Source: Candidatus Binatia bacterium (GTDB lineage Bacteria; Desulfobacterota; Binatia; UTPRO1). Taken from it: a stretch of DNA of 64,000 nucleotides. The notes under the pieces were generated by a model. It saw nothing but the letters and a program-made list of their open reading frames with translations. It searched no databases and had not been told where the DNA came from. The DNA lies in NCBI GenBank assembly GCA_036496285.1, contig DASXLI010000019.1, positions 8,244 through 72,243 on the forward strand, written 5' to 3'. The position numbers were made by a program, and so were the translations under genes. Shown piece after piece: positions 1 through 64,000 of this stretch; within the stretch, counting starts at the first letter, position 1, and each line of letters begins with the position of its first letter.

Positions 1-355
1 TGAAGCCGTCGATGACGACGTCGTGCGTGTTCTCGACGTTGATGCCGTCGGGGGTCGTGCCGTTGTCGGCCGTGATCTGCACCGCGTTGCCGTCGGCAAC
101 GAAGGTGATCGGGTTGCCGGGCGCCCCGGCGCGGTCGAGGTAGAAGCCCTGGTAGCTGCCGTTCTGCACGTGGACGGTGTCCCCGGGGCTCACGACGCCG
201 GCCGCCTGTCCGAGCGTCGCCCAGGCGGTCGCGAGCGTGAGCCCGTCGGCGGCGTCGGAGCCACCGTTCTTCACGAAGAACTCGGTGGCGCGAGCCGGCG
301 CGGCGGCGAGCGCGAGCACCACGCACGCGAGGACGAGACACCCGAGCGGCCGCAT
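1..355 (-). CDS. secreted right-handed beta-helix (PbH1/NosD-like) protein, N-terminal part; gene runs off the left edge
   Basis: Absent from the ORF track because it is truncated. The reverse-strand ATG at 355-353 gives MRPLGCLVLACVVLALAAAPARA (signal peptide). This is followed by TEFFVKNGGSDAADGLTLATAWATLGQAAGVVSPGDTVHVQNGSYQG..GINVENTHDVVIDGF, a typical N-cap plus first coils of beta-helix proteins. It resembles the N-terminus of the 56966-58141 gene. Confidence 0.6.
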   Translation of the reverse strand, partial: MRPLGCLVLACVVLALAAAPARATEFFVKNGGSDAADGLTLATAWATLGQAAGVVSPGDTVHVQNGSYQGFYLDRAGAPGNPITFVADGNAVQITADNGTTPDGINVENTHDVVIDGF

Positions 356-488
356 TGCTAGAGATTTACGGCCGGGCGCGATGCACGGTCAAGCGAGAAT
401 CCTCGATGCGAACGATGCGCCAAAGCGCACGGCACCAGCGAACCCGTTCAGCTCCCAGCGAACCGACCGCCGGGAGGTGGGGAAACGC

Positions 489-1187
489 TCAGGGACAGCC
501 GGCCGGGGGAACCGGGCAGGAAGAGCCGCTCGCGACCTCACGCGATACGAATTTTCCGGGCACGTCCTTGCTGGGCGCGACGAACGTCGCGCACGTCTCC
601 GCGGTGGAGGGCTGACACGAGCCGGGAGCGCCTCCACAATCGGCATCGCTCTGGCAGGCGTTGTCCAGGCTCGCGCTGCAGAGCTTGCCGAATGTGGCCG
701 TGAAGGTCACGACCACGCTCGTCTGCGCCGGCTCGTCGAGCGAGTAATCGATGGGTTCCGTGGGGGCCACCTTCAGCTTGAACGCCGAGCGATTCCCGTT
801 GACGCTCGCAGATCGGACGGGTGTATCGCTCGCCAACCGATCGCTGTAGCGGAATTTGACCGGACGACCCGCGGCGCCACCTGTCCAGCGCGTCGTCGGC
901 AGCGAGTACGCGACGCAGTCGCTGCCGCCGGCACCGTTGAAGATACGCAGGGTGCCCGAGCTCGGATCCGGATTCACGAGAGCGAAGAAGCTGAGGACCG
1001 TGGACACGTCGAGCTTGATCGTGGCGGAACGCTTCGACGGACCGTCGTCGCGCATTGCGATCCTGTTTCCCTTGCCGGGCGCGACGGGGAACGTCAGGTC
1101 ATACGCCTCGCTGACCCGCGAGAGGGCCACCATGAGCAGGGGACGAGAAGAGCTGCCAGGGCCTTGTGATGCATCTCGGGACTCCAA
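489..1187 (-). CDS. Cys-rich hypothetical (probably secreted) protein with an apparently disrupted N-terminus
   Basis: 232-aa track ORF starting at TTG 1187. Residues LLMVALSRVSEA/YDL look like the tail of a signal peptide. The C-terminus is Cys-rich (CQSDADCGGAPGSCQPS..C..CPVPPAGCP). No family recognised. See the frameshift finding. Confidence 0.5.
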   Translation of the reverse strand: MESRDASQGPGSSSRPLLMVALSRVSEAYDLTFPVAPGKGNRIAMRDDGPSKRSATIKLDVSTVLSFFALVNPDPSSGTLRIFNGAGGSDCVAYSLPTTRWTGGAAGRPVKFRYSDRLASDTPVRSASVNGNRSAFKLKVAPTEPIDYSLDEPAQTSVVVTFTATFGKLCSASLDNACQSDADCGGAPGSCQPSTAETCATFVAPSKDVPGKFVSREVASGSSCPVPPAGCP

Positions 1188-1293
1188 TCGCGCCCAATCG
1201 GGGCCGTGAAGTCATCCAAGGGCGCTATCCAGGCCGATACAACCGGGCCGGGAACGTGTCAATGCGCATCGCGTTGGATGGGCTGACTGGTAT

Positions 1294-1305
1294 TGTCCTA
1301 ATTTG
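1294..1305. repeat. left arm of an inverted repeat (TGTCCTAATTTG)
   Basis: Exact reverse complement of 1606-1617. Flanking bases extend the match imperfectly to about 20 nt. It is an AT-rich motif in GC-rich DNA and overlaps the stop codon of the 1298-1564 ORF. Confidence 0.8.
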
Positions 1306-1564
1306 CTGGCCGCCGCATCCACGCACGGACCGCGACCATCGCCCCGCCCAGGACGGCGATCCAGAACGCCGCACTGAGGGCCAGTCGCCAGTAGATGCTG
1401 AGCGGCACGACGCTTCTTGCGCGGAGCGCGGTCAATCCGACGAGAACGAGGAAGAGAAGCCAAGCGATCGGCACCAGGAAGCCGAACAGCGCCCTTGCCC
1501 AAAGCGTTAGCTCGGCGAATCCAGACCAGAGACGCCAGAGCGGGTAGTTGATGCGATCGGGCAT
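1298..1564 (-). CDS. small hydrophobic membrane protein, unknown function
   Basis: Track ORF 1298-1573 starts at TTG; an ATG lies at 1564. The protein has hydrophobic helices (LFGFLVPIAWLLFLVLVGLTAL; LALSAAFWIAVLGGAMVAV). No family recognised. The gene is bracketed by the 12-nt inverted repeat. Confidence 0.4.
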   Translation of the reverse strand: MPDRINYPLWRLWSGFAELTLWARALFGFLVPIAWLLFLVLVGLTALRARSVVPLSIYWRLALSAAFWIAVLGGAMVAVRAWMRRPAN

Positions 1565-1605
1565 CGGCGTCAAGCGACGTTCTAGGCGGAGACGGGTTAC
1601 GCCGT

Positions 1606-1617
1606 CAAATTAGGACA
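1606..1617. repeat. right arm of the inverted repeat (CAAATTAGGACA)
   Basis: Reverse complement of 1294-1305. It lies at the boundary where GC content visibly drops (about 1.57-2.64 kb). Confidence 0.8.
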
Positions 1618-1733
1618 CTACCCGACAGGGGGCCTTACTTAATGGAAGGAGCTTTTTGGCCCGTCTTCCGGTTCGCGCTTGGTTGGCGTAGTGTGGATTT
1701 CAACATTGGTACCAGTAGCGTTGGGGGCTATCC

Positions 1734-2237
1734 GTGTCGAAGGCGATTGCCATCTTGGGCTCTGCGCTATTCTTCGTCGTCGCGCCCTTGGTGCTGGCGG
1801 GGTTCGTCCCATGGTCGATCACACATTGGGAGTTCCTGCCGGCTTTTTTCGGTTTTGAACTGACCCGCGCCATCGGACTTATGTTGATCACTACCGGAGT
1901 GCCCGGAGTTGTGGGTTCGTTCGCGCGGTTTGCACTGCAGGGGCTGGGAACGCCAGCCCCGATCGCGCCGCCACAGAAGCTGGTGGTCACGGGTCTCTAT
2001 CGCTACGTGCGAAATCCGATTTACGTCGGGGTCGCTGCTATCATTTTTGGTCAAGCACTTTTATTCGGCGATTGGCGCCTCCTCTGGTATGCCGCGCTGC
2101 TCTGGCTCTTTTTCCACGTCTTCGTCTTGGTGTACGAAGAACCAACGCTCAAGCAGACATTTGGCGCGCAGTACGAAGACTTTCGGGCCAATGTCCCGCG
2201 CTGGGTTCCACGGCTGACCCCATGGCGAGTCCCGTAA
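1734..2237 (+). CDS. isoprenylcysteine carboxyl methyltransferase (ICMT)/phospholipid methyltransferase family membrane protein
   Basis: 167 aa with a GTG start. Multi-TM protein with LVVTGLYRYVRNPIYVG....EEPTLKQTFGAQYEDF, the characteristic ICMT/PEMT C-terminal motif. Third-position GC is visibly lower than in neighbouring genes. Confidence 0.8.
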   Translation: MSKAIAILGSALFFVVAPLVLAGFVPWSITHWEFLPAFFGFELTRAIGLMLITTGVPGVVGSFARFALQGLGTPAPIAPPQKLVVTGLYRYVRNPIYVGVAAIIFGQALLFGDWRLLWYAALLWLFFHVFVLVYEEPTLKQTFGAQYEDFRANVPRWVPRLTPWRVP

Positions 2238-2247
2238 CGCGAGCATC

Positions 2248-2400
2248 ATGACGACGGGCACTGTCTTCGCTAAGGTCCAAGCGCGCCTCTCCTCCCTGAT
2301 CAGGTGCAGCAGCTGCGGCGGCGCCATGCACGGCTACCGAAAGGCAAGACAACGAGGTTGCCGTCGACCAGAGCTTGTTTGCCACAAAGTCAGCGGCTGA
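2248..2400 (+). pseudogene. possible remnant of a large serine recombinase (zinc-ribbon segment only)
   Basis: A 50-codon ORF reads MTTGTVFAKVQARLSSLIRCSSCGGAMHGYRKARQRGCRRPELVCHKVSG. The pattern L(I/L)xCxxCGxxMxG....C resembles the recombinase zinc beta-ribbon. No catalytic domain lies upstream, because the ICMT gene ends at 2237. It sits in lower-GC DNA. Confidence 0.3.
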
Positions 2401-2685
2401 TTTCAAGTGTGACACGGGCAGTGCCACTAAACCCGAGGGCATGCCCCCCAGTCGGCGTAAGGTCTATTATCCGACCGCGCACGAACGGGCCACGTCGGTA
2501 GGAAGCACGAACCGCGTGGTTGACGTAACCGGATCTTATCGGACGTCTGCCGTCCTCCGTCCTCTCAATCACGGGGGAGATGGCGAAGGCGCTTACCTGA
2601 CGAGCGCCGGACCGCTATGAGCGGTCATTCTGCAACACGTAGTTTCGGGCCTGGCCGGCGTGATTGGCCCGAGGAGGAGTGAAAG

Positions 2686-4314
2686 ATGCTTGACGAGCAG
2701 GAGAAGCCGACGGCAACCCGGCAGCGGCCGAGTGGCGACTTCGATGCGGTGATCGTCGGCGCCGGGTTCGCCGGGCTGTGCATGCTGCATCGTCTCCGCC
2801 GGCTCGGGTTCTCGGCACGGGTCTTCGAGGCGGGTAGCGGCGTCGGCGGCACGTGGTTCTGGAACCGCTACCCGGGCGCGCGCTGCGACGTCGAGAGCAT
2901 GGAGTACTCGTACCAGTTCTCCGCAGAGCTCCAGCAGGAATGGGAGTGGACCGAACGCTACGCGTCTCAGCCAGAGATCTTGCGCTATCTCAACCACGTC
3001 GCCGACCGCTTCGACCTCCGCCGGGACGTCCAGCTCAATACACGCGTGCAGTCGGCGGTGTTCGACGAGGCCGCGCGTCGATGGCGAATCGAGACCGACG
3101 ACGGTGGTCGGGTGTCGGCGCGGTTTTGCATCATGGCGACGGGCTGCCTGTCGTCGACCAATACGCCGCGATTCAAAGGTCTCGACTCCTTTGCTGGCCT
3201 GACGGTGCACACCGGCCGCTGGCCGCACGAGGGCGTCGACTTTGCCGGCACGCGGGTCGGTGTCATCGGCACGGGCTCTTCCGGCATCCAGGTCATCCCG
3301 CTGATTGCGGCGGAGGCGGCGCATCTCTTCGTGTTCCAGCGGACCCCGAACTACTCGGTGCCGGCGCGCAATCACCCGCTCGACACGAGCACGCAGCGGC
3401 AGGTCAAAGCGGACTATTCCGGCCTCCGGCAGCGCGGCGGCCAGATGCCGTTCGGCTTCGACACGCGATCCAGCGAGAAGTCCGCGCTCGACGTGACAGA
3501 CCAAGAGCGGCGGGCCGAGTACGAGGATCGCTGGGCACAGGGCGGTCTGCCGTTTCTCGGCGCGTTCGCGGACATGCTGTTCAGCCAGGAGGCCAACGAC
3601 ACCGCGGCCGAGTTCATCCGCGGGAAGATCCGCGAGATCGTGCGCGATCCAGGAATCGCCGACATGCTGTCCCCGCGGACGGTTGTCGGTTGCAAGCGCC
3701 TCTGCAGCGACACCGACTACTACGCGACCTTCAACCGGCCGAACGTCACCCTCGTCGACCTGCGGAGCTCGCCCATCGAGGAGATTGTCGCGCACGGTCT
3801 CAGGACCAAGGACCGGGAGTACACGCTCGACTGCATCGTGTTCGCCACCGGGTTCGATGCCATGACCGGAGCCCTCACGCGGATCCACATCCGCGGCGCC
3901 GGCGGCATCACACTCGAGCAGAAGTGGGCCGAGGGTCCACGCACCTATCTTGGCATCGCCACGGCCGGCTTCCCGAACCTGTTCATCATTGCTGGTCCCG
4001 GCAGCCCGTCGGTGTTGTCCAACATGGTCCCGTCGATCGAGCAGCACGTCAACTGGATCTCCGCCTGCATCGACTATATGCGCGAGCACGAGCTCGAAAG
4101 CATCGAGCCGATCGTCACCGCGGAGAACGCGTGGGTGTCACACGTCAACGAGGTGGCGGACGGGACGCTCTATCCCTCGTGCAACTCGTGGTATCTCGGG
4201 GCGAACATCCCGGGAAAGCCGCGCGTCTTCATGCCGTACCTCGGCTTCCCGGCCTACGTGCAGAAATGCGAAGAGATCGTGGCGAACGGCTACGAGGGAT
4301 TCGCGTTGGCGTGA
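2686..4314 (+). CDS. type I Baeyer-Villiger (flavin-dependent) monooxygenase
   Basis: 542 aa. It has a GxGxxG FAD motif (VIVGAGFAGL), GGTWFWNRYPGARCD, the BVMO fingerprint FAGLTVHTGRWP and a second Rossmann motif, VGVIGTGSSG. A GAGGAGG RBS precedes the ATG. Confidence 0.9.
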   Translation: MLDEQEKPTATRQRPSGDFDAVIVGAGFAGLCMLHRLRRLGFSARVFEAGSGVGGTWFWNRYPGARCDVESMEYSYQFSAELQQEWEWTERYASQPEILRYLNHVADRFDLRRDVQLNTRVQSAVFDEAARRWRIETDDGGRVSARFCIMATGCLSSTNTPRFKGLDSFAGLTVHTGRWPHEGVDFAGTRVGVIGTGSSGIQVIPLIAAEAAHLFVFQRTPNYSVPARNHPLDTSTQRQVKADYSGLRQRGGQMPFGFDTRSSEKSALDVTDQERRAEYEDRWAQGGLPFLGAFADMLFSQEANDTAAEFIRGKIREIVRDPGIADMLSPRTVVGCKRLCSDTDYYATFNRPNVTLVDLRSSPIEEIVAHGLRTKDREYTLDCIVFATGFDAMTGALTRIHIRGAGGITLEQKWAEGPRTYLGIATAGFPNLFIIAGPGSPSVLSNMVPSIEQHVNWISACIDYMREHELESIEPIVTAENAWVSHVNEVADGTLYPSCNSWYLGANIPGKPRVFMPYLGFPAYVQKCEEIVANGYEGFALA

Positions 4315-4373
4315 CCGGGTCCGACGCATTCTCCCGTACCGTGGCCGGCGCACGGACACCTGAAGGAGCCGAC

Positions 4374-4721
4374 ATGGACCAGCCGAAGATTCGCGTCGTC
4401 GATCGGGCCGAGTGGAACGCACGACAACACCATCGGGATCCAGTCTTCGCCCGAGACGGGTGGCGCTGCGCCGTCCCCGGATGCAGCGCCCGGCGCAACT
4501 TGCACGACCATCACATCGTCTTCCGCTCACACTGCGGCGGCAACGCGCGCGACAATCGGGTCGCCATCTGCGCGGCACACCACCAGCACGGTCTCCATGG
4601 CGGCGGGTACGTGCGCGCCTGGGGAGAGGCTCCCAGCGCGGTACACTGGGCGCTCGGGGTCCGCCGGGGTGCGTCGCCGTTGTTGACGCTGATCGGCGAT
4701 CGCTACGTCGGCAACGGCTGA
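4374..4721 (+). CDS. stand-alone HNH endonuclease domain protein
   Basis: These are the last 115 codons of track ORF 2853-4721. The ATG at 4374 is preceded by GAAGGAG. The sequence DGWRCAVPGCSARRNLHDHHIVFRSHCGGNARDNRVAICAAHHQHGLH matches the HNH (CxxC...HH...N...C..HH) layout. Confidence 0.75.
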   Translation: MDQPKIRVVDRAEWNARQHHRDPVFARDGWRCAVPGCSARRNLHDHHIVFRSHCGGNARDNRVAICAAHHQHGLHGGGYVRAWGEAPSAVHWALGVRRGASPLLTLIGDRYVGNG

Positions 4722-4754
4722 GGAGGAGATCGAATGCCGACGTTGAGCTAGATG

Positions 4755-5534
4755 CTACCGGCCCTTCCATTGCGGCTTGCGCTTCTGCGTGAACGCGACG
4801 ACGCCCTCCATCATGTCCTCGGACTGGAAGAGCGAGCCGATCAAGGGATAGCTGCGCGCCATCGCGTCGTTGAGCGGCATGCCGAGGCCGTCCATCGCGG
4901 CCTGCTTGGTGGCGCGCACCGAGGTCGGCGAGCACTCGAGGATCGTGTCTGCGAGGCGCGCGGCCGCGGCGCGGAGATCGGCGGCGGGCACCACCTCGTT
5001 CACGAGGCCGAGCGTACGCGCCTCCGCCGCCGTGACCTGCTTGCCGGTGAGCATCATGCCCATCGCGAGCTTCAGCGGGATCTGCCGCGGCAGGCGGTGC
5101 ACGCCGCCGGCGAGGGCGGCGAGGCCGACGCGCGGCTCGGGAAGACCGAAGCGCGCGTGCTCGGCGGCGACGATCAGGTCGCACGCGAGCGCCAGCTCGA
5201 AGCCGCCGCCGAGGGCAAAACCGTTCACGGCAGCGATCGTCGGCTTCGCGAGGTCGAAGCGCGCGGTGATGCCGCCGAAGCCGCCGCTGCCGAGCGTGAT
5301 GCCCTTCGTGCCGTGCTCCGCGGTGTACTTGAGGTCGTTGCCGGCGGAGAACGCCTTCTCACCCGCGCCGGTCAGGATCGCGATCCAGCACTCGGGATCG
5401 GCGGCGAAGTCGTCCCAGGCGGCCGACAGCTCGAGGTTGGCCGGTGGATGGAGCGCGTTCATGACGTCCGGGCGGTTGATCGTGATCCACGCCACCCGCT
5501 CCTTCTTCTCGTAGCTGATGAACTCGTAGGCCAT
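4755..5534 (-). CDS. enoyl-CoA hydratase/isomerase (crotonase) family protein
   Basis: The real start, MAYEFISYEKKERVAWITINRPDVMNAL, lies inside the longer track ORF and has an AGGAG RBS. Crotonase motifs present: FSAGNDL, AAVNGFALGGGFELALACD, FGLPEPRVGL. Confidence 0.9.
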   Translation of the reverse strand: MAYEFISYEKKERVAWITINRPDVMNALHPPANLELSAAWDDFAADPECWIAILTGAGEKAFSAGNDLKYTAEHGTKGITLGSGGFGGITARFDLAKPTIAAVNGFALGGGFELALACDLIVAAEHARFGLPEPRVGLAALAGGVHRLPRQIPLKLAMGMMLTGKQVTAAEARTLGLVNEVVPAADLRAAAARLADTILECSPTSVRATKQAAMDGLGMPLNDAMARSYPLIGSLFQSEDMMEGVVAFTQKRKPQWKGR

Positions 5535-5545
5535 CGGGATCTCCT

Positions 5546-6013
5546 TTAGACGTCGAGCAGCACGATCGCGCCCGTGACCGCGCCGCCCTCGATCCGCAGG
5601 CGCGCCGTCGCGATCGGGAGGCTGAAGCGGCGCGGACCGGCGCTGCCGGGGTTGACGAAGAGTACGCCGTCGCGGGTCTCGATGCGAGGACGGTGCGAGT
5701 GGCCCGAGATCACCGCCCGCACACCCTCCGCCGCGGGGTCGATCGCCAGCTCCTGGCGGTCGTGCAGGACGTACAGGTGGGCCGCGCCGACGTCGAGCAC
5801 GGCCGTCTCCGGCAGCGCGTCGGCCCACGGCGCGCGGTCGTTGTTGCCGCGCACCGCCGTGACCGGGGCGATGCGGCGCAGCGCCTCCAGGACCTCGGGC
5901 GCGCCGACGTCGCCGGCATGGATGATCGCGTCGACCCCGGCGAGCGCGGCCAGCGCCTGTGGCCGCACGAGGCCGTGCGTGTCCGAGATCACGCCGACGG
6001 TATGGACGCTCAC
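5546..6013 (-). CDS. YfcE/MJ0936-type metallophosphoesterase
   Basis: Motifs seen: GVISDTHG, HAGD, VRGNND, ISGHSH. The GTG start overlaps the fabF stop (GTGA at 6010-6013). The start is uncertain by a few codons. Confidence 0.85.
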   Translation of the reverse strand: MSVHTVGVISDTHGLVRPQALAALAGVDAIIHAGDVGAPEVLEALRRIAPVTAVRGNNDRAPWADALPETAVLDVGAAHLYVLHDRQELAIDPAAEGVRAVISGHSHRPRIETRDGVLFVNPGSAGPRRFSLPIATARLRIEGGAVTGAIVLLDV

Positions 6014-7287
6014 CCGTCCCAGCGGCGGAACGCGAGGCACACGTTGGCGCCCCCGAAGCCGAACGAGTTCGAGAGCGCGACGCGCGGCGACGCCGAGCGC
6101 GCGACGTTCGGCACGTAGTCGAGATCGCAGGCGGGATCGGGCTCTTCGTAGTTGATCGTCGGCGGCAGGATACCGCGCACCAGGGTGAGGACCGTGTACA
6201 CCGCCTCGATGCCGCCGGCCGCGCCAAGCGTGTGGCCCGTCATCGACTTCGTCGAGCTGACGGCGAGGCGCGCGGCGTGCTCGCCGAACACGCGCTTCAA
6301 CGCCTCGCTCTCGCTGGCGTCGTTGTACTGCGTCGACGTGCCGTGCGCGTTCACGTAGTCCACGTCCGTCGGCACGAGGCCGCCGTCGGCCAACGTCTGG
6401 CGGATGCAGCGCATTGCGCCCTCGCCGCCGGGCGCGGGCGCCGTGATGTGGAACGCGTCCTCGTTCGTGCCGTAGCCGACGACCTCCGCGAGGATCGGCG
6501 CGCCGCGCGCCTGCGCGTGTTCGAGCGCCTCCATCACGACCACTCCGGAGCCCTCGGCGATGACGAAGCCGTCGCGGCCCTTGTCGAACGGCCGGCTGGC
6601 GCGCTCGGGCTCGTCGTTGCGCGTCGAGAGCGCGCGCATCGCGATGAAGCCGCCGATGCCGAGGCCGCAGAGGGCCGCCTCCGTCCCGCCGGCGACGATC
6701 ACGTCCTGGTAGCCGTGGCGAATGTGGCGCAGCGCCTCGCCGATCGCGTTGCCGCCCGATGCGCAGGCGCTCGTCGGCGTGAAGTTGACGCCCTTGGCAC
6801 CGAGGTGGATCGCGATCTGCCCGGGCGCGAGGTTGGCGATCACCTTCGAAATGAAGAACGGCGACACCTTCCGCAACCGGCTCTCGAGGAAGAGCATATG
6901 GAACTGCTCGATGCTGGAGATGCCGCCCATCCCGACACCGATGATCACGCCGACGCGGTCCTCGTTGTCGGTCGAGATCTTGAGGCCCGACGAGGCGATG
7001 GCCATCTGCGCGGCGCCCATCGCGTACTGCGTGAACGGATCCATCTTCTTGATGTCGCGCCGCTCGATGAACTCCGCGGGCACGAAGTCGCGCACCTCGC
7101 CGGCGATGCGCGAGGGGAAGTCGGAGGCCGGGAAGCGCGTGATCGGGCCGATGCCGGAACGGCCGGCAATCAGCGCCGACCAGTTCTTCTCGACCCCGGT
7201 GCCGAGGGGCGTGACGAGCCCGATCCCCGTCACCACGACCCGACGACGGAGACCGTTCTGCGCGTCGTTTCCCACGAAGCACGGCAT
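6010..7287 (-). CDS. fabF: beta-ketoacyl-ACP synthase II
   Basis: 425 aa from MPCFVGNDAQNGLRRRVVVTGIGLVTPLG. Active-site context SACASG, then HGTSTQYND and TGHTLGAAG, with the C-terminal FGFGGAN. Confidence 0.9.
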   Translation of the reverse strand: MPCFVGNDAQNGLRRRVVVTGIGLVTPLGTGVEKNWSALIAGRSGIGPITRFPASDFPSRIAGEVRDFVPAEFIERRDIKKMDPFTQYAMGAAQMAIASSGLKISTDNEDRVGVIIGVGMGGISSIEQFHMLFLESRLRKVSPFFISKVIANLAPGQIAIHLGAKGVNFTPTSACASGGNAIGEALRHIRHGYQDVIVAGGTEAALCGLGIGGFIAMRALSTRNDEPERASRPFDKGRDGFVIAEGSGVVVMEALEHAQARGAPILAEVVGYGTNEDAFHITAPAPGGEGAMRCIRQTLADGGLVPTDVDYVNAHGTSTQYNDASESEALKRVFGEHAARLAVSSTKSMTGHTLGAAGGIEAVYTVLTLVRGILPPTINYEEPDPACDLDYVPNVARSASPRVALSNSFGFGGANVCLAFRRWDG

Positions 7288-7390
7288 GCTAGGAAGGCGA
7301 CCCGAAGGAGTCAAGGTGACGCGGCGAGTTGCGATATCGCGTGACAACCACGCGTTGTCGCGGCCGGCGTCGCCCCCATAGAGTAGCGCC

Positions 7391-7960
7391 GTGGGCGACA
7401 CGCCGACGACCATCGGGGGCTGCGCCATCGTGCTCGCGGAAGGGGATCTCACGGCCGCCGCCGTCGACGCGATCGTGAACGCGGCGAACCACACGCTGCT
7501 CGGCGGCGGCGGGGTGGACGGTGCGATCCATCGCGCCGGCGGCGCGGCCGTGACCGACGCGTGCCGCCGCCTGCGCGCCAGCGAGTGGCGCGACGGCCTG
7601 CCCACGGGCGAGGCCGTGATCACGACCGGCGGCAACCTGCCCGCACGCCACGTCATCCATACCGTCGGTCCGGTCTACAGCGGCAACCCGAAGGTGCCGG
7701 CGCTCCTCGCGGCGTGCCACGACAACAGCCTCGCGCTCGCGCGCCGCCATGGACTCCGCACGATCGCGTTCCCCGCCATCTCGACCGGCGTCTACGGCTA
7801 TCCGCTCGACGAGGCGGCGCCGATCGCCCTCGGCACGACCACGGCGGCGCTCGCGCGCCACCCGGGCGCGCTCGGCGAGGTGCGTTTCGTGCTCTTCGAC
7901 CGGCGCGCCTACGAGGCGTTCCGCGCCGCGCTCGCCGCGCTAGCGCCCGTCGCCGGCTGA
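7391..7960 (+). CDS. macro domain protein (YmdB-like O-acetyl-ADP-ribose deacetylase family)
   Basis: Contains VNAANHTLLGGGGVDGAIHRAGG, IHTVGP and AFPAISTGVYGYP. GTG start. Confidence 0.85.
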   Translation: MGDTPTTIGGCAIVLAEGDLTAAAVDAIVNAANHTLLGGGGVDGAIHRAGGAAVTDACRRLRASEWRDGLPTGEAVITTGGNLPARHVIHTVGPVYSGNPKVPALLAACHDNSLALARRHGLRTIAFPAISTGVYGYPLDEAAPIALGTTTAALARHPGALGEVRFVLFDRRAYEAFRAALAALAPVAG

Positions 7961-8806
7961 GCCGGCAGCGCCGGCATCGCGGCACGCACCGTCCCACAGC
8001 GCCGCGGTGAGCGCGGCGGCGGCGCCGAGGCGCGCCGCGAGGAGGGCGTGCAGGTCGGCGTCGAGCCGGCGGTAGTAGAGCGCGGAGCTGACCCGGGTCG
8101 CGCGCCGCGCCGCGCGGTCGGCCGCGAGCACCGGCCCGACGGCGTCGTACGACGCCGCGAGCGCGCCGAAGAGCGCGGCGGACGCCTCGTCGGGCGGGAT
8201 CGGCCGGGCGCGGCCCATCCGGCTCGCGGCGCGCGCGAAGCCCGCCAACCGCTGGTCGACGAGGCGCGCCTCGATGCGCTGGTGGAGGCCGCGCTGACCC
8301 GAGCGCTGCCCGTCGTAGTTGGCGGTCGCGTGGAGGGGCATCGTCGCGTCGCCGGCATAGTGCGCGAGGTAGCCAGCCGTGCGCCGGGCGTCGCTCCAGT
8401 CGCCGCGTGCGATCGCCGCCGCGAGCGCGCGCGCCAGCCGCGCGCCGTGCCACGGCAGGACGCCATTCCGTTCGATCGTCGCGCGGCCGAAGCGCCGCAG
8501 CGCCGTCGCCTCGTCGCGCGGCAGCGCGCCGAACGGCCGCGTGCCGTAGGCGTCGAGGTCGAGGAAGTGGTGCGTCTCCTCCGCGACACCGTCGCGCGGC
8601 TTCAGCACGGTGTCGGGCTGGAGCGCGAGCCCGGCGATCTCGCGCTCGTGGCCGTCGACCAGCATGCGGCAGCGGGTGAGCGCCGCGGCGCGGAAGGCGA
8701 TCCAGCGATGGGCCTCGAGCCCCCAGGCCGCGGCCGGGCGCGGGACGCCGAGACAGCAGAGGACGATCGCGCCCAGAGCCCGGTGGCACCGCCGACGATC
8801 GCTCAT
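7940..8806 (-). CDS. zinc-dependent phospholipase C / S1-P1 nuclease superfamily protein (exported)
   Basis: A signal-like N-terminus (ALGAIVLCCLGVPRPAAA) is followed by WGLEAHRWIA, with Trp as the mature N-terminus and His as in P1 nuclease/PLC. It also has HYAGDATMPLHATANYDG. The ATG overlaps the ecfT stop (ATGA at 8803-8806). Confidence 0.6.
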   Translation of the reverse strand: MSDRRRCHRALGAIVLCCLGVPRPAAAWGLEAHRWIAFRAAALTRCRMLVDGHEREIAGLALQPDTVLKPRDGVAEETHHFLDLDAYGTRPFGALPRDEATALRRFGRATIERNGVLPWHGARLARALAAAIARGDWSDARRTAGYLAHYAGDATMPLHATANYDGQRSGQRGLHQRIEARLVDQRLAGFARAASRMGRARPIPPDEASAALFGALAASYDAVGPVLAADRAARRATRVSSALYYRRLDADLHALLAARLGAAAALTAALWDGACRDAGAAGSAGDGR

Positions 8807-9567
8807 CGCGGCGCGATCCGTCCTGCCCCGCTCATCCATAGCCCGAGGTAGCCCACCGCGAGCCCGAGCGCGACCGCGACGAGCAGCCAGTCGCCGGCAT
8901 CGGCCGGCGGCCGCGGCAATCCGGTGCGCGTGCGCCCGGCGCTGAAGCCGCGCACCTCGAGCGCGAAGGCCATCTGATCGGCGCGGCGCAGGCCGCCGAT
9001 GAACACCGGCACGATGATGGGCACGTAGCGCGCGATGCGCTGGTCGATCCGTCCGCGGCTGAAGTCGAGACCGCGGCAGCGCTGCGCGTCAACGACCGTC
9101 AGCGCCGAGTCGAGGAAGACCGGCACGAGGCGGAAGGCGAGGGTCACGACGAAGCCGACGCGATACGGGACGCCGAGGCGCGTCAGCGCCCAGGCGAACT
9201 CCTCGACCGTGGTGATCGCAAGGAAGAGGAGCCCGGCCGCGAGGAACGTCTCGAGCTTGAGCGCCATGCCGAGACCGAAGCGCCAGGCCTCCGACGGGTC
9301 GGCGGTGGCGCGCGCCGGGTAGAAGAACGTCCAGATCGCGAGCGTGAACACGAACACGGGCACGATGACCCAGCGCAGCCGCCAGAGATTGGCCGTGGCG
9401 CCGGCGGCGACGGTGGCGACGAGGACGAGCGCGGTGAGCGGCGCGATGGCGCGGGGATCGTCGAGCAGGAACGCGGCGACGAAGAGCAGCACCATCGCCA
9501 CGAGCTTCGCGACCGGGTGGCGGCGGTGCAGGACGCTGCCGCGGTCGAGGTAGAGGGAGAGCGCCAT
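8803..9567 (-). CDS. ecfT: energy-coupling-factor transporter transmembrane subunit (EcfT/CbiQ family)
   Basis: Start MALSLYLDRGSVLHRRHPVAKL. Multi-TM protein with the conserved LAFRLVP....ARGLDF-like coupling helices (AQRCRGLDFS; ALEVRGF). It lies 1 nt after the ATPase stop. Confidence 0.85.
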   Translation of the reverse strand: MALSLYLDRGSVLHRRHPVAKLVAMVLLFVAAFLLDDPRAIAPLTALVLVATVAAGATANLWRLRWVIVPVFVFTLAIWTFFYPARATADPSEAWRFGLGMALKLETFLAAGLLFLAITTVEEFAWALTRLGVPYRVGFVVTLAFRLVPVFLDSALTVVDAQRCRGLDFSRGRIDQRIARYVPIIVPVFIGGLRRADQMAFALEVRGFSAGRTRTGLPRPPADAGDWLLVAVALGLAVGYLGLWMSGAGRIAPR

Positions 9568-9568
9568 T

Positions 9569-11245
9569 TCAGGAGGCGGCCTCCGTGAGGACACCGACGA
9601 GCTCGTCCACCGAGCGGACGGCGTGGCCGAACGCCAGCCCGACCCTGGTCGCGGGCGGCGGATCGAAGGCGGCCGCGGCCGTCAACGCGGGGTCGGCGAC
9701 GAAACGCGCGAAGTCGCCGTCGAAGACGAGCCGGCCCTCGCGCATGACGAGCACGCGCTCGGCGTACCCGGCGACCACCCACGGCGTATGCGTGATGAGC
9801 ACGATTGCGGTGCCCGCTGCGCGCAGGCGTACGAGCAGCTCGAGCATGCGGCGCTGCTGCGGATGGTCGAGGCCGGTCGTGGGCTCGTCGAGGATGAGCA
9901 CGCGCGGCGCCATCGCCAGGACCGTCGCGACCGCGAGCCGCTGGCGCTCGCCCTTCGAGAGCAGGAACGGATCGTCGTCACGGCGCTCGGCGAGGCCGAC
10001 CGCCTCGAGCGTCTCGCGCACGCGCGCCGCGAGCGCGTCGCCGTCGAGGCCGAAGTTGCGCGGGCCGAACGCCACCTCCTCCGCAACCGTCGCGGCAAAG
10101 AGCTGGTCGTCGGGGTTCTGGAAGACGTAGCTGACCTGCTGCGCCACCCGGTCGAGCGGCAGTTGCGCGACGTCCGCGCCCTCGAGCCGGATGCTGCCCT
10201 GGGTAGCGCGCAGGAGGCCGTTCAGGTGCTTCGCGAGCGTCGTCTTGCCGGAGCCGTTCCGCCCCACGATGGCGATCAGCTCGCCCGGCCGGATGGCGAG
10301 GCTCACGTCGTCAACGGCGGGTGCGCCGTCACGATAGCGATGGGTGACGCGCTCGACCTCCAATATGGGCGCGATCGGCGCGGCGTCGCGCGCCGCTGGC
10401 GCGGGCCGGGGCGCCGCCGGCGCCGGGGTCGTCGCCAAAGGGAAGCGCCGCCGCAGCTCCGCGACCGCGTCGGGCACACGAAGCGGCAGCTCGAGCCCGA
10501 GACGCTGGCCGAGCACCGCGAGATCGTGCGGGCGGACGCCGCAGGCGACGAACGCGTCGACGTCGCGCGCCAGCGTCCCGGCGGGCCCGCTCGCGACGAC
10601 CGTTCCCGCGCGCATGAGGTAGAGCCGGTCGGCCTCGACGAGCGGCTCGATCTCGTGCTCGACCGCGACGAGCGCGAGGTCCTGTGCACGCAGGCGCTGC
10701 AGGGTCGCGTAGAGCTCCTGGCGTCCGACCGGATCGAGATCGGTCGCCGCCTCGTCGAGCAGCACCACGCCCGGTGCCATCGCGAGGATGCTGGCGATCG
10801 CCAGGCGCTGCTTCTGGCCGCCGGAGAGCTCGCGCGGGTCGCGTTGGGTCACGTCGCGCAGCTCGACGCGTGCGAGCGCCTCGTCGACGCGCCGGGCGAT
10901 CTCCGCCGGCGGCACCGCGAGCTGCGTCGGCCCGAACGCGACTTCGAGGCGGACGTTGGTCGAAAAGAGCTGCGCCTCGAAGTCCTGGAAGACCATCGCC
11001 ACGCGGCCGGCGAGCGCTCCGGTCGGCGCGCCGAGCACGTCCTCGCCGTCGAGCAGGATCGCGCCGGAGGTCTCGGCAGGCGCGAGGGACGGCACGAGGC
11101 CGTTCACGCAGCGGAGCAACGTCGACTTGCCCGCACCGCTCGCACCCATGACCGCCACGAGCTCGCCCGCCCCGGCGATCAGCGACACCCCGGCGAGCGC
11201 CTGCGCGGGCGGGTCGGCGAAGCGGCAGGTCAGCGCGCGCAGCAT
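9569..11245 (-). CDS. fused tandem ECF/ABC ATPase (EcfA-EcfA' type, two nucleotide-binding domains)
   Basis: Two Walker A motifs (GASGAGKST; GRNGSGKTT), two signatures (LSGGQKQR; LSKGERQR) and two Walker B motifs (LLDEA; ILDEP). An alternative GTG start at 11287 would overlap the S-component stop (GTGA). Confidence 0.9.
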   Translation of the reverse strand: MLRALTCRFADPPAQALAGVSLIAGAGELVAVMGASGAGKSTLLRCVNGLVPSLAPAETSGAILLDGEDVLGAPTGALAGRVAMVFQDFEAQLFSTNVRLEVAFGPTQLAVPPAEIARRVDEALARVELRDVTQRDPRELSGGQKQRLAIASILAMAPGVVLLDEAATDLDPVGRQELYATLQRLRAQDLALVAVEHEIEPLVEADRLYLMRAGTVVASGPAGTLARDVDAFVACGVRPHDLAVLGQRLGLELPLRVPDAVAELRRRFPLATTPAPAAPRPAPAARDAAPIAPILEVERVTHRYRDGAPAVDDVSLAIRPGELIAIVGRNGSGKTTLAKHLNGLLRATQGSIRLEGADVAQLPLDRVAQQVSYVFQNPDDQLFAATVAEEVAFGPRNFGLDGDALAARVRETLEAVGLAERRDDDPFLLSKGERQRLAVATVLAMAPRVLILDEPTTGLDHPQQRRMLELLVRLRAAGTAIVLITHTPWVVAGYAERVLVMREGRLVFDGDFARFVADPALTAAAAFDPPPATRVGLAFGHAVRSVDELVGVLTEAAS

Positions 11246-11283
11246 GAGGCGGGGCGCGGGCGCCGACGCGGCGTTCGCGGCGC

Positions 11284-12075
11284 TCACAAGAGGAGCAAGC
11301 CCGCCGTCGCCGTCGCGAGCGACGGCAGCACGAGCACGAGGAAGCGCAGATTGCGCGACAGGGTGACGAGCGTCGTGCCGTCGAGCCAGCCGCCCGAGGC
11401 GAGATTGCCGAGCACGAACGCGAGCACCGTGCCGGCGACCGCCAGCGTGACGCCGAGCGCGCGTCGCCACACCGGACGCCGCGGCGGCGCGCCGAGGATG
11501 TCGACGTAAAGGAGACGCGCCCGCCGCACCCGCGGGTAGAGGACGGCGAGCAGCAACGGAGCGAGGATGGCGCTCGTCACGAAGTCATTCACCACGATCA
11601 CGTTGGCGAGCACCGCGAACGGCACGAAGCCGAGAAGCTGGAGCCCGAAGCCGACGGTCGCGGCGCAGAGCATGGACGCCGCGGCGATGATGCCGAGCAG
11701 CAGCGCCCAGCCGCCGACCGTACGCGGCACCGGCTCGCCTGCACCCGCCGGGGTGTCACCCGGGGCGAATGCGCGCCACAGGCGGTAGGGCATGAGCGCG
11801 TACAGGAAGTTGCCGACGAAGCCGAAGAGATCGCCCGGGCCAAGGCCCGTGAAGAAGTCGCCGATCAGGTTGCCGAACGCCGCGCCCCAGGCCGCCGCCG
11901 GACCGAAGAGGAACGAGAACACGACCGGCAGCGCATTCGCCGGGCGGAAGTTGGTAAGGCCCGGGATGAGCGGAATGACCATGAACGGGATCAGAACCGC
12001 GGCGAAGAGCGAAGCACACATGGCCGTGAGCACGACCATCCGCGTGTTCCGCCACATGTCCACAAGCTCACGCAC
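11284..12075 (-). CDS. ECF transporter substrate-specific (S) component, QueT-like; substrate unknown
   Basis: Polytopic membrane protein containing FRPANALPVVFSFLFGPAAAWGAAFGNLIGDFFTGLGPGDLFGFVGN, the pattern seen in QueT/other S components. It heads the S-AA'-T operon. The start is uncertain (GTG 12075 or ATG 12057). Confidence 0.6.
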   Translation of the reverse strand: MRELVDMWRNTRMVVLTAMCASLFAAVLIPFMVIPLIPGLTNFRPANALPVVFSFLFGPAAAWGAAFGNLIGDFFTGLGPGDLFGFVGNFLYALMPYRLWRAFAPGDTPAGAGEPVPRTVGGWALLLGIIAAASMLCAATVGFGLQLLGFVPFAVLANVIVVNDFVTSAILAPLLLAVLYPRVRRARLLYVDILGAPPRRPVWRRALGVTLAVAGTVLAFVLGNLASGGWLDGTTLVTLSRNLRFLVLVLPSLATATAGLLLL

Positions 12076-12122
12076 GAACCACCTGCCCGCAGCCGCCGCT
12101 CGTATGGTACGATTGTCGTCAT

Positions 12123-12689
12123 GTGGTCAAGGCGAGCGGGACGACGACCATGACGCGCGGCCGGTTCCTGCGCCTCGAGTGGCTGCTCTCCGCGGCGATG
12201 GTCACGATCGGCCTCGCGTGGGCGACGCTGCGGCACCTGCCGATCGCCGCGCGCTGCCAGCCGACGCCGATCGCGATCGCGTCGGGGGCGCTCGTCGGCG
12301 CCCTGCTGTGGCTCGCGATTCCGCTCCTCTTCTGGGCGCCCGCGATGCGGCGCGTGCGCGATACGACGCTCCTACCGTTCAGCCGCTCGCTCCGCACCCG
12401 CGACATCGCGGTGATCGCCGTGCTCTCGGGCGCATCGGAGGAGTTCTTCTTCCGCGGCGTGCTGCTGCCGGAGGTCGGGCTCGCGCTCTCCAGCGTGCTG
12501 TTCGGCCTGCTGCACGCGGTCAACTGGATCTACGTCGCCTGGGCGGCGGCGACCGGCGCGGGGCTCGGGCTCCTCGCCAACCACGGCGGCTCGCTGGTGG
12601 CGCCCGTCGTCGCGCACGCCACGTACAACTTCGGCGCGCTCATACTGCTCCGCCGTCAGGCAATGACGCCCGACGCCGAGCGGCGCTGA
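12123..12689 (+). CDS. CPBP family (CAAX-type) intramembrane metalloprotease
   Basis: Contains SEEFFFRGVL (EExxxR), FGLLHAVNW and VVAHATYNF. Start uncertain (GTG 12123 or ATG 12150). Confidence 0.8.
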   Translation: MVKASGTTTMTRGRFLRLEWLLSAAMVTIGLAWATLRHLPIAARCQPTPIAIASGALVGALLWLAIPLLFWAPAMRRVRDTTLLPFSRSLRTRDIAVIAVLSGASEEFFFRGVLLPEVGLALSSVLFGLLHAVNWIYVAWAAATGAGLGLLANHGGSLVAPVVAHATYNFGALILLRRQAMTPDAERR

Positions 12690-12776
12690 CCCGCGCACGA
12701 ATTGCGTCCTTGCCCGGCTTCCGTTAGCGTCGAGCGGCACGAGCGTCCCCGTTCCGCGCGCTCGGGAGGAGCCGAC

Positions 12777-13808
12777 ATGACCCGTCTCGCGATTGTGCTC
12801 GTGGCGCTCGTCGCCACCGCCGGCTGTGGCAGCAGCACCAAGCCGAAGCTCAGCGCAGACGCGTATTACAAGGACGCGTCCGACGCCTTCGCGAAACGCA
12901 ACTACGATGTCGCCGCCAACCACTACAAGGAGCTGCTCGACCAGTATCCGTTCGATCCGCGCGCTGAGGAGGCCGAGCTGAAGATCGCGACCGCGCACTA
13001 CAAGAGCCATCACTACCCGGAGGCGATCGCGGCCTTCAACGACTTCCAGCGCATGCATCCGATGAGCCCGCACCTCGCCCAGGTCTACTACCTGCTCGGC
13101 AAGAGCTACATGGATCAGATGACGACGACCGACCGCGATCAAGGCGCGTCGGAGAACGCGCACGGCTGGTTCCGCGTCGTCATCGAGCGCTATCCGACCA
13201 GCCCGTACGCGGCGAAGGCCCAGCACCGTCTCGTCCAGTGCCGCTACGCGCTCGCCGATCACGAGCTGCGCATCGCCAGGTACTACCTGAAGCGCGGCAA
13301 CCTGAAGGCCGGCGAGAACCGCGTGAAGGGCCTGCTCGAGAACTACCCTGACGCCCCCGCAACGACACGTGGGCTCATGGCGTTGGCCGACGCCTACGCC
13401 AAGGTCGGCGACCACGAGCACGAGAGCGTCGCCCGCGCCGCGATCGCCGAGCGGCCGAGCCCCGAGGACGTCGAGAGCAAGCTCGCAACGAGCGCGCCGA
13501 AGGGGAAGAAGTCCGACAGGAAGAAGGACAAGAGCACCCAGACGGCCGCGGCCGACCCCCCGGCGGGTGCAGACGACCCGCCCGCACGCGTCGTCGCGGC
13601 GACGGCGCCGACCGTCAGCGGACCGGCGTCGACGCAGCTGCTCGCCGACCTCACCGCGCGCTACGGCCCGGGCCAGGGGGTCAGCACCGCCGCAACCTCG
13701 CCCTCGCTGCTCGATCCGGTCAAGAACAAGGCGAGCCTGCTGGGCGACCGTGCCGCCGGCGGCGGTGCCGGGGCGCCGAGCAGCATGGCACCGCTCGGCG
13801 GGTACTGA
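12777..13808 (+). CDS. bamD: outer membrane protein assembly factor BamD-like TPR lipoprotein
   Basis: The ATG at 12777 follows GGGAGGAG. It has a lipobox, LVATAGC. TPR-like YfiO pattern present: AHYKSHHYPEAIAAFNDFQRMHP, YPTSPYAAKAQHRLVQCRYALADHELRIARYYLKRGN. The C-terminal tail is low-complexity. Confidence 0.8.
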   Translation: MTRLAIVLVALVATAGCGSSTKPKLSADAYYKDASDAFAKRNYDVAANHYKELLDQYPFDPRAEEAELKIATAHYKSHHYPEAIAAFNDFQRMHPMSPHLAQVYYLLGKSYMDQMTTTDRDQGASENAHGWFRVVIERYPTSPYAAKAQHRLVQCRYALADHELRIARYYLKRGNLKAGENRVKGLLENYPDAPATTRGLMALADAYAKVGDHEHESVARAAIAERPSPEDVESKLATSAPKGKKSDRKKDKSTQTAAADPPAGADDPPARVVAATAPTVSGPASTQLLADLTARYGPGQGVSTAATSPSLLDPVKNKASLLGDRAAGGGAGAPSSMAPLGGY

Positions 13809-13809
13809 G

Positions 13810-14505
13810 GTGCGTGACGCCGCCGTCGCCATCGTGGGCGTCGGCGCGCTCGGCTGCGCGGCTGCCGAGGGACTCGCCTGCGCCGGGGTCGGCCGCCTCG
13901 TCCTCCTCGACGGCGACGTCGTGGAGCGCTCCAACCTGCATCGCCAGCTCCTGCACCGCGACGCCGACCGCGGGCGCCCGAAGGTCGAGTCGGCGGCCGA
14001 GCGTCTGGCGGCGCTCGCCCCCGGCTGCGCGATCGATTGCCGGGCGGTCCGCGTCACGGCCGAGAACGCCGTGGACCTGCTCGCCGACGCGACCTGCATC
14101 GTCGACGCGACCGACGGCTTCGAGAGCAAGTTCCTGCTGAACGACGCCGCCGTCGCGCTCGGCACGCCGCTCGTCCACGCCGGCATCGTGCGCTTCCTCG
14201 GGCAGCTGATGACGATCATCCCCGGGCTGAGCGCCTGCTATCGGTGCCTCTTCGTGGCGCCGCCGCGCCCGGGCGACGTGCCGTCCTGCCAGGAGGCCGG
14301 CGTGCTCGGCTCCCTCGCGGGGACCATCGGCCTCTTGCAGGCGGCCGAGGTCCTTCGCTACCTGACCGGGAGTGGTCCGCTCCTGACCGACCGGTTGCTC
14401 ACCTACGACGCGCTGGCGAACCGCTTCCGCCACGTTCGCTTGCGCCGCAACCCGTCGTGCCCGGTATGCGCCGCGAGGCTCGCGGCAGCCCCCCGCAACC
14501 GCTAG
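13810..14505 (+). CDS. ThiF/MoeB-type adenylyltransferase (E1-like), N-terminally short (called ThiF-A here)
   Basis: GTG start 1 nt after the bamD stop. The protein starts VRDAAVAIVGVGALG (GxGxxG). It has ERSNLHRQ, GRPKVE, DATD and two CxxC pairs (CYRC, CPVC). No RYSRQ N-terminal segment and no rhodanese domain are present. Confidence 0.85.
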   Translation: MRDAAVAIVGVGALGCAAAEGLACAGVGRLVLLDGDVVERSNLHRQLLHRDADRGRPKVESAAERLAALAPGCAIDCRAVRVTAENAVDLLADATCIVDATDGFESKFLLNDAAVALGTPLVHAGIVRFLGQLMTIIPGLSACYRCLFVAPPRPGDVPSCQEAGVLGSLAGTIGLLQAAEVLRYLTGSGPLLTDRLLTYDALANRFRHVRLRRNPSCPVCAARLAAAPRNR

Positions 14506-14531
14506 AAGAACCCGAAGAGAGGAGAGTCAGC

Positions 14532-14813
14532 ATGGCCATCCAGGTTCGCATCCCCACCCCGCTCCGCAAGCTCACGGGCGGCGCCGAGTCCGTGAGCGGC
14601 AGCGGCGCCACCGTCGCCGCCCTCGTCCAGGACCTCGAGACCCGACACCCCGGCCTCAAAGAGCGCATCTGCGACGACGCCGGCAAGGTACGGCGCTTCG
14701 TCAACGTCTACGTGAACGGCGACGACATCCGCTTCCTCGACAACCTCGACACGCCCGTGAAGGACGGCGACGAGATTTCGATCGTCCCGGCAATCGCCGG
14801 CGGCACGCGCTGA
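14532..14813 (+). CDS. cysO: CysO-type (ThiS/MoaD fold) sulfur-carrier protein
   Basis: 93 aa. IQVRIPTPLRKLTGGAESVSGSGATV...RFVNVYVNGDDIRF...GDEISIVPAIAGG closely parallels my recollection of M. tuberculosis CysO. The protein ends GG-TR-stop. An RBS (GAGAGGAGAG) lies upstream. Confidence 0.85.
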   Translation: MAIQVRIPTPLRKLTGGAESVSGSGATVAALVQDLETRHPGLKERICDDAGKVRRFVNVYVNGDDIRFLDNLDTPVKDGDEISIVPAIAGGTR

Positions 14814-14855
14814 GCCGGGCGCCACTGCTTCTCGCGACCGACGCGCACCGACCTC

Positions 14856-15773
14856 ATGGCGGGCCCGAACGTCCTGAGCCTCATCGGCAACACGCCGCTC
14901 CTGCGCATTCGCGGGCTCGCCCGCGACGTGCCCGAGGGCGTGCGTGTCTTCGCCAAGCTCGAGGGCTTCAATCCGGGCGGCTCGGTGAAGGACCGTCCGG
15001 CCTACAACATGCTCCGCCGCGGCCTCGAGAGCGGCGAGCTGCGGCCGGGCAAGACGATCCTCGACTCGACGTCGGGCAACACCGGCATCGCGCTCGCGAT
15101 GTGCGGCGCGGTCCTCGGCTATCCGGTCGAGCTGGTGATGCCGGAGAACGTCAGCGCGGAGCGCAAGAAGATCATCAGCGCCTACGGCGCAAAAGTGATC
15201 TTCTCGAGCCCGCTCGAGGGCTCCGACGGTGCCATCCGCCTCTGCCGCGAGGTGCTGAAGCGCGACCCGGAGAAGTATTTCAAGCCCGATCAGTACTTCA
15301 ATCCGGCGAACCCCGAGGCGCACTACAAGACGACGGGCCCCGAGATCTGGGAGCAGACGCAGGGCACGGTGACGCACTTCGTGACCGGGCTCGGCACCGG
15401 CGGCACGATCATGGGCACGGGACGCTATCTCAAGGAGCGCAATCCGAAGATCCAGGTGATCGGCGTCGAGCCCGACGACGCGTTCCACGGCCTCGAGGGC
15501 CTGAAGCACATGGCGAGCTCGATCGTGCCGGGCATCTACCACGAGGAGGAGCTCGACGGGAAAATCCCGGCGCCCACCGAGGAGTCCTACGAGATGGTCC
15601 ATCACATCGGCGCGGTGGAGGGCCTGGTCGTCGGGCAGTCGTCGGGCGCCAACCTCTATGGCGCACTGCAGGTCGCGCGCACGCTCGAGCGCGGCACCGT
15701 GATCACCGTCTTCTGTGACTTCGGCGACCGCTACCTGAGCACCAACCTCTGGATCGGCTGGCAAGGCGCCTAG
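14856..15773 (+). CDS. cysM: PLP-dependent cysteine synthase, CysM (CysO-thiocarboxylate/O-phosphoserine type likely)
   Basis: 305 aa. Motifs: IGNTPLLRI, KLEGFNPGGSVKDRPA (PLP lysine), TSGNTGIALA and GLGTGGTIMG. It lies directly downstream of cysO. Confidence 0.9.
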   Translation: MAGPNVLSLIGNTPLLRIRGLARDVPEGVRVFAKLEGFNPGGSVKDRPAYNMLRRGLESGELRPGKTILDSTSGNTGIALAMCGAVLGYPVELVMPENVSAERKKIISAYGAKVIFSSPLEGSDGAIRLCREVLKRDPEKYFKPDQYFNPANPEAHYKTTGPEIWEQTQGTVTHFVTGLGTGGTIMGTGRYLKERNPKIQVIGVEPDDAFHGLEGLKHMASSIVPGIYHEEELDGKIPAPTEESYEMVHHIGAVEGLVVGQSSGANLYGALQVARTLERGTVITVFCDFGDRYLSTNLWIGWQGA

Positions 15774-15786
15774 CGCCGCGATCGCC

Positions 15787-16365
15787 GTGCGCTTCGACGA
15801 CGCGCAGATCGAGCGCTACAGCCGGCAGATCGTCCTGGCCGAGATCGGACCGAAGGGCCAGGAGACGCTCGCGGCCGCGCACGTCGGCGTGGGCGTCGTC
15901 GGCCCGGCGGCGGAGCGGGTGGTCGCCTATCTGGCGGCGGCGGGCGTCGGCCACCTGACCGTCCCCGCGGCGCTCCGGCCGCTCATCGATCCGGCGCAGC
16001 CCGACGTCACGCTCGCGCCGTGGCCGCCCGCGCCGGGCGCGCACCTGGACGCCGTGCTCGCCGCTCCCGGCGGGAGCGTGGAGGCGCGGCGCCGCTTCTG
16101 GACCGACGGCGGGCGCGCCGCCGAGGTCCCGCCCTGCGCGGCGTGTGCCGCCGCCGCTCTTGGCCCGGAGGACGACGTCGATCCGCTCCTCGCCCCGCTT
16201 CGCGCCGCGGTCCTCGGCACGATCGTCGCGACCGAGATCGTGAAGGCGCTCGTTGGCATTGGCTCGGGGCTGCGCGGCAGCGTGCTCGTCTACGACCCGT
16301 CGAGCGCCGCGTTCACGAGCGCGCCGGTCGCGCCGCGCCTGTCGTGTGCGGTCTGCGCCGGATGA
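15787..16365 (+). CDS. degenerate ThiF/MoeB-like protein lacking adenylation residues (called ThiF-B here)
   Basis: 192 aa with a GTG start. The N-terminus QIERYSRQIVLAEIGPKGQETL matches the MoeB/ThiF N-terminal arm. The nucleotide loop is degenerate (GVGVVGPAAE). The SNLxRQ/K/D segment is replaced by Pro/Ala-rich sequence. It retains CAAC and CAVC pairs and the C-terminal VLVYDP...F segment. Confidence 0.65.
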   Translation: MRFDDAQIERYSRQIVLAEIGPKGQETLAAAHVGVGVVGPAAERVVAYLAAAGVGHLTVPAALRPLIDPAQPDVTLAPWPPAPGAHLDAVLAAPGGSVEARRRFWTDGGRAAEVPPCAACAAAALGPEDDVDPLLAPLRAAVLGTIVATEIVKALVGIGSGLRGSVLVYDPSSAAFTSAPVAPRLSCAVCAG

Positions 16366-16453
16366 CGGCGGAGCCTGGCGCGATCCCCCGAGATCTGCTT
16401 AGGTACCCGCTTCCGCTCCATCCCACGCAACGCTCCCAAGGAGGTTCGGTTCC

Positions 16454-16525
16454 ATGACGCTAGGCTCTTTGCTCCATCGCACTCGCCGCACGATGCCGCT
16501 CGCCGGCCGCGGAGTCCGTTCGTGA
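16454..16525 (+). promoter_or_regulatory. candidate 23-codon upstream ORF translationally coupled to sat
   Basis: AAGGAGG at 16437-16443, then ATG at 16454. It encodes [23 protein letters not shown]. Its TGA (16523-16525) overlaps the sat GTG (16522-16524). Confidence 0.3.
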
Positions 16526-17679
16526 GCGGCGCGACGATCCTGCCGCACGGCGGCACGCTGGTGAACCGCTGGGCGACCGACAAGGAGCGCGCGCAGTGGA
16601 TGGGGGAGCTGAAGCAGCTCAAGCACATCAAGCTCACGGCACGTGAGATCTCCGACCTCGAAATGATCGGTGTCGGTGCCTTCAGCCCGCTCGAGGGCTT
16701 CATGGGCGAAGCCGACTACCGCGCGACGCGCGAGCGCATGCGTCTCTCCAACGGCCTGCCGTGGACGATTCCCGTCACGCTCTCCGTCACCAAGGAGAAG
16801 GAGCGCGACCTGCACGCCGGCGACGACGTCGTCCTCTACGAGGACGACCGGCCGCTCGGCATCCTGCACCTCGCGGAGAAGTTCACCTACGACAAGGAGC
16901 GCGAGGCCGCGGAGGTGTACGGCACGACCGAGGCCGCGCACCCCGGCGTCAAGGTCGTCTACGACCAGGGCGACGTCTACCTCGGCGGCAAGATCACCCT
17001 GCTCGACCGGCCGAAGGAGATCCCGTTCCGCGAGCATCGTCTCGATCCGCTCGAGACGCGCGCCCTCTTCATCGAGCGCGGCTGGAAGCGCATCGTCGCG
17101 TTCCAGACGCGCAACCCGGTGCACCGCGCGCACGAGTACATCCAGAAGTGCGCGCTCGAGATCGTCGACGGTCTCCTGTTGCACCCGCTCGTCGGCGCGA
17201 CCAAGGGCGACGACATCCCCGCCGACGTGCGCATGGAGTGCTACAAGGTCCTGCTCGACAAGTACTACCCCAAGGACCGTACGGTGCTCTCGGTGCTGCC
17301 CGCCAACATGCGCTACGCCGGCCCGCGCGAGGCGATCTTCCACGCCATCATCCGCAAGAACTACGGCTGCACGCACTTCATCGTCGGGCGCGACCACGCG
17401 GGCGTGGGCTCGTACTACGGCACCTACGACGCGCACTACATCTTCGACAACTTCACCGCCGAGGAGATGGCGATCACGCCGCTCTTCTTCGACCACACCT
17501 TCTTCTGCAAGGTGTGCGACAGCATGGCGTCGGCGAAGACCTGCCCGCATCCGTCGACCGAGCACATCGCGCTCTCCGGAACCAAGGTGCGCGAGATGCT
17601 CGCCGCCGGCCAGCGGCCACCGAAGGAGTTCAGCCGCCCCGAGGTCGCCGACGTCCTGATCGGATCGATGCGCAAGTAG
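16522..17679 (+). CDS. sat: sulfate adenylyltransferase (ATP sulfurylase)
   Basis: 385 aa. Motifs: [19 protein letters not shown] and [10 protein letters not shown]. Confidence 0.9.
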
Positions 17680-17702
17680 GCGCGGACGGCCCAGCGAGCA
17701 CG

Positions 17703-19361
17703 ATGGCGAAGCGCGACGAGTGCGACGTCTGCGTGATCGGCACCGGTGCCGGCGGCGGCGTCATGATCCAGGAGCTCACCGCCGCGGGCCTCCGGGTCGT
17801 GGCGCTGCAGCGCGGCCCGTTCCTCGGGCCGAACGATTTCGACGACGACGAGCTGCGCACGGTGATCCGGGACGAGGTGTTCTCGCCCGACCAGCTCGAG
17901 ACCTACCGCTACGACGAGAAGAGCCCGACCGAGACCGGGCGGTTCAACCTGACCGCGAACTGCGTCGGCGGCACGATGACGCACTGGGCGGCCTGGTCCT
18001 GGCGCTTCCGCCCCGACGACTTCAAGGTGCGCTCGACGGAGGGCCCGCTCGCCGGCGCGAGCCTCGCCGACTGGCCCATCACCTACGAGGAGCTCGAGCC
18101 CTTCTACGAGCGGGCCGAGTGGGACTTCGGCGTCGCCGGCGACGCCACCGCCAACCCGTTCGGCTCGCCGCGTACGAAGGGCTATCCGAACCCGGCCCAT
18201 CCGGGCCGCACGTCGAGCGCCCGCTTCGCGCAGGCCGCGCGCAAGCTCGGCTACCATCCGTTCCCGACGCCGATGGCCATCAACTCGCGGCCCTACGGCG
18301 GGCGGCCCGAATGCGTCTACGGCGGCGCCTGCCAGCAGTACGGCTGCATGATCCACGCGAAGGCGACGACGCTCTCGGTGTGCGTGCCGAAGGCGCTCGC
18401 GACGAGCCGCCTCGATCTTCGCCCCAACACGGTGGCACGCGAGGTCACGCTCGGCCCGGACGGGCGCGCGCGCAGCGTCCGCTACCTCGACGCCAAGCGC
18501 CGCGAGCACGAGGTCTTCGCGCGCCACGTCGTCGTCGCCGGCAATGCCTTCGGCACCCCGCATCTCCTCCTCATGTCGAAGTCCGGATCCTTTCCGCATG
18601 GTCTCGCGAACGGCAGCGGCCTCGTCGGCCGCAACCTCACCTTCCACCATGCGGCGACGGTCAACTTCACGATCGACGTGCCGGCGCTCAGCTTCGCGGC
18701 GCTCGAAAGCCACGTCGCGCTCGACGACCTGCACCCGAGCGACGCAAAACGCGGCTTCATCCGCGGCGGCGTCGTCGCCGATTTCAACATGCTGGTGAAG
18801 CAGCCGCTCGCGTACGCCTTCCTCGGTTTTCCCGGCTACCCGGCGAAGCGCGCCTGGGGCGCCGACCTGAAGGACTACCTGCGCAAGTTCCCGCACGCGG
18901 TCGGCACGGTCGCGATCCTCGAGGACATGCCGATGGAGTCGAACCGGGTCGATCTCGACCCGACGGTGAAGGACCGCTTCGGCCTGCCGGTGCCACGCAT
19001 CACGCACCGCCAGCACGCCAACGATCTCGCGATGAACCGCTGGTACACGCAGCGGATGCTCGAGCTCGCGGACGCGGCGGGCGCGGTCGAGAAGTGGGTG
19101 CCGAGTGTCTTCGCGCTCGCCGACGAGCGCTCGGCGATGAAGGGCAGCGCCCACTTCCACGGCACCTGCCGCATGGGCGACGATCCGCAGGCGTCGGTCG
19201 TCGACAAGTGGTGCCGCAGCCACGAGGTCGCGAACCTGTGGGTGGTCGACGGCAGCGTCTTCCCGACCGCCGCCGGCTACAACCCGACGCTCACCATCCT
19301 CGCCAACGCCTACCGCGTCGCCGACCACTTCGTGCGCGAGGCGAAGCGCGGGAACGCCTGA
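17703..19361 (+). CDS. GMC family FAD oxidoreductase (gluconate 2-dehydrogenase flavoprotein-like large subunit)
   Basis: Start MAKRDECDVCVIGTGAGGG (FAD GxGxxG) inside the longer track ORF. The C-terminus has GMC motifs HFHGTCRMG and LWVVDGSVFPT. Confidence 0.85.
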   Translation: MAKRDECDVCVIGTGAGGGVMIQELTAAGLRVVALQRGPFLGPNDFDDDELRTVIRDEVFSPDQLETYRYDEKSPTETGRFNLTANCVGGTMTHWAAWSWRFRPDDFKVRSTEGPLAGASLADWPITYEELEPFYERAEWDFGVAGDATANPFGSPRTKGYPNPAHPGRTSSARFAQAARKLGYHPFPTPMAINSRPYGGRPECVYGGACQQYGCMIHAKATTLSVCVPKALATSRLDLRPNTVAREVTLGPDGRARSVRYLDAKRREHEVFARHVVVAGNAFGTPHLLLMSKSGSFPHGLANGSGLVGRNLTFHHAATVNFTIDVPALSFAALESHVALDDLHPSDAKRGFIRGGVVADFNMLVKQPLAYAFLGFPGYPAKRAWGADLKDYLRKFPHAVGTVAILEDMPMESNRVDLDPTVKDRFGLPVPRITHRQHANDLAMNRWYTQRMLELADAAGAVEKWVPSVFALADERSAMKGSAHFHGTCRMGDDPQASVVDKWCRSHEVANLWVVDGSVFPTAAGYNPTLTILANAYRVADHFVREAKRGNA

Positions 19362-19371
19362 AAGGATCGCC

Positions 19372-19995
19372 ATGGCGGAGCCGGTCTCACGTCGCGACTT
19401 CCTGATCCAGAGCGCGCTCTACGGCGGCTCGCTCTGGGTCCTGCTCAACACCCCGCGGCCGCGCGCCGCGCGCGCCGCCGCGGAGTCGACCCGGCCCGAG
19501 GTGCTCTCCGCCGCCGAGTGGAAGACCGTCGAGGCCGTCACCGGGCGCATCATCCCCACCGACCACGAGCCCGGCGCGATCGAGGCCAACTGCGTCAACT
19601 TCATCGACAAGGCGCTGGTCCACGAGGACGCCGCGATGAAGCCGCTCTACCGCGCCGGCGTCGCCGGCCTCGACGCGGTCGCGCATCGGCGCTTCGAGGC
19701 GTCCTTCGTCGCGCTCTCGGCGGCGCAGCAGGATGACGTCCTCGCCACCGTCGAGTCCGGCAAGGCCGAGGGCTGGTCGGGCGGCACCGCCGCCCCGGCG
19801 GCGACGTTCTTTGCGGCCGTCCGCGCCCACACCATCATGGGCTTCCTCGCCCACCCGAAGTACGGCGGCAACCGCGACTGGGCCGGCTGGAAGGTCGTCG
19901 GCTACCCGGGGGGCGGCCACCACCTCGGGGGCTACTCGCCCGAGCAGCTCATGGGCAGAGCCAAGATCGCAGCCGCGTGGGGCGAGGAGATCTGA
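19372..19995 (+). CDS. gluconate 2-dehydrogenase subunit 3-like small subunit with a Tat signal
   Basis: Twin-arginine motif SRRDFLIQSALYG. The small subunit is encoded immediately after the GMC flavoprotein. It also contains FIDKAL and GNRDWAGWK. Confidence 0.7.
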   Translation: MAEPVSRRDFLIQSALYGGSLWVLLNTPRPRAARAAAESTRPEVLSAAEWKTVEAVTGRIIPTDHEPGAIEANCVNFIDKALVHEDAAMKPLYRAGVAGLDAVAHRRFEASFVALSAAQQDDVLATVESGKAEGWSGGTAAPAATFFAAVRAHTIMGFLAHPKYGGNRDWAGWKVVGYPGGGHHLGGYSPEQLMGRAKIAAAWGEEI

Positions 19996-20022
19996 GCCGG
20001 ACGCTCTCGCGTGGACGCGGGC

Positions 20023-20637
20023 CTAGCCGCGCGGCACGTGGCCGTTGCTCTCGAGGTACTGCAGGATCTGGCGGGCGCTCGCCTCGACGGATTGTCCGGC
20101 GGTGCGGATCGTCAGCTCCGCCTTCTGGGGGGCCTCGTACGGCGCCGAGATGCCGGTGAACTCCTTGATCTCGCCGGCCCGCGCCTTCTTGTAGAGGCCC
20201 TTCACGTCGCGCTGCTCGCAGACCTCGACAGGGCAATCGACATGCACCTCGACGAAGTCGCCCTGCCCCATCAGCACCCGCACCTGATCGCGGTCGGCGC
20301 GGTAGGGCGAGATGAAGGCGGTCAGGGTGACCAGGCCGGCGTCACTGAACAACTTCGCGACCTCGCCGATGCGGCGGATGTTCTCCGTGCGGTCGGCGGG
20401 CGAGAAGCCGAGGTTCTTGTTGAGGCCGTGGCGGACGTTGTCGCCGTCCAGGATGTAGGCGCGGACGCCCCGTTCCCAGAGCCGCTTCTCGAGGTCGACG
20501 GCGATCGTCGACTTGCCCGAGCCGGAGAGGCCGGTGAGCCAGACCGTACAGCCCTTGTGGCCGTTCATCTTCTCGCGGTCCGCGCGCGTCACCGCGCCCT
20601 GGTGCCATACGATGTTCGTCGCCTTCTGCTCCGCCAT
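20023..20637 (-). CDS. cysC: adenylylsulfate (APS) kinase
   Basis: 204 aa. Motifs: [25 protein letters not shown] and SPYRADR. Confidence 0.9.
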
Positions 20638-20736
20638 GGGACAAAAGCATTACCGGGGACCGCGTACAGCGGCAAGCGGCAATCGTGCGCGTGCGGAATC
20701 CGACCGAGACGTGAGCCCGCGCACCATTGATGGGCA

Positions 20737-21945
20737 ATGCCCTCGAGAAAAATCGGGGAGCACCCGGAAAGCGCCGAAAGCGCATTGACACTCGCGCGCC
20801 GGCCGACGATAGACCCGCTCACTATGGACACGTTCAGCCATCCCTCCGGCAGCGCCGCGCAGGCGCACCCCATCATGCTCCCCGAGGGCGGCGCCGAGGA
20901 GCGCATCGGATCCGCCTTCCCGACCGTCTTCACCTGGGACTACCGTGTCCGCCACGACGAGCTGATGCGGCTCTACGAGAAGGGCAAGGCGATGCAGTGG
21001 AACGCCGCGACCGACATCGACTGGTCGATCGACGTCGATCCGTCGCGCGCCACCGCCGAGGAGATGGGCATCATCGACGGCATCCTCGCGCTGCCGGAGC
21101 AGCTGCCGCTGGCGCGCCGGCGCGAGCTCGACCTGCACTTCAACGCGTGGCTGCTGTCGCAGTTCCTGCACGGCGAGCAGGGCGCGCTGCTCGCGACCGC
21201 CCAGATCGTCAACACCGTGCCCTGGACCGAGGGCAAGTTCTACGCCGCCAACCAGGTCGCCGACGAGGCGCGGCACGTCGAGGTGTACCGCCGCTACCTC
21301 ACCGAGAAGCTCGGCGTGAGCTATCCCGTGAACCGCCACCTGCACACGCTGCTGTCGCAGATCATCAGCGAGTCGCGTTGGGACATGATCTATCTCGGCA
21401 TGCAGATCATGGTGGAGGGCCTGGCGCTCGCCGCGTTCGGCCTGATGCGCTTCACCGCCGCCCGCGAGCCTCTCATCCAGCAGATCACGAGCTACGTGAT
21501 GCGCGACGAGGCCCGCCACGTCGCCTTCGGCATCCTCTCGCTGCAGGATCTCTACACGAAGGAGCTCAGCAGCGCCGAGCTGAAGGTACGCGAGGAGTTC
21601 GTCATCGAGGCGACGATGCTCATGCGCGAACGGTTGCTGATGGAGGAGGTGTGGCCGCGTCTCGGTCTCGACTCGAAGCGCTGGCTCTCGTGGTCGATGA
21701 ACACGCCGTTCATGGTCGGCTTCCGCCAGATCCTCTTCTCGAAGATCGTGCCGAACCTGAAGCGGCTCGGCCTGCTCACGCCGCGTGTCCGGAAGACGTT
21801 CGCCGATCTGCAGATCCTGGAGTTCGAGTCCTTGCCGGACTCGACCGCCGAGTCGGAGACGGCGATGCCGCCCGCGCTGCTGACGTTCTTCATGCGCCTG
21901 CAGGCGGCCGGGATCGAGCTGCCCGGCCTCGCGACGAGCGGCTGA
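20737..21945 (+). CDS. ferritin-like di-iron carboxylate protein (AurF/R2-like oxygenase family)
   Basis: ExxH pairs DEARHVE and DEARHVAF, plus single Glu helices (FLHGEQGA, IMVEGLAL). Start uncertain (ATG 20737 or 20824; neither has a clear RBS). Confidence 0.65.
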   Translation: MPSRKIGEHPESAESALTLARRPTIDPLTMDTFSHPSGSAAQAHPIMLPEGGAEERIGSAFPTVFTWDYRVRHDELMRLYEKGKAMQWNAATDIDWSIDVDPSRATAEEMGIIDGILALPEQLPLARRRELDLHFNAWLLSQFLHGEQGALLATAQIVNTVPWTEGKFYAANQVADEARHVEVYRRYLTEKLGVSYPVNRHLHTLLSQIISESRWDMIYLGMQIMVEGLALAAFGLMRFTAAREPLIQQITSYVMRDEARHVAFGILSLQDLYTKELSSAELKVREEFVIEATMLMRERLLMEEVWPRLGLDSKRWLSWSMNTPFMVGFRQILFSKIVPNLKRLGLLTPRVRKTFADLQILEFESLPDSTAESETAMPPALLTFFMRLQAAGIELPGLATSG

Positions 21946-21964
21946 GCGCGCTGGCGGTCCGTCC

Positions 21965-22246
21965 TCAGCGCGGCAGCGCGTTCAGCTCGAGCGTGACGCC
22001 GAAGACCTCGCTCAAGAGCAGATAGAGGCCGACGAGCGCCGCGAACAGGGCCGCGAAGGCGCCGATCGCGATGCCGGAGAGGAAGACCAGCGACATCAGC
22101 GCGCCCGCGATGACGAGCGGCAGGAGGAGCCGCGACTGATTGAACGGCGCGACCGGCTCGAGCAGGGGCAGGAGCCCGTACTCACGCGTCTCCGCCCGGA
22201 TCGTGTCGAGCAGCTGCTTCGCCTGGCCGTAGACGTACTCAAGCAT
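21965..22246 (-). CDS. small membrane protein, unknown function (last gene of the ECF-sigma operon)
   Basis: 93 aa with two hydrophobic helices in the C-terminal half. It begins 3 nt after the upstream gene's stop. Confidence 0.45.
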   Translation of the reverse strand: MLEYVYGQAKQLLDTIRAETREYGLLPLLEPVAPFNQSRLLLPLVIAGALMSLVFLSGIAIGAFAALFAALVGLYLLLSEVFGVTLELNALPR

Positions 22247-22249
22247 GCG

Positions 22250-22723
22250 TCACTCCGTATCCGCGCCGATCACGATGATCAGGACGCCGGTTTCCTGCTT
22301 CGGACCCCCGAGCAGTAGCACACCGTGGTCGCGCAGCGCCACCGACGTGTCGATCAGCGGCCGCCCGCCCTCGAGCAGCATCACCTGCATGCCGACCTTC
22401 GAGTCGCGGAACTCCTTCGGCGCCACCACCAGGTAGCGCCCGCCGGGGATGTCGAAGCTCGCGCCCTGCCCCCAGTCGAGCCCGCGGCGCTCCTGCTTCA
22501 TCAGGCGATACGAGGCATAGCGGAAGAGGCTGTCGAACTGCGGCTTCATCGCGATCAGGCGGGTGTCGAACTCGGGCGTGCCGCCGTCGGTCGCGAGCAC
22601 GCTGCCGACGGTGACGGTGACGCCGCCCGCGCACGCCGGCGCCGCCGGGAGCAGCGCGACGGCCGCCGCGAGCGCAAGCGCCGCGGCGAGGACGGGCGCC
22701 GATGCGCCGGCAGCGCGCCTCAC
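22250..22723 (-). CDS. exported hypothetical protein
   Basis: 157 aa with a signal peptide, AAALALAAAVALLPAAPACAGG. Its start overlaps the anti-sigma stop (4-nt overlap at 22720-22723). No family recognised. Confidence 0.55.
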   Translation of the reverse strand: MRRAAGASAPVLAAALALAAAVALLPAAPACAGGVTVTVGSVLATDGGTPEFDTRLIAMKPQFDSLFRYASYRLMKQERRGLDWGQGASFDIPGGRYLVVAPKEFRDSKVGMQVMLLEGGRPLIDTSVALRDHGVLLLGGPKQETGVLIIVIGADTE

Positions 22724-23214
22724 CTGGCGCCCTCGTCGATCCAGATCACGGTCGTGTTGCTGACCGGCTCGGAGAAGAGCGCCACCGAGGGCGCGTCGCT
22801 CACCAGGCTGTCGATGCGGGCCTGGTTGTTCGGCGGGCCCTGCGTCGCGGCCGAGAGACTCGCGCCGGCGCGCCAGATTTCGAGCGCGCTCACCAGCAGC
22901 GCGACGGCCATCACCGCGGCGATCACCGCCGGCCGCGCCGCCAACGCCCGCAGGCGCTCGCCGACGCCGCCGAACGAGCGCTGCACCACCTCGGCCTGCC
23001 CGGCGATGTCGGCCCAGAAGCGCGTGAAGTCGACGCGCGCAACGGCCTCGTTGACGCCCTCCACGATCAGCTCCTGGAGCCGCTCGAGCTCCTGCAACAG
23101 GCGCTCGCAGGCGGGGCAGCGCGTGACGTGCAGCGCGACGACGCGCATGCTGCGCGCCTCGAGCTCGCCGTCGAGAAAGCGGTCGAGCATGTTCTCGATG
23201 TCGCGGCAGATCAT
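22720..23214 (-). CDS. anti-sigma factor with an N-terminal zf-HC2 zinc finger
   Basis: HVTRCPACERLL (Hx3CxxC), followed by a TM segment (PAVIAAVMAVALLVSAL). It lies directly downstream of the ECF sigma gene. Confidence 0.75.
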   Translation of the reverse strand: MICRDIENMLDRFLDGELEARSMRVVALHVTRCPACERLLQELERLQELIVEGVNEAVARVDFTRFWADIAGQAEVVQRSFGGVGERLRALAARPAVIAAVMAVALLVSALEIWRAGASLSAATQGPPNNQARIDSLVSDAPSVALFSEPVSNTTVIWIDEGAR

Positions 23215-23236
23215 GCGCGCACGCGCCGCCTGGTGC

Positions 23237-23803
23237 TCACAGGCAGTCCTGCAGCAGCGTCTGCAGCTTCTTGCGCGCGTAGTGGAGGCGGCTCATCACC
23301 GTTCCCTTCGCGCATTCCATGACGCGGCTGATCTCGTCGTACGAGAGCCCTTCGACCTCGCGCAAAAGTATGACCGCCCGATGTTCGGGGGTCAATTGAT
23401 CGATGGCGGCGCGCACGCGCTCGCCGATCTCGCGGCTCTTCACGCGGCGGAACGGATCGTCGCGCCGCAGCTCGTCCTGGATTCCCTCCTGCGCCTCGAG
23501 GGCCGCCTCGGGCACCGACGTGACCGTCGGGCGGTGCCACTCGTGCCGCTGGTAGTCGATCGCGAGGTTCACGGCGATGCGGTAGAGCCAGGTGTAGAAG
23601 CTCGCCTCTCCCTTGAACTGGTCGAGGCTGCGAAGGGCCTTGAGGAAGGTCTCCTGGGATGTCTCCCAGGCGGCCTCGTGGTCATGCAGCATGCCGAGCA
23701 CGACCGTGTAGATCTTGCGCTGGTAGCGCTCGACGAGCTCCTGGAACGCCGCCCGATCGCCGGTGCGCGCCAACCGCACGAGCTCGGCATCGGTCCGTTC
23801 CAC
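23237..23803 (-). CDS. ECF (sigma-70 group IV) RNA polymerase sigma factor
   Basis: 188 aa. Region 2 reads AFQELVERYQRKIYTVVLGML..EDVAQ-like..FYTWLYRIAVNLAIDY. Region 4 reads LREVEGLSYDEISRVMECAKGTVMSRLHYARKKL. Confidence 0.9.
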   Translation of the reverse strand: MERTDAELVRLARTGDRAAFQELVERYQRKIYTVVLGMLHDHEAAWETSQETFLKALRSLDQFKGEASFYTWLYRIAVNLAIDYQRHEWHRPTVTSVPEAALEAQEGIQDELRRDDPFRRVKSREIGERVRAAIDQLTPEHRAVILLREVEGLSYDEISRVMECAKGTVMSRLHYARKKLQTLLQDCL

Positions 23804-23821
23804 CCGGGCGCCACTCCCCTA

Positions 23822-23847
23822 TAGACGGCGGCCGCCGCCGGTTATTC
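23822..23847 (-). promoter_or_regulatory. weak candidate ECF-type autoregulated promoter
   Basis: The reverse strand reads GAATAAC-N13-CGTCTA upstream of the sigma gene, followed by a GGGGAG RBS. The spacing is shorter than the canonical AAC-N16/17-CGT. Confidence 0.2.
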
Positions 23848-23883
23848 GCGACCAAATGCGCGATCGGCCGGGCGCGGCGACCA

Positions 23884-26631
23884 TCAGTCCGTCGCCGCCC
23901 AGTTGGGGCCGCTGCCGATGTCCACCTGGAGGGGCACCTGGAGCGGCATCACGCCCTCCATCTCCTCGCGGATGACCGCGATCGCCGGCGCGAGCGATCC
24001 GGCCTCCACCTCGAAGACGAGCTCGTCGTGCACCTGCAGGATCATGGTCGCGGGGACGCGCTCGCGCGCCAGGCGCGCCTCGAGCCGGACCATCGCGAGC
24101 TTGATCAGATCCGCCGCCGACCCCTGGACGGGCGTGTTGATGGCGGTGCGTTCGGCGAACTGGCGGACGCCTTCCTCACGGCTCGTCAGCTCCGGCAGGT
24201 AGCGGCGCCGCTTGAGCAGCGTCGCGACGTAGCCCTGGCGGCGCGCCTCGGCGAGGGTCTCGTCGATGAAGCGGGTGACGCCCGCGTAGCGCGCGAAGTA
24301 GTTCGCGATGTAGCGCTGCGCGTCGGCGAACGGGATCGCCAGCTCGCGCGCGAGGCGCTGCGGCCCCATCCCGTAGATGATGCCGAAGTTGATCACCTTG
24401 GCGCGCCGCCGCATCTCCGACGAGACGAGCGCCGGCGCGACCTCGAAGACCTCGGCGGCGGTACGGGTGTGGATGTCCTCGCCGGTCGTGAAGGCCTCGA
24501 GCAGCACCGGATCGCCGGTCAGATGCGCGAGCACGCGCAGCTCGATCTGCGAGTAGTCGGCGGCGACCAGCACGTTGCCGGGCTCGGGCACGAAGGCGGC
24601 GCGGATGCGGCGGCCCTCGGCGGTGCGGATCGGAATGTTCTGCAGGTTCGGATCGGCCGACGAGAGACGCCCGGTCGCGGCGACCGTCTGGTTGAAGCAG
24701 GTGTGCACGCGCCCGGTTTCCGGATGGATCAGGGCGACCAGCGGATCGACGTACGTCGAGAGCAGCTTCGCGATGCCGCGGTGCTCGAGGATCCTCGCGG
24801 GCAGCGGGTGGACCTCCGCGAGGCGGCTCAGCACGTCGACGTCGGTCGAGTAGCCGGTCTTGCCCTTGCGGATGCCGCGCGTCGAGATCTTGAGACGGTC
24901 GAACAGCACCTCGCGCAATTGCGGCGTCGAGTTGATCTTGAACTCGCCGCCGGCGAGCCCATAGATCTCCGCCTCGAGGCGCGCGAGGGCCTCGCGGAAC
25001 TCGGCGCCGAGCGCGGTCAGCAGCTCGCGATCGACGCGCACGCCGCGCCGCTCCATCGCGGCGAGCACCAGCGTGAGCGGCATCTCGACGTCGCGGAAGA
25101 GCGCGAGCTCGTCGTGCTCGGCGAGCGCCCGCTCGAGCACGGGACGCAGCGCGCGCGCCGTGCGCGCCTCCCACTCGAGCCGCGGCAGATCCGGCTCCGC
25201 GTCGGCCCCCGCCGCGGCCTGCGGCGGCGCGACGCCGAGGAAGTGGCGCGCCAGCTCATCGACGGCGTGACTCGGCCGCGACGGATCCAGCACGTACGAG
25301 GCGATGCCGAGGTCGAAGAGCGGCCCGGCGAGCGGCAGGCCGGCACGCTCGAGCACGATCGCGGCGCGCTTCACATCGACGCCGACCTTCTCACAGCGCT
25401 CCGCCGCGAGCGCGGCGGCCGCCTCGGCCGGCCACGGCACGGTAACGGCGACGCTCGCGTCGTCGGCCGGCGCGAGCGCCAGCGCGCGCGCCGCGGCCCA
25501 CATCGCGGAGGCGGCGGTCGTGTCGAGGGCGACGGCGCAGACCTGCGCGGCCGCCAGCTCCGCGAGCACGCTGGCGCCCGAGCGCGCCGCGGCGCTCGCC
25601 GGCGCCAGAGTGTCGGCGGCGGCGTTGCCGAGCTCGCGCAGCAGCGAGTGGAACTCGAACTCGCGGCAGAGCTCCTCGAGCTCGGCGCGGTGCACCGGCT
25701 GGACCTGAAACTGCTCGAGCGCGTGGTCGAGCGGCACGTCCCGGCGGATCGCCGCGAGCGACTTGGCGAGCCGCGTCTGCTCGGCGTGCTCCGCGACCTT
25801 GGCGGCGAGGCCCTTGGCGCCGCGGATGCCGCTCGACTCCAGCGTGTCGAGCGAGGCGAGCAGGTGCTCGAGGCTGCCGGCGTGGCGGATGAGCGCCGCC
25901 GCGGTCTTCTCGCCGACACCGCGGATGCCGGGGATGTTGTCGATCGCGTCGCCCATCAGGCCGATGACGTCGATCCAGCGCTCCGGCTCGAGGCCGTAGC
26001 GGGCGCGGACGTCCTCGAGCATCGTGCGCTTGCCGTACATCGTGTCGAGCAGGGAGATGCGCGGTGAGACGAGCTGCTGGAAGTCCTTGTCGCCGGTCAC
26101 GATCACGACGTCGGTGCCGGCGTCGGCGACGCGCGTCGCGAGCGTGCCGATGACGTCGTCCGCCTCGACCCCGCGCTGCTCGAGCACCGCGATGGCCATC
26201 GCCGCGACCGCGCGGCGCACGAGCGGCAGCTGCGGCACCAGCTCGTCCGGCATCGCGCTGCGGTTCGCCTTGTAGTCGGCGAAGATCGCGTCGCGGAAGG
26301 TCTCGCCGGGCGCGTCGAAGACGATCGCCAGGTACGACGGACGCTCCTCGCGGAGCAGCTTCAGCATCATCGTGAGGAAGCCGTAGAGCGCGTTCGTCGG
26401 CACGCCCTTCGACGTGGAGAGGAAGGGAATCGCGTGGAAGGCGCGATAGACGTAGGAGCTGCCGTCGACGAGGTAGAGGCGCGGCGGCGCCTCCTGGGGC
26501 TCCCGAGGCGCCTCCGGCGCGACCGCAGGCGTCCCGCCCAGGGGCAGCATCGGGGTCGTCTCGCGGGCGCGGCGCGCCCGGGCCGCGCTGCGGGACGGGG
26601 GCGTAGCGCTCTTCTGCCCCGCCTCGCTCAT
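23884..26631 (-). CDS. polA: DNA polymerase I
   Basis: 915 aa. It has a 5'-3' exonuclease N-terminus (LYLVDGSSYVYRAFHA, GVPGIRGVGEKTA) and polymerase motifs (DYSQIELRVLAH, RRRAKVINFGIIYG, LQVHDELVFE). Confidence 0.95.
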   Translation of the reverse strand: MSEAGQKSATPPSRSAARARRARETTPMLPLGGTPAVAPEAPREPQEAPPRLYLVDGSSYVYRAFHAIPFLSTSKGVPTNALYGFLTMMLKLLREERPSYLAIVFDAPGETFRDAIFADYKANRSAMPDELVPQLPLVRRAVAAMAIAVLEQRGVEADDVIGTLATRVADAGTDVVIVTGDKDFQQLVSPRISLLDTMYGKRTMLEDVRARYGLEPERWIDVIGLMGDAIDNIPGIRGVGEKTAAALIRHAGSLEHLLASLDTLESSGIRGAKGLAAKVAEHAEQTRLAKSLAAIRRDVPLDHALEQFQVQPVHRAELEELCREFEFHSLLRELGNAAADTLAPASAAARSGASVLAELAAAQVCAVALDTTAASAMWAAARALALAPADDASVAVTVPWPAEAAAALAAERCEKVGVDVKRAAIVLERAGLPLAGPLFDLGIASYVLDPSRPSHAVDELARHFLGVAPPQAAAGADAEPDLPRLEWEARTARALRPVLERALAEHDELALFRDVEMPLTLVLAAMERRGVRVDRELLTALGAEFREALARLEAEIYGLAGGEFKINSTPQLREVLFDRLKISTRGIRKGKTGYSTDVDVLSRLAEVHPLPARILEHRGIAKLLSTYVDPLVALIHPETGRVHTCFNQTVAATGRLSSADPNLQNIPIRTAEGRRIRAAFVPEPGNVLVAADYSQIELRVLAHLTGDPVLLEAFTTGEDIHTRTAAEVFEVAPALVSSEMRRRAKVINFGIIYGMGPQRLARELAIPFADAQRYIANYFARYAGVTRFIDETLAEARRQGYVATLLKRRRYLPELTSREEGVRQFAERTAINTPVQGSAADLIKLAMVRLEARLARERVPATMILQVHDELVFEVEAGSLAPAIAVIREEMEGVMPLQVPLQVDIGSGPNWAATD

Positions 26632-26658
26632 GCCCCCTTGTGCCGCGTCCGGGTTATC

Positions 26659-26687
26659 TTGACAACTCTTGACCCCCCCGTTAAACC
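26659..26687 (+). promoter_or_regulatory. candidate sigma-70-like promoter for the ABC operon
   Basis: TTGACA (26659-26664), a 17-nt spacer, then TAAACC (26682-26687), in the polA/ABC divergent intergenic region. The -10 element is weak. Confidence 0.25.
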
Positions 26688-26743
26688 TCCCGCCGCTCTC
26701 GCTTCTGCACGAAATTCACATCACTTTTTGACGACGTTCGCTC

Positions 26744-27487
26744 ATGCTTGAAGTGCGAAACCTCACCAAACGGTACGGCGACATCGTCGCCGTCCGCGAC
26801 GTCAGCTTCAGCGCCGCGCAGGGGCAGATCCTCGGCTTCCTCGGCCCGAACGGCGCCGGCAAGACGACCACGATGCGCATCCTCACCGGCTTCCTGCCGG
26901 CGACGAGCGGCACCGCGAAGGTCGCCGGCTTCGACGTGTTCACCGAGAGCGCGGAGGTCCGCCGCCGCATCGGCTACCTGCCGGAGAACCCGCCGCTCTA
27001 CGCCGAGATGACGACCGAGGCGTACCTGCGCTTCGTCGCGCGCATCAAGGGCATGACGCGCGACGCGATCGAGGACGGCATCGACCGGGTCGTGAAGCTG
27101 TGCGGCCTGGAAGCGGTCCGCACCCGCCTGCTGAAGCACCTCTCGAAAGGCTTCCGCCAGCGCGCCGGCCTCGCGCAAGCGCTGATCCACGATCCGCCCG
27201 TCCTCGTGCTCGACGAGCCGACGATCGGCCTCGATCCGCGCCAGATCATCGAGATCCGCTCGCTCGTGCGCGAGCTCGCCGGCCAGCGCACGGTGATCCT
27301 CTCGACCCACATCCTGCCCGAGGTGTCGCAGATCTGCGAGAAGGTCGTGATCATCAACGACGGGCAGGTCGTGCTGGAAGACGACATGAAGAACCTCACG
27401 CGCACCGGCAGCCTCGAGGACGTGTTCCTGCGCGCCGTCGCCAAGGTCTCCACGCCGGAGGACGCCGGCATAAGCACGGAGCAGTAG
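26744..27487 (+). CDS. ABC transporter ATP-binding protein (GldA-like)
   Basis: Walker A GPNGAGKTT, signature LSKGFRQR and Walker B VLVLDEP. Confidence 0.9.
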   Translation: MLEVRNLTKRYGDIVAVRDVSFSAAQGQILGFLGPNGAGKTTTMRILTGFLPATSGTAKVAGFDVFTESAEVRRRIGYLPENPPLYAEMTTEAYLRFVARIKGMTRDAIEDGIDRVVKLCGLEAVRTRLLKHLSKGFRQRAGLAQALIHDPPVLVLDEPTIGLDPRQIIEIRSLVRELAGQRTVILSTHILPEVSQICEKVVIINDGQVVLEDDMKNLTRTGSLEDVFLRAVAKVSTPEDAGISTEQ

Positions 27488-27488
27488 C

Positions 27489-28262
27489 ATGCGGAACGTG
27501 CTCACCATCGCTGGACGCGAGCTGCGCTCGTACTTCGTCTCGCCGATCGCCTACGTCGTGCTGACCGGCTTCCTGCTGCTCGGCGGCTGGTTCTTCTTCA
27601 ACCTGCTGGCGCGCTTCAACATGCTGCTGACGATCTACTCGGCGCAGCAGAACCCCCAGGTCCTGCAACGGCTCAACCTGAACGAGTTCGTGATCGCGCC
27701 GCTGCTCCACAACCTCTCCGTGGTGCTCGTCATCCTCGTGCCGGTCATCACCATGCGCACGTTGGCGGAGGAGAAGAAGTCCGGCACCTACGAGCTGCTG
27801 CTGACGTCGCCGCTCCGCATCTCCGAGATCGTCATCGGCAAGTTCCTCGGGTCGTTCGTGTTCGTGCTGCTGATGGTGGCGCTCACGGGCGTGTACCCCC
27901 TCGTGCTCTTCGCCTACGGCAACCCCGAGGCGGGCGTGGTGCTCGCCGGCTACCTCGGCCTGACGCTGCTCGCGACCGCGTTCGTCGCGGTCGGCGTGCT
28001 GACGTCCGCGCTCACCGAGAACCAGATCATCGCGGCGGTGAGCTGCCTCGTGTCGCTCCTGCTGCTCTACATCATCGCCTGGCCGGCCGACAGCGCCGGG
28101 GAGACGGTCGGCGCGTTCCTGCGTTACATCTCGCTCACCGAGCACTTCGGCCAGATGGTGAAGGGCGTCATCGACTCGAAGGACATCGTCTACTTCGTGA
28201 GCGTCATCATGCTCGCGCTCTTCCTCACGCACCGCTCGGTCGAGTCGATTCGCTGGAGGTGA
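27489..28262 (+). CDS. ABC-2 type permease (GldF-like)
   Basis: 257 aa with six hydrophobic segments. It starts 1 nt after the ATPase stop. Confidence 0.8.
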   Translation: MRNVLTIAGRELRSYFVSPIAYVVLTGFLLLGGWFFFNLLARFNMLLTIYSAQQNPQVLQRLNLNEFVIAPLLHNLSVVLVILVPVITMRTLAEEKKSGTYELLLTSPLRISEIVIGKFLGSFVFVLLMVALTGVYPLVLFAYGNPEAGVVLAGYLGLTLLATAFVAVGVLTSALTENQIIAAVSCLVSLLLLYIIAWPADSAGETVGAFLRYISLTEHFGQMVKGVIDSKDIVYFVSVIMLALFLTHRSVESIRWR

Positions 28263-29809
28263 TGGTGGGCGGCCGGTCGACCTCGCTGTTCGGGCTGTGG
28301 GGCGTCGTGCTCCTCGTGTTCGGCATCGTCGCCTTCGCGGTGACGCCGGCCGCGCAGGCCTATGTCTTCCTCCACGTCGGCCTCGGCTTCCTGCTCATCG
28401 TCCTCTGGTTGACGGCCAGCCGCGACAGCCTGACGAGCGTCCTCGGCGAGCGCTCCACGAAGTACGGCGCGAACGCCGTCATCTACACGCTGATCTTCGT
28501 CGGCGTGCTGGCCGTCGTGAACTGGCTCGCGAGCCGCCACAACCACCGCTGGGACCTGACGAAGCAGAACGTCTTCTCGCTCTCCACCCAGTCGAAGAAC
28601 GTCCTCACCAAGCTCGAGCGGCCCGTCGTGTTCGACGCCTTCGTGCAGGCGGGCGCCGACCCCGAGGTCGAGGATCTCCTCGGCAGCTACCGCTACGCCT
28701 CCGACAAGGTCACGTTCCACATGGTCGACCCGGACAAGGAGCGCGACCTGGCGGAGCGCTACAAGGTCACCGAGCTGCCGACGATCCACATCCAGTACGG
28801 CGACCAGACCGCCACCGTCACCCGCGACATGACCGAGGAGGCCGTCACCAACGGCCTGATCAAGGCGACGAGCACCGCCAAGAAGGTCGCCTGCTTCCTC
28901 GACGGCCACGGCGAGCCCGACCTCGAGAACCGCGAGCAGCGCGGCTTCTCGGGCCTGAAGGACGCGCTCACCAACGAGAACTACGACACGCGCAAGGTGC
29001 TGCTGGCGACCGAGCAGGACGTGCCGCCGGAATGCACGGTGCTGATCGCGGTCGGCACGGAGAAGCCGCTCTTCGAGCACGAGGTGTCGCTCATCAGCAA
29101 CTATCTCCGCGCCGGGCGCTCGGCGCTCTTCCTGGTCGGCCCGCGGCGCGGCGCGCAGCTCGTGACGCTCGTCGATCCCTGGGGCGTGAAGATCACCGAC
29201 TCGGTCGTCGTCGACCAGGTCGTGCGGCTCTTCGAGGGCCCCGCGCTCGGCCTGCAGATCATCGCCTCGACGTACGGCACGCATCCGATCACCAAGGACT
29301 TCCACGAGCGGACGATCTTCCCGATGTCGCGCGCCGTCGACGCCAACGCCGCCGGCAAGACCGGCGTCAGCGCGATCGAGCTCGTGAAGTCGAGCGCGTC
29401 CTCGTGGGCGGAGACCGACGTCGCCGGCGTGTTCGATCGCGGCGAGGCGGCGCAGGACGACAAGGACATCAAGGGCCCCGTGTCGCTCGCCGTCGCGGTC
29501 ACCGGCAAGCACAAGGAGATGGGCTTCGGCAAGGAGGGCGAGACCAAGCTCGTCGTGGTCGGCGACTCGGACTTCGCCACCAACCAGTTCCTGCCCCAGG
29601 TCTTCAACCGCGATCTGCTGCTCAACATGATGAACTGGCTCGGCGGCCAGGAGGAGCTCATCGCGATCCGCCCGCGCGCGATCGAGGCATCCCGTGCGCA
29701 GCTGACGCCCGACGAGAGCCGGCGGATCTTCTACCTCTCGGTGCTGATCATGCCGGAGCTCCTGCTGCTCCTCGGCCTCACCGTGTGGTGGCGCCGGAGC
29801 ACCAAGTGA
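28259..29809 (+). CDS. GldG-like ABC-transport auxiliary component
   Basis: 516 aa with N- and C-terminal TM anchors and a large exported domain. It occupies the third position of the conserved GldA/F/G-type module. Its GTG overlaps the permease stop. Confidence 0.7.
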   Translation: MMVGGRSTSLFGLWGVVLLVFGIVAFAVTPAAQAYVFLHVGLGFLLIVLWLTASRDSLTSVLGERSTKYGANAVIYTLIFVGVLAVVNWLASRHNHRWDLTKQNVFSLSTQSKNVLTKLERPVVFDAFVQAGADPEVEDLLGSYRYASDKVTFHMVDPDKERDLAERYKVTELPTIHIQYGDQTATVTRDMTEEAVTNGLIKATSTAKKVACFLDGHGEPDLENREQRGFSGLKDALTNENYDTRKVLLATEQDVPPECTVLIAVGTEKPLFEHEVSLISNYLRAGRSALFLVGPRRGAQLVTLVDPWGVKITDSVVVDQVVRLFEGPALGLQIIASTYGTHPITKDFHERTIFPMSRAVDANAAGKTGVSAIELVKSSASSWAETDVAGVFDRGEAAQDDKDIKGPVSLAVAVTGKHKEMGFGKEGETKLVVVGDSDFATNQFLPQVFNRDLLLNMMNWLGGQEELIAIRPRAIEASRAQLTPDESRRIFYLSVLIMPELLLLLGLTVWWRRSTK

Positions 29810-31362
29810 GGCCGCGCAACACCCTCTTCCTCCTCCTCGTCCTCGCGGCCCTCGGCGCCTACGTCTACTGGGTCGAGCTCCCGCACGAGAAGACCGAGGC
29901 CACGCAGAAGCGGCTCCTCGCGTTCGACAAGGACGCGGTCGCCTCGATCGACCTCCAGTACCCCGACCGCGCGATGAGCCTCGCGCGCGACGACCACGGC
30001 CACTGGCGCCTGACCAAGCCGATCGAGGCCGACGCCGACGACGCGACCGTCAACAACCTGCTCACCGCGATCTCCGAAGCGGAGGTGTCGCGCACGCTCG
30101 ACGGCGTCACCGACAAGCTCGCCTCCTACGGCCTCGATCCGGCCGAGGCGGCGGTCACGCTCGGGCTGAAGGGGGGCACGACCCTGCCGGCGGTGAAGGT
30201 CGGCAAGGGCACGCAGGTCGGCTTCTCCGCCTATGCCCGCAAGGACGACGACAACGCCGTGCTGATCGTCGGCGGCGGGCTCCCGACCGGTCTCAAGAAG
30301 GAGCTCAAGGACCTGCGCGACAAGGCCGTCATCTCGTTCGACGAGTCGCAGGTGCAGCGCGTCGTCATCAAGCGGCCGAACGAGACGATCGCAGTCGAGC
30401 GCCAGGGCGACCCGAGCGCCGAAACGTGGCGCATCACCACCCCGGGGTCGTATCCCGCCGACGCAGCCGAGATGCGTTCGCTCCTGGCGTCGATCCGCGG
30501 CATCCGCGCCGACGACTTCGCAAGCGACGATGCCGCCCCCGCGCTCGCGCCCTTCGGGCTCGACCAGCCGCGCCTCGAGGTCAGCGTGTTCGTCGGCAAG
30601 GACAGCGCGCAGCAGACACTGCTCGTCGGCGGCACGAAGAACGACCCGCAGAAGAAGACGATCTACGCGAAGCGCGCCAAGCGGCCGACCGTGTACACGA
30701 TCCCCGAGTACGCGGTGAAGAGCCTGGACAAGGATCTCTCCACCCTGCGCGACAAGACGGTCCTCGCCTTCGACAAGGCCAAGGCGGGGAAGCTCGTGGT
30801 GACACGCAAGGACGGGACCGGCTTCACCCTGGTGAAGCGCGACGGCGCGTGGCACCTCGACGCCCCCGGCGAAGGCGCCGAGCGCGGGCCCGCGATCACG
30901 CGCTTCCTCGACGACGTCGCGACGCTGAAGGGCAGCGAGATCGTCGAGGAGCACGCGGCCGACCTCGGCAAGTACGGCCTCGCGACGCCGGATCTCCTCA
31001 TCGTCGTGAGCGACGAGAGCGGTGCGAAGCTCGGCACCCTGCTCGGCACGCGTGGCGTCGCGCCCGCCGACCCCAACGCACCCGACGCCAAGTCGTTCGC
31101 GACCGCGGAGGGGAGCGGCGTCGTCTTCGGCATGAAGCCGTTCGTCTACGACCGCATCGACAAGAAGGCCGCGGACATGCGCGAGAAGCCCGCGACGCCG
31201 GTGCCAAGCGGCGCCGTCACGCCGGGCGCCGAGGGCGCCCCGCCCGCGCTCGGCGACGAGGGCGCCGCCATGCCGCCGGGCGCGGGTGATGCCCGTGGTG
31301 CCCATGATGCGGACGATGGCGGCGACGCCGGCGATGACGACGGCGGCGGCGACGACGACTAG
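29806..31362 (+). CDS. DUF4340-like exported protein with an acidic tail
   Basis: GTG start overlaps the GldG-like stop (GTGA). The N-terminal anchor is LFLLLVLAALGAYVYWV. The pattern W(R/H)L(T)KP...ADxxxV recurs three times. The C-terminus is DADDGGDAGDDDGGGDDD. Confidence 0.65.
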   Translation: MRPRNTLFLLLVLAALGAYVYWVELPHEKTEATQKRLLAFDKDAVASIDLQYPDRAMSLARDDHGHWRLTKPIEADADDATVNNLLTAISEAEVSRTLDGVTDKLASYGLDPAEAAVTLGLKGGTTLPAVKVGKGTQVGFSAYARKDDDNAVLIVGGGLPTGLKKELKDLRDKAVISFDESQVQRVVIKRPNETIAVERQGDPSAETWRITTPGSYPADAAEMRSLLASIRGIRADDFASDDAAPALAPFGLDQPRLEVSVFVGKDSAQQTLLVGGTKNDPQKKTIYAKRAKRPTVYTIPEYAVKSLDKDLSTLRDKTVLAFDKAKAGKLVVTRKDGTGFTLVKRDGAWHLDAPGEGAERGPAITRFLDDVATLKGSEIVEEHAADLGKYGLATPDLLIVVSDESGAKLGTLLGTRGVAPADPNAPDAKSFATAEGSGVVFGMKPFVYDRIDKKAADMREKPATPVPSGAVTPGAEGAPPALGDEGAAMPPGAGDARGAHDADDGGDAGDDDGGGDDD

Positions 31363-31490
31363 TCCGTCACCGCGCCGAAGAACCCAGGTCACGACCCGCC
31401 GTCCTCCCTGATTTTTGGCCGCCGGATGCCACGTCGCCGTGATGGGAGCGGCGGCGGCCGGTCGCTAGGCTCCGCCGCCGGAGGAGCCCG

Positions 31491-32990
31491 ATGGCCACGC
31501 ACCCCAAGAGCCCGCACCGTATCTCGCGCCGGCGTTTCCTCGGCGGCGCCGCCGCCACCGCCGCCATGGCGACCCTCTCGCTGCCGCGCCGCAGCGAGGC
31601 CAGCACGCACCACGCCGACGTCGTGGTGGTCGGCGCCGGGCTCGCCGGCCTGACCGCCGCCCGGCTCATCGCGAGCGCGGGACGCTCGGTCGTCGTGCTC
31701 GAGGCGCGCGAGCGGGTCGGCGGCCGCACCCTCACCCACACGCTCTCGAACGGCGGCTACGCAGAGCTGGGCGGCATGTTCACCGGCCCGACGCAGGACC
31801 GCATCCAGGCGCTCGCCGCGTCCGTCGGCGTCGCGACGTACCCGACCTACAATACCGGGAACAGCGTCTTCGTCGGCGGCGACGGCCGGCGCGAGGTGTA
31901 CCCGACCAACACCCCGCTCGGGAACGCGCCGATCGATCCGCTGGTCGCGGGCGACGTCACGCTCGCGGTGCTCCAGCTCGACCAGATGTCGCAGAGCGTG
32001 CCGGTCGACAGCCCGTGGACGGCCGCCAACGCGGAGACGCTCGACCGCCAGACGCTCGACCAGTGGCTGCGCAGCAACACGACCGGCACCGACGAGTTCA
32101 TGAGCGTCACCGCGGCGGCGACCGAGGCGATCTTCGGCGCCGAGCCCCGCGACCTCTCGCTGCTCTACACGCTGTTCTACATCGCAGCCTCCGGCAACGA
32201 GTCGAACCCGGGCACGTTCGAGCGCAACTTCAACACCGCGGGCGGCGCGCAGGAGAGTCGCTTCGTCGGCGGCGCGCAATCGATCGCGCTCCGGGTCGCC
32301 GATCAGCTCGGGCGGAACATCGTCCTGAACCGGCCCGTGACTCGCATCGTCCAGACCGGCACCGGCGTCACCGTCTACTCCGACCGTGTGAAGACGAAGG
32401 CGCAGCAGGTGATCGTCGCGATCCCGCCGGCACTGGCGCAGCGCATCGACTACGACCCGCAGCTGCCGCCGCTGCGCGACCAGCTGATGCAGCACATGCC
32501 GCAGGGCACCCTGATCAAGTTCGAGGCCGTGTATCCGACGCCGTTCTGGCGCGCCGCCGGCCTGAACGGCCAGGCGGTGAGCGAGATCGGCCCCGCCAAG
32601 ACGACCTTCGACGTCTCGCCCGCGGACGGCAGCTACGGCGTGCTCATGGGCTTCATCGGCGGCCACGAGGCGCGCTACTGGGAAACCCAGCCGAGCGCCG
32701 ATCTCGTAGCGGCCGCGCTGCAGAACTTCGCCACCTACTTCGGCAACCAGGCGCTGTCACCGAGCGAGGTCGTGCAGTTCAACTGGTCCGCCGAGAAGTG
32801 GAACCGCGGCTGTCCCGTGGCGGTCCTCGGACCGGGCATTCTGCTCGACTTCGGCGCGGCGCTGCGCACCCCGTGCGGGCGGATACATTGGGCCGGCACC
32901 GAGACCTCGACCTACTGGAACGGGTACATGGACGGCGCCGTGCGCTCGGGCGAGCGCGCCGCTGCCGAGGTGCTACCGCTCCTCGCCTAG
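31491..32990 (+). CDS. flavin-containing amine oxidase family protein with a Tat signal
   Basis: Tat signal SRRRFLGGAAATAAMATL, then VVVVGAGLAGLTAARL...VLEARERVGGR (FAD-binding). The C-terminus has WAGTETS. Confidence 0.85.
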   Translation: MATHPKSPHRISRRRFLGGAAATAAMATLSLPRRSEASTHHADVVVVGAGLAGLTAARLIASAGRSVVVLEARERVGGRTLTHTLSNGGYAELGGMFTGPTQDRIQALAASVGVATYPTYNTGNSVFVGGDGRREVYPTNTPLGNAPIDPLVAGDVTLAVLQLDQMSQSVPVDSPWTAANAETLDRQTLDQWLRSNTTGTDEFMSVTAAATEAIFGAEPRDLSLLYTLFYIAASGNESNPGTFERNFNTAGGAQESRFVGGAQSIALRVADQLGRNIVLNRPVTRIVQTGTGVTVYSDRVKTKAQQVIVAIPPALAQRIDYDPQLPPLRDQLMQHMPQGTLIKFEAVYPTPFWRAAGLNGQAVSEIGPAKTTFDVSPADGSYGVLMGFIGGHEARYWETQPSADLVAAALQNFATYFGNQALSPSEVVQFNWSAEKWNRGCPVAVLGPGILLDFGAALRTPCGRIHWAGTETSTYWNGYMDGAVRSGERAAAEVLPLLA

Positions 32991-33114
32991 CCAGCGCGCC
33001 CGCTCGGGGCCTCCGTCTGCGACGCTCGCCAGGTATTTCCCTGGTAGTCGCGGCCGCTTTCCTCTATAGGGAGGTGGGCTACGGTGTCAGCGGCGGTGTG
33101 TGGAGGCGGAGGGG

Positions 33115-35040
33115 ATGTACGAGCAGTTCTTCGGGCTGGAGGAAGAGCCATTCCGGCTGACGCCTGATCCGCGTTACCTCTTCCTGTCCACGAAGCACGC
33201 GGAAGCGCTGGCCCACCTGAAGCTCTGCCTCACCGAGTCGAGCGGCTTCGTCTGCATCACGGGCGACGTCGGCACCGGCAAGACGACGCTCCTGCGTCTC
33301 TTCCTCTCCGAGCTCGGCCCGAACGTCTCATCGGCCTATACGTTCGTCCCGCCGCTCTCCGCGGTCGAGCTGCTGCGCCGCATCTGCCGCGAGTTCAAGC
33401 TGCCGGTCGCGGACCAGACGCAGGACGAGCTGGTCGAGCAGCTCCATCAGTTCCTCATGGCGCAGTACCGCGAGGGACGGATGTGCGTCCTCATCCTCGA
33501 CGAGGCACAGGCGCTCTCGATCGAGCTGCTGGAGCAGATCCGGCTCCTGCTGAACCTCGAGACCAACACGCAGAAGCTGCTGCGCATCGTGCTCGTCGGC
33601 CAACCCCAGCTGCGGAAGCTCCTGCTCGACCCCGACCTGGCGCAGCTGAACCAGCGCATCACCCTGCGCTGGCATCTCGGGCCGCTCTCGGCGCGCCAGA
33701 CGACGGGCTACATCACGCATCGCCTCACGGTGGCGAGCGGCGGACGCGGCACCCACGTGTTCACCCGCCCCGCCCTGCGGCTCATCCACCACATCTCCGG
33801 GGGCGTGCCGCGCCTGATCAACATGATCGCGCACCGGGCGCTGCTGGCGGCGTTCGTCGAGCGCGAGCCGCGCATCACCCGGCGGACGATCTCGCGGGCC
33901 TACAAGGAGATTCAATCGGTGCCGCTGCCGGGCACCCTCTCGATGCCGCGCCGGGCGATCTTCGCCACGGTCGGGCTCGCGGTGGGCGCCCTCCTCGTGG
34001 TCATGGGCGGGCCCCAGCTCGACTGGCTGCAGCCGCGGCTCTCCGAGGCGATGCGTGGTGTGAGCCGACTGAATCCCGGGCGTGTGTCCGCCGCGATCAG
34101 CGCGCCGGTGGTCGGCGCCCCGGCCGTCGAGCAGGTGAAGGTCGCGCTCGCGGAGGAGCGGCCGCGCGCGGAGCCCGCCGCCGACGTCGCGCCGGCGCTG
34201 GTCCGCGAGATCGCGCCGGCGGCCGCCGCGCCATCCGAGCTCGCCGGGGAAGCGCATCCCGACGCGGCGCTCGCGCCGCCGACGATGCCTGCGGAGCCCC
34301 CGCCCGCGGAGACTGCCGCCCCCGCACAGACCGCCTGGCAGGTCACGACGCGCCTCGGGACGGGTCTCGACGCATCGAAGCCGATGTCCGACACCGACCT
34401 GTCGCGCACGGTCACCAGCACCGGCGTGGAGGGGACGGCGCGCGCGGCGACCGATGGCATCCTCGCGGCGTGGGGCGAGCATCCACTGGCGGCGAACGAG
34501 ACCCAGCTTCCGGACGAGCTCGAGACCGTCGCGATGCGGCGCGGCCTGCTCGACGTCGGCCTGACCGGAAACCGGAGCATGCTCCGCCTGCTCGACCTGC
34601 CGGCGGTCCTCACGCTGCGGTTCCCGGGATCCACGACGCCGCGCTTCGTCGCGCTGCTCGGCATGGACGGCACGCAAGCGGTGCTGTCGATCGGCGGCGC
34701 GACCACGACCGTCGAGGCCGCTGCGCTCGACCGGATCTGGTCCGGCCAGGCGCACGTGCTGTGGCGCGACTTCGACGGCATCGGCGGCAACCTGTCGCGC
34801 GGCGCGCGCGGCGTCGTCGTGACGCGATTGCAGCAGCTCCTGCAACGCGCCGGGGTCTACCACGCGCGGCCGAGCGGCGTCTTCGACGCGGACACCCGAG
34901 CCGCGGTCGTCCAGTTCCAGCGCTCGAACCAGTTGGCCGAAGACGGCATCGTCGGCCCCTTGACGCGCATCGTGCTCTACCGCACCGCGGGTGGATACCC
35001 TCGGCCAACGCTCGCCGCAGCCACGCAAGGAGCCACGTGA
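33115..35040 (+). CDS. exeA: ExeA/GspA-like AAA+ ATPase with a C-terminal peptidoglycan-binding domain
   Basis: N-terminus MYEQFFGLEEEPFRLTPDPRYLF. Walker A GDVGTGKTT and Walker B LILDEAQ are present, followed by a TM segment. The C-terminus has PG_binding_1-like LQQLLQRAGVY...GVFDADTRAAVVQFQRSNQLAEDGIVGPLT. Confidence 0.85.
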   Translation: MYEQFFGLEEEPFRLTPDPRYLFLSTKHAEALAHLKLCLTESSGFVCITGDVGTGKTTLLRLFLSELGPNVSSAYTFVPPLSAVELLRRICREFKLPVADQTQDELVEQLHQFLMAQYREGRMCVLILDEAQALSIELLEQIRLLLNLETNTQKLLRIVLVGQPQLRKLLLDPDLAQLNQRITLRWHLGPLSARQTTGYITHRLTVASGGRGTHVFTRPALRLIHHISGGVPRLINMIAHRALLAAFVEREPRITRRTISRAYKEIQSVPLPGTLSMPRRAIFATVGLAVGALLVVMGGPQLDWLQPRLSEAMRGVSRLNPGRVSAAISAPVVGAPAVEQVKVALAEERPRAEPAADVAPALVREIAPAAAAPSELAGEAHPDAALAPPTMPAEPPPAETAAPAQTAWQVTTRLGTGLDASKPMSDTDLSRTVTSTGVEGTARAATDGILAAWGEHPLAANETQLPDELETVAMRRGLLDVGLTGNRSMLRLLDLPAVLTLRFPGSTTPRFVALLGMDGTQAVLSIGGATTTVEAAALDRIWSGQAHVLWRDFDGIGGNLSRGARGVVVTRLQQLLQRAGVYHARPSGVFDADTRAAVVQFQRSNQLAEDGIVGPLTRIVLYRTAGGYPRPTLAAATQGAT

Positions 35041-36203
35041 GTACCATCCTGAAGGCGCTCGAGGAGCTCGAGCAACGCGCGGCCGCGACTGGGGCCGTGC
35101 CGACCGCGACGACGACGACCGCGGCCGCCGCAGCCGCGGTGGCCGCGACACGCTACGAGCAGGCGCGGCCGCCACGGTCGCTCACCCTGCCAGTCGTGAT
35201 CGTGCTCACCGCGGGATCCCTTGTCGGCATGGCGTATTTCGCGCTCCGCGGAACCGCCCCGGAGACGATGACGCCCGCGGCACGGCCGCAGGAAGTCGCT
35301 CAGCAGATCGCTCCGCCCGCGCCGGACAAGCCCATGCTGCCGGTACTGCCCGGGCACCCTGCGGTGCCCGCGGCGCCCGTCGTTCCGGAGACGCGCGAGG
35401 AGCGGCCGGCAACCGCGGCCGCGGTATCGGCACCGGTCCGGGTAGCGGAGGCGGCGCCGCGTCCGGCTGCCGCACCGCCAGCGCCGCCTGCAGCAGTGAA
35501 GCCGATCGAGCCGCCGGGACCCCCGGTCGCCGCCGCTCGTGTCGCGGAGCGGCCCGCGGTGGCGGTCGTACAGGCACCCGCCGTCCCGCCGGTCGCACCA
35601 CCGAAACAGGCCGCGCCACCCATCACCGCGCCACCGGCGCCCATCGCCGCGCCACCGGCGCCCGCCGTCGCGCCGGTCCCGCCGGCAGTAGCAGCTGCCG
35701 TCGCTGCTCCGGCAGCGCCGCCTGCCGCGGCCGCGCCCGTCCGCGCACCCGCGCCAGCCGTCCACGACGAAGCGCCGTGGGGACGGGTCGATGGCGGCGC
35801 GGCCACGACCGCCGAGCGACCTGCAATGCCCGATGCGCCGCAGATGGCCGCACGCGAGAGCCTGCCGCCCCCCGTGCCGTCCGTTCGGACGCGCGCCAAC
35901 GCATTGGACGACGCGCCACGCCGCGAGGCGGCGGTGCGGCCGGCACGCCGCGACCCCGACGCCGAGCCCGCGCCGCGTGAGCGGAGGCCGGCGGCGGAGT
36001 CGTCGGGCGGCAACGTCGAGGTGATGTCGATCGGCTACGCGGAGGACATCAGCGTGCGCACGGCGACGCTCCGCATCGGCGGCCAGCCGGTGACGCTGCA
36101 CCAGGGCGATTCGGCACGGGGGGTCGAGGTGCAGCTCATCCTGCCGCACTCGGTCTACCTGCGCCGCGGGCGCGACATCTTCGCCATCGACGCGCGGCGC
36201 TAG
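35037..36203 (+). CDS. gspB: GspB/ExeB-like protein with a long Pro/Ala-rich linker
   Basis: GTG start overlaps the exeA stop (GTGA), with an AAGGAG RBS. The N-terminus STILKALEELEQ resembles the GspB SYILDALRKSE motif. A TM segment is present. The C-terminus has T2SS-B-like ATLRIGGQPVTLHQGDSARGVEVQLILPHSVYL. Confidence 0.7.
   Translation: MSTILKALEELEQRAAATGAVPTATTTTAAAAAAVAATRYEQARPPRSLTLPVVIVLTAGSLVGMAYFALRGTAPETMTPAARPQEVAQQIAPPAPDKPMLPVLPGHPAVPAAPVVPETREERPATAAAVSAPVRVAEAAPRPAAAPPAPPAAVKPIEPPGPPVAAARVAERPAVAVVQAPAVPPVAPPKQAAPPITAPPAPIAAPPAPAVAPVPPAVAAAVAAPAAPPAAAAPVRAPAPAVHDEAPWGRVDGGAATTAERPAMPDAPQMAARESLPPPVPSVRTRANALDDAPRREAAVRPARRDPDAEPAPRERRPAAESSGGNVEVMSIGYAEDISVRTATLRIGGQPVTLHQGDSARGVEVQLILPHSVYLRRGRDIFAIDARR
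35619..35660 (+). repeat. 21-bp tandem duplication inside the gspB-like coding region
   Basis: CCCATCACCGCGCCACCGGCG is followed by CCCATCGCCGCGCCACCGGCG (one mismatch). Together they encode PITAPPA/PIAAPPA. Confidence 0.8.
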
Positions 36204-36277
36204 CGCATCACATATGTCGTCCGGCGCTAGACGGTGCCGGGTACCCTAGGCTACGTCACGGTCGAGGAGTGCCCGCC

Positions 36278-37480
36278 ATGATCCGTACCAGCGCTACAGT
36301 CGCTGCCGCGTTCGTTCTCGTCGCACAGGTCCTCGCCGCTCCCGCCCGCGCCGATCAGGTGACCAGCGCGCCGTCGGGCGGAACGCTGAAGCTGAAGGGC
36401 GACGCGAATCCGAACGTGCTCACGATCGACCAGGCCGGTCTGAACCCGGGCCAGCTGCGCGTCACCGGGGCAGGGACGACGACGATCGACGGCCAGGCGA
36501 GCAAGACGTTCGACAACGTCACGGGCGGCCTGCAGGTCGATCTCGGGAACGGCGACGACGCCCTGACGCTCGACACGGTGACGCTGGCCGGCACCGTGAA
36601 GATCAAGATGGGCGCGGGCATGAACACGCTGACGATCACTGCCGGCGCCTACCACGGCACGCTCAACGTCGACCTCGGCAGCGGCGACGACGTGCTGCAG
36701 CTCTGCGGCGGCACGATCGTGGACGGCGGCCTGGCCATCAAGGTGGGCGCCGGAGCCGGCGCCATGCGCAGCGCGGCCTGTGACACGACCGTCGCCGACA
36801 ACCACGGCAGCGCGCTCGTGATCGACTCGGCCGAGGTCGGGAAGGACGTCACCCTGAAGGGCAGCAAGAAGAGCGAATCTGTCATCGTCCACAACACGCT
36901 CCTGCACGCCGGGCTGAAGCTCGCGCTCGGCGGCGGCTCCGACGCCGCCGCGATCTGCCGCGACCCGATCGGCGGCACCCTGTCCGTGCAGATGGGAGCC
37001 GGCTCCGGCGGCAGCGTCACGGCCTCGTGCGGCGATGCGAACGACGCGATCGGCGACAACGCGCTCCGCGTCGACAGCAGCTCGGTCGCGGCGAACCTGG
37101 TGCTCAAGATGAGCGGCGCCGCGGACACGGCCATCCTCACCTTTGGCAGCGTTGACGGCGCGATCAAGATCGACCTCGGGCAGGGCGACAATCAGCTGAC
37201 GCTCGACGCGCTCACCTCGCAGAAGAACGTGACCATCAAGTCCGGCAAGAACGACGACACGATCCAGATCAAGAACGCCAGCTACGGACCGGCCGCGAGC
37301 ATCAGCGTCAAGGCCGGTGCCGGCACGAACGCGATCAGCCTGCCGACCTCCGTGGACGTCCCGAAGAACCTGACGATCGTCACCGGCAACGGCGACGACA
37401 CCATCGACACGACCGGCGCCACGGTCCACGGCACGACGAAGATCACGCACGGCAAGGGCACGGACGCCGTCACGCCCTGA
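36278..37480 (+). CDS. secreted beta-solenoid-like repeat protein, unknown family
   Basis: Signal peptide MIRTSATVAAAFVLVAQVLAAPARA. About 15 units of roughly 22 residues fit the pattern (L/V/I)x(V/I)x(L/M)GxGxDx(L/I)x(L/I)......Gx. Examples are LQVDLGNGDDALTLD, LNVDLGSGDDVLQL, IKIDLGQGDNQLTLD and LTIVTGNGDDTIDT. Confidence 0.7.
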   Translation: MIRTSATVAAAFVLVAQVLAAPARADQVTSAPSGGTLKLKGDANPNVLTIDQAGLNPGQLRVTGAGTTTIDGQASKTFDNVTGGLQVDLGNGDDALTLDTVTLAGTVKIKMGAGMNTLTITAGAYHGTLNVDLGSGDDVLQLCGGTIVDGGLAIKVGAGAGAMRSAACDTTVADNHGSALVIDSAEVGKDVTLKGSKKSESVIVHNTLLHAGLKLALGGGSDAAAICRDPIGGTLSVQMGAGSGGSVTASCGDANDAIGDNALRVDSSSVAANLVLKMSGAADTAILTFGSVDGAIKIDLGQGDNQLTLDALTSQKNVTIKSGKNDDTIQIKNASYGPAASISVKAGAGTNAISLPTSVDVPKNLTIVTGNGDDTIDTTGATVHGTTKITHGKGTDAVTP

Positions 37481-37513
37481 GCCGGCCCCGCCGCCCGCCG
37501 TGGCGCGCCGGCC

Positions 37514-38563
37514 TCAACGCGCCATGGCGGCGGGCCCGGAGACGCTCTGCCCCACGAGGACGGTCGCGCGGACCGACGCGCGGCTCGGCTCGATCTGGCG
37601 ATCGACGAGGCGCACCGCGCCCCAGGCGACGAGATTCAACGTCGGCAGCGCGATCAGCATCATCAGACCGTCCGACGGACGGCTCTGCGCGTGCAGGACG
37701 GCGGTCCAGACGTACGCCACGGGCAGATGCAGGAGGAACATCGGATAGGTGAGGTCGCCGAGCAGCCGGTCCATCTTCACCAGACGCGGAGCGAGCGAGC
37801 GCGCCTTCACCTGGGCGAGGCAGATCACGGCGAGCGCGTTCAGGGCGAGCCCGATGTAGAAGCCGTCGGTCATGACGTCCGACACGACCCAACGTCCGCA
37901 GAAGTCCATCGCGAGGAAGGCCAGCACCGCCGCCGGCGCCCAGTGCGGGGCGAAACGGAAGCGGCGCGACGCGAAGTAGGCGAGCGCGCCCACGCTGAAT
38001 GGCAACGAGCCCGCGAGCACGGTGCTGTAGCGCAGCGCGAACTCCACGTCGGAGTGGACGAGATACGCGGTGTACGCCGCGCTCGCCGCAAACCAGAGCA
38101 CGGCCATGCGGAGCGAGCGCGACAGCCCGAGCGCCATCAGCACGTAGAAGCACATCTCGACGTGGAGCGACCACGCCGGGGTCACGAGGCGCGGCACCCG
38201 CCAGGCATTGAGGCTGAAGATCAAGACATTCTGGGCGATGCCCGGTGCGGTGACCGGGATGTCCAGCACCTTGGTGTAGAGCGCGACCGTCGCCGGCGCG
38301 GCCCACACGACCAGCAGCGAGACGATCGCCGCCATCCAGTAGGTCGGGTAGATGCGCAACGCCCGGTTCCACAGGTAGTGCCCGACGCCGCGTGCCGTGA
38401 AGCCGTACGTCTCGTGCAGGACGCGCGTCATCAGGTAGCCGCTCAGCACGTAGAACGCGAAGAGCGCGTACATGCCCGTCCAGTTGAGCCTGCCTGAGAG
38501 GATGGGGTGGAAATGGGAGAAGATCGCAAGCATCGCCAGCATGTAGCGGTAGGTACCGAACAC
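37514..38563 (-). CDS. acyltransferase family 3 membrane protein
   Basis: 349 aa, polytopic. The N-terminus is YMLAMLAIFSHF...FFAFYVLSGYLM. GTG start with a GAGGAGG RBS. Confidence 0.8.
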   Translation of the reverse strand: MFGTYRYMLAMLAIFSHFHPILSGRLNWTGMYALFAFYVLSGYLMTRVLHETYGFTARGVGHYLWNRALRIYPTYWMAAIVSLLVVWAAPATVALYTKVLDIPVTAPGIAQNVLIFSLNAWRVPRLVTPAWSLHVEMCFYVLMALGLSRSLRMAVLWFAASAAYTAYLVHSDVEFALRYSTVLAGSLPFSVGALAYFASRRFRFAPHWAPAAVLAFLAMDFCGRWVVSDVMTDGFYIGLALNALAVICLAQVKARSLAPRLVKMDRLLGDLTYPMFLLHLPVAYVWTAVLHAQSRPSDGLMMLIALPTLNLVAWGAVRLVDRQIEPSRASVRATVLVGQSVSGPAAMAR

Positions 38564-38576
38564 GAGCTACCTCCTC

Positions 38577-39827
38577 TCAAGCACGGAGCCGCACTTGAAC
38601 GGGTGGGGGGTGGGTCGGCAGGGCACCGACAGCCGCGTAACCGTGATCGGCCGGGCCGTGCGCGCGCAGCCGCGCTTTTCTCTCGAGCATCGGACGCTCG
38701 ATGACATGATAGGTCGCCGCGGAGATCGCGCCGACGCATGCGAGCAGCAGCGCGACCGCCGCGAAGGCCGGCGCGTCCCAGCCGGCGGCGGCGAAGGTCC
38801 AGCGGGCGCGGATCGCCGCGAGCCCGAACGTCAGCACCGGCACGTGGACCAGGTAGATCGAGTAGGAGAGCGTGCCGAGCGTCGCGAGCACACGGTTCGA
38901 CAGCAGCGACTTCAGACGGAGCGGCGCGAGCACGAGCAGGAGGAGCACCGTCGTCCAGCACGCGCCCTCGAGCAGGTGCCACTCGGGGTAGTGCGTCTCG
39001 AGCTCGAAGTAGTTGACGTAGACGACCTGCCGGAGCAGCGAGCCCAGCAGCACGAGGGCCGCGATACACACGACGTCGCCGCCCCAGCGCATCCACGGGG
39101 TGCGCGCCGCCCAGCGGCGGAAGATGTCGCCGTAGCGCTCGTAGACGCCGGCGGCGAGGATGCCGTAGGCGAACAGCGGCAGGCGCCCGATGAACGAGTG
39201 CACGAGGCGGTTGTTGCCGGGCAGCGTCGCGAGGTGCAGCCGGCCGCAAGCGAACGCGATGTAGGCGGCGGCGTAGAGCACGCCGGCGGCGACCGCGATA
39301 CCGCGCCCGCGCCGCGCGGTGAGCAGCCACGGCAGGAGCGGCAGCAGCACGTAGAACTGCGCTTCGGTCGCGAGGCTCCACCAGACGAAGCTGAACGGCG
39401 GGAGCGGCGCCGCCATGCCTTCGATCGAGTTGAGGAAGACCGCGAAGGGCAGGCCGCGCGCGAGATCAGCTGGCTGGCGTGAGCACCACACGGCCGCGAC
39501 GACGACGGCGGTATAGTAGAGTGGCAGGATGCGGAGCGCGCGCCGCGCTGCGTACGTCGCACGCGAGACGCGCCGGCCGCCGAACGCCTCTGCCAGGAAG
39601 GGCCGCGAGAGGAGGAAGCCGCTGAGGATGAAAAAGAGGCTGACGCCGGTCCAGCCGCCGACGACGAAGGCGCGCCACAGTGGAACACGCGGACCGGTGA
39701 GCGCACGCAAGCCGCTGATCATGCCGTCGGCGTGCAGCAGGACGACGAGCACGATGGCGATGCCCCGCAGCGATTCCAGCTCCGGAATCGTCCTGCTGTC
39801 GGTCGCGAACGAACGCGAGTGCCTCAT
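38577..39827 (-). CDS. acyltransferase family 3 membrane protein (paralogous neighbour)
   Basis: Contains ELESLRGIAIVLVVLLHA and FFILSGFLLSRPF. Polytopic. Start at ATG 39827 or GTG 39860. Confidence 0.8.
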   Translation of the reverse strand: MRHSRSFATDSRTIPELESLRGIAIVLVVLLHADGMISGLRALTGPRVPLWRAFVVGGWTGVSLFFILSGFLLSRPFLAEAFGGRRVSRATYAARRALRILPLYYTAVVVAAVWCSRQPADLARGLPFAVFLNSIEGMAAPLPPFSFVWWSLATEAQFYVLLPLLPWLLTARRGRGIAVAAGVLYAAAYIAFACGRLHLATLPGNNRLVHSFIGRLPLFAYGILAAGVYERYGDIFRRWAARTPWMRWGGDVVCIAALVLLGSLLRQVVYVNYFELETHYPEWHLLEGACWTTVLLLLVLAPLRLKSLLSNRVLATLGTLSYSIYLVHVPVLTFGLAAIRARWTFAAAGWDAPAFAAVALLLACVGAISAATYHVIERPMLERKARLRAHGPADHGYAAVGALPTHPPPVQVRLRA

Positions 39828-39911
39828 ACGCTCGACTACCTTTAGTCGAAAGCTCTCCACTCGTCTGACACGCGCGTCGAGCGCTGAAACTGCCGTGATT
39901 CAGGTCTTATC

Positions 39912-39979
39912 CCTGACGTCTTCAGGTGAGTAGACGCGTCACGGATAGAGAAATCTATGGCTGACGACACGTCGCGTCT
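39912..39979. other. two hairpin-forming palindromes in an AT-richer intergenic spacer
   Basis: First hairpin: CCTGA-cgtct-TCAGG (39912-39926). Second: AGACGCG..GTCA..ATAGA-gaaa-TCTAT..TGAC..CGCGTCT (39932-39979). They lie between the hisC stop and the acyltransferase start on the minus strand. No U-tract follows. Confidence 0.4.
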
Positions 39980-40018
39980 TGATCTTTGCCCCCCATGAAG
40001 GCGTGAAGAGGGGTTCGT

Positions 40019-41092
40019 CTACGCGCGAGCGAACGCGGTGAGCAGCCGATCGACCTCGGTGTCGGTGCCGACGCTGATGCGCAGCGCGTCGGCGAGCCGA
40101 GGGGTCGCGAAGTGACGCACGAGGACGCCGCGCGCGCGCAGCATCGCGAGGACGGGCGCCTGGTCCTCGCCGGACCGGCGGGCGAGCACGAAGTTGGCGG
40201 CCGACGGCAGCACGTCGTAGCCGGCGGCGCGCAGCCCCTCGCTCAAGCGGCCACGCGTCGCGACGATGCGCGCGACGTTGCGCTCCATCCACGCGTAGTC
40301 GTCGAGCGCGGCGACACCGGCGGCGATCGCGATCCGGCTCACGTTGTAGGAGTCCTTCACCTTGACGAGCTCCTCGATCAGCGCGGGCGCGCCGAACGCG
40401 AGTCCGATCCGCATGCCGGCGAGCGAGAACGACTTCGAGAAGGTGCGCAGCACGAGGACGTTGTCATAGCGCTCGACGAGTGGCAACGCGCTCGCGGGCG
40501 CGAAATCGACGTAGGCCTCGTCCACGACCACCACGCCGTCACGTCCGCGCACCAGCTCCTCGATCACCGGCACCGGCGTGAACGTCCCCGACGGCGAGTT
40601 GGGGTTGCAGATCATCAGGACGCGCGCGTCGGTGTCGGCGAGCGCGGGCGGCAGCGTGAAGTCGGGCGGGAACGGGATCGTGAGCGCGCGTCCCTCCTGG
40701 ATCGTGACCAGGGTGTCGTAGAGCGAGTAGGTCGGCTCCGGGTAGGCGACGACGTCGTCGACGCCAACCATCGTCCGCATGATCATCGTGAGAAGGTCGT
40801 CGGAGCCATTGCCGACGAGCACGTGCGCCGGCGTGAGCCCGTAGCGCCGCGCCGCCGCCTCGCGCAGGGCCGTCGCGGACGGGTCGGGGTAGAGACGGAG
40901 GTCGGCAGAGGCGCAGCCCGCAACCGCCGCGGTCACCCCAGGCGCCGGCGGATAGGGATTCTCGTTGGTGTTGAGCTTGACGATGCTGGCGTCGCGCGGC
41001 TGCTCGCCCGGCACGTAGCCCCGCATGCGGGCGACGACCGGCCGGACGGTGCTCACGGACGCGGTGCGTACGCCGGCGCCGGCGGCCCGCAC
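40019..41092 (-). CDS. hisC: histidinol-phosphate aminotransferase
   Basis: Contains GYVPGEQP, KLNTNENPYPP, NPNSPSGT and FSKSFSLAGMRIG (PLP lysine). The exact start is uncertain. Confidence 0.85.
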   Translation of the reverse strand: MRAAGAGVRTASVSTVRPVVARMRGYVPGEQPRDASIVKLNTNENPYPPAPGVTAAVAGCASADLRLYPDPSATALREAAARRYGLTPAHVLVGNGSDDLLTMIMRTMVGVDDVVAYPEPTYSLYDTLVTIQEGRALTIPFPPDFTLPPALADTDARVLMICNPNSPSGTFTPVPVIEELVRGRDGVVVVDEAYVDFAPASALPLVERYDNVLVLRTFSKSFSLAGMRIGLAFGAPALIEELVKVKDSYNVSRIAIAAGVAALDDYAWMERNVARIVATRGRLSEGLRAAGYDVLPSAANFVLARRSGEDQAPVLAMLRARGVLVRHFATPRLADALRISVGTDTEVDRLLTAFARA

Positions 41093-41111
41093 GCCGCCGA
41101 ACGGCGCGGCG

Positions 41112-41555
41112 TCACTTGAACGCTTTGATCGGTGTCGGGCCGGGACGGACCGCCGCGGGCGCGGCCGCCGGATCGACCAGATACCGGTCCGCGATCGACA
41201 CCGCCTGGCGCTTGCGCTCGGGCATCTCCACCAGGACGTCGACGACCTTCTCCCAGCGGCCGCGATCGGCGCCGGCGAGCTCGTACAGATCGATCACGAG
41301 ATCGATGTCCTTGGTGACGAGGGCCTTGTCGCCGCGCATCAGGAGCTGCTCGCTCGGGAGCGGTACGTGGCCGAGATTGCACACGCGTACCATGTCCTGG
41401 ATACGCCCCCGATCGAGCAACCGGTCCCGCAGGCCCGTCCAGTCCTGCGGAGCAACGCTGTCGGCGTTGCGGGAGAAGAGCTCGAGCGCCTGGTCGAGAT
41501 ATCCCTTGGCGAGGTAGCGCCGGCCGACCAGGACGTCCGCTTCTTTCGAGGGCAT
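41112..41555 (-). CDS. hypothetical protein
   Basis: The ATG at 41555 is preceded by AAGGAAGGA. The 147-aa product begins MPSKEADVLVGRRYLAKGYLDQALELF. No family recognised. The longer track ORF (to 41777) would overlap the purU start region. Confidence 0.5.
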   Translation of the reverse strand: MPSKEADVLVGRRYLAKGYLDQALELFSRNADSVAPQDWTGLRDRLLDRGRIQDMVRVCNLGHVPLPSEQLLMRGDKALVTKDIDLVIDLYELAGADRGRWEKVVDVLVEMPERKRQAVSIADRYLVDPAAAPAAVRPGPTPIKAFK

Positions 41556-41703
41556 TGCCGTATCCTTCCTTGCGCGAGTCGCGCAGCCGTTACCAGCGTA
41601 GGGCGGGCGCAGAAAATATTCAAGGACACGTTTACACGCATCGCACATCGCGCGGCGTCGCGTTGAATTGCCTGGGCATCTAGGGTAGCCGCTGGCCATC
41701 GCC

Positions 41704-42576
41704 ATGGCGTCGAAGAACCTCGCGATCGTCTCCGTCGTCGGCCGTGACCAAAAGGGCGTGGTGGCACGTGTTTCCACCTACCTCGCCGGCTGCAGCATCA
41801 ACATCGAGGACATCGAGCAGCGCGTGATGGAGGGGCTCTTCATCATGACGATGCGCGTCGACCTGACGGAGCTGGCGACGTCGCTCGACGAGATGATCCT
41901 CGGGCTGAAGCGCATCGGCGACGAGACGCACATGGAGGTGAGCGTCCGCCTCCACAGTGCCCGCGAGCGCAAGCGGATCGTGCTCCTGGTGACGAAGGAG
42001 CCGCACTGCCTCGAGACGCTGGTCGCCGATCACGACACCGGTCTCGTGAACGGCGACTTCGTCGCCGTGCTCTCGAACCACGAGGTGCTACGCCCCCTCG
42101 CCGAGCGCCACGGCATCCCGTTCCACTGGCACTCCTCCGCCGACAAGTCGACGCACGAGGACTTCCTGCTCGCGCGGCTGGCGGACGCGCGTCCGGACCT
42201 CATCGTCCTCGCACGCTACATGCAGGTGCTGTCGCCGCGCATGGTGCAGCGCTACCCGCACCGCATCGTCAACATCCACCCCTCGCTGCTGCCGTACCAC
42301 CCAGGCGCGAACGCCTACAAGCAAGCCTTCGAGGCCGGCGTGCGGGTCTCCGGCTGCACCGCGCACTTCGTCACGGAGCAGCTCGACCAGGGGCCGGTCA
42401 TCCTGCAGGACGTCTTCCACATCCGCGTCGGCGAGGACACGCTCGAGGAGGTGAAGGAGCGCGGCAAGGCGCTCGAGGGCAAGGTGCTGTCGCAGGCGGT
42501 GCAGCTCTTCCTGAACGAGCAGCTCGTGGTGACGGACACCAAGGTCCTGTTCCGCCCCGGGCGCCTCCCCGCCTGA
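41704..42576 (+). CDS. purU: formyltetrahydrofolate deformylase
   Basis: 290 aa. It has an N-terminal ACT domain and a formyltransferase core (LARYMQVLS, NIHPSLLP, SGCTAHFVTEQLDQGPVI). Confidence 0.9.
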   Translation: MASKNLAIVSVVGRDQKGVVARVSTYLAGCSINIEDIEQRVMEGLFIMTMRVDLTELATSLDEMILGLKRIGDETHMEVSVRLHSARERKRIVLLVTKEPHCLETLVADHDTGLVNGDFVAVLSNHEVLRPLAERHGIPFHWHSSADKSTHEDFLLARLADARPDLIVLARYMQVLSPRMVQRYPHRIVNIHPSLLPYHPGANAYKQAFEAGVRVSGCTAHFVTEQLDQGPVILQDVFHIRVGEDTLEEVKERGKALEGKVLSQAVQLFLNEQLVVTDTKVLFRPGRLPA

Positions 42577-42601
42577 TCCGCGGGCCGCCGGAGGTTGCGT
42601 C

Positions 42602-42919
42602 GTGGGCCTGGTCTTCGCGCTCGTCGTGCTCGTGGCCGCGACGACCTGGATCGCGCGGCGCTGGCGGGCGCGCGGCCGCCGCCGGGCGCTCGACGCCGGG
42701 CCAGGCAGCTCCATCGAGCGCGCGATCCCCGTCCGGAGCTTCGAGGAGATCGACCGCGCCGTCACCGCGCAGCGCTGCCCCTGCGGCCAGCCGCTGCGCT
42801 CGACCGGCGAGGGCGCGCGCCAGGCGGGGCTGCGGCGCTTCCGCTTCGCGCGGCTCGCATGCGACGACTGTGAGGAGGAGCACGTGCTCTTCTTCGACGT
42901 GAGCGACCTGGTGCACTGA
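42602..42919 (+). CDS. small membrane-anchored Cys-cluster (zinc-ribbon-like) protein
   Basis: 105 aa with a GTG start. The N-terminal TM is LVFALVVLVAATTWI. It has CPCG...CDDCEEEH. Its stop lies 1 nt before the polX ATG. Confidence 0.5.
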   Translation: MGLVFALVVLVAATTWIARRWRARGRRRALDAGPGSSIERAIPVRSFEEIDRAVTAQRCPCGQPLRSTGEGARQAGLRRFRFARLACDDCEEEHVLFFDVSDLVH

Positions 42920-42920
42920 C

Positions 42921-44762
42921 ATGGCCCTCGCCAACGCCGACGTCGCGCGCGTCCTGCGGGAGATCGCGCTCTTCCTCGAGATGGAGGACGTGCCCTTCAA
43001 GCCGCGCTCGTACGAGAAGGCGGCCGACTCGGTCGCCGCGAGCGACGTGCCGTGCCACGAGCTCCTGAGCCGCGGCGGCGCGAAGGCGCTCGGCCAGATC
43101 CCCGGCGTCGGCAAGAGCATCGCGGAGAAGATCGCGGAGCTGCTGACGACCGGGAAGATCGGCTACCACGAGGAGCTGCGCGCGCGCACGCCGATCGACG
43201 TCACCGCGCTCACCGCCGTCGAGGGCGTCGGCCCGAAGGGTGCGCGCGCCCTCTACGAGGCACTGGGTGTCACCGACCTCGCGAGCCTCGAGGCCGCGGC
43301 ACAGGCAGGGCGCGTCCGGGCGCTGGCGCGCTTCGGCGAGAAGAGCGAGGCGAAGATCCTGCGCGGCCTCGCGTTCGCGCGCGCGCACGGCGGCCGCACG
43401 CCGCTCGGCGACGTCCTGCCGATGATCCGCGACATCGAGGCGCGGCTCGCCGCCCTGGCCGGCGTGCAGCGCGCCACCATCGCGGGCTCCATCCGCCGCC
43501 GGCGCGAGACCGTCGGCGACGCCGACATCCTGCTGATCGCGAGGAAGGCCCCGCCGATCATGGAGAAGGTCGCGACCCTCCCCGAGGTCGTGCGCGTGCT
43601 GGCGCGCGGCGACACCAAGATCTCGGTGCGGCTCGCGACCGGCCTCCAGCTCGACGTCCGGATCGTGCCGCGCGCGAGCTTCGGCGCCGCCCTGCACTAC
43701 TTCACCGGCTCGAAGGCCCACAACGTCCTCCTGCGCCAGCTCGCGATCAAGAAAGGGCTCAAGCTGAACGAGTACGGCCTCTTCCGCGACGACACCCCGA
43801 TCGCCGGCGCGACCGAGGAGGATGTCTACGCCGCGCTCGACCTGCCCTACATCCCGCCCGAGCTGCGCGAGGATGCCGGCGAGATCGACGCTGCGCGCGC
43901 AGGACGCCTGCCTACGCTCATCGAGCACGGCAGCCTGCGCGGCGATCTGCAGACGCAGACGAAGTGGACCGACGGCGCCGACACGCTGGAGGACATGGTC
44001 GCCGCCGCGCGCGCCCTCGGGCTCGAGTACATGGCGATCACCGACCACACCCGCGACCTGGCGATGACCTTCGGCGCCGACGAGGCGAAGCTCGCCGAGC
44101 AGGGCAAGGCGATCGACGCCCTGAACGCGCGTCTCGACGGTTTCCGCGTGCTGAAGGGGGCCGAGGTGAACATCCGCAAGGACGGCACGCTCGACATCGC
44201 GGACGAGGCGCTCGCCCGGCTCGACGTCGTCGGCGTCGCGATCCACTCGCACTTCGGGCTGCCGCGCGCCGAGATGACCGCCCGTGTGCTGCGCGCGATG
44301 CGCAACCCGCACGCCGACATCTTCTTCCACCCGACCGCCCGCATCCTCGGCAAGCGCGAGCCGGTCGATCTCGACCTCGACGCGGTGATCGCGTGCGCCC
44401 GCGAGACCGGCACCGTGCTCGAGCTCGACGCGTACCCGCACCGCCTCGACCTCCGCGACGACCACGTGCGGAAGGCCATCGCGGTGGGCGTGAAGATCGT
44501 CATCGACTCCGACGCGCACGCGACCGCGCATCTCGCGTTTCCCGACGCGTACGGCGTCGATCAGGCGCGGCGCGGCTGGGCGACGCGCGAGGACGTCCTG
44601 AACACCCGCCCGCTGGCGCAGTTCCTGGGCGGCCTGAAGGGCGGCGCGGCGCGTGCCGAGGCCGCGGCGCCCCGCCCGAAGCGCGGCGCCGCCAAGACGC
44701 CGCGCGCGGCGAAATCCGCTACGCGCGCAAAGCCCGCGCGAGGTCCTTCGCGAAGTAGGTGA
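42921..44762 (+). CDS. polX: family X DNA polymerase with a C-terminal PHP domain
   Basis: Contains HhH motifs ([21 protein letters not shown]). Catalytic context is [17 protein letters not shown] and [12 protein letters not shown] motifs are ITDHT, IHSH and DSDAH. The C-terminal tail is Lys/Arg-rich. Confidence 0.9.
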
Positions 44763-45693
44763 GCACGATGCTGGCGCCGGCGCGCAGGATCGCAGTGTGC
44801 GTCTCCCACATCGCGCGCGCCTCGTCGATCATGCCGGCGGCCGCGGCGGCCTTGATCATCGCGTACTCGCCGCTCACGGCGTAGGCGGCAAGCGGAACGT
44901 CGAAGCGCTCGCGCACCCGCCGGATCACGTCGAGGTAGGCGAGCGCCGGCTTCACCATCACGATGTCGGCGCCCTCCTCGAGGTCGAGGGCGATCTCGCG
45001 CAGCGCCTCGTCGCCGTTGGCGGGATCCATCTGGTAGCCGCGCCGGTCGCCGAACTGCGGCGTCGAGCCGGCGGCCTCGCGGAACGGGCCGTAGAACGCC
45101 GACGCGTACTTGGCGGCGTAGGACATGATCGGCAGGTCGGCGAACCCCGCGTGGTCGAGGCCCGCGCGGATCGCGCCGACCCGTCCGTCCATCATGTCCG
45201 ACGGCGCAACGATGTCGGCGCCGGCGCGCGCGTGCGCGACGGCCATGGCGGTGAGCGGCTCGAGGCTCGCGTCGTTCACGACCTCGTTCGCCTCGACGAG
45301 GCCGCAGTGCCCGTGGTCGGTGTACTCGCAGAGACACACGTCGGTGACGACGAGCAGCCCTGGCAGGACGCGCTTGATCGCCGCGACCGCACGCACCACG
45401 ATGCCGTCCGCCGCGTACGCCGAGGAGCCGATCGCGTCCTTGCGCTCCGGGATGCCGAAGAGCATCACCGCCGGGATGCCGAGATCGTGGACGGCTTTGC
45501 ACTCCTCCACGGCACGGTCGACGGAGAGCTGCGCGACGCCCGGCATCGCGGCCACCGGCTGCGTCACGCCGGTTCCCGGCGCGACGAAGAGCGGCAGCAC
45601 GAGGCCGTCGATGCTCGGCCGGGTCTCGGCAACGAGACGCCGCAGGGCTTGCGTGCGTCGCAAGCGCCGCGGGCGATGCGTCGGATAGCCCAT
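44719..45693 (-). CDS. hemB: porphobilinogen synthase (delta-aminolevulinate dehydratase)
   Basis: These are the last 324 codons of the 1087-aa track ORF. Start [14 protein letters not shown]. Contains [16 protein letters not shown] (Zn Cys cluster), [10 protein letters not shown] and [10 protein letters not shown] (Schiff-base Lys). Confidence 0.9.
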
Positions 45694-45819
45694 CGCGCGG
45701 GACGATAGTGAATCGCCAGAGGCTTTGCAAAAACGTGCGAGAGCGCATGCGATCGACGGATCGCCGACCGTCTTGGCCCGGAGCGCGGCCTGGCGTAGAC
45801 GTGTAGGGCAACCCCCGAC

Positions 45820-47169
45820 ATGCCGATCGCTCCGAACCCGCGCGCCGCGCTTGCCCTGCTCGCCTGCGCTTGCCTCGTCCTCCTCGCGACGCGTGCCGTG
45901 GCCGCGCCGGCGTGTGCCGACCCCGACGGCACCGGCGTCGACGTCATCGACGCCGCGAACGTGCAACGCGCCGCGGCCGGCCTGCCGAGCACGTGCACGG
46001 CGGCGCCGTCCGTCTGCGACCTCGACGGCGTGAACGGCGTGGACGCGGGCGACGCCGCCGACGTCCTGCGCCGCGCCGCAGGCCTGGCGCCGACCCGGGA
46101 CTGCCTCCCCGCCTTGAAGCTCACCCAGGTCGCCGGCGGCCTCGCGTCGCCACTCTTCGTCGGCGCGGCCGAGGGCGACCCGTCGCGGCTCTACGTCGTC
46201 GAGCAGCCGGGGCGCATCCGCCTCATCAAGAACGGCACGCTCGCCGCGCAGCCCTTCCTCGACATCACCGACACCGTCTCGAGCGGCGGCGAGCGCGGCC
46301 TCCTCGGACTGGCGTTCCATCCGAGCTACGTCGCGAACGGCCGCTTCTTCGTGAACTATACGAACCCCGACGGCAACACGATCATCGCCGAGTTCCACCG
46401 CTCCGCGGCGAGCCCCGACGTCGCCGACCCGCAGCCCGCGCGCGTCTTCTTCACGGTTGAGCAGCCCTTCGCGAACCACAATGGCGGCATGGTGGCCTTC
46501 GGACCGGACGGCCTCCTCTACCTCGGCCTCGGCGACGGCGGCAGCGGCGGCGATCCGATGAACAACGGCCAGCGCCTCGACACCAAGCTCGGCAAGATCC
46601 TGCGGATCGACGTGGACACCTATCCGACGCCGCCCTCCGGGAATCTCTCCGGCGGCGATCCGGACATCTGGGACTTCGGCTTCCGCAATCCCTTCCGCTT
46701 CAGTTTCGACCGCGGCACGGGCGACCTCTATATCGGCGACGTCGGGCAGGACCGCTTCGAGGAGATCGACCTCGAGCCGCGCGGCAGCGGGCGGCGGAAC
46801 TACGGCTGGCGCACCACCGAGGGCATGCACTGCTTCGACCCGCCGACCGGCTGCAACCTGACGGGCATCACGCTGCCGGTCGCCGAGTACTCGCACGCCG
46901 ACGGCTGCGCCGTGATCGGCGGCTACGTCTACCGCGGCGCCGCCATCCCCGGCCTCGTCGGCCGCTACCTCTATGCCGACTTCTGCTCCAACCGCATCTG
47001 GTCCTTCGTGCGCACGGGCGGACAGGTGAGCGGCACACTCGAGCTGACGGACGAGCTCGATCCGGGACGGACGCTCGGCGGCCTCACCTCGTTCGGCGAG
47101 GACGCCGATGCCGAGATGTACCTGATCGACGGCGCGCGCGGCCTCGTCTTGCGGATCGATCCGGAGTAA
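45820..47169 (+). CDS. PQQ-dependent sugar (glucose/sorbosone) dehydrogenase-like beta-propeller with N-terminal dockerin-like repeats
   Basis: A signal peptide is followed by [22 protein letters not shown] and [27 protein letters not shown] motifs then follow: [12 protein letters not shown] and [27 protein letters not shown]. Confidence 0.8.
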
Positions 47170-47178
47170 GAAGACCCG

Positions 47179-47697
47179 ATGCGCGGCACCCGGCCCATGC
47201 AGACTTCCCTCATCGCCCTGCCCTTGCTCGTCATCCTCGGCTGCGGCGGTGGAGGCGGGGGCGGCGGCCACGACACCGGCCCCGTTGCGACGGCGACGGC
47301 CACGCCCGTCGCCACCCCGGCGCCGGTGCCGACCGCCGCCGTCACGCTCACCCTCAGCTCGTCGATCGACCTGGTCGGTGCGAGCTTCACCGTCGGCTAC
47401 GAGGCCGGCCGGGTCACGCTCCTCGGCAGCGGCGCGCAGGCGCAATGCCGCCTCGCCTCCAACGACCTCATCGCGGTGAACGACGACGACGCCGGCACGC
47501 TGCGGGTCGCGCTGCTTCCATCCGATCCGCTGCAGCGCCAGACCCTCGCGCTGCCGACCACGCTCACCTGCGATTTCGCCGAGAACGGCGGCTCCATCAC
47601 CGCCGGCGACGTGCGCGTCGGCAGCAAGACGGTGGCCGTGCTCGACGGCAGCGGCATCGCGGTCGCGGGCGACGGGTCGAAGCTCGCCGCGCAGTAG
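47179..47697 (+). CDS. lipoprotein with a Gly-rich/Thr-Pro linker and a cohesin-like beta-sandwich module (tentative)
   Basis: Lipobox LVILGC is followed by GGGGGGGG and the linker [15 protein letters not shown]. About 120 aa follow, with [21 protein letters not shown]...GTLRVALL...LTCDF, reminiscent of cohesin modules. Confidence 0.45.
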
Positions 47698-47734
47698 TAC
47701 CTGAGGATCTGACGATCGAGGCGCTTCGCGCGTC

Positions 47735-48700
47735 TCAGGGGCAGCCGCTTGCGCCCGGCAGGCCGAACGCCCGGCGCTGCACGTTCGCGGCGTCGACGAC
47801 GTCGACCTCGCCCGTCGCGTCGACGTCGCACTGGTCCGGCACCGCCGCGCACGTCGGCAGCCCGACGGCCGCGGCGAGCACCGCCGCCGCGTCGTCGCTC
47901 GTGACCGCGCCGTTGCCGTCGACGTCGCCGCAGACCGGCCCCGGGGCCGGGGTCGCGGTGGGCGCCGGCGCGGCCGCGGCATAGATCATCATGGCGCCGT
48001 TCACGTCGTCGGCCGTGGGCGCGCCGACGAAGCACGGGTCGCCCTCCGGGAAGCGGAACGCGGAGCGCATGAGGACGTTGGCGTCGCGCCCGCATTGATC
48101 CGGATGATCGAGGCCGAGCACGTGCCCGAGCTCGTGCTCGACGACCGCGCGGAAGAGACCCGGCGTGAAGCGCGAGTTGAAGGCCTGGTTCACGACGATG
48201 TCGGCGTCGCGTTGCTGCCCGCGTTGCGGGCCGTCCGAGAAGGTGACGCGCAGGGTCACCGCGACGACGTTGCTGCTGAAGTTCTGCCCTCCGCAGAACG
48301 TCGTCGAGCCGCCGATCGACGTGCGCCCGTCGGTCGAGTCGCAGAAGGCGACCGGATGCGCCGCGTCGGCCTGCACGAACGCGAAGCGATCCGGCAGGTC
48401 CTCGGTCCACTTGGCAGCCGCCTCCTGGCAGTGCTGCACGCAGGACGAGTCGCCGCAGGAGATGTCGTGCGTGCCGTCGCCGATGAAGCGGCAGTCGTAG
48501 AAGACCTGTGGCGGCACCCAGCGGACGATCGGCGTCGCCGGACAGCGGTCGCCCGCGAGCGAGAGGAACGCGAACGCGTTCCCCGGGGGCGGATCGCACT
48601 GCGCGGCGGCGCCGCGTGCCGTCGCGACACAGGCGAGCGCCAGCGCGGCCGCCGCCATCCAGTGCATGCGCGGGGGCATGCGCAGGCGGGGCGCGCTCAT
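47735..48700 (-). CDS. secreted metzincin-type zinc metalloprotease with C-terminal dockerin-like repeats
   Basis: Contains [11 protein letters not shown] (HExxHxxGxxH). The C-terminus has [24 protein letters not shown] and [23 protein letters not shown]. The N-terminus is signal-like. Confidence 0.8.
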
Positions 48701-49323
48701 GGACGGGCCGCGTGGATCGCGGCGACGAACGCGTCGAGGGAGGGCGCGCCGCCGGCACCGACGCCGCTCTCACGACGCACCGCCGCGGGGCCGAGTGCGG
48801 TGACAGCGGCCGCCGACAGCGCCCGGCCGGTGCCGTCGCGAACCAGATCGGCACCCTCGACGCGCTCGACGCGATAGATCCCCTGGTTGAAGCCGGTCAC
48901 GGGGCTGATCGCCGGCGGATCCTGCTCGCGATCGAGGAAGACGACGTAGCGCTCGCCGACCTGGAACTCCGGCATCCCGTCGATCGACTGGCGTATGGCA
49001 CCCACCTCGCCGCCGGCGAGACGGAGCGTCAGCTCGGCCCCGGGGTTCCCGGCCACGACCTGATCGACCGCCAGGGTGACGAGGGTCTCGAAGAACGCCG
49101 GCGCGCGCGGCGAGCGCCGGCTGGCGACCGCACGCACCGTGCCGACGACGATCGTGTCGGCGGCGCTGCACTGCTCGGCGAACGGCATCGCGAGGATGGT
49201 CGTCGCCGCCGCCGGCGCGCCGCCGAGCGGCACGATGCCCGGCATCCCGGCGACGGGGGAGACGAGAGCTGTGACGAGCGCGGCGGTGCGGAGCCCCACC
49301 TTCAGCCGAAGACCAGGCGGCAC
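48697..49323 (-). CDS. exported hypothetical protein, translationally coupled to the metalloprotease
   Basis: 208 aa. Its stop overlaps the protease ATG (4-nt overlap). No family recognised. Confidence 0.5.
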   Translation of the reverse strand: MPPGLRLKVGLRTAALVTALVSPVAGMPGIVPLGGAPAAATTILAMPFAEQCSAADTIVVGTVRAVASRRSPRAPAFFETLVTLAVDQVVAGNPGAELTLRLAGGEVGAIRQSIDGMPEFQVGERYVVFLDREQDPPAISPVTGFNQGIYRVERVEGADLVRDGTGRALSAAAVTALGPAAVRRESGVGAGGAPSLDAFVAAIHAARP

Positions 49324-49445
49324 GGTCCGCCCGCTCTAACCTGATCCGCCCGCACCCGCAAGTCGCGCGCCGTGATCCAAACCGTCGCACTCCTGATCTT
49401 GTAACCGACGGTCGCTCGGACCATCATGGGTGGAAGGGGGTGGAC

Positions 49446-50924
49446 ATGATGAATCCGCTGCTCGAGCTGCAACGACTGGGTCAGTCGCCGTGGCACGACA
49501 ATATCCGCCGCGAGCTGCTCACGTCGGGCGCGCTCGCACGCATGGTCGCCGACGGTGACATCACCGGCCTGACGTCCAACCCGACGATCTTCGAGCAGGC
49601 GATCGAGTCGGGGACCGACTATCAGAGCCAGCTGCGCTCCTTGGCGCGCGCCGGCAAGCGCCCCGACGAGATCTTCGACGCGCTCGCGATCAGCGACATC
49701 CGGGACGCCGCGGACGTGTTCGCGCCGGTGTACGCCCGCACCGACGGTGCCGACGGCTTCGTCAGCATCGAGGTGAACCCGATCTACGCGAACGACACGG
49801 CGAAGACGATCCGCGAGGCGCACCGCCTCTGGAAGACGGTCGCCAAGCCGAACGTGATGGTGAAGATCCCCGCGACGCGCGAGGGCGTGCCGGCCATCGA
49901 GGCGTGCATCGCCGACGGGCTCAACATCAACATCACGCTGATCTTCTCGCTGCAGCGCTACGAGCAGGTCATGGACGCCTACCTCGCGGGCCTCTCGCGC
50001 CGCGTCGCCGCCGGGAAGCCGGTGCGAAGCATCGCCTCGGTCGCGAGCTTCTTCGTGAGCCGCGTCGACACCGAGGTCGACAAGCGCCTCGACGCACTGA
50101 TCGCGTCCGCGCCGCCCGAGCTGGTCGAGCACTTGCGTGCGCTGCAGGGACGGGCGGCGATCGCCAACGCCAAGCTCGCCTATCACCGGTTCCGCGAGAA
50201 GTTCGGCACGGCGCGCTTCGCCGAGCTGGCGCGTCAGGGCGCGCGCGTGCAGCGCCCGCTCTGGGCGAGCACGTCCACCAAGAATCCCGCCTACCCCGAC
50301 GTCTACTACGTCGAGGCGCTGATCGGTCCCGACACGGTCGACACGATGCCGCCGGCGACCATCGTGGCCTACAAGGACCACGGCCACCCCGCATCGCGCC
50401 TCGATCGCGACGTCGACGACGCCCGCGCGATCCTGCAGCGCCTCGCGAGCGCCGGCATCTCGATGGACGAGGTCACGGCGAAGCTGGAGGTCGACGGCGT
50501 CGCATCGTTCGCCAAGTCGTACGAGTCGCTGCTCGCAACCGTCGCCCAGGCGGCGTCGGCCGCTGCGCCGTCAGTCGGCAGCGCCCCAAAGCGCGCGGCC
50601 AAGCCCGCGGCCGCGAAGCGCAAGCCGAAGGCGAAGCGTCCCACCGCCAAGCGGAAGGCGGCGAAGCGTCCAGCCGCCAAGCGCTCGGCCGCGAAACGCT
50701 CCGGCGCCAAGGGGCGGTCGACCGCCAAGCCGCGCGCCAAGTCCGCGCGCAAATCGACCGGCCGTGCAAAGAGTGCCGCGAAGGGGCGCGCCCGTCCGAA
50801 GAGCCGGCGCCGCGCCGGTGGCGCACGCGCGACGACGCGGCGGGCGGCCGGACGCGGCCGGGCGACGACCAAGAAGCCGCGCCGGGCGGCACGCAAGCCG
50901 GCCAAGACGAAACGCCGGCGCTGA
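49446..50924 (+). CDS. tal: transaldolase with a 111-residue Lys/Arg/Ala-rich C-terminal extension
   Basis: N-terminus MMNPLLELQRLGQSPWHDNI. Contains TSNPTIF and VMVKIPAT (catalytic Lys context). The tail, KRAAKPAAAKRKPKAKRPTAKRKAAKR...KTKRRR, is encoded at 50589-50921. Confidence 0.85.
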   Translation: MMNPLLELQRLGQSPWHDNIRRELLTSGALARMVADGDITGLTSNPTIFEQAIESGTDYQSQLRSLARAGKRPDEIFDALAISDIRDAADVFAPVYARTDGADGFVSIEVNPIYANDTAKTIREAHRLWKTVAKPNVMVKIPATREGVPAIEACIADGLNINITLIFSLQRYEQVMDAYLAGLSRRVAAGKPVRSIASVASFFVSRVDTEVDKRLDALIASAPPELVEHLRALQGRAAIANAKLAYHRFREKFGTARFAELARQGARVQRPLWASTSTKNPAYPDVYYVEALIGPDTVDTMPPATIVAYKDHGHPASRLDRDVDDARAILQRLASAGISMDEVTAKLEVDGVASFAKSYESLLATVAQAASAAAPSVGSAPKRAAKPAAAKRKPKAKRPTAKRKAAKRPAAKRSAAKRSGAKGRSTAKPRAKSARKSTGRAKSAAKGRARPKSRRRAGGARATTRRAAGRGRATTKKPRRAARKPAKTKRRR

Positions 50925-50975
50925 GATCTCGATCCACACGCCGCGCGGGCGGCGACGGACTGGGGAGGGGGTAGC

Positions 50976-52568
<1,593 letters not shown>

Positions 52569-52581
52569 GGCCGGCGGCGCG

Positions 52582-53574
52582 ATGGCGACGTACGTGCTCG
52601 CCGGCGACATCGGCGGGACGAAGACCGCGCTCACCCTGCATGCCGTCGGGACGGACGGCGCGAGCACCCAGGTCCGCGAGCAGAGCTTCCCGAGCCGCGA
52701 GTACCCCGGCCTGGAGCAGGTGATCGCCGCGTTCCTGCAGCCGGGCGAGGGCGTCGCGGGCGCGGCATTCGGCATCGCCGGCCCGGTCGTCGACGACGCG
52801 GTGACGACGACCAACCTGCCCTGGCACATCGAGCGCCGGCACCTCTCGGACGAGCTCGGCGGCGCGCCGGTCGTCCTGATGAACGACCTCGAGAGCACCG
52901 CCTACGGCGCCCTCTTCCTGAGCGCCGACCAGCTTCTCACCTTGAACCCGGGCGTGCCCCGTCCCGGGCACCGCGCCGTCATCGCCGCCGGCACCGGCCT
53001 CGGCCAGGGCCTCCTGCACTGGGACGGCGTCGCCCACCGCCCGGTCGCGACCGAGGGCGGCCACGCCGACTTCGCGCCGCGAAGCCCGATCGAGGACGAT
53101 CTGCTGCGTTTCCTGCGCACCCGCTTCGGCGCGCACGTCTCGTACGAGCGCGTGCTGTCGGGCCCGGGCCTGCACAACGTCTTCCAGTTCCTCGACGAGG
53201 CGCTCGGCCGTCCCATCGCGCCCGACGTCCGCGCCCGCATGACGCGCGAGGACCCGAGCGCCGTGATCGGCGAGACCGCGGTCGCGGGCACCTGCGCGAC
53301 GTGCCGCGAGGCAGTCGATCTCTTCCTCGACGCCTACGGCGCCCAGGCCGGCAACCTCGCGCTCACCGCAATGGCGACCGGCGGCATCTACGTCGGCGGC
53401 GGCATCGTGACCAAGCTCGCCCCGCTCGTGCCGCAGAGCTCGTTCGTGCGCGCGTTCGTCGCCAAGGGGCGCTACGAAGGATTGCTGCGCGAGATCCCCG
53501 TCTCCGTGATCATGAACGCGCGCACGGCGCTCCTCGGCGCCGTCCGGGCCGCGGTGGCGTTACTCCGGCGTTGA
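52582..53574 (+). CDS. glk: glucokinase
   Basis: Start MATYVLAGDIGGTKT (ATP-binding DxGGT). Also contains ATEGGHADFAP and GGIYVGGGI. Confidence 0.85.
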   Translation: MATYVLAGDIGGTKTALTLHAVGTDGASTQVREQSFPSREYPGLEQVIAAFLQPGEGVAGAAFGIAGPVVDDAVTTTNLPWHIERRHLSDELGGAPVVLMNDLESTAYGALFLSADQLLTLNPGVPRPGHRAVIAAGTGLGQGLLHWDGVAHRPVATEGGHADFAPRSPIEDDLLRFLRTRFGAHVSYERVLSGPGLHNVFQFLDEALGRPIAPDVRARMTREDPSAVIGETAVAGTCATCREAVDLFLDAYGAQAGNLALTAMATGGIYVGGGIVTKLAPLVPQSSFVRAFVAKGRYEGLLREIPVSVIMNARTALLGAVRAAVALLRR

Positions 53575-53781
53575 GCCCGGGTCGCGCGGCGCTGCGGGCG
53601 ACGCGCAGCAGGTCGATCACCGCTCGGTGCCCGAGCTTTCACCATGGCGCTCGCGCTACGCGGCAAAGAAACAACTTGCAATCGAGTGTCGCGTGCGCCT
53701 AGACGTTCGCGAAGATCAATCCCGCTGCCCAACGCCCCTTGCGCCGAAACGGCCCGCGAGCCGAAACGGAGGACCCCCGCC

Positions 53782-54606
53782 ATGAAAGCGCCCATCGGAC
53801 TCCTAGCGATCGCGATTGTCCTTGCCATGGACGGCCCGAGCCATGGAGCGAACCTCAAGTGCGCCGCGGACGCCATCAAGGTGGGATCGGTCTGCGTCGA
53901 CAAGTACGAGGCGAGCGTCTGACAGATTCCGACTACGGACACCTCGCTCATCAAGCAGGTCCAGAAAGGGAAGGCCTCCCTCAGCGCGCTCACGAGCGGC
54001 GCCAACCAACTCTCCGTCGCTGGCGCAGGATCGTGCGCACCCGCGTATCCGGCAGGCTTCCCCTCCAACGGCGACTGGACGCCGCTGCCGGCATCGGATC
54101 CGCCGACGCCGGGCGTCTACGCCGCTTCCGTGCCTGGCGCGCTCCCGAGCGCGTGCATCACGTGGTTCCAGGCGGAACAGGCGTGCCGCCTCTCCGGCAA
54201 GCGCCTGCTCACCAACCAGGAATGGCAAGCCGCCGCGGCTGGCACGCCGCAGACGGGGCTCATCTCCGGGCCGATGGAATGCAACACCAACTCGACCGGC
54301 CCAACGGCCACCGGATCACGCCCGCTCTGCAAGTCCAGCTGGGGTCTATTCGACATGGCCGGCAACGTCGCCGAATGGGTGGCCGACTGGGTCCCACGGT
54401 CGACCAACTGCCCGGGTTGGAGCACCTTCAGCACGAACGACATGTGTCTCTCAGGGGCGTTCACGACCGCGTTCGGGCCAGGGGCGCTTATCCGTGGCGG
54501 TGACTGGGGCCTCGGTGACGGCACCCTCTCGGGGCCGTTCACCGTGTACGGCAACAACTACCCCTACACCACCGATCCTGTGATCGGATTCCGCTGCGCC
54601 CGTTGA
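53782..54606 (+). pseudogene. FGE-sulfatase (SUMF1-like) domain exported protein interrupted by one in-frame TGA (53920-53922)
   Basis: Track ORFs 53644-53922 and 54130-54606 are in the same frame, with no other stop between them. The signal peptide is MKAPIGLLAIAIVLA. It reads VCVDKYEASV-TGA-QIP. Downstream motifs are GKRLLTNQEWQAAAAG, GLFDMAGNVAEWVADW, RGGDWG and GFRCAR. Confidence 0.7.
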
Positions 54607-54712
54607 CGATCGCAAGGCTTCCCGTCTAGCGCTCAGCAGCGCCCGGATCGATATCGCGAGCGACACACCAGCGGGTTGCGAATCTCGCATCTCGCGGTAG
54701 TGTCGCCGCCCA

Positions 54713-55696
54713 ATGAGCCGGTTGCGACACATTCTGGTCGGCGTCGGGGCGCTCTGCGTTCTCACCGTCATCGGGACGATCGGCTACATGCATTTCGAAG
54801 GGTACACCGCGGGTGAGGCGAGCTTCTTCACGTTGGGGGTGCTTGCGACCGAGGGCTTGCAGATCCGACCGCTCAGCCCGGGTGGGCGCGCGCTCACCGC
54901 CGCGCTCATGGTCCTGGGGATCGGCATCGTGCTGTACACGGTCGCTCTGATCGCCCAGCAGACCATCGAGGGCGAGCTCCAGACGTTCGTCGGGAGGAGA
55001 CGTATGCAACGAACGATCGACGGGTTGCGCGGGCATGCGATCGTCTGCGGCTTCGGTCGCATGGGTCGCATGGTGTGCCGCGAGCTCCAGGCGAAACCGA
55101 TGCCCTTCGTGGTCGTGGATCGTGCCGAGAGCGCGGGACGGCGTGCCGAGGAGCAGGGCCTGCTCCTGGTCAGCGGAGACGCCACGGAGGAGGAGACGCT
55201 GCGGCGCGCGGGCATGGCGAACGCGGCCGCGGTGATCACGACGCTACCCTCCGATGCCGAGAACGTCTTCCTGACCCTGACGGCACGCGCGGTCGCGCCG
55301 ACGCTCACGATCGTTGCACGCGCCGAGAGCGAAACCGGGGCAGAGCGCCTGCGTCAAGCGGGCGCCACGCGAATCGTTTCACCGTACACGATCGGCGGTC
55401 ACCGGATGGCGCAGGCGATCCTCCGTCCAGCGGTGCTCGATTTCGTCGATCTCACCACGCAGCACCAGAGCGTCGAGCTGCAGTTCGAGGAGATCGCGAT
55501 CGTCCGAAGCGCCGGCACGACGCTCGCGTCGTCCGGCATTCGCGACTACGTCGACGTCATGGTGCTCGCCATCCGCAAGCCCGATGGCGGAACGCGCTTC
55601 AATCCCGCCCCCGACGAGGCGCTCATGGCGGGTGATCGGCTCCTGGTGATCGGCCAGGCGCAAAGCCTGAAGCGTCTCGAGCGCGAGCTGGCCTGA
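54713..55696 (+). CDS. two-TM ion channel with tandem RCK (TrkA-N/TrkA-C) domains and a non-canonical pore
   Basis: Pore region FFTLGVLATEGLQIRP. RCK motif VCGFGRMGR. A TrkA-C-like region lies at the C-terminus. Confidence 0.8.
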   Translation: MSRLRHILVGVGALCVLTVIGTIGYMHFEGYTAGEASFFTLGVLATEGLQIRPLSPGGRALTAALMVLGIGIVLYTVALIAQQTIEGELQTFVGRRRMQRTIDGLRGHAIVCGFGRMGRMVCRELQAKPMPFVVVDRAESAGRRAEEQGLLLVSGDATEEETLRRAGMANAAAVITTLPSDAENVFLTLTARAVAPTLTIVARAESETGAERLRQAGATRIVSPYTIGGHRMAQAILRPAVLDFVDLTTQHQSVELQFEEIAIVRSAGTTLASSGIRDYVDVMVLAIRKPDGGTRFNPAPDEALMAGDRLLVIGQAQSLKRLERELA

Positions 55697-55697
55697 A

Positions 55698-56105
55698 TCA
55701 CTCGCTCGCTGACCCTCCGTTCCGCGGATCGTCCTTCGCGTTCACGTAGTCGAGGCCGAGCGGCCCAATGGCGGTTACCTGGGTGACGTACTCGCCCGAT
55801 TTCGCCCAATGGAAGTGGGACGTACTGCCCGGCAGAACGATCACGGCCCCGGGCGGATACGCCTCCAATTTGTCGGCGTCGAACCGATCACCCAGCCCGA
55901 TGTAGAAGACGCCGGACATCACCGTGTACACCCGATCCTCGGGGTGCGTGTGCGGCATCAGCTTGACCCCACGAGGCACCTTCACCCTGATCACGTAGGG
56001 CCCGGCCTCCGCGGGGTGCCCGACAACGACGGCGAGGCGCACCGAAGCCGGGAACGCCGCGAAGGGCTTCCAGTCGACCTCCTCGGACATGATTGCCTTG
56101 AGCAC
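55698..56105 (-). CDS. cupin domain protein
   Basis: 135 aa containing MPHTHPEDRVYTVMSGVFYIGLG...PGSTSHFHW (cupin motifs). Confidence 0.75.
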   Translation of the reverse strand: MLKAIMSEEVDWKPFAAFPASVRLAVVVGHPAEAGPYVIRVKVPRGVKLMPHTHPEDRVYTVMSGVFYIGLGDRFDADKLEAYPPGAVIVLPGSTSHFHWAKSGEYVTQVTAIGPLGLDYVNAKDDPRNGGSASE

Positions 56106-56123
56106 GGCTGGTCCGGGCAGAGC

Positions 56124-56813
56124 CTACGCCGCTTTCTGCGCCGCGAGCACCTTCAGCAACGCCTGGGCCGCGGACGTCGACGATGCGGGATTCTGCCCGG
56201 TCACGAGGTGGCCATCCACGATGGAGAAGGGCTGCCAGTCGGGAGCCTTTTCGAAGAGGGCGCCGAGACGCTTCAGCTCGTCCTCGACGAGGAACGGCAC
56301 GACGTGCGTCAGCTGAACCGCTTCCTCCTCGCCATTGGTAAAGCCCGTGACCCGCTTTCCCTTGACGAGAGGCTCGCCCTTGTAGGTGACGTGACGAAGC
56401 ACGCCCGGCGAATGGCAGACCAGCGCCACCGGCTTGCCGGAGTTGTAGAAGGACTCGATCAACGCGATCGACACCGGGCTCTCGGCCAGGTCCCACATGG
56501 GACCGTGTCCGCCGACATAGAAGACCGTGTCGAAGTGTTCCGCCTTCACGTCCGCGAGCCGGACGGTGTTGGCGAGCGCCTTCTGCGCGATGTCGTCCTT
56601 CTTGAATCGCGTCATGGCCGGCGTTTGATTCTCGGGAAGATCGCTCTTCGGATCGACGGGGGGCTGGCCGCCTTTCGGTGAGGCCAGCGTCAGCTCGACG
56701 CCGGCGTCCCTGAAGACGAAGTAGGGAGCGGCGAACTCCTCGAGCCAGAAGCCGGTCGTGCGTCCGGTGTTGCCGAGCTGATCGTGCGAGGTCAGCACCA
56801 TCACGATTTTCAT
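56124..56813 (-). CDS. DJ-1/PfpI (type 1 glutamine amidotransferase-like) family protein
   Basis: Start MKIVMVLTSH after an AAGGAGAGAG RBS. Contains FYVGGHGPMWD and the nucleophile elbow ALVCHSPG. Confidence 0.85.
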   Translation of the reverse strand: MKIVMVLTSHDQLGNTGRTTGFWLEEFAAPYFVFRDAGVELTLASPKGGQPPVDPKSDLPENQTPAMTRFKKDDIAQKALANTVRLADVKAEHFDTVFYVGGHGPMWDLAESPVSIALIESFYNSGKPVALVCHSPGVLRHVTYKGEPLVKGKRVTGFTNGEEEAVQLTHVVPFLVEDELKRLGALFEKAPDWQPFSIVDGHLVTGQNPASSTSAAQALLKVLAAQKAA

Positions 56814-56965
56814 GCTCTCTCTCCTTGGGGGCTCTGGGTGTGGAGCATTTCGGACATACTGCCGTGGCACGTCGTAGGATATCCCCCGGTGAGCGTTCCG
56901 GCCCCGACTCGCCGACGCCCGTGCGCCTTGACGCGTCGCCGCCGTTTTGACAGCACTCGCCGCCC

Positions 56966-58141
56966 ATGTGGACGTCTCGACGCCTCGTCCTCGCGTGCTG
57001 CGCGGCCTTGCTGATCAGTCCACGCGTACACGCTGCCACCCTCCTCGTCGCCGGGAACGGCGTCGATTCACCCGACTGCGGCGGCAAGACCGCGCCATGC
57101 CGGTCGATCAGCCGTGCCGTCGCGCTCGCGGGCCAGGGCGACACCATCCTCGTCGGACCGGGACGGTACGGCGATATCGATCAGAGCGGGACCTTCATTG
57201 CTCCGGGTGACGAGGCGGCGGAGGTCGGAACGGGCTGCAATTGCATGCTGCACGTCACCAAGCGTGTGACCATCGTCTCGCGTGACGGTGCCGGCACCAC
57301 CATCCTCGACGCCAACGGCGCGACGATCGACGTCGTCCGCATCGACGCCGCCGCGACGATCTTCGGCAAGAAAGGTCAGGGCTTCACGCTGACGGGCGCC
57401 AAAGGCGCCGGCAACGGCCTCGTCACGGAGGCCGAGTCGGTCACGATCGCCGGCAACATCGCCTTCGCCAACTCCGGCAACGGCATTGCCATCAGCGCGG
57501 GCCACGCCATCGTGAGCGACAACCGAGCCGTCGCGAACGCTGACGGAGGGATCGATTGTTCCGGTACGAACGACTCGACCTTTGCGCGGAACACCGTGAT
57601 CGGAAACGGCAACGTCGGTCTCGAAGCAGACAATCGCAACGTCCTCACCGACAACCTCGCGCTGGACAACGTCGGCCCCGGCATCGACGCGCAAAGCGGC
57701 AACACGCTCAAAGGAGACGTCGCGCTCGGCAACGGCGATCGCGGTATCCAGCTCGACGACGACAATACCGTCACCGCCTGCGTGGCGAACGCCAACCACA
57801 ACGGCATCAACCTCGCCGGCCACGGCAATACCGTCACGAAGAGCGCGGTCCTCGACAACTTTGGTGTCGGCATCCTCGTGGGCGACGTGGGCAACACGAT
57901 CAGCAAGACCAACCTCTTCGGCAACGGCATGGGCGTGGTGAACGTCCCCAACGCAAACTTCAACTGCGCCACGCTGATGTCAGCCGCCGGCGCGCTGCAG
58001 GCGACGCAGAACTTCTGGGGGGCGCCCACCGGCCCGGGCCTCGACCCGGCAGACGCCGCCTGCAATGCGATCGGCGGAACGACGAACCTCGTGCCGGTCG
58101 CCACCAAGGAGATCAAGGTCCGCCCCCCGGCGGCGCACTGA
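56966..58141 (+). CDS. secreted right-handed parallel beta-helix repeat (NosD/PbH1-like) protein
   Basis: A signal peptide is followed by LVAGNGVDSPDCGGKTAPCRSISRAVALAGQGDTILVGPGRYG. Many coils of the form NxxxxNxxxGI follow (GNGIAIS, DGGIDC, NVGLEA, GPGIDA, DRGIQL, HNGINL, GVGILV). Confidence 0.8.
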   Translation: MWTSRRLVLACCAALLISPRVHAATLLVAGNGVDSPDCGGKTAPCRSISRAVALAGQGDTILVGPGRYGDIDQSGTFIAPGDEAAEVGTGCNCMLHVTKRVTIVSRDGAGTTILDANGATIDVVRIDAAATIFGKKGQGFTLTGAKGAGNGLVTEAESVTIAGNIAFANSGNGIAISAGHAIVSDNRAVANADGGIDCSGTNDSTFARNTVIGNGNVGLEADNRNVLTDNLALDNVGPGIDAQSGNTLKGDVALGNGDRGIQLDDDNTVTACVANANHNGINLAGHGNTVTKSAVLDNFGVGILVGDVGNTISKTNLFGNGMGVVNVPNANFNCATLMSAAGALQATQNFWGAPTGPGLDPADAACNAIGGTTNLVPVATKEIKVRPPAAH

Positions 58142-58193
58142 GCCCGCGGCCCGCGTTGCCGATCATCGGTGATCGGGTGCTAGAAAAGCGCGC

Positions 58194-59777
58194 ATGACTA
58201 GGCCGACGGTGGCGCGCTGGATCACGCTCATCACCGTCGCGGCGATCCTGGCGGCAGCCCTGCTCGCGCACGTGGGGTTCTTTCGCCATGCGGGCGGTCT
58301 CTGGCGCGACGAGGCCGGGACGGCGGCGTTTGCGCGAATGTCGATCACGGATCTCCGAGCGGAGCTGCGCTACGATTCCGTGCCCCTCGTGTCGACGCTG
58401 CTCTTCCGGAGTTGGACGGCGATCGGTTTCGGCTCGGATACCGGCTTGCGGACGCTGGGACTCGCAGTCGGGTGCGCGGTCCTGCTCGCGCTCTTGCTCA
58501 ACGCGCGCATGCAAGGTGCGGCGCTGCCGTGCTCGCTCGCGCTCTTCGCCTGCCTTCCCTGGGTGATCCGCGGCGGTGACGCCGTCCGGCCGCTCGGGCT
58601 CGCGATGGTGCTCATCGTGATGACATTCGCGGCCGTCGGCGCGCTGCTCGAGGCGCCGCGGCGCGGCCGCGTCGTCGCCGCCATGGCGTGTGCGGTCCTC
58701 GCCGTCCAGACGAGCTATGCGAACGTGCCGCTCGTAGCCGCGATCACGCTCGCCGCGATGATCGCGGGCGGTCGCGCACACTGCCGTGCTCGTGTGCTCG
58801 CCGTCTTGGCCGTCGCGCTCGCGGCGGCCGTATCGCTTTTGCCGTACGCCCCGATGATCCGGGACGCCCAGGATTGGGGCGTGCTCATGCAAGTCCACAA
58901 CGACCTCGCGCGCCTGTGGCTGGTGTTTCGCCGCGCGACGACTCCCGACACCGGAGTGTGGGTCGCCGCCGTCACCGCCGCTCTCGTCGCCGGGGTCGTG
59001 ACGATGACGCGCACGCGGAGGAAGGGCGACGAGGGGGAGGCGAGCCGGGCGGTGTACGCGGGCGCGACGCTCGGGCTCGCCGTGGTCGCGTTCGTCGCGT
59101 TCCTCTCGTGGTCGGAGCTCGCGACGCAGCCGTGGTACTACCTGCCGTTGCTTGCACTGCTCGCCGCGGCCATCGACGTGCTCGGCGCCCCATTTCTCCG
59201 ATCGCCCGCGCCGCGCATCGCGGCGTGCATCCTCCTCGTCGGCTGGATGACCGCGCACGTCCCGAACGCCTTGGCGCAACTGCGCGTGCGCCAGACCAAC
59301 CTCGATCTCATCGCCGCGAAGGTCGCCGAAGCGGCGGGTCCAGCAGATCTGGTCGTAGTGAATCCGTGGTTCTACGCGACGACCTTCGACCGCTATTACC
59401 ATGGACCGGCGCGATGGACGGTGATTCCGCCGCTCGCCGAGACGCGCATTCACCGCTACGACCTGCTGAAACGGTGCATGCAGGACGTCGCGTGCATCCT
59501 ACCCGTCGAGCAGGAGATTCTCGCCACATTCGCCGCCGGTGGGCGCGTCTGGGTCGCGGGTTATCTGCCGCCCGGCTCGGGCGGCAGGATCCCGCCGCCC
59601 CCCGCGGCGCCGGCGGAACTCGGCTGGAACATCGACAAATACAGCGACGCGTGGGGAAAGGCGGTGATCACCGCGATCGTCGACCGTGCGATCGGCTCGA
59701 GAAGAGTCGCCGTCGAGTCGTCCGACGAGGTGAGCACGTACGAAGACGCGGCGCTGTTCGTCATCACCGGACGGTGA
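58194..59777 (+). CDS. polytopic membrane protein, GT-C (ArnT/PMT_2-like) glycosyltransferase candidate
   Basis: The N-terminal TM region contains GLWRDEAGTA and DSVPLVSTLLFRSW, resembling the GT39/83 first-loop motifs. About ten hydrophobic segments are followed by a soluble C-terminal domain. Confidence 0.5.
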   Translation: MTRPTVARWITLITVAAILAAALLAHVGFFRHAGGLWRDEAGTAAFARMSITDLRAELRYDSVPLVSTLLFRSWTAIGFGSDTGLRTLGLAVGCAVLLALLLNARMQGAALPCSLALFACLPWVIRGGDAVRPLGLAMVLIVMTFAAVGALLEAPRRGRVVAAMACAVLAVQTSYANVPLVAAITLAAMIAGGRAHCRARVLAVLAVALAAAVSLLPYAPMIRDAQDWGVLMQVHNDLARLWLVFRRATTPDTGVWVAAVTAALVAGVVTMTRTRRKGDEGEASRAVYAGATLGLAVVAFVAFLSWSELATQPWYYLPLLALLAAAIDVLGAPFLRSPAPRIAACILLVGWMTAHVPNALAQLRVRQTNLDLIAAKVAEAAGPADLVVVNPWFYATTFDRYYHGPARWTVIPPLAETRIHRYDLLKRCMQDVACILPVEQEILATFAAGGRVWVAGYLPPGSGGRIPPPPAAPAELGWNIDKYSDAWGKAVITAIVDRAIGSRRVAVESSDEVSTYEDAALFVITGR

Positions 59778-59838
59778 CCGCGCGGACGAGCGCGCCGCGT
59801 CGACTCCATTCGGGCGCGACCGCGACTCCGCTGCGACT

Positions 59839-61641
59839 CTACGGAGATTCTGCTCCGGTGTGCGTACGCTCCGCGAGAACCGCCGCGAGGTTCGCGCGCG
59901 CCGGTGCGAAATCGGGTCGAGCGCGCAGCGCCGCCCGGAACTCGGCCTCCGCCTCGGCGAGCCGTCCTTCGTTCGCGAGGACGATCCCGAGGTTGTTCCG
60001 CGCCTCGACGAGATCCGGATCGAGCACGCGCGCGCGCTCGAGATGTCGCCGTGCGGCCTCCGTGCGCTCCTGGCTGAGCAGGACGTTGGCGAGATCGTTG
60101 TGATCCATCGCGCTCTCGTGCGTCGCGAGCGCCTTGCGATACTGCGCCGCGGCCGCGGCGTACTGCCCGCGGCCGACGAGCAGCCGCGCCAGCTCACGCC
60201 TGGCGCTCACGTAGTCGGGACGAAGCTTGAGCGCCCGTCGATAGCGGGTGATCGCCCGATCGACGCGACCCTCGCGGGCATCGATCCCCGCGAGCGCGTA
60301 GTACGCGATGGCCGCGCGCGGATTGCGCACGAGCGTCGTCGTCCAGAGCGTGGTGGAGTCGTGCCAGACCTGCGTCTGACGCCACGTGAGCACGGCGAGT
60401 AGCGCCAGCACGGCGGAGAACCCGACGGCGCCGGCGCGGCGCGCCGACGTCGACTGCCACCAAGAAAAGGCGCCGATCTCCCACACGACCGCGGTGAAGA
60501 TGCCGAGGAGCGGCAGATACGTGTACCGGTCCGCCATCGCCTGGCCGCCGACCTGAACGATGCCGATCACGGGCAGCAGGGTGACGACGTACCACGCCCA
60601 GCCGACCGCGATGTGCGGACGCCGTCGGGCACCGGCGATCGCGTAGACGGTCACTCCGACGACGAAGGCGGCCGAGGCGACGACGACCCCCGGCGACAGC
60701 GGCTCGCCTTCGAGCGCGGGATGCGAGTACCAGGGCGACAGCCGCGCCGGCCACACGGCGAGCTCCAGATAGCGGACGTACGATACGACGGCGTTCGCGA
60801 GGCGTGCCCCGATCGGGACGAGGCTCCTGTCCCGGATGCCGCCTTCCGCGCGTTGCGCGGCGACGGCGACCGTCGCGGCGACGGCGGCGAGCGCGGCAAA
60901 CGGCGCCTTCTCGACGATCGCACCCCGCGACCAACGACCGAGCGGCCACCAATCGAGCAGCAGCAGCACGAGCGGCAACGTCACGCCCATGGGCTTGGCC
61001 AGGAGTCCGGCCGCGAACGCGAGCATCACGACCGCGTAGCGCGAGGCGCTCGGCCGCCGCGCGTATGCGACGTACGCGCCGAGCGCGCCGAGCCAGCAGA
61101 GGGCGCTCAGGAGATCCTTGCGCTCCGCGATCCACGCGACCGATTCGACGTGCAGCGGATGCAGACCGAAGAGCGCCGCCACCGCCGCGCTTCGCCACAG
61201 CGCGCCGGTGAGCGCGCGCCACACCACGAACACCAGCACCGTGTTCGCGACGTGCAGGAGAAGCGCGGTCGCGTGATGCCCGACGGGATTCAGGCCCCAG
61301 AGCGTGCCGTCGAGCGCGTGCGACAGCCAGGTGAGCGGGATCCAGTTGCCGGTATGAAACGTCGTGAACGCCCACCGGACGTTCGCCCACGACAGCCCGC
61401 GCACGTACGGGTTCCGCAGGACGTAGATGTTGTCGTCCCATTCGAGGAACTGCCCGCGGAGCGCCGGCGCGTACGCCGCGACGACGACGGCAGCGAGTGC
61501 CAGCGCGACGACCATTGGTCGCGCGGTCAGCACGGACGAGGACGGTCGCGGCGGGGCGTCGCCGGCGCCTCGCGCCGTGCTCGCGGGACCGCGCGCGGGG
61601 GCGGCCGTCGGTCGGCGCCGGCTCATGTCGGCAGGAAGCAT
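59839..61641 (-). CDS. TMTC-like membrane protein: polytopic N-terminal domain fused to C-terminal TPR repeats
   Basis: Contains YAPALRGQFLEWDDNIYVLRNPYVRGLSW....TGNWIPLTWLSHALD (PMT_2/DUF1736-like). C-terminal TPR units include AIAYYALAGIDAREGRVDRAITRYRRALKLRPDY. The start is uncertain. Confidence 0.7.
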   Translation of the reverse strand: MLPADMSRRRPTAAPARGPASTARGAGDAPPRPSSSVLTARPMVVALALAAVVVAAYAPALRGQFLEWDDNIYVLRNPYVRGLSWANVRWAFTTFHTGNWIPLTWLSHALDGTLWGLNPVGHHATALLLHVANTVLVFVVWRALTGALWRSAAVAALFGLHPLHVESVAWIAERKDLLSALCWLGALGAYVAYARRPSASRYAVVMLAFAAGLLAKPMGVTLPLVLLLLDWWPLGRWSRGAIVEKAPFAALAAVAATVAVAAQRAEGGIRDRSLVPIGARLANAVVSYVRYLELAVWPARLSPWYSHPALEGEPLSPGVVVASAAFVVGVTVYAIAGARRRPHIAVGWAWYVVTLLPVIGIVQVGGQAMADRYTYLPLLGIFTAVVWEIGAFSWWQSTSARRAGAVGFSAVLALLAVLTWRQTQVWHDSTTLWTTTLVRNPRAAIAYYALAGIDAREGRVDRAITRYRRALKLRPDYVSARRELARLLVGRGQYAAAAAQYRKALATHESAMDHNDLANVLLSQERTEAARRHLERARVLDPDLVEARNNLGIVLANEGRLAEAEAEFRAALRARPDFAPARANLAAVLAERTHTGAESP

Positions 61642-61699
61642 TGATCGGCTGCTCGACGCAAACGGGTCGTCGCGGCCGCCGCGTGCGGCGGCTGTCCGC

Positions 61700-62074
61700 T
61701 CACTCCACTTTGGGCGCGACGCGCAGGATGTCCCAGCGGCGCAGATGCACCTCCCCGGCCGGCGCCCCGCGGCGTTTGCTGACGTCGCGTACGCGGCAGA
61801 CGTGGACGTTGACGCGGCGGGCGTTCCGGGCCTTCGAGTGCCAGGCAGTGAGCTCCGCGGCGCGGGTCAGCACCGCCTTCGGGACGTCGGGCTCGTCCTC
61901 GGGGACCCGTACCACGACGTGGCTCCCCGGCGTGCCTCCGGCCACGTGCATCCAGTAGTCCCGGGGATCAGCGACCTCGAACGTCAGCTCGTCGTTCTCC
62001 TCGTCGCTGCGGCCGACCAGGATCTCCCAGCCGTCGACGACGACGCACCGGTATGGACGCCCCTTGCTCCCCAT
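61700..62074 (-). CDS. stand-alone NFACT-R (DUF814) domain protein
   Basis: 124 aa containing ILVGRSDEENDELTF, DYWMHVAGGTPGSHVVV, AAELTAWHSKARN and VHVCRVRDVSKRRGAPAGEV. Confidence 0.75.
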   Translation of the reverse strand: MGSKGRPYRCVVVDGWEILVGRSDEENDELTFEVADPRDYWMHVAGGTPGSHVVVRVPEDEPDVPKAVLTRAAELTAWHSKARNARRVNVHVCRVRDVSKRRGAPAGEVHLRRWDILRVAPKVE

Positions 62075-62083
62075 CGCGCGACG

Positions 62084-62968
62084 TCAGCGCTGGCTGCCGT
62101 ACTCGACGATGCCGTAGCCGATCCGGTCGCCGCAGCGGAACTCGGTGATCGCGTCGTCGACCCGGGTCGGCCCGATCTGCACCGGTCCGTGCGCCAGGAC
62201 GCGCCCGCTGATGCTCCAGTCGCGGCCCCGCGCGTCACGCAGGGCGACGCGCACGGCGGTGTGGTCGTCGGTCGCCGGATCGTGCGTCCCTTCGACGTCG
62301 AGCGAGGCCGCGTCCATCGCGTCCGTGCCGTCCCACAGGCAGCCGATCGTGATGAATGTCTCCGGGGCGAGCCAGACCTTCACCGCGTTGAACGAGAGGT
62401 CGTCGCCGAACTCGCCAGACACGTAGTACCAGCGGTTCAGACGCGTCCAGTCGCGCTCGCCGCCCCACGAATGGTCGCGGTGGCCGAAGGCGCGCGTGAT
62501 CGCCACCCGCTCGGTGCCGACGCGCACCTGGCCGCTCACCCAGCCCGACTGCTCGAGGTGGCGCTGCATGTCCTCGACCGGCACGCCCTGCGGCACGGGC
62601 CAGGGATGTGCCGGCGAGAACGCGGTCCACTCGACGTCGATCCCGACCTCGGGCGCCTCGTACGTGAGGCGCCAGCGGCGGAGCGGCTCCGTGCAGCGGT
62701 AGGTCACGCCGCCGACGGTGACGCCGCCGTCGATGTCGCCGGCCGGCACCGGCCGCGCGAGCGAGGTGGCGTCGTGGAGCATCGTGCCGTCGCGGGTGAT
62801 GAGCATCCACACGTTGGCGAGGTTCTGCAGGGGCAGGAGGCCGATGCGGGTAACGACGCCGATCCGGCTTGCGGGGTCGTAGAACGGGAACCACCACGAC
62901 TCGTTCCAGAGCGGCTTCGCGGCCGCGCCTGGCACGTGTCGACGATCGTCGGCGGCGGTGACGGTCAT
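62084..62968 (-). CDS. conserved hypothetical protein (beta-rich, HRDHSWG motif)
   Basis: 294 aa containing WNESWWFPFYD and FGHRDHSWGGERDW. The family name is not confidently recalled. Confidence 0.55.
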   Translation of the reverse strand: MTVTAADDRRHVPGAAAKPLWNESWWFPFYDPASRIGVVTRIGLLPLQNLANVWMLITRDGTMLHDATSLARPVPAGDIDGGVTVGGVTYRCTEPLRRWRLTYEAPEVGIDVEWTAFSPAHPWPVPQGVPVEDMQRHLEQSGWVSGQVRVGTERVAITRAFGHRDHSWGGERDWTRLNRWYYVSGEFGDDLSFNAVKVWLAPETFITIGCLWDGTDAMDAASLDVEGTHDPATDDHTAVRVALRDARGRDWSISGRVLAHGPVQIGPTRVDDAITEFRCGDRIGYGIVEYGSQR

Positions 62969-62970
62969 GG

Positions 62971-63444
62971 CTATCCTTGCGAGATGCGGTTCAGGAGCGG
63001 GCGCTGCGTGCGCATCACGTCGCGCAGGGCCTGGTTCACGAGATGCCTGCGGAGCGGCGCAACCGCCTCGACCATGCCGGGGCTGTCGTGCGCGCCGTCG
63101 GCCACGATGAGCGCGTCGACGAGAGCGCCATCGAGCGCGCGGCCGCGCGCCTCACGCTCCGTCTCACCCTTGGCCGCGAGCAGTCCCGCGCGGACCCGGG
63201 CGCTCTCGGCGTGCAGGCCGAGCGCCTCGAGCCTGCCCGCGAAGTCGGCGAGCGCCGCCGAGGCGCCGCTCAGCTCCTCGTCGCGGACGTCGGCGCGCCA
63301 TTCGACGAGATCCTGCACGTTGGCGAGGACCTCGATCGCGGTGAAGACGAGGCCGCGCGCGGCGCGGTCGCCGACCGCGGGCAGCACGTCTTCCTCGAGC
63401 GTGCGGGCGACGCCGGCGAGAACGGTGGCGGGAGGCAGTCGCAT
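62971..63444 (-). CDS. hypothetical helical protein
   Basis: 157 aa lying between the phosphotransferase and the HRDHSWG protein, with 2-10 nt spacers. No family recognised. Confidence 0.5.
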   Translation of the reverse strand: MRLPPATVLAGVARTLEEDVLPAVGDRAARGLVFTAIEVLANVQDLVEWRADVRDEELSGASAALADFAGRLEALGLHAESARVRAGLLAAKGETEREARGRALDGALVDALIVADGAHDSPGMVEAVAPLRRHLVNQALRDVMRTQRPLLNRISQG

Positions 63445-63454
63445 CGCGCGCTTC

Positions 63455-64000
63455 CTACAACAGTCCGCGGGCGTTCGCGATGGCCGCGGCCATGTAGCCC
63501 CATTGGTGATCGAAGAGCGCCATGCGGAGATCGCGCGTGCGGCCCTCCCGGAAGGCGTGCAGGCCGGTCAGCATGATCGCGGCCATCTTCACCGTCGCCA
63601 GCACCTCGTAGAAGCGCACCCGCTCCGGATCGACGCGCTGCCCCGACAGCTCCTCGTAGCGCGCGTACAGGCGCTCGCGCTCGAGCAGGTGGCACATGTA
63701 CGGCGACTCGCCGCGCCAGAGCGCCATGCAGGCCCAGCCGAGGTCCTCCATCGGGTCGCCAAGGTGGATCATCTCCCAGTCGAGGATCGCGGCGATGCGG
63801 CCGTCGTGAACGAGGAAGTTGCCGGTCCGGTAGTCGCCGTGCACCAGAGTCGTCGCGTCGGCGGTGGGGCGGGAGCGGCGCAGCCAGAGCAGCGCCTCGG
63901 TGAGGACCGGGCGGGGCGGCCCGCTGGCGCGGTCGATGTAGCCCTCCCAGCGGGCGAGCTCGCGGCTCGCGGCACCGTCACCCGCCGACGGCGCGCCGAG
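63455..64000 (-). CDS. aminoglycoside/choline-kinase-like phosphotransferase (APH fold), C-terminal part; gene runs off the right edge
   Basis: The frame is open to position 64000. It contains LVHGDYRTGNFLV (Brenner HxDxxxxN) and ILDWEMIHLGDPMEDL (DxE). Confidence 0.8.
   Translation of the reverse strand, partial: LGAPSAGDGAASRELARWEGYIDRASGPPRPVLTEALLWLRRSRPTADATTLVHGDYRTGNFLVHDGRIAAILDWEMIHLGDPMEDLGWACMALWRGESPYMCHLLERERLYARYEELSGQRVDPERVRFYEVLATVKMAAIMLTGLHAFREGRTRDLRMALFDHQWGYMAAAIANARGLL

What the first reader, a model, noticed from the sequence alone, without database searches (positions are those of the whole stretch)
13810..16365. Two complementary half-degenerate ThiF/MoeB genes bracket cysO-cysM: a possible prokaryotic heterodimeric E1
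ThiF-A (13810-14505) starts exactly at the Rossmann loop (VRDAAVAIVGVGALG). It keeps every adenylation element I can recognise: SNLHRQ, GRPKVE, DATD, and the CYRC and CPVC pairs. It lacks the roughly 25-30 residue N-terminal arm with the RY(S/N)RQ motif found in E. coli MoeB/ThiF. The upstream in-frame sequence, which overlaps bamD, shows no such motif.

ThiF-B (15787-16365) is the mirror image. It opens with QIERYSRQIVLAEIGPKGQETL and keeps both CxxC pairs (CAAC, CAVC) and the C-terminal VLVYDP segment. Its nucleotide loop is GVVGPA, and the SNLxRQ/Lys/Asp stretch is replaced by Pro/Ala-rich sequence.

In my recollection of the MoeB-MoaD structure, the N-terminal Arg (Arg14) reaches into the ATP site of the partner protomer. 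Eukaryotic E1s (APPBP1-UBA3, SAE1-SAE2) are heterodimers in which a catalytically dead subunit still donates that Arg. The complementary losses here predict an obligate A/B heterodimer with a single active site serving CysO. That arrangement is usually regarded as eukaryotic.
Basis: partly seen in the sequence, partly recalled or inferred. Interest (0 to 1): 0.7.

Follow-up and report, generated by a model that had tools for sequence, protein, structure and literature searches.

The report
Split two-gene E1-like enzyme for CysO
Two ThiF/MoeB-type genes flank a cysteine-synthesis operon, one catalytic but missing its N-terminal arm and one catalytically dead but keeping that arm, and they most likely form a bacterial two-subunit version of the asymmetric ubiquitin-E1 design; this is inferred from comparative evidence and has not been shown biochemically.

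Summary
ThiF-A (13810-14505) is a complete adenylation domain that starts at the Rossmann loop and aligns to MoeB residues 29-248. ThiF-B (15787-16365) keeps the N-terminal ERYSRQ arm, the first beta-alpha unit, a long helix and the zinc cysteines, but has no ATP-site motifs.

The pattern is not an annotation error or gene decay:
- None of 120 ThiF-A relatives has the arm, against 116 of 117 canonical MoeB/MoeZ proteins.
- Upstream of 13810 the ThiF-A frame is non-coding by codon composition.
- ThiF-B is under purifying selection (dN/dS 0.26-0.49), and its predicted fold is confident (pLDDT 93).
- The arm is its best-conserved part.
- Seventeen loci from two divergent clades carry the same bamD-thiFA-cysO-cysM-thiFB pairing.

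New here: natural single-chain fusions exist, with a B-like half followed by an arm-less A-like half. Their predicted structure superposes on the inactive/active domain pair of eukaryotic UBA1/6/7.

The heterodimer idea is therefore strengthened, but it remains unproven. Published work reports that the arginine finger is dispensable in MoeB/ThiF. Asymmetric bacterial E1s (BilD) are already known. I judge this a new variant of a known kind.

The parts
12702..13808 (+). bamD (YfiO-type lipoprotein) with a ~120-aa low-complexity tail. Its stop codon lies 1 nt before the ThiF-A start. It is the conserved upstream neighbour.
   Evidence: Pfam YfiO E=1.7e-44. The tail has GC3 0.92 in the bamD frame. 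bamD is present upstream of thiF-A wherever the locus extends far enough upstream, missing only from the truncated L095 and L112.
13810..14505 (+). ThiF-A: an active-type adenylation subunit lacking the N-terminal arm. It has all ATP/Mg motifs, a crossover-loop cysteine and two CxxC pairs. It has no rhodanese domain and no inserted cysteine domain.
   Evidence: Pfam ThiF E=1e-70, profile positions 19-238. Aligns to MoeB 29-248. 0 of 120 family members carry the arm; SNLxRQ and DxxD are present in 120/120.
13930..13947 (+). The SNLHRQ motif of ThiF-A. Its Arg45 is the equivalent of MoeB Arg73, which contacts the ATP phosphates.
   Evidence: Sequence, alignment to MoeB, key MoeB residues listed in PMC12355090.
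14532..14813 (+). CysO: a ThiS/MoaD-family sulfur carrier that ends AIAGG-TR. The two-residue tail after GG must be removed before adenylation.
   Evidence: Pfam ThiS E=1.2e-20. Orthologues carry variable 2-11+ aa tails after GG.
14856..15773 (+). CysM: a PLP-dependent cysteine synthase.
   Evidence: Pfam PALP E=2.4e-75. 77-96% identical in the near-clade loci.
15787..16365 (+). ThiF-B: a degenerate, inactive-type ThiF subunit with a reduced Rossmann core, an intact N-terminal arm, a long helix (136-155) and zinc cysteines.
   Evidence: Pfam ThiF 35.9 bits. Two-segment match to MoeB. AlphaFold2 pLDDT 93, pTM 0.86. Best structural matches are ThiF/MoeB, TMq ~0.7. dN/dS 0.26-0.49.
15811..15828 (+). 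E9-R10-Y11-S12-R13-Q14 of ThiF-B. Arg13 aligns with MoeB Arg14, the arginine finger given to the partner subunit.
   Evidence: Invariant in alignment A1 and invariant or nearly so in A3. The arm is the most conserved region of the protein. Alignment to MoeB.
16522..17679 (+). sat (ATP sulfurylase), the downstream neighbour. With the APS kinase at 20023-20649 (-), it places the cluster in sulfate assimilation.
   Evidence: Pfam ATP-sulfurylase E=1.5e-99. APS_kinase E=5e-73. No terminator-like site between bamD and sat.

Best explanation
ThiF-A and ThiF-B are the two subunits of a heteromeric E1-like enzyme. It adenylates the sulfur carrier CysO so that CysO can become a thiocarboxylate and feed CysM-dependent cysteine synthesis.

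ThiF-A holds the only ATP/Mg site and the CysO C-terminus pocket. It lacks the N-terminal helix-and-arginine arm that each protomer of a MoeB homodimer lends to its partner. ThiF-B cannot bind ATP. It has kept, under strong constraint, that arm (ERYSRQ), a long conserved helix (residues 136-155) that I guess contributes to dimerisation, and the zinc site. I infer that it pairs with ThiF-A in the place of a second protomer and completes the ThiF-A site in trans. The result would be one active site per dimer, as in NAE1-UBA3, SAE1-UBA2, BilD and Tcd1-Tcd2.

Shown here: the complementary anatomy, its conservation and selection, the gene linkage, and the existence of B-then-A fusion proteins predicted to fold as an E1-like pseudo-dimer.

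Inferred: physical A:B pairing in this organism, the arm reaching the ThiF-A ATP site, and CysO as the substrate.

Unknown: what removes the CysO tail, and what donates the sulfur. No JAMM peptidase or rhodanese lies in the window.
For: 1. Anatomy. ThiF-A aligns to MoeB 29-248 with all catalytic motifs. ThiF-B aligns to MoeB 5-60 plus 170-248 with none.
2. Universality. 0/120 ThiF-A-family clusters have the arm, against 116/117 canonical homologues. Among the top 150 representatives of the B profile, 119 lack SNLxRQ and 116 of those keep the arm.
3. Not an artefact. Codon composition places the ThiF-A start at 13810. No arm motif occurs in any frame upstream in 19 loci.
4. Constraint on ThiF-B. 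dN/dS is 0.26-0.49, similar to bamD. E9 R10 Y11 S12 R13 Q14 are invariant, and the arm is the best-conserved region. The fold is confident.
5. Linkage. thiFA-cysO-cysM-thiFB is found in 12 near-clade loci and 5 distant-clade loci where ThiF-B is only ~32% identical. bamD lies upstream of thiF-A wherever the locus extends that far. Intergenic gaps are 1-42 nt and there is no terminator.
6. Rosetta-stone fusions. P0148/P0261 (448/449 aa, 89% identical) and the independent P0241 (468 aa) join an arm-bearing degenerate half to an arm-less catalytic half, in that order. P0261 sits next to a PP-loop sulfur-relay ATPase.
7. Structure. The AlphaFold2 model of P0148 has pTM 0.83 and superposes on single-chain UBA1/UBA6/UBA7 with TMq 0.65-0.70. 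A one-domain match to ThiF/MoeB gives only 0.47.
8. Precedent. Arg9 of the BilD inactive domain and Arg59 of Tcd1 act in the same way.
Against: [quoted passage not shown] An arm-less ThiF-A homodimer could therefore still work.
- No multimer prediction was possible. No interface or arginine position was examined.
- In the fusion model the arm itself has low confidence (pLDDT ~50). The alignment behind the N-terminal half was shallow because MAFFT misplaced the B-like rows. AlphaFold2 was also trained on solved E1 structures.
- The fusions belong to other lineages and are not next to cysO-cysM.
- B-like genes sometimes occur without an adjacent ThiF-A (L099-L101, L020, L109).
- Whether a full-length MoeB exists elsewhere in this genome is unknown.
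Confidence: 0.62

Rival explanations
1. ThiF-A works alone as an arm-less homodimer, as TcdA does without an arginine finger. ThiF-B has a different job in the same pathway. It might be a non-catalytic CysO- or CysM-binding scaffold or chaperone, a regulator of carrier charging, or a docking site for the unknown sulfur donor or tail-removing peptidase.
For: - The arginine finger is reported dispensable in MoeB/ThiF and absent from TcdA.
- ThiF-B retains the C-terminal subdomain aligning to MoeB 170-248. From my memory of the MoeB-MoaD structure, that region contacts the carrier.
- In L099-L101, thiF-B stays with cysO-cysM while thiF-A is not in the locus.
- ThiF-B is more tightly linked to cysM (13-nt gap) than to thiF-A.
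Against: - It does not explain why the arm is the single best-conserved part of ThiF-B.
- It does not explain why every partner ThiF-A has lost exactly that part.
- It does not explain why B-like and arm-less A-like domains are fused in one chain in other lineages, with an E1-like predicted arrangement.
Confidence: 0.25
2. The pattern is an artefact or decay. Either ThiF-A has a mis-called start or a frameshift that hides its arm, or ThiF-B is a degenerating duplicate with no function.
For: - The in-frame ORF upstream of ThiF-A is open for 147 codons.
- ThiF-B is Ala/Pro-rich and has the highest dN/dS of the operon.
Against: - The upstream frame has non-coding codon composition (GC3 0.71, GC2 0.92), while the bamD frame is coding.
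- No arm motif occurs in any frame in 19 loci. In L007, L102, L003 and L001, in-frame stops lie 18-30 codons before the Rossmann loop.
- 0/120 homologues have the arm.
- ThiF-B is intact in 17 loci down to 32% identity, has dN/dS well below 1, has GC3 0.93 and folds confidently.
Confidence: 0.03
3. ThiF-B pairs with a different full-length ThiF/MoeB encoded elsewhere in the genome, or forms B2 homodimers that bind CysO. It would then act as a sink or inhibitor rather than as the partner of ThiF-A.
For: - B-like genes are found alone in L020 and L109.
- Only 64 kb of the genome is visible, and it holds no other ThiF.
Against: - A canonical MoeB already has its own arm, so the arm of ThiF-B would be redundant.
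- Conserved co-location with an arm-less ThiF, and the fusions, argue for A as the partner.
Confidence: 0.1

Closest known systems
E. coli MoeB-MoaD and ThiF-ThiS (homodimeric sulfur-carrier adenylyltransferases; PDB 1JW9/1JWA/1JWB, 1ZUD/1ZFN)
   Same: - ThiF-A is 38-40% identical over the whole adenylation domain, with all ATP/Mg residues and the zinc site.
- ThiF-B has the same fold.
- The carrier is a ThiS/MoaD-family protein.
   Different: - MoeB and ThiF are symmetric homodimers in which every chain has both the arm and an active site (PMC12355090; PMC10557695).
- Here the arm and the active site lie on two different gene products.
M. tuberculosis CysO-CysM-MoeZ-Mec thiocarboxylate-dependent cysteine synthesis
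   Same: cysO (ThiS family) sits next to cysM (PLP enzyme) in a sulfate-assimilation context.
   Different: - From my own knowledge, unverified here: MoeZ is a single full-length MoeB-type protein with a C-terminal rhodanese domain, and Mec is a JAMM peptidase.
- Here the activator has no rhodanese domain, no JAMM gene is in the window, and there are two ThiF paralogues.
Eukaryotic heterodimeric E1s NAE1(APPBP1)-UBA3 and SAE1-UBA2
   Same: - Two paralogous adenylation-fold subunits, one dead and one active.
- The dead subunit keeps the N-terminal arginine-bearing arm. The B profile weakly hits that very segment of SAE1.
- One active site per dimer.
   Different: - ThiF-A has no catalytic-cysteine domain inserted in the crossover loop and no ubiquitin-fold domain, so there is no E2 hand-off. 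It is 231 aa.
- The product is a sulfur carrier, not a protein modifier.
- ThiF-B is much smaller than NAE1 or SAE1 and is closest in sequence to MoeB/ThiF. This suggests an independent origin.
Bacterial antiviral E1 BilD (inactive plus active adenylation domains plus cysteine domain in one chain)
   Same: - A bacterial asymmetric E1 in which Arg9 of the inactive domain completes the active site (PMC10557695).
- The natural fusions P0148 and P0241 have the same domain order.
   Different: - BilD is a single chain with a mobile cysteine domain, works with an E2, and acts in phage defence.
- The window's system is two genes, has no cysteine domain, and sits in sulfur assimilation.
Yeast Tcd1-Tcd2 (ThiF-family heterodimer for ct6A tRNA modification)
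   Same: Two ThiF-fold paralogues with complementary defects. Tcd1 gives the arginine finger (Arg59) to the active site of Tcd2 (PMC13139853).
   Different: - It is eukaryotic, its substrate is tRNA, and it belongs to the TcdA branch of the family.
- Its finger mutant lost only 26% of activity. This is a warning for the 'obligate' claim here.

Membership tests
ThiF/MoeB/HesA adenylyltransferase family (Pfam PF00899) | Significant match to the family profile | tested here: met
   ThiF-A scores 237.9 bits and ThiF-B 35.9 bits, against a cut-off of 28.1.
ThiF/MoeB/HesA adenylyltransferase family (Pfam PF00899) | Nucleotide-binding and catalytic residues (GxGxxG, Asp after beta-2, Arg73, Lys86, Asp130 in MoeB numbering) | tested here: met
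   Met for ThiF-A only: GVGALG, LLDGD, SNLHRQ, RPKVE, DATD. For ThiF-B it is not met: GVVGPA, with the rest absent, and the motifs are absent across the family alignments.
ThiF/MoeB/HesA adenylyltransferase family (Pfam PF00899) | N-terminal arm with RYxRQ (arginine finger) on the same chain as the active site | tested here: not met
   ThiF-A lacks it, as do 0/120 relatives. ThiF-B has it but has no active site.
Canonical heterodimeric E1 (NAE1-UBA3 / SAE1-UBA2 type) | Two paralogous adenylation-fold subunits, one catalytically inactive | tested here: met
   Shown at sequence and fold level.
Canonical heterodimeric E1 (NAE1-UBA3 / SAE1-UBA2 type) | The two subunits form a physical pseudo-symmetric heterodimer, and the inactive one supplies the arginine to the active site | not testable with these tools
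Only indirect support is available: synteny, fusions, and a fusion model that matches UBA1/6/7 over both halves.
Canonical heterodimeric E1 (NAE1-UBA3 / SAE1-UBA2 type) | A catalytic-cysteine domain inserted in the crossover loop, and a C-terminal ubiquitin-fold domain for E2 recruitment | tested here: not met
   ThiF-A is 231 aa and collinear with MoeB 29-248, with no insertion or extension.
CysO-CysM thiocarboxylate cysteine pathway (M. tuberculosis type) | A ThiS-family carrier with C-terminal GG next to a PLP cysteine synthase | tested here: met
   Pfam ThiS and PALP. GG is present but followed by a 2-residue tail.
CysO-CysM thiocarboxylate cysteine pathway (M. tuberculosis type) | An activating enzyme with a fused rhodanese domain (MoeZ) and a JAMM peptidase (Mec) | tested here: not met
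   Neither ThiF protein has a rhodanese domain. No JAMM or rhodanese was found among the ~45 window genes scanned. Either could lie outside the 64-kb window.
CysO-CysM thiocarboxylate cysteine pathway (M. tuberculosis type) | CysO is adenylated and thiocarboxylated, and CysM uses CysO-COSH | not testable with these tools
   This needs a biochemical assay.
BilD-type bacterial E1 | Inactive and active adenylation domains in one chain, with a cysteine domain, an E2 and a JAB peptidase in the operon | tested here: not met
   The window has two separate genes, no cysteine domain, and no E2 or JAB gene nearby.

The most novel reading that the evidence does not exclude
Arm-bearing, ATP-site-dead ThiF proteins form a large bacterial family: at least 119 clusters at 50% identity among the top 150 profile hits. 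They would be dedicated 'inactive adenylation' subunits for arm-less catalytic ThiF partners. The family occurs both as split gene pairs (as here) and as B-then-A fusions.

That would mean the asymmetric one-active-site E1 architecture arose independently inside bacterial sulfur-carrier metabolism. Homodimer, heterodimer and fused pseudo-dimer would all be extant, giving a living series for the path from MoeB to Uba1.
Probability: 0.45. Interest if true: 0.75.

Novelty: new variant of a known kind. Interest (0 to 1): 0.62.

Why it matters
The papers I read describe MoeB and ThiF as symmetric homodimers. One states that all known bacterial E1-like proteins dimerise that way, with BilD as the exception. 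The asymmetric inactive/active pair is treated as a hallmark of canonical E1s.

A conserved two-gene pair with exactly complementary losses, plus fused forms, would show three things:
- The asymmetry also evolved in primary sulfur metabolism.
- It can exist without any cysteine domain or E2.
- Duplication followed by complementary degeneration is a workable route to it.

It also gives a small, tractable system (231 + 192 + 93 residues) for asking what the arginine-bearing arm really contributes. That question is unsettled, because the finger is reported to be dispensable in MoeB and ThiF.

In practice, the ThiF-B family is currently annotated as 'adenylyltransferase' or 'hypothetical protein'. 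That annotation is almost certainly wrong for a protein with no ATP site.

Tried and rejected
1. Heterodimer structure prediction. A2, B2 and AB could not be compared.

2. Genome-collection survey with the full B alignment. The tool chose the patterns [AE]Q[IV]ERYSRQ and YLAAAGVG. No true orthologue was recovered, and neither a species name nor a genome-wide co-occurrence count was obtained. A metagenome scan with the C-terminal half only (A2) did work and gave 17 loci.

3. A deep alignment for the fusion protein. MAFFT placed the arm of B-like rows on the N-half and their bodies on the homologous C-half. The N-half of the fusion model therefore rests on only three sequences beyond the arm. 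The model was still confident overall, but its arm was not.

4. Prior art. Burroughs, Iyer and Aravind 2009 (PMC2732565) is not held. Full-text searches for a heterodimeric bacterial sulfur-carrier E1 found nothing.

5. Rfam scan of the window: no hits, so no rRNA to name the organism. Sources label relatives only as 'Deltaproteobacteria bacterium' MAGs.

6. Pseudogene, frameshift and alternative-start explanations were rejected.

7. A role for ThiF-B as a rhodanese-like sulfur donor was considered. I rate it unlikely, because the only conserved cysteines are the zinc-site ones.


Full report
**What is in the window.** The region 12.0-17.7 kb carries a tightly packed, same-strand gene run:

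| Gene | Coordinates | Product / match |
|---|---|---|
| Rce1-like CPBP protease | 12123-12689 | Pfam Rce1-like |
| bamD | 12702-13808 | YfiO-type lipoprotein |
| thiF-A | 13810-14505 | 231 aa |
| cysO | 14532-14813 | ThiS family, 93 aa |
| cysM | 14856-15773 | PLP enzyme |
| thiF-B | 15787-16365 | 192 aa |
| sat | 16522-17679 | ATP sulfurylase |

An APS kinase lies at 20023-20649 on the other strand. The gaps from bamD through thiF-B are 1, 26, 42 and 13 nt, and the gap from thiF-B to sat is 156 nt. No terminator-like site lies between bamD and sat. The DNA is about 70% G+C.

- ThiF-A hits Pfam ThiF at E=1e-70, but only from profile position 19.
- It aligns to E. coli MoeB residues 29-248 with every ATP/Mg element: GVGALG, LLDGD, SNLHRQ, RPKVE, DATD, SCQEAG and two CxxC pairs.
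- ThiF-B passes the Pfam cut-off in two pieces. Residues 4-59 align to MoeB 5-60, including RYSRQ. Residues 115-191 align to MoeB 170-248.
- Between those pieces, about 110 MoeB residues carrying Arg73, Lys86 and Asp130 are replaced by about 55 Pro/Ala-rich residues. The key MoeB residues are listed in PMC12355090.
- By the alignment numbering, ThiF-B Arg13 corresponds to MoeB Arg14.

**It is not an annotation or sequencing artefact.**
- From 13810, ThiF-A has GC3 0.94. The same frame upstream has GC3 0.71 and GC2 0.92, which is the signature of reading another gene out of frame. The bamD frame there has GC3 0.92.
- I collected orthologous loci by protein look-up and by a metagenome scan.
- In the window and 13 close loci, no R[YFW]x[RK]Q motif occurs in any frame within 450 nt upstream of the Rossmann loop. 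In 5 distant ThiF-A loci, the same holds for R[YFW]x[RK][QHN].
- In L007, L102, L003 and L001, an in-frame stop lies only 18-30 codons upstream. That is too close to hold an arm.
- Of the 120 best ThiF-A relatives in the 5.8-billion-protein collection (65-93% identical), none has the arm. Of 117 canonical MoeB/MoeZ proteins retrieved in another search, 116 have it.
- The same 120 keep SNLxRQ and DxxD in 120/120 and two CxxC pairs in 119/120.

**ThiF-B is a maintained gene, not a relic.**
- About 66 clusters of 180-220 aa are 43-99% identical to it. A wider set at about 32% identity has the same build.
- Pairwise dN/dS is 0.26-0.49. This is higher than ThiF-A (0.17-0.26) and CysM (0.07-0.17), is comparable to bamD (0.17-0.49), and is far below 1.
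- In alignments of 21 and 72 members, the invariant or nearly invariant residues are E9 R10 Y11 S12 R13 Q14, G21, G24 Q25, Y48 L49 .. A52 G53. G55, C117, C120, E150, K153 and C187.
- By region, the arm (residues 1-28) is the most conserved part, followed by the first beta-alpha unit and the helix at 136-156. The degenerate middle is the least conserved.
- AlphaFold2 gives a confident compact fold (pLDDT 93, pTM 0.86). Its best PDB matches are ThiF and MoeB (TMq about 0.7).

**The pairing is conserved.**
- Twelve near-clade loci with enough flank, counting the window, show thiFA-cysO-cysM-thiFB. bamD precedes thiF-A wherever the locus extends far enough upstream, and an Rce1-like gene often precedes bamD.
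- Five distant-clade loci (L008, L107, L108, L111, L112) show the same frame with extra genes. Their ThiF-B is about 32% identical. Their ThiF-A is again arm-less and their ThiF-B again arm-bearing and degenerate.
- There are exceptions. L099-L101 keep cysO-cysM-thiFB but have an OsmC-like gene upstream and no thiF-A in the locus. L020 and L109 have a B-like gene alone.
- A profile search of 1.84 billion representatives found 483 proteins at E<=1e-30. Of the top 150, 119 lack SNLxRQ, 116 of those keep the arm, and only 13 keep GxGGxG. Degenerate, arm-bearing ThiF proteins are therefore a sizeable, unnamed family.

**New evidence: natural fusions.**
- The same search returned P0148 (448 aa) and P0241 (468 aa). 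A follow-up search added P0261 (449 aa, 89% identical to P0148, five member sequences).
- Each is a B-like half (RERYSRQ or MERYHRQ arm, degenerate loop, no SNLxRQ) followed by an A-like half. The A-like half begins at the Rossmann loop and has all catalytic motifs.
- This is the domain order of Uba1 and BilD.
- P0261 sits 4 nt upstream of a PP-loop ATPase of the ThiI/MnmA type, which is a sulfur-relay context.
- An AlphaFold2 model of P0148 has mean pLDDT 80.5 and pTM 0.83.
- Against the PDB, the model matches ThiF/MoeB with one half only (TMq 0.45-0.48). It matches single-chain UBA1, UBA6 and UBA7 at TMq 0.62-0.70, normalised to the 448-residue query.
- A score that high requires both halves to sit as the inactive and active adenylation domains do.
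- Three caveats apply. The alignment behind the N-half was shallow. The arm itself scored only about 50 pLDDT. AlphaFold2 was trained on solved E1 structures.

**How it most likely works.** ThiF-A and ThiF-B form a heterodimer with one active site, and the ThiF-B arm completes the ThiF-A ATP site in trans. The enzyme adenylates CysO for thiocarboxylate-dependent cysteine synthesis by CysM, downstream of sulfate activation by sat and the APS kinase. I put this at about 0.62. The anatomy, conservation, linkage and fusions are shown. The physical pairing, the arginine position and the substrate are inferred.

**What weakens it.**
- PMC13139853 (yeast Tcd1-Tcd2) states that the arginine fingers of MoeB (Arg14) and ThiF (Arg11) come from the neighbouring subunit but are not essential. 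It also reports that E. coli TcdA lacks one, and that Tcd1 R59A lowered activity by only 26%.
- An arm-less ThiF-A homodimer might therefore still work, which leaves ThiF-B free for another role. This is the main rival, at about 0.25.
- Against that rival, it gives no reason for the arm being the most constrained part of ThiF-B, for the exact reciprocal loss in every partner, or for the fusions.

**Comparison with known systems.**
- MoeB/ThiF: same family and chemistry, but symmetric homodimers.
- M. tuberculosis CysO-CysM-MoeZ-Mec: same carrier and synthase. Here there is no rhodanese fusion and no JAMM gene in the window.
- NAE1-UBA3 and SAE1-UBA2: same dead/active logic. The B profile even weakly hits the arm segment of SAE1. 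But ThiF-A has no cysteine domain and no ubiquitin-fold domain, so this is not a canonical E1.
- BilD: already shows an inactive/active pair with a donated Arg9 in bacteria, in one chain and in phage defence.
- Tcd1-Tcd2: the closest analogue in logic, a ThiF-fold heterodimer with complementary sites.

I found no paper describing a two-gene heteromeric sulfur-carrier E1 in bacteria. The key 2009 survey of the E1-like superfamily could not be read.

**Verdict.** It is a new variant of a known kind. Interest is 0.62.

Noticed in passing
window 14532-14813 (CysO); orthologues in L001-L105: CysO ends AIAGG-TR. The orthologues carry variable tails of 2-11+ residues after the GG (TRA, SGARI, AAARA, AHPVGAV and others); only L008 ends at GG. 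A processing peptidase is therefore needed. No JAMM/Mec gene or rhodanese was found among the ~45 window genes scanned.
   Followed up: partly
window 12123-13810; L001, L005, L007, L097, L098, L102, L104: An Rce1-like CPBP intramembrane protease gene and bamD are conserved immediately upstream. The bamD stop codon and the thiF-A GTG start are 1 nt apart (TGAgGTG). bamD has a ~120-aa low-complexity tail that is coding by GC3. It is unexplained why an outer-membrane assembly lipoprotein gene is welded to a cysteine-synthesis operon across divergent clades.
   Followed up: partly
P0148, P0261 (L110 3038-4387), P0241: These natural single-chain fusions join a degenerate arm-bearing ThiF half to an arm-less catalytic ThiF half. 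In L110 the fusion is followed 4 nt later by a PP-loop ATPase (ThiI/MnmA type) and preceded by a histidine kinase.
   Followed up: yes
L008 6675-7889, L111 6711-7952, L112 3296-4438, L108 4823-5932: In the distant clade, thiF-B overlaps the start of a conserved 369-413-aa gene with a weak radical-SAM match. A Na/sulfate symporter, a Usp protein and sat follow. L008 and L107 also carry a second, ThrC-like PLP enzyme and a NIL-domain protein.
   Followed up: partly
L099, L100, L101 (about 2700-5300): cysO-cysM-thiFB is present without thiF-A or bamD in the locus, and an OsmC-like gene lies upstream instead. ThiF-B is therefore more tightly linked to cysO-cysM than ThiF-A is.
   Followed up: partly
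P0205 (390 aa): This protein has an N-terminal rhodanese-like domain fused to a partly degenerate ThiF. The arm is present (DRYSRQ), SNLxRQ is missing, and an Asp motif is retained. It is another variant in this family.
   Followed up: no
L093 1-2468: cysM, thiF-B and sat are all broken by frameshifts in this contig. This pattern points to assembly or sequencing errors rather than a thiF-B pseudogene.
   Followed up: partly
window 20731-21945 and 22720-23818: An AurF/DUF455-like di-iron oxygenase gene lies next to the APS kinase. An ECF sigma factor with a zf-HC2 anti-sigma factor follows. The same sigma/anti-sigma pair appears near the operon in L003, L108 and L111.
   Followed up: no
and annotations: Public sources name ThiF-B relatives 'molybdopterin/thiamine biosynthesis adenylyltransferase', 'SAMP-activating enzyme' or 'hypothetical protein'. 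A protein with no ATP-binding motifs is probably mis-annotated as an enzyme.
   Followed up: no
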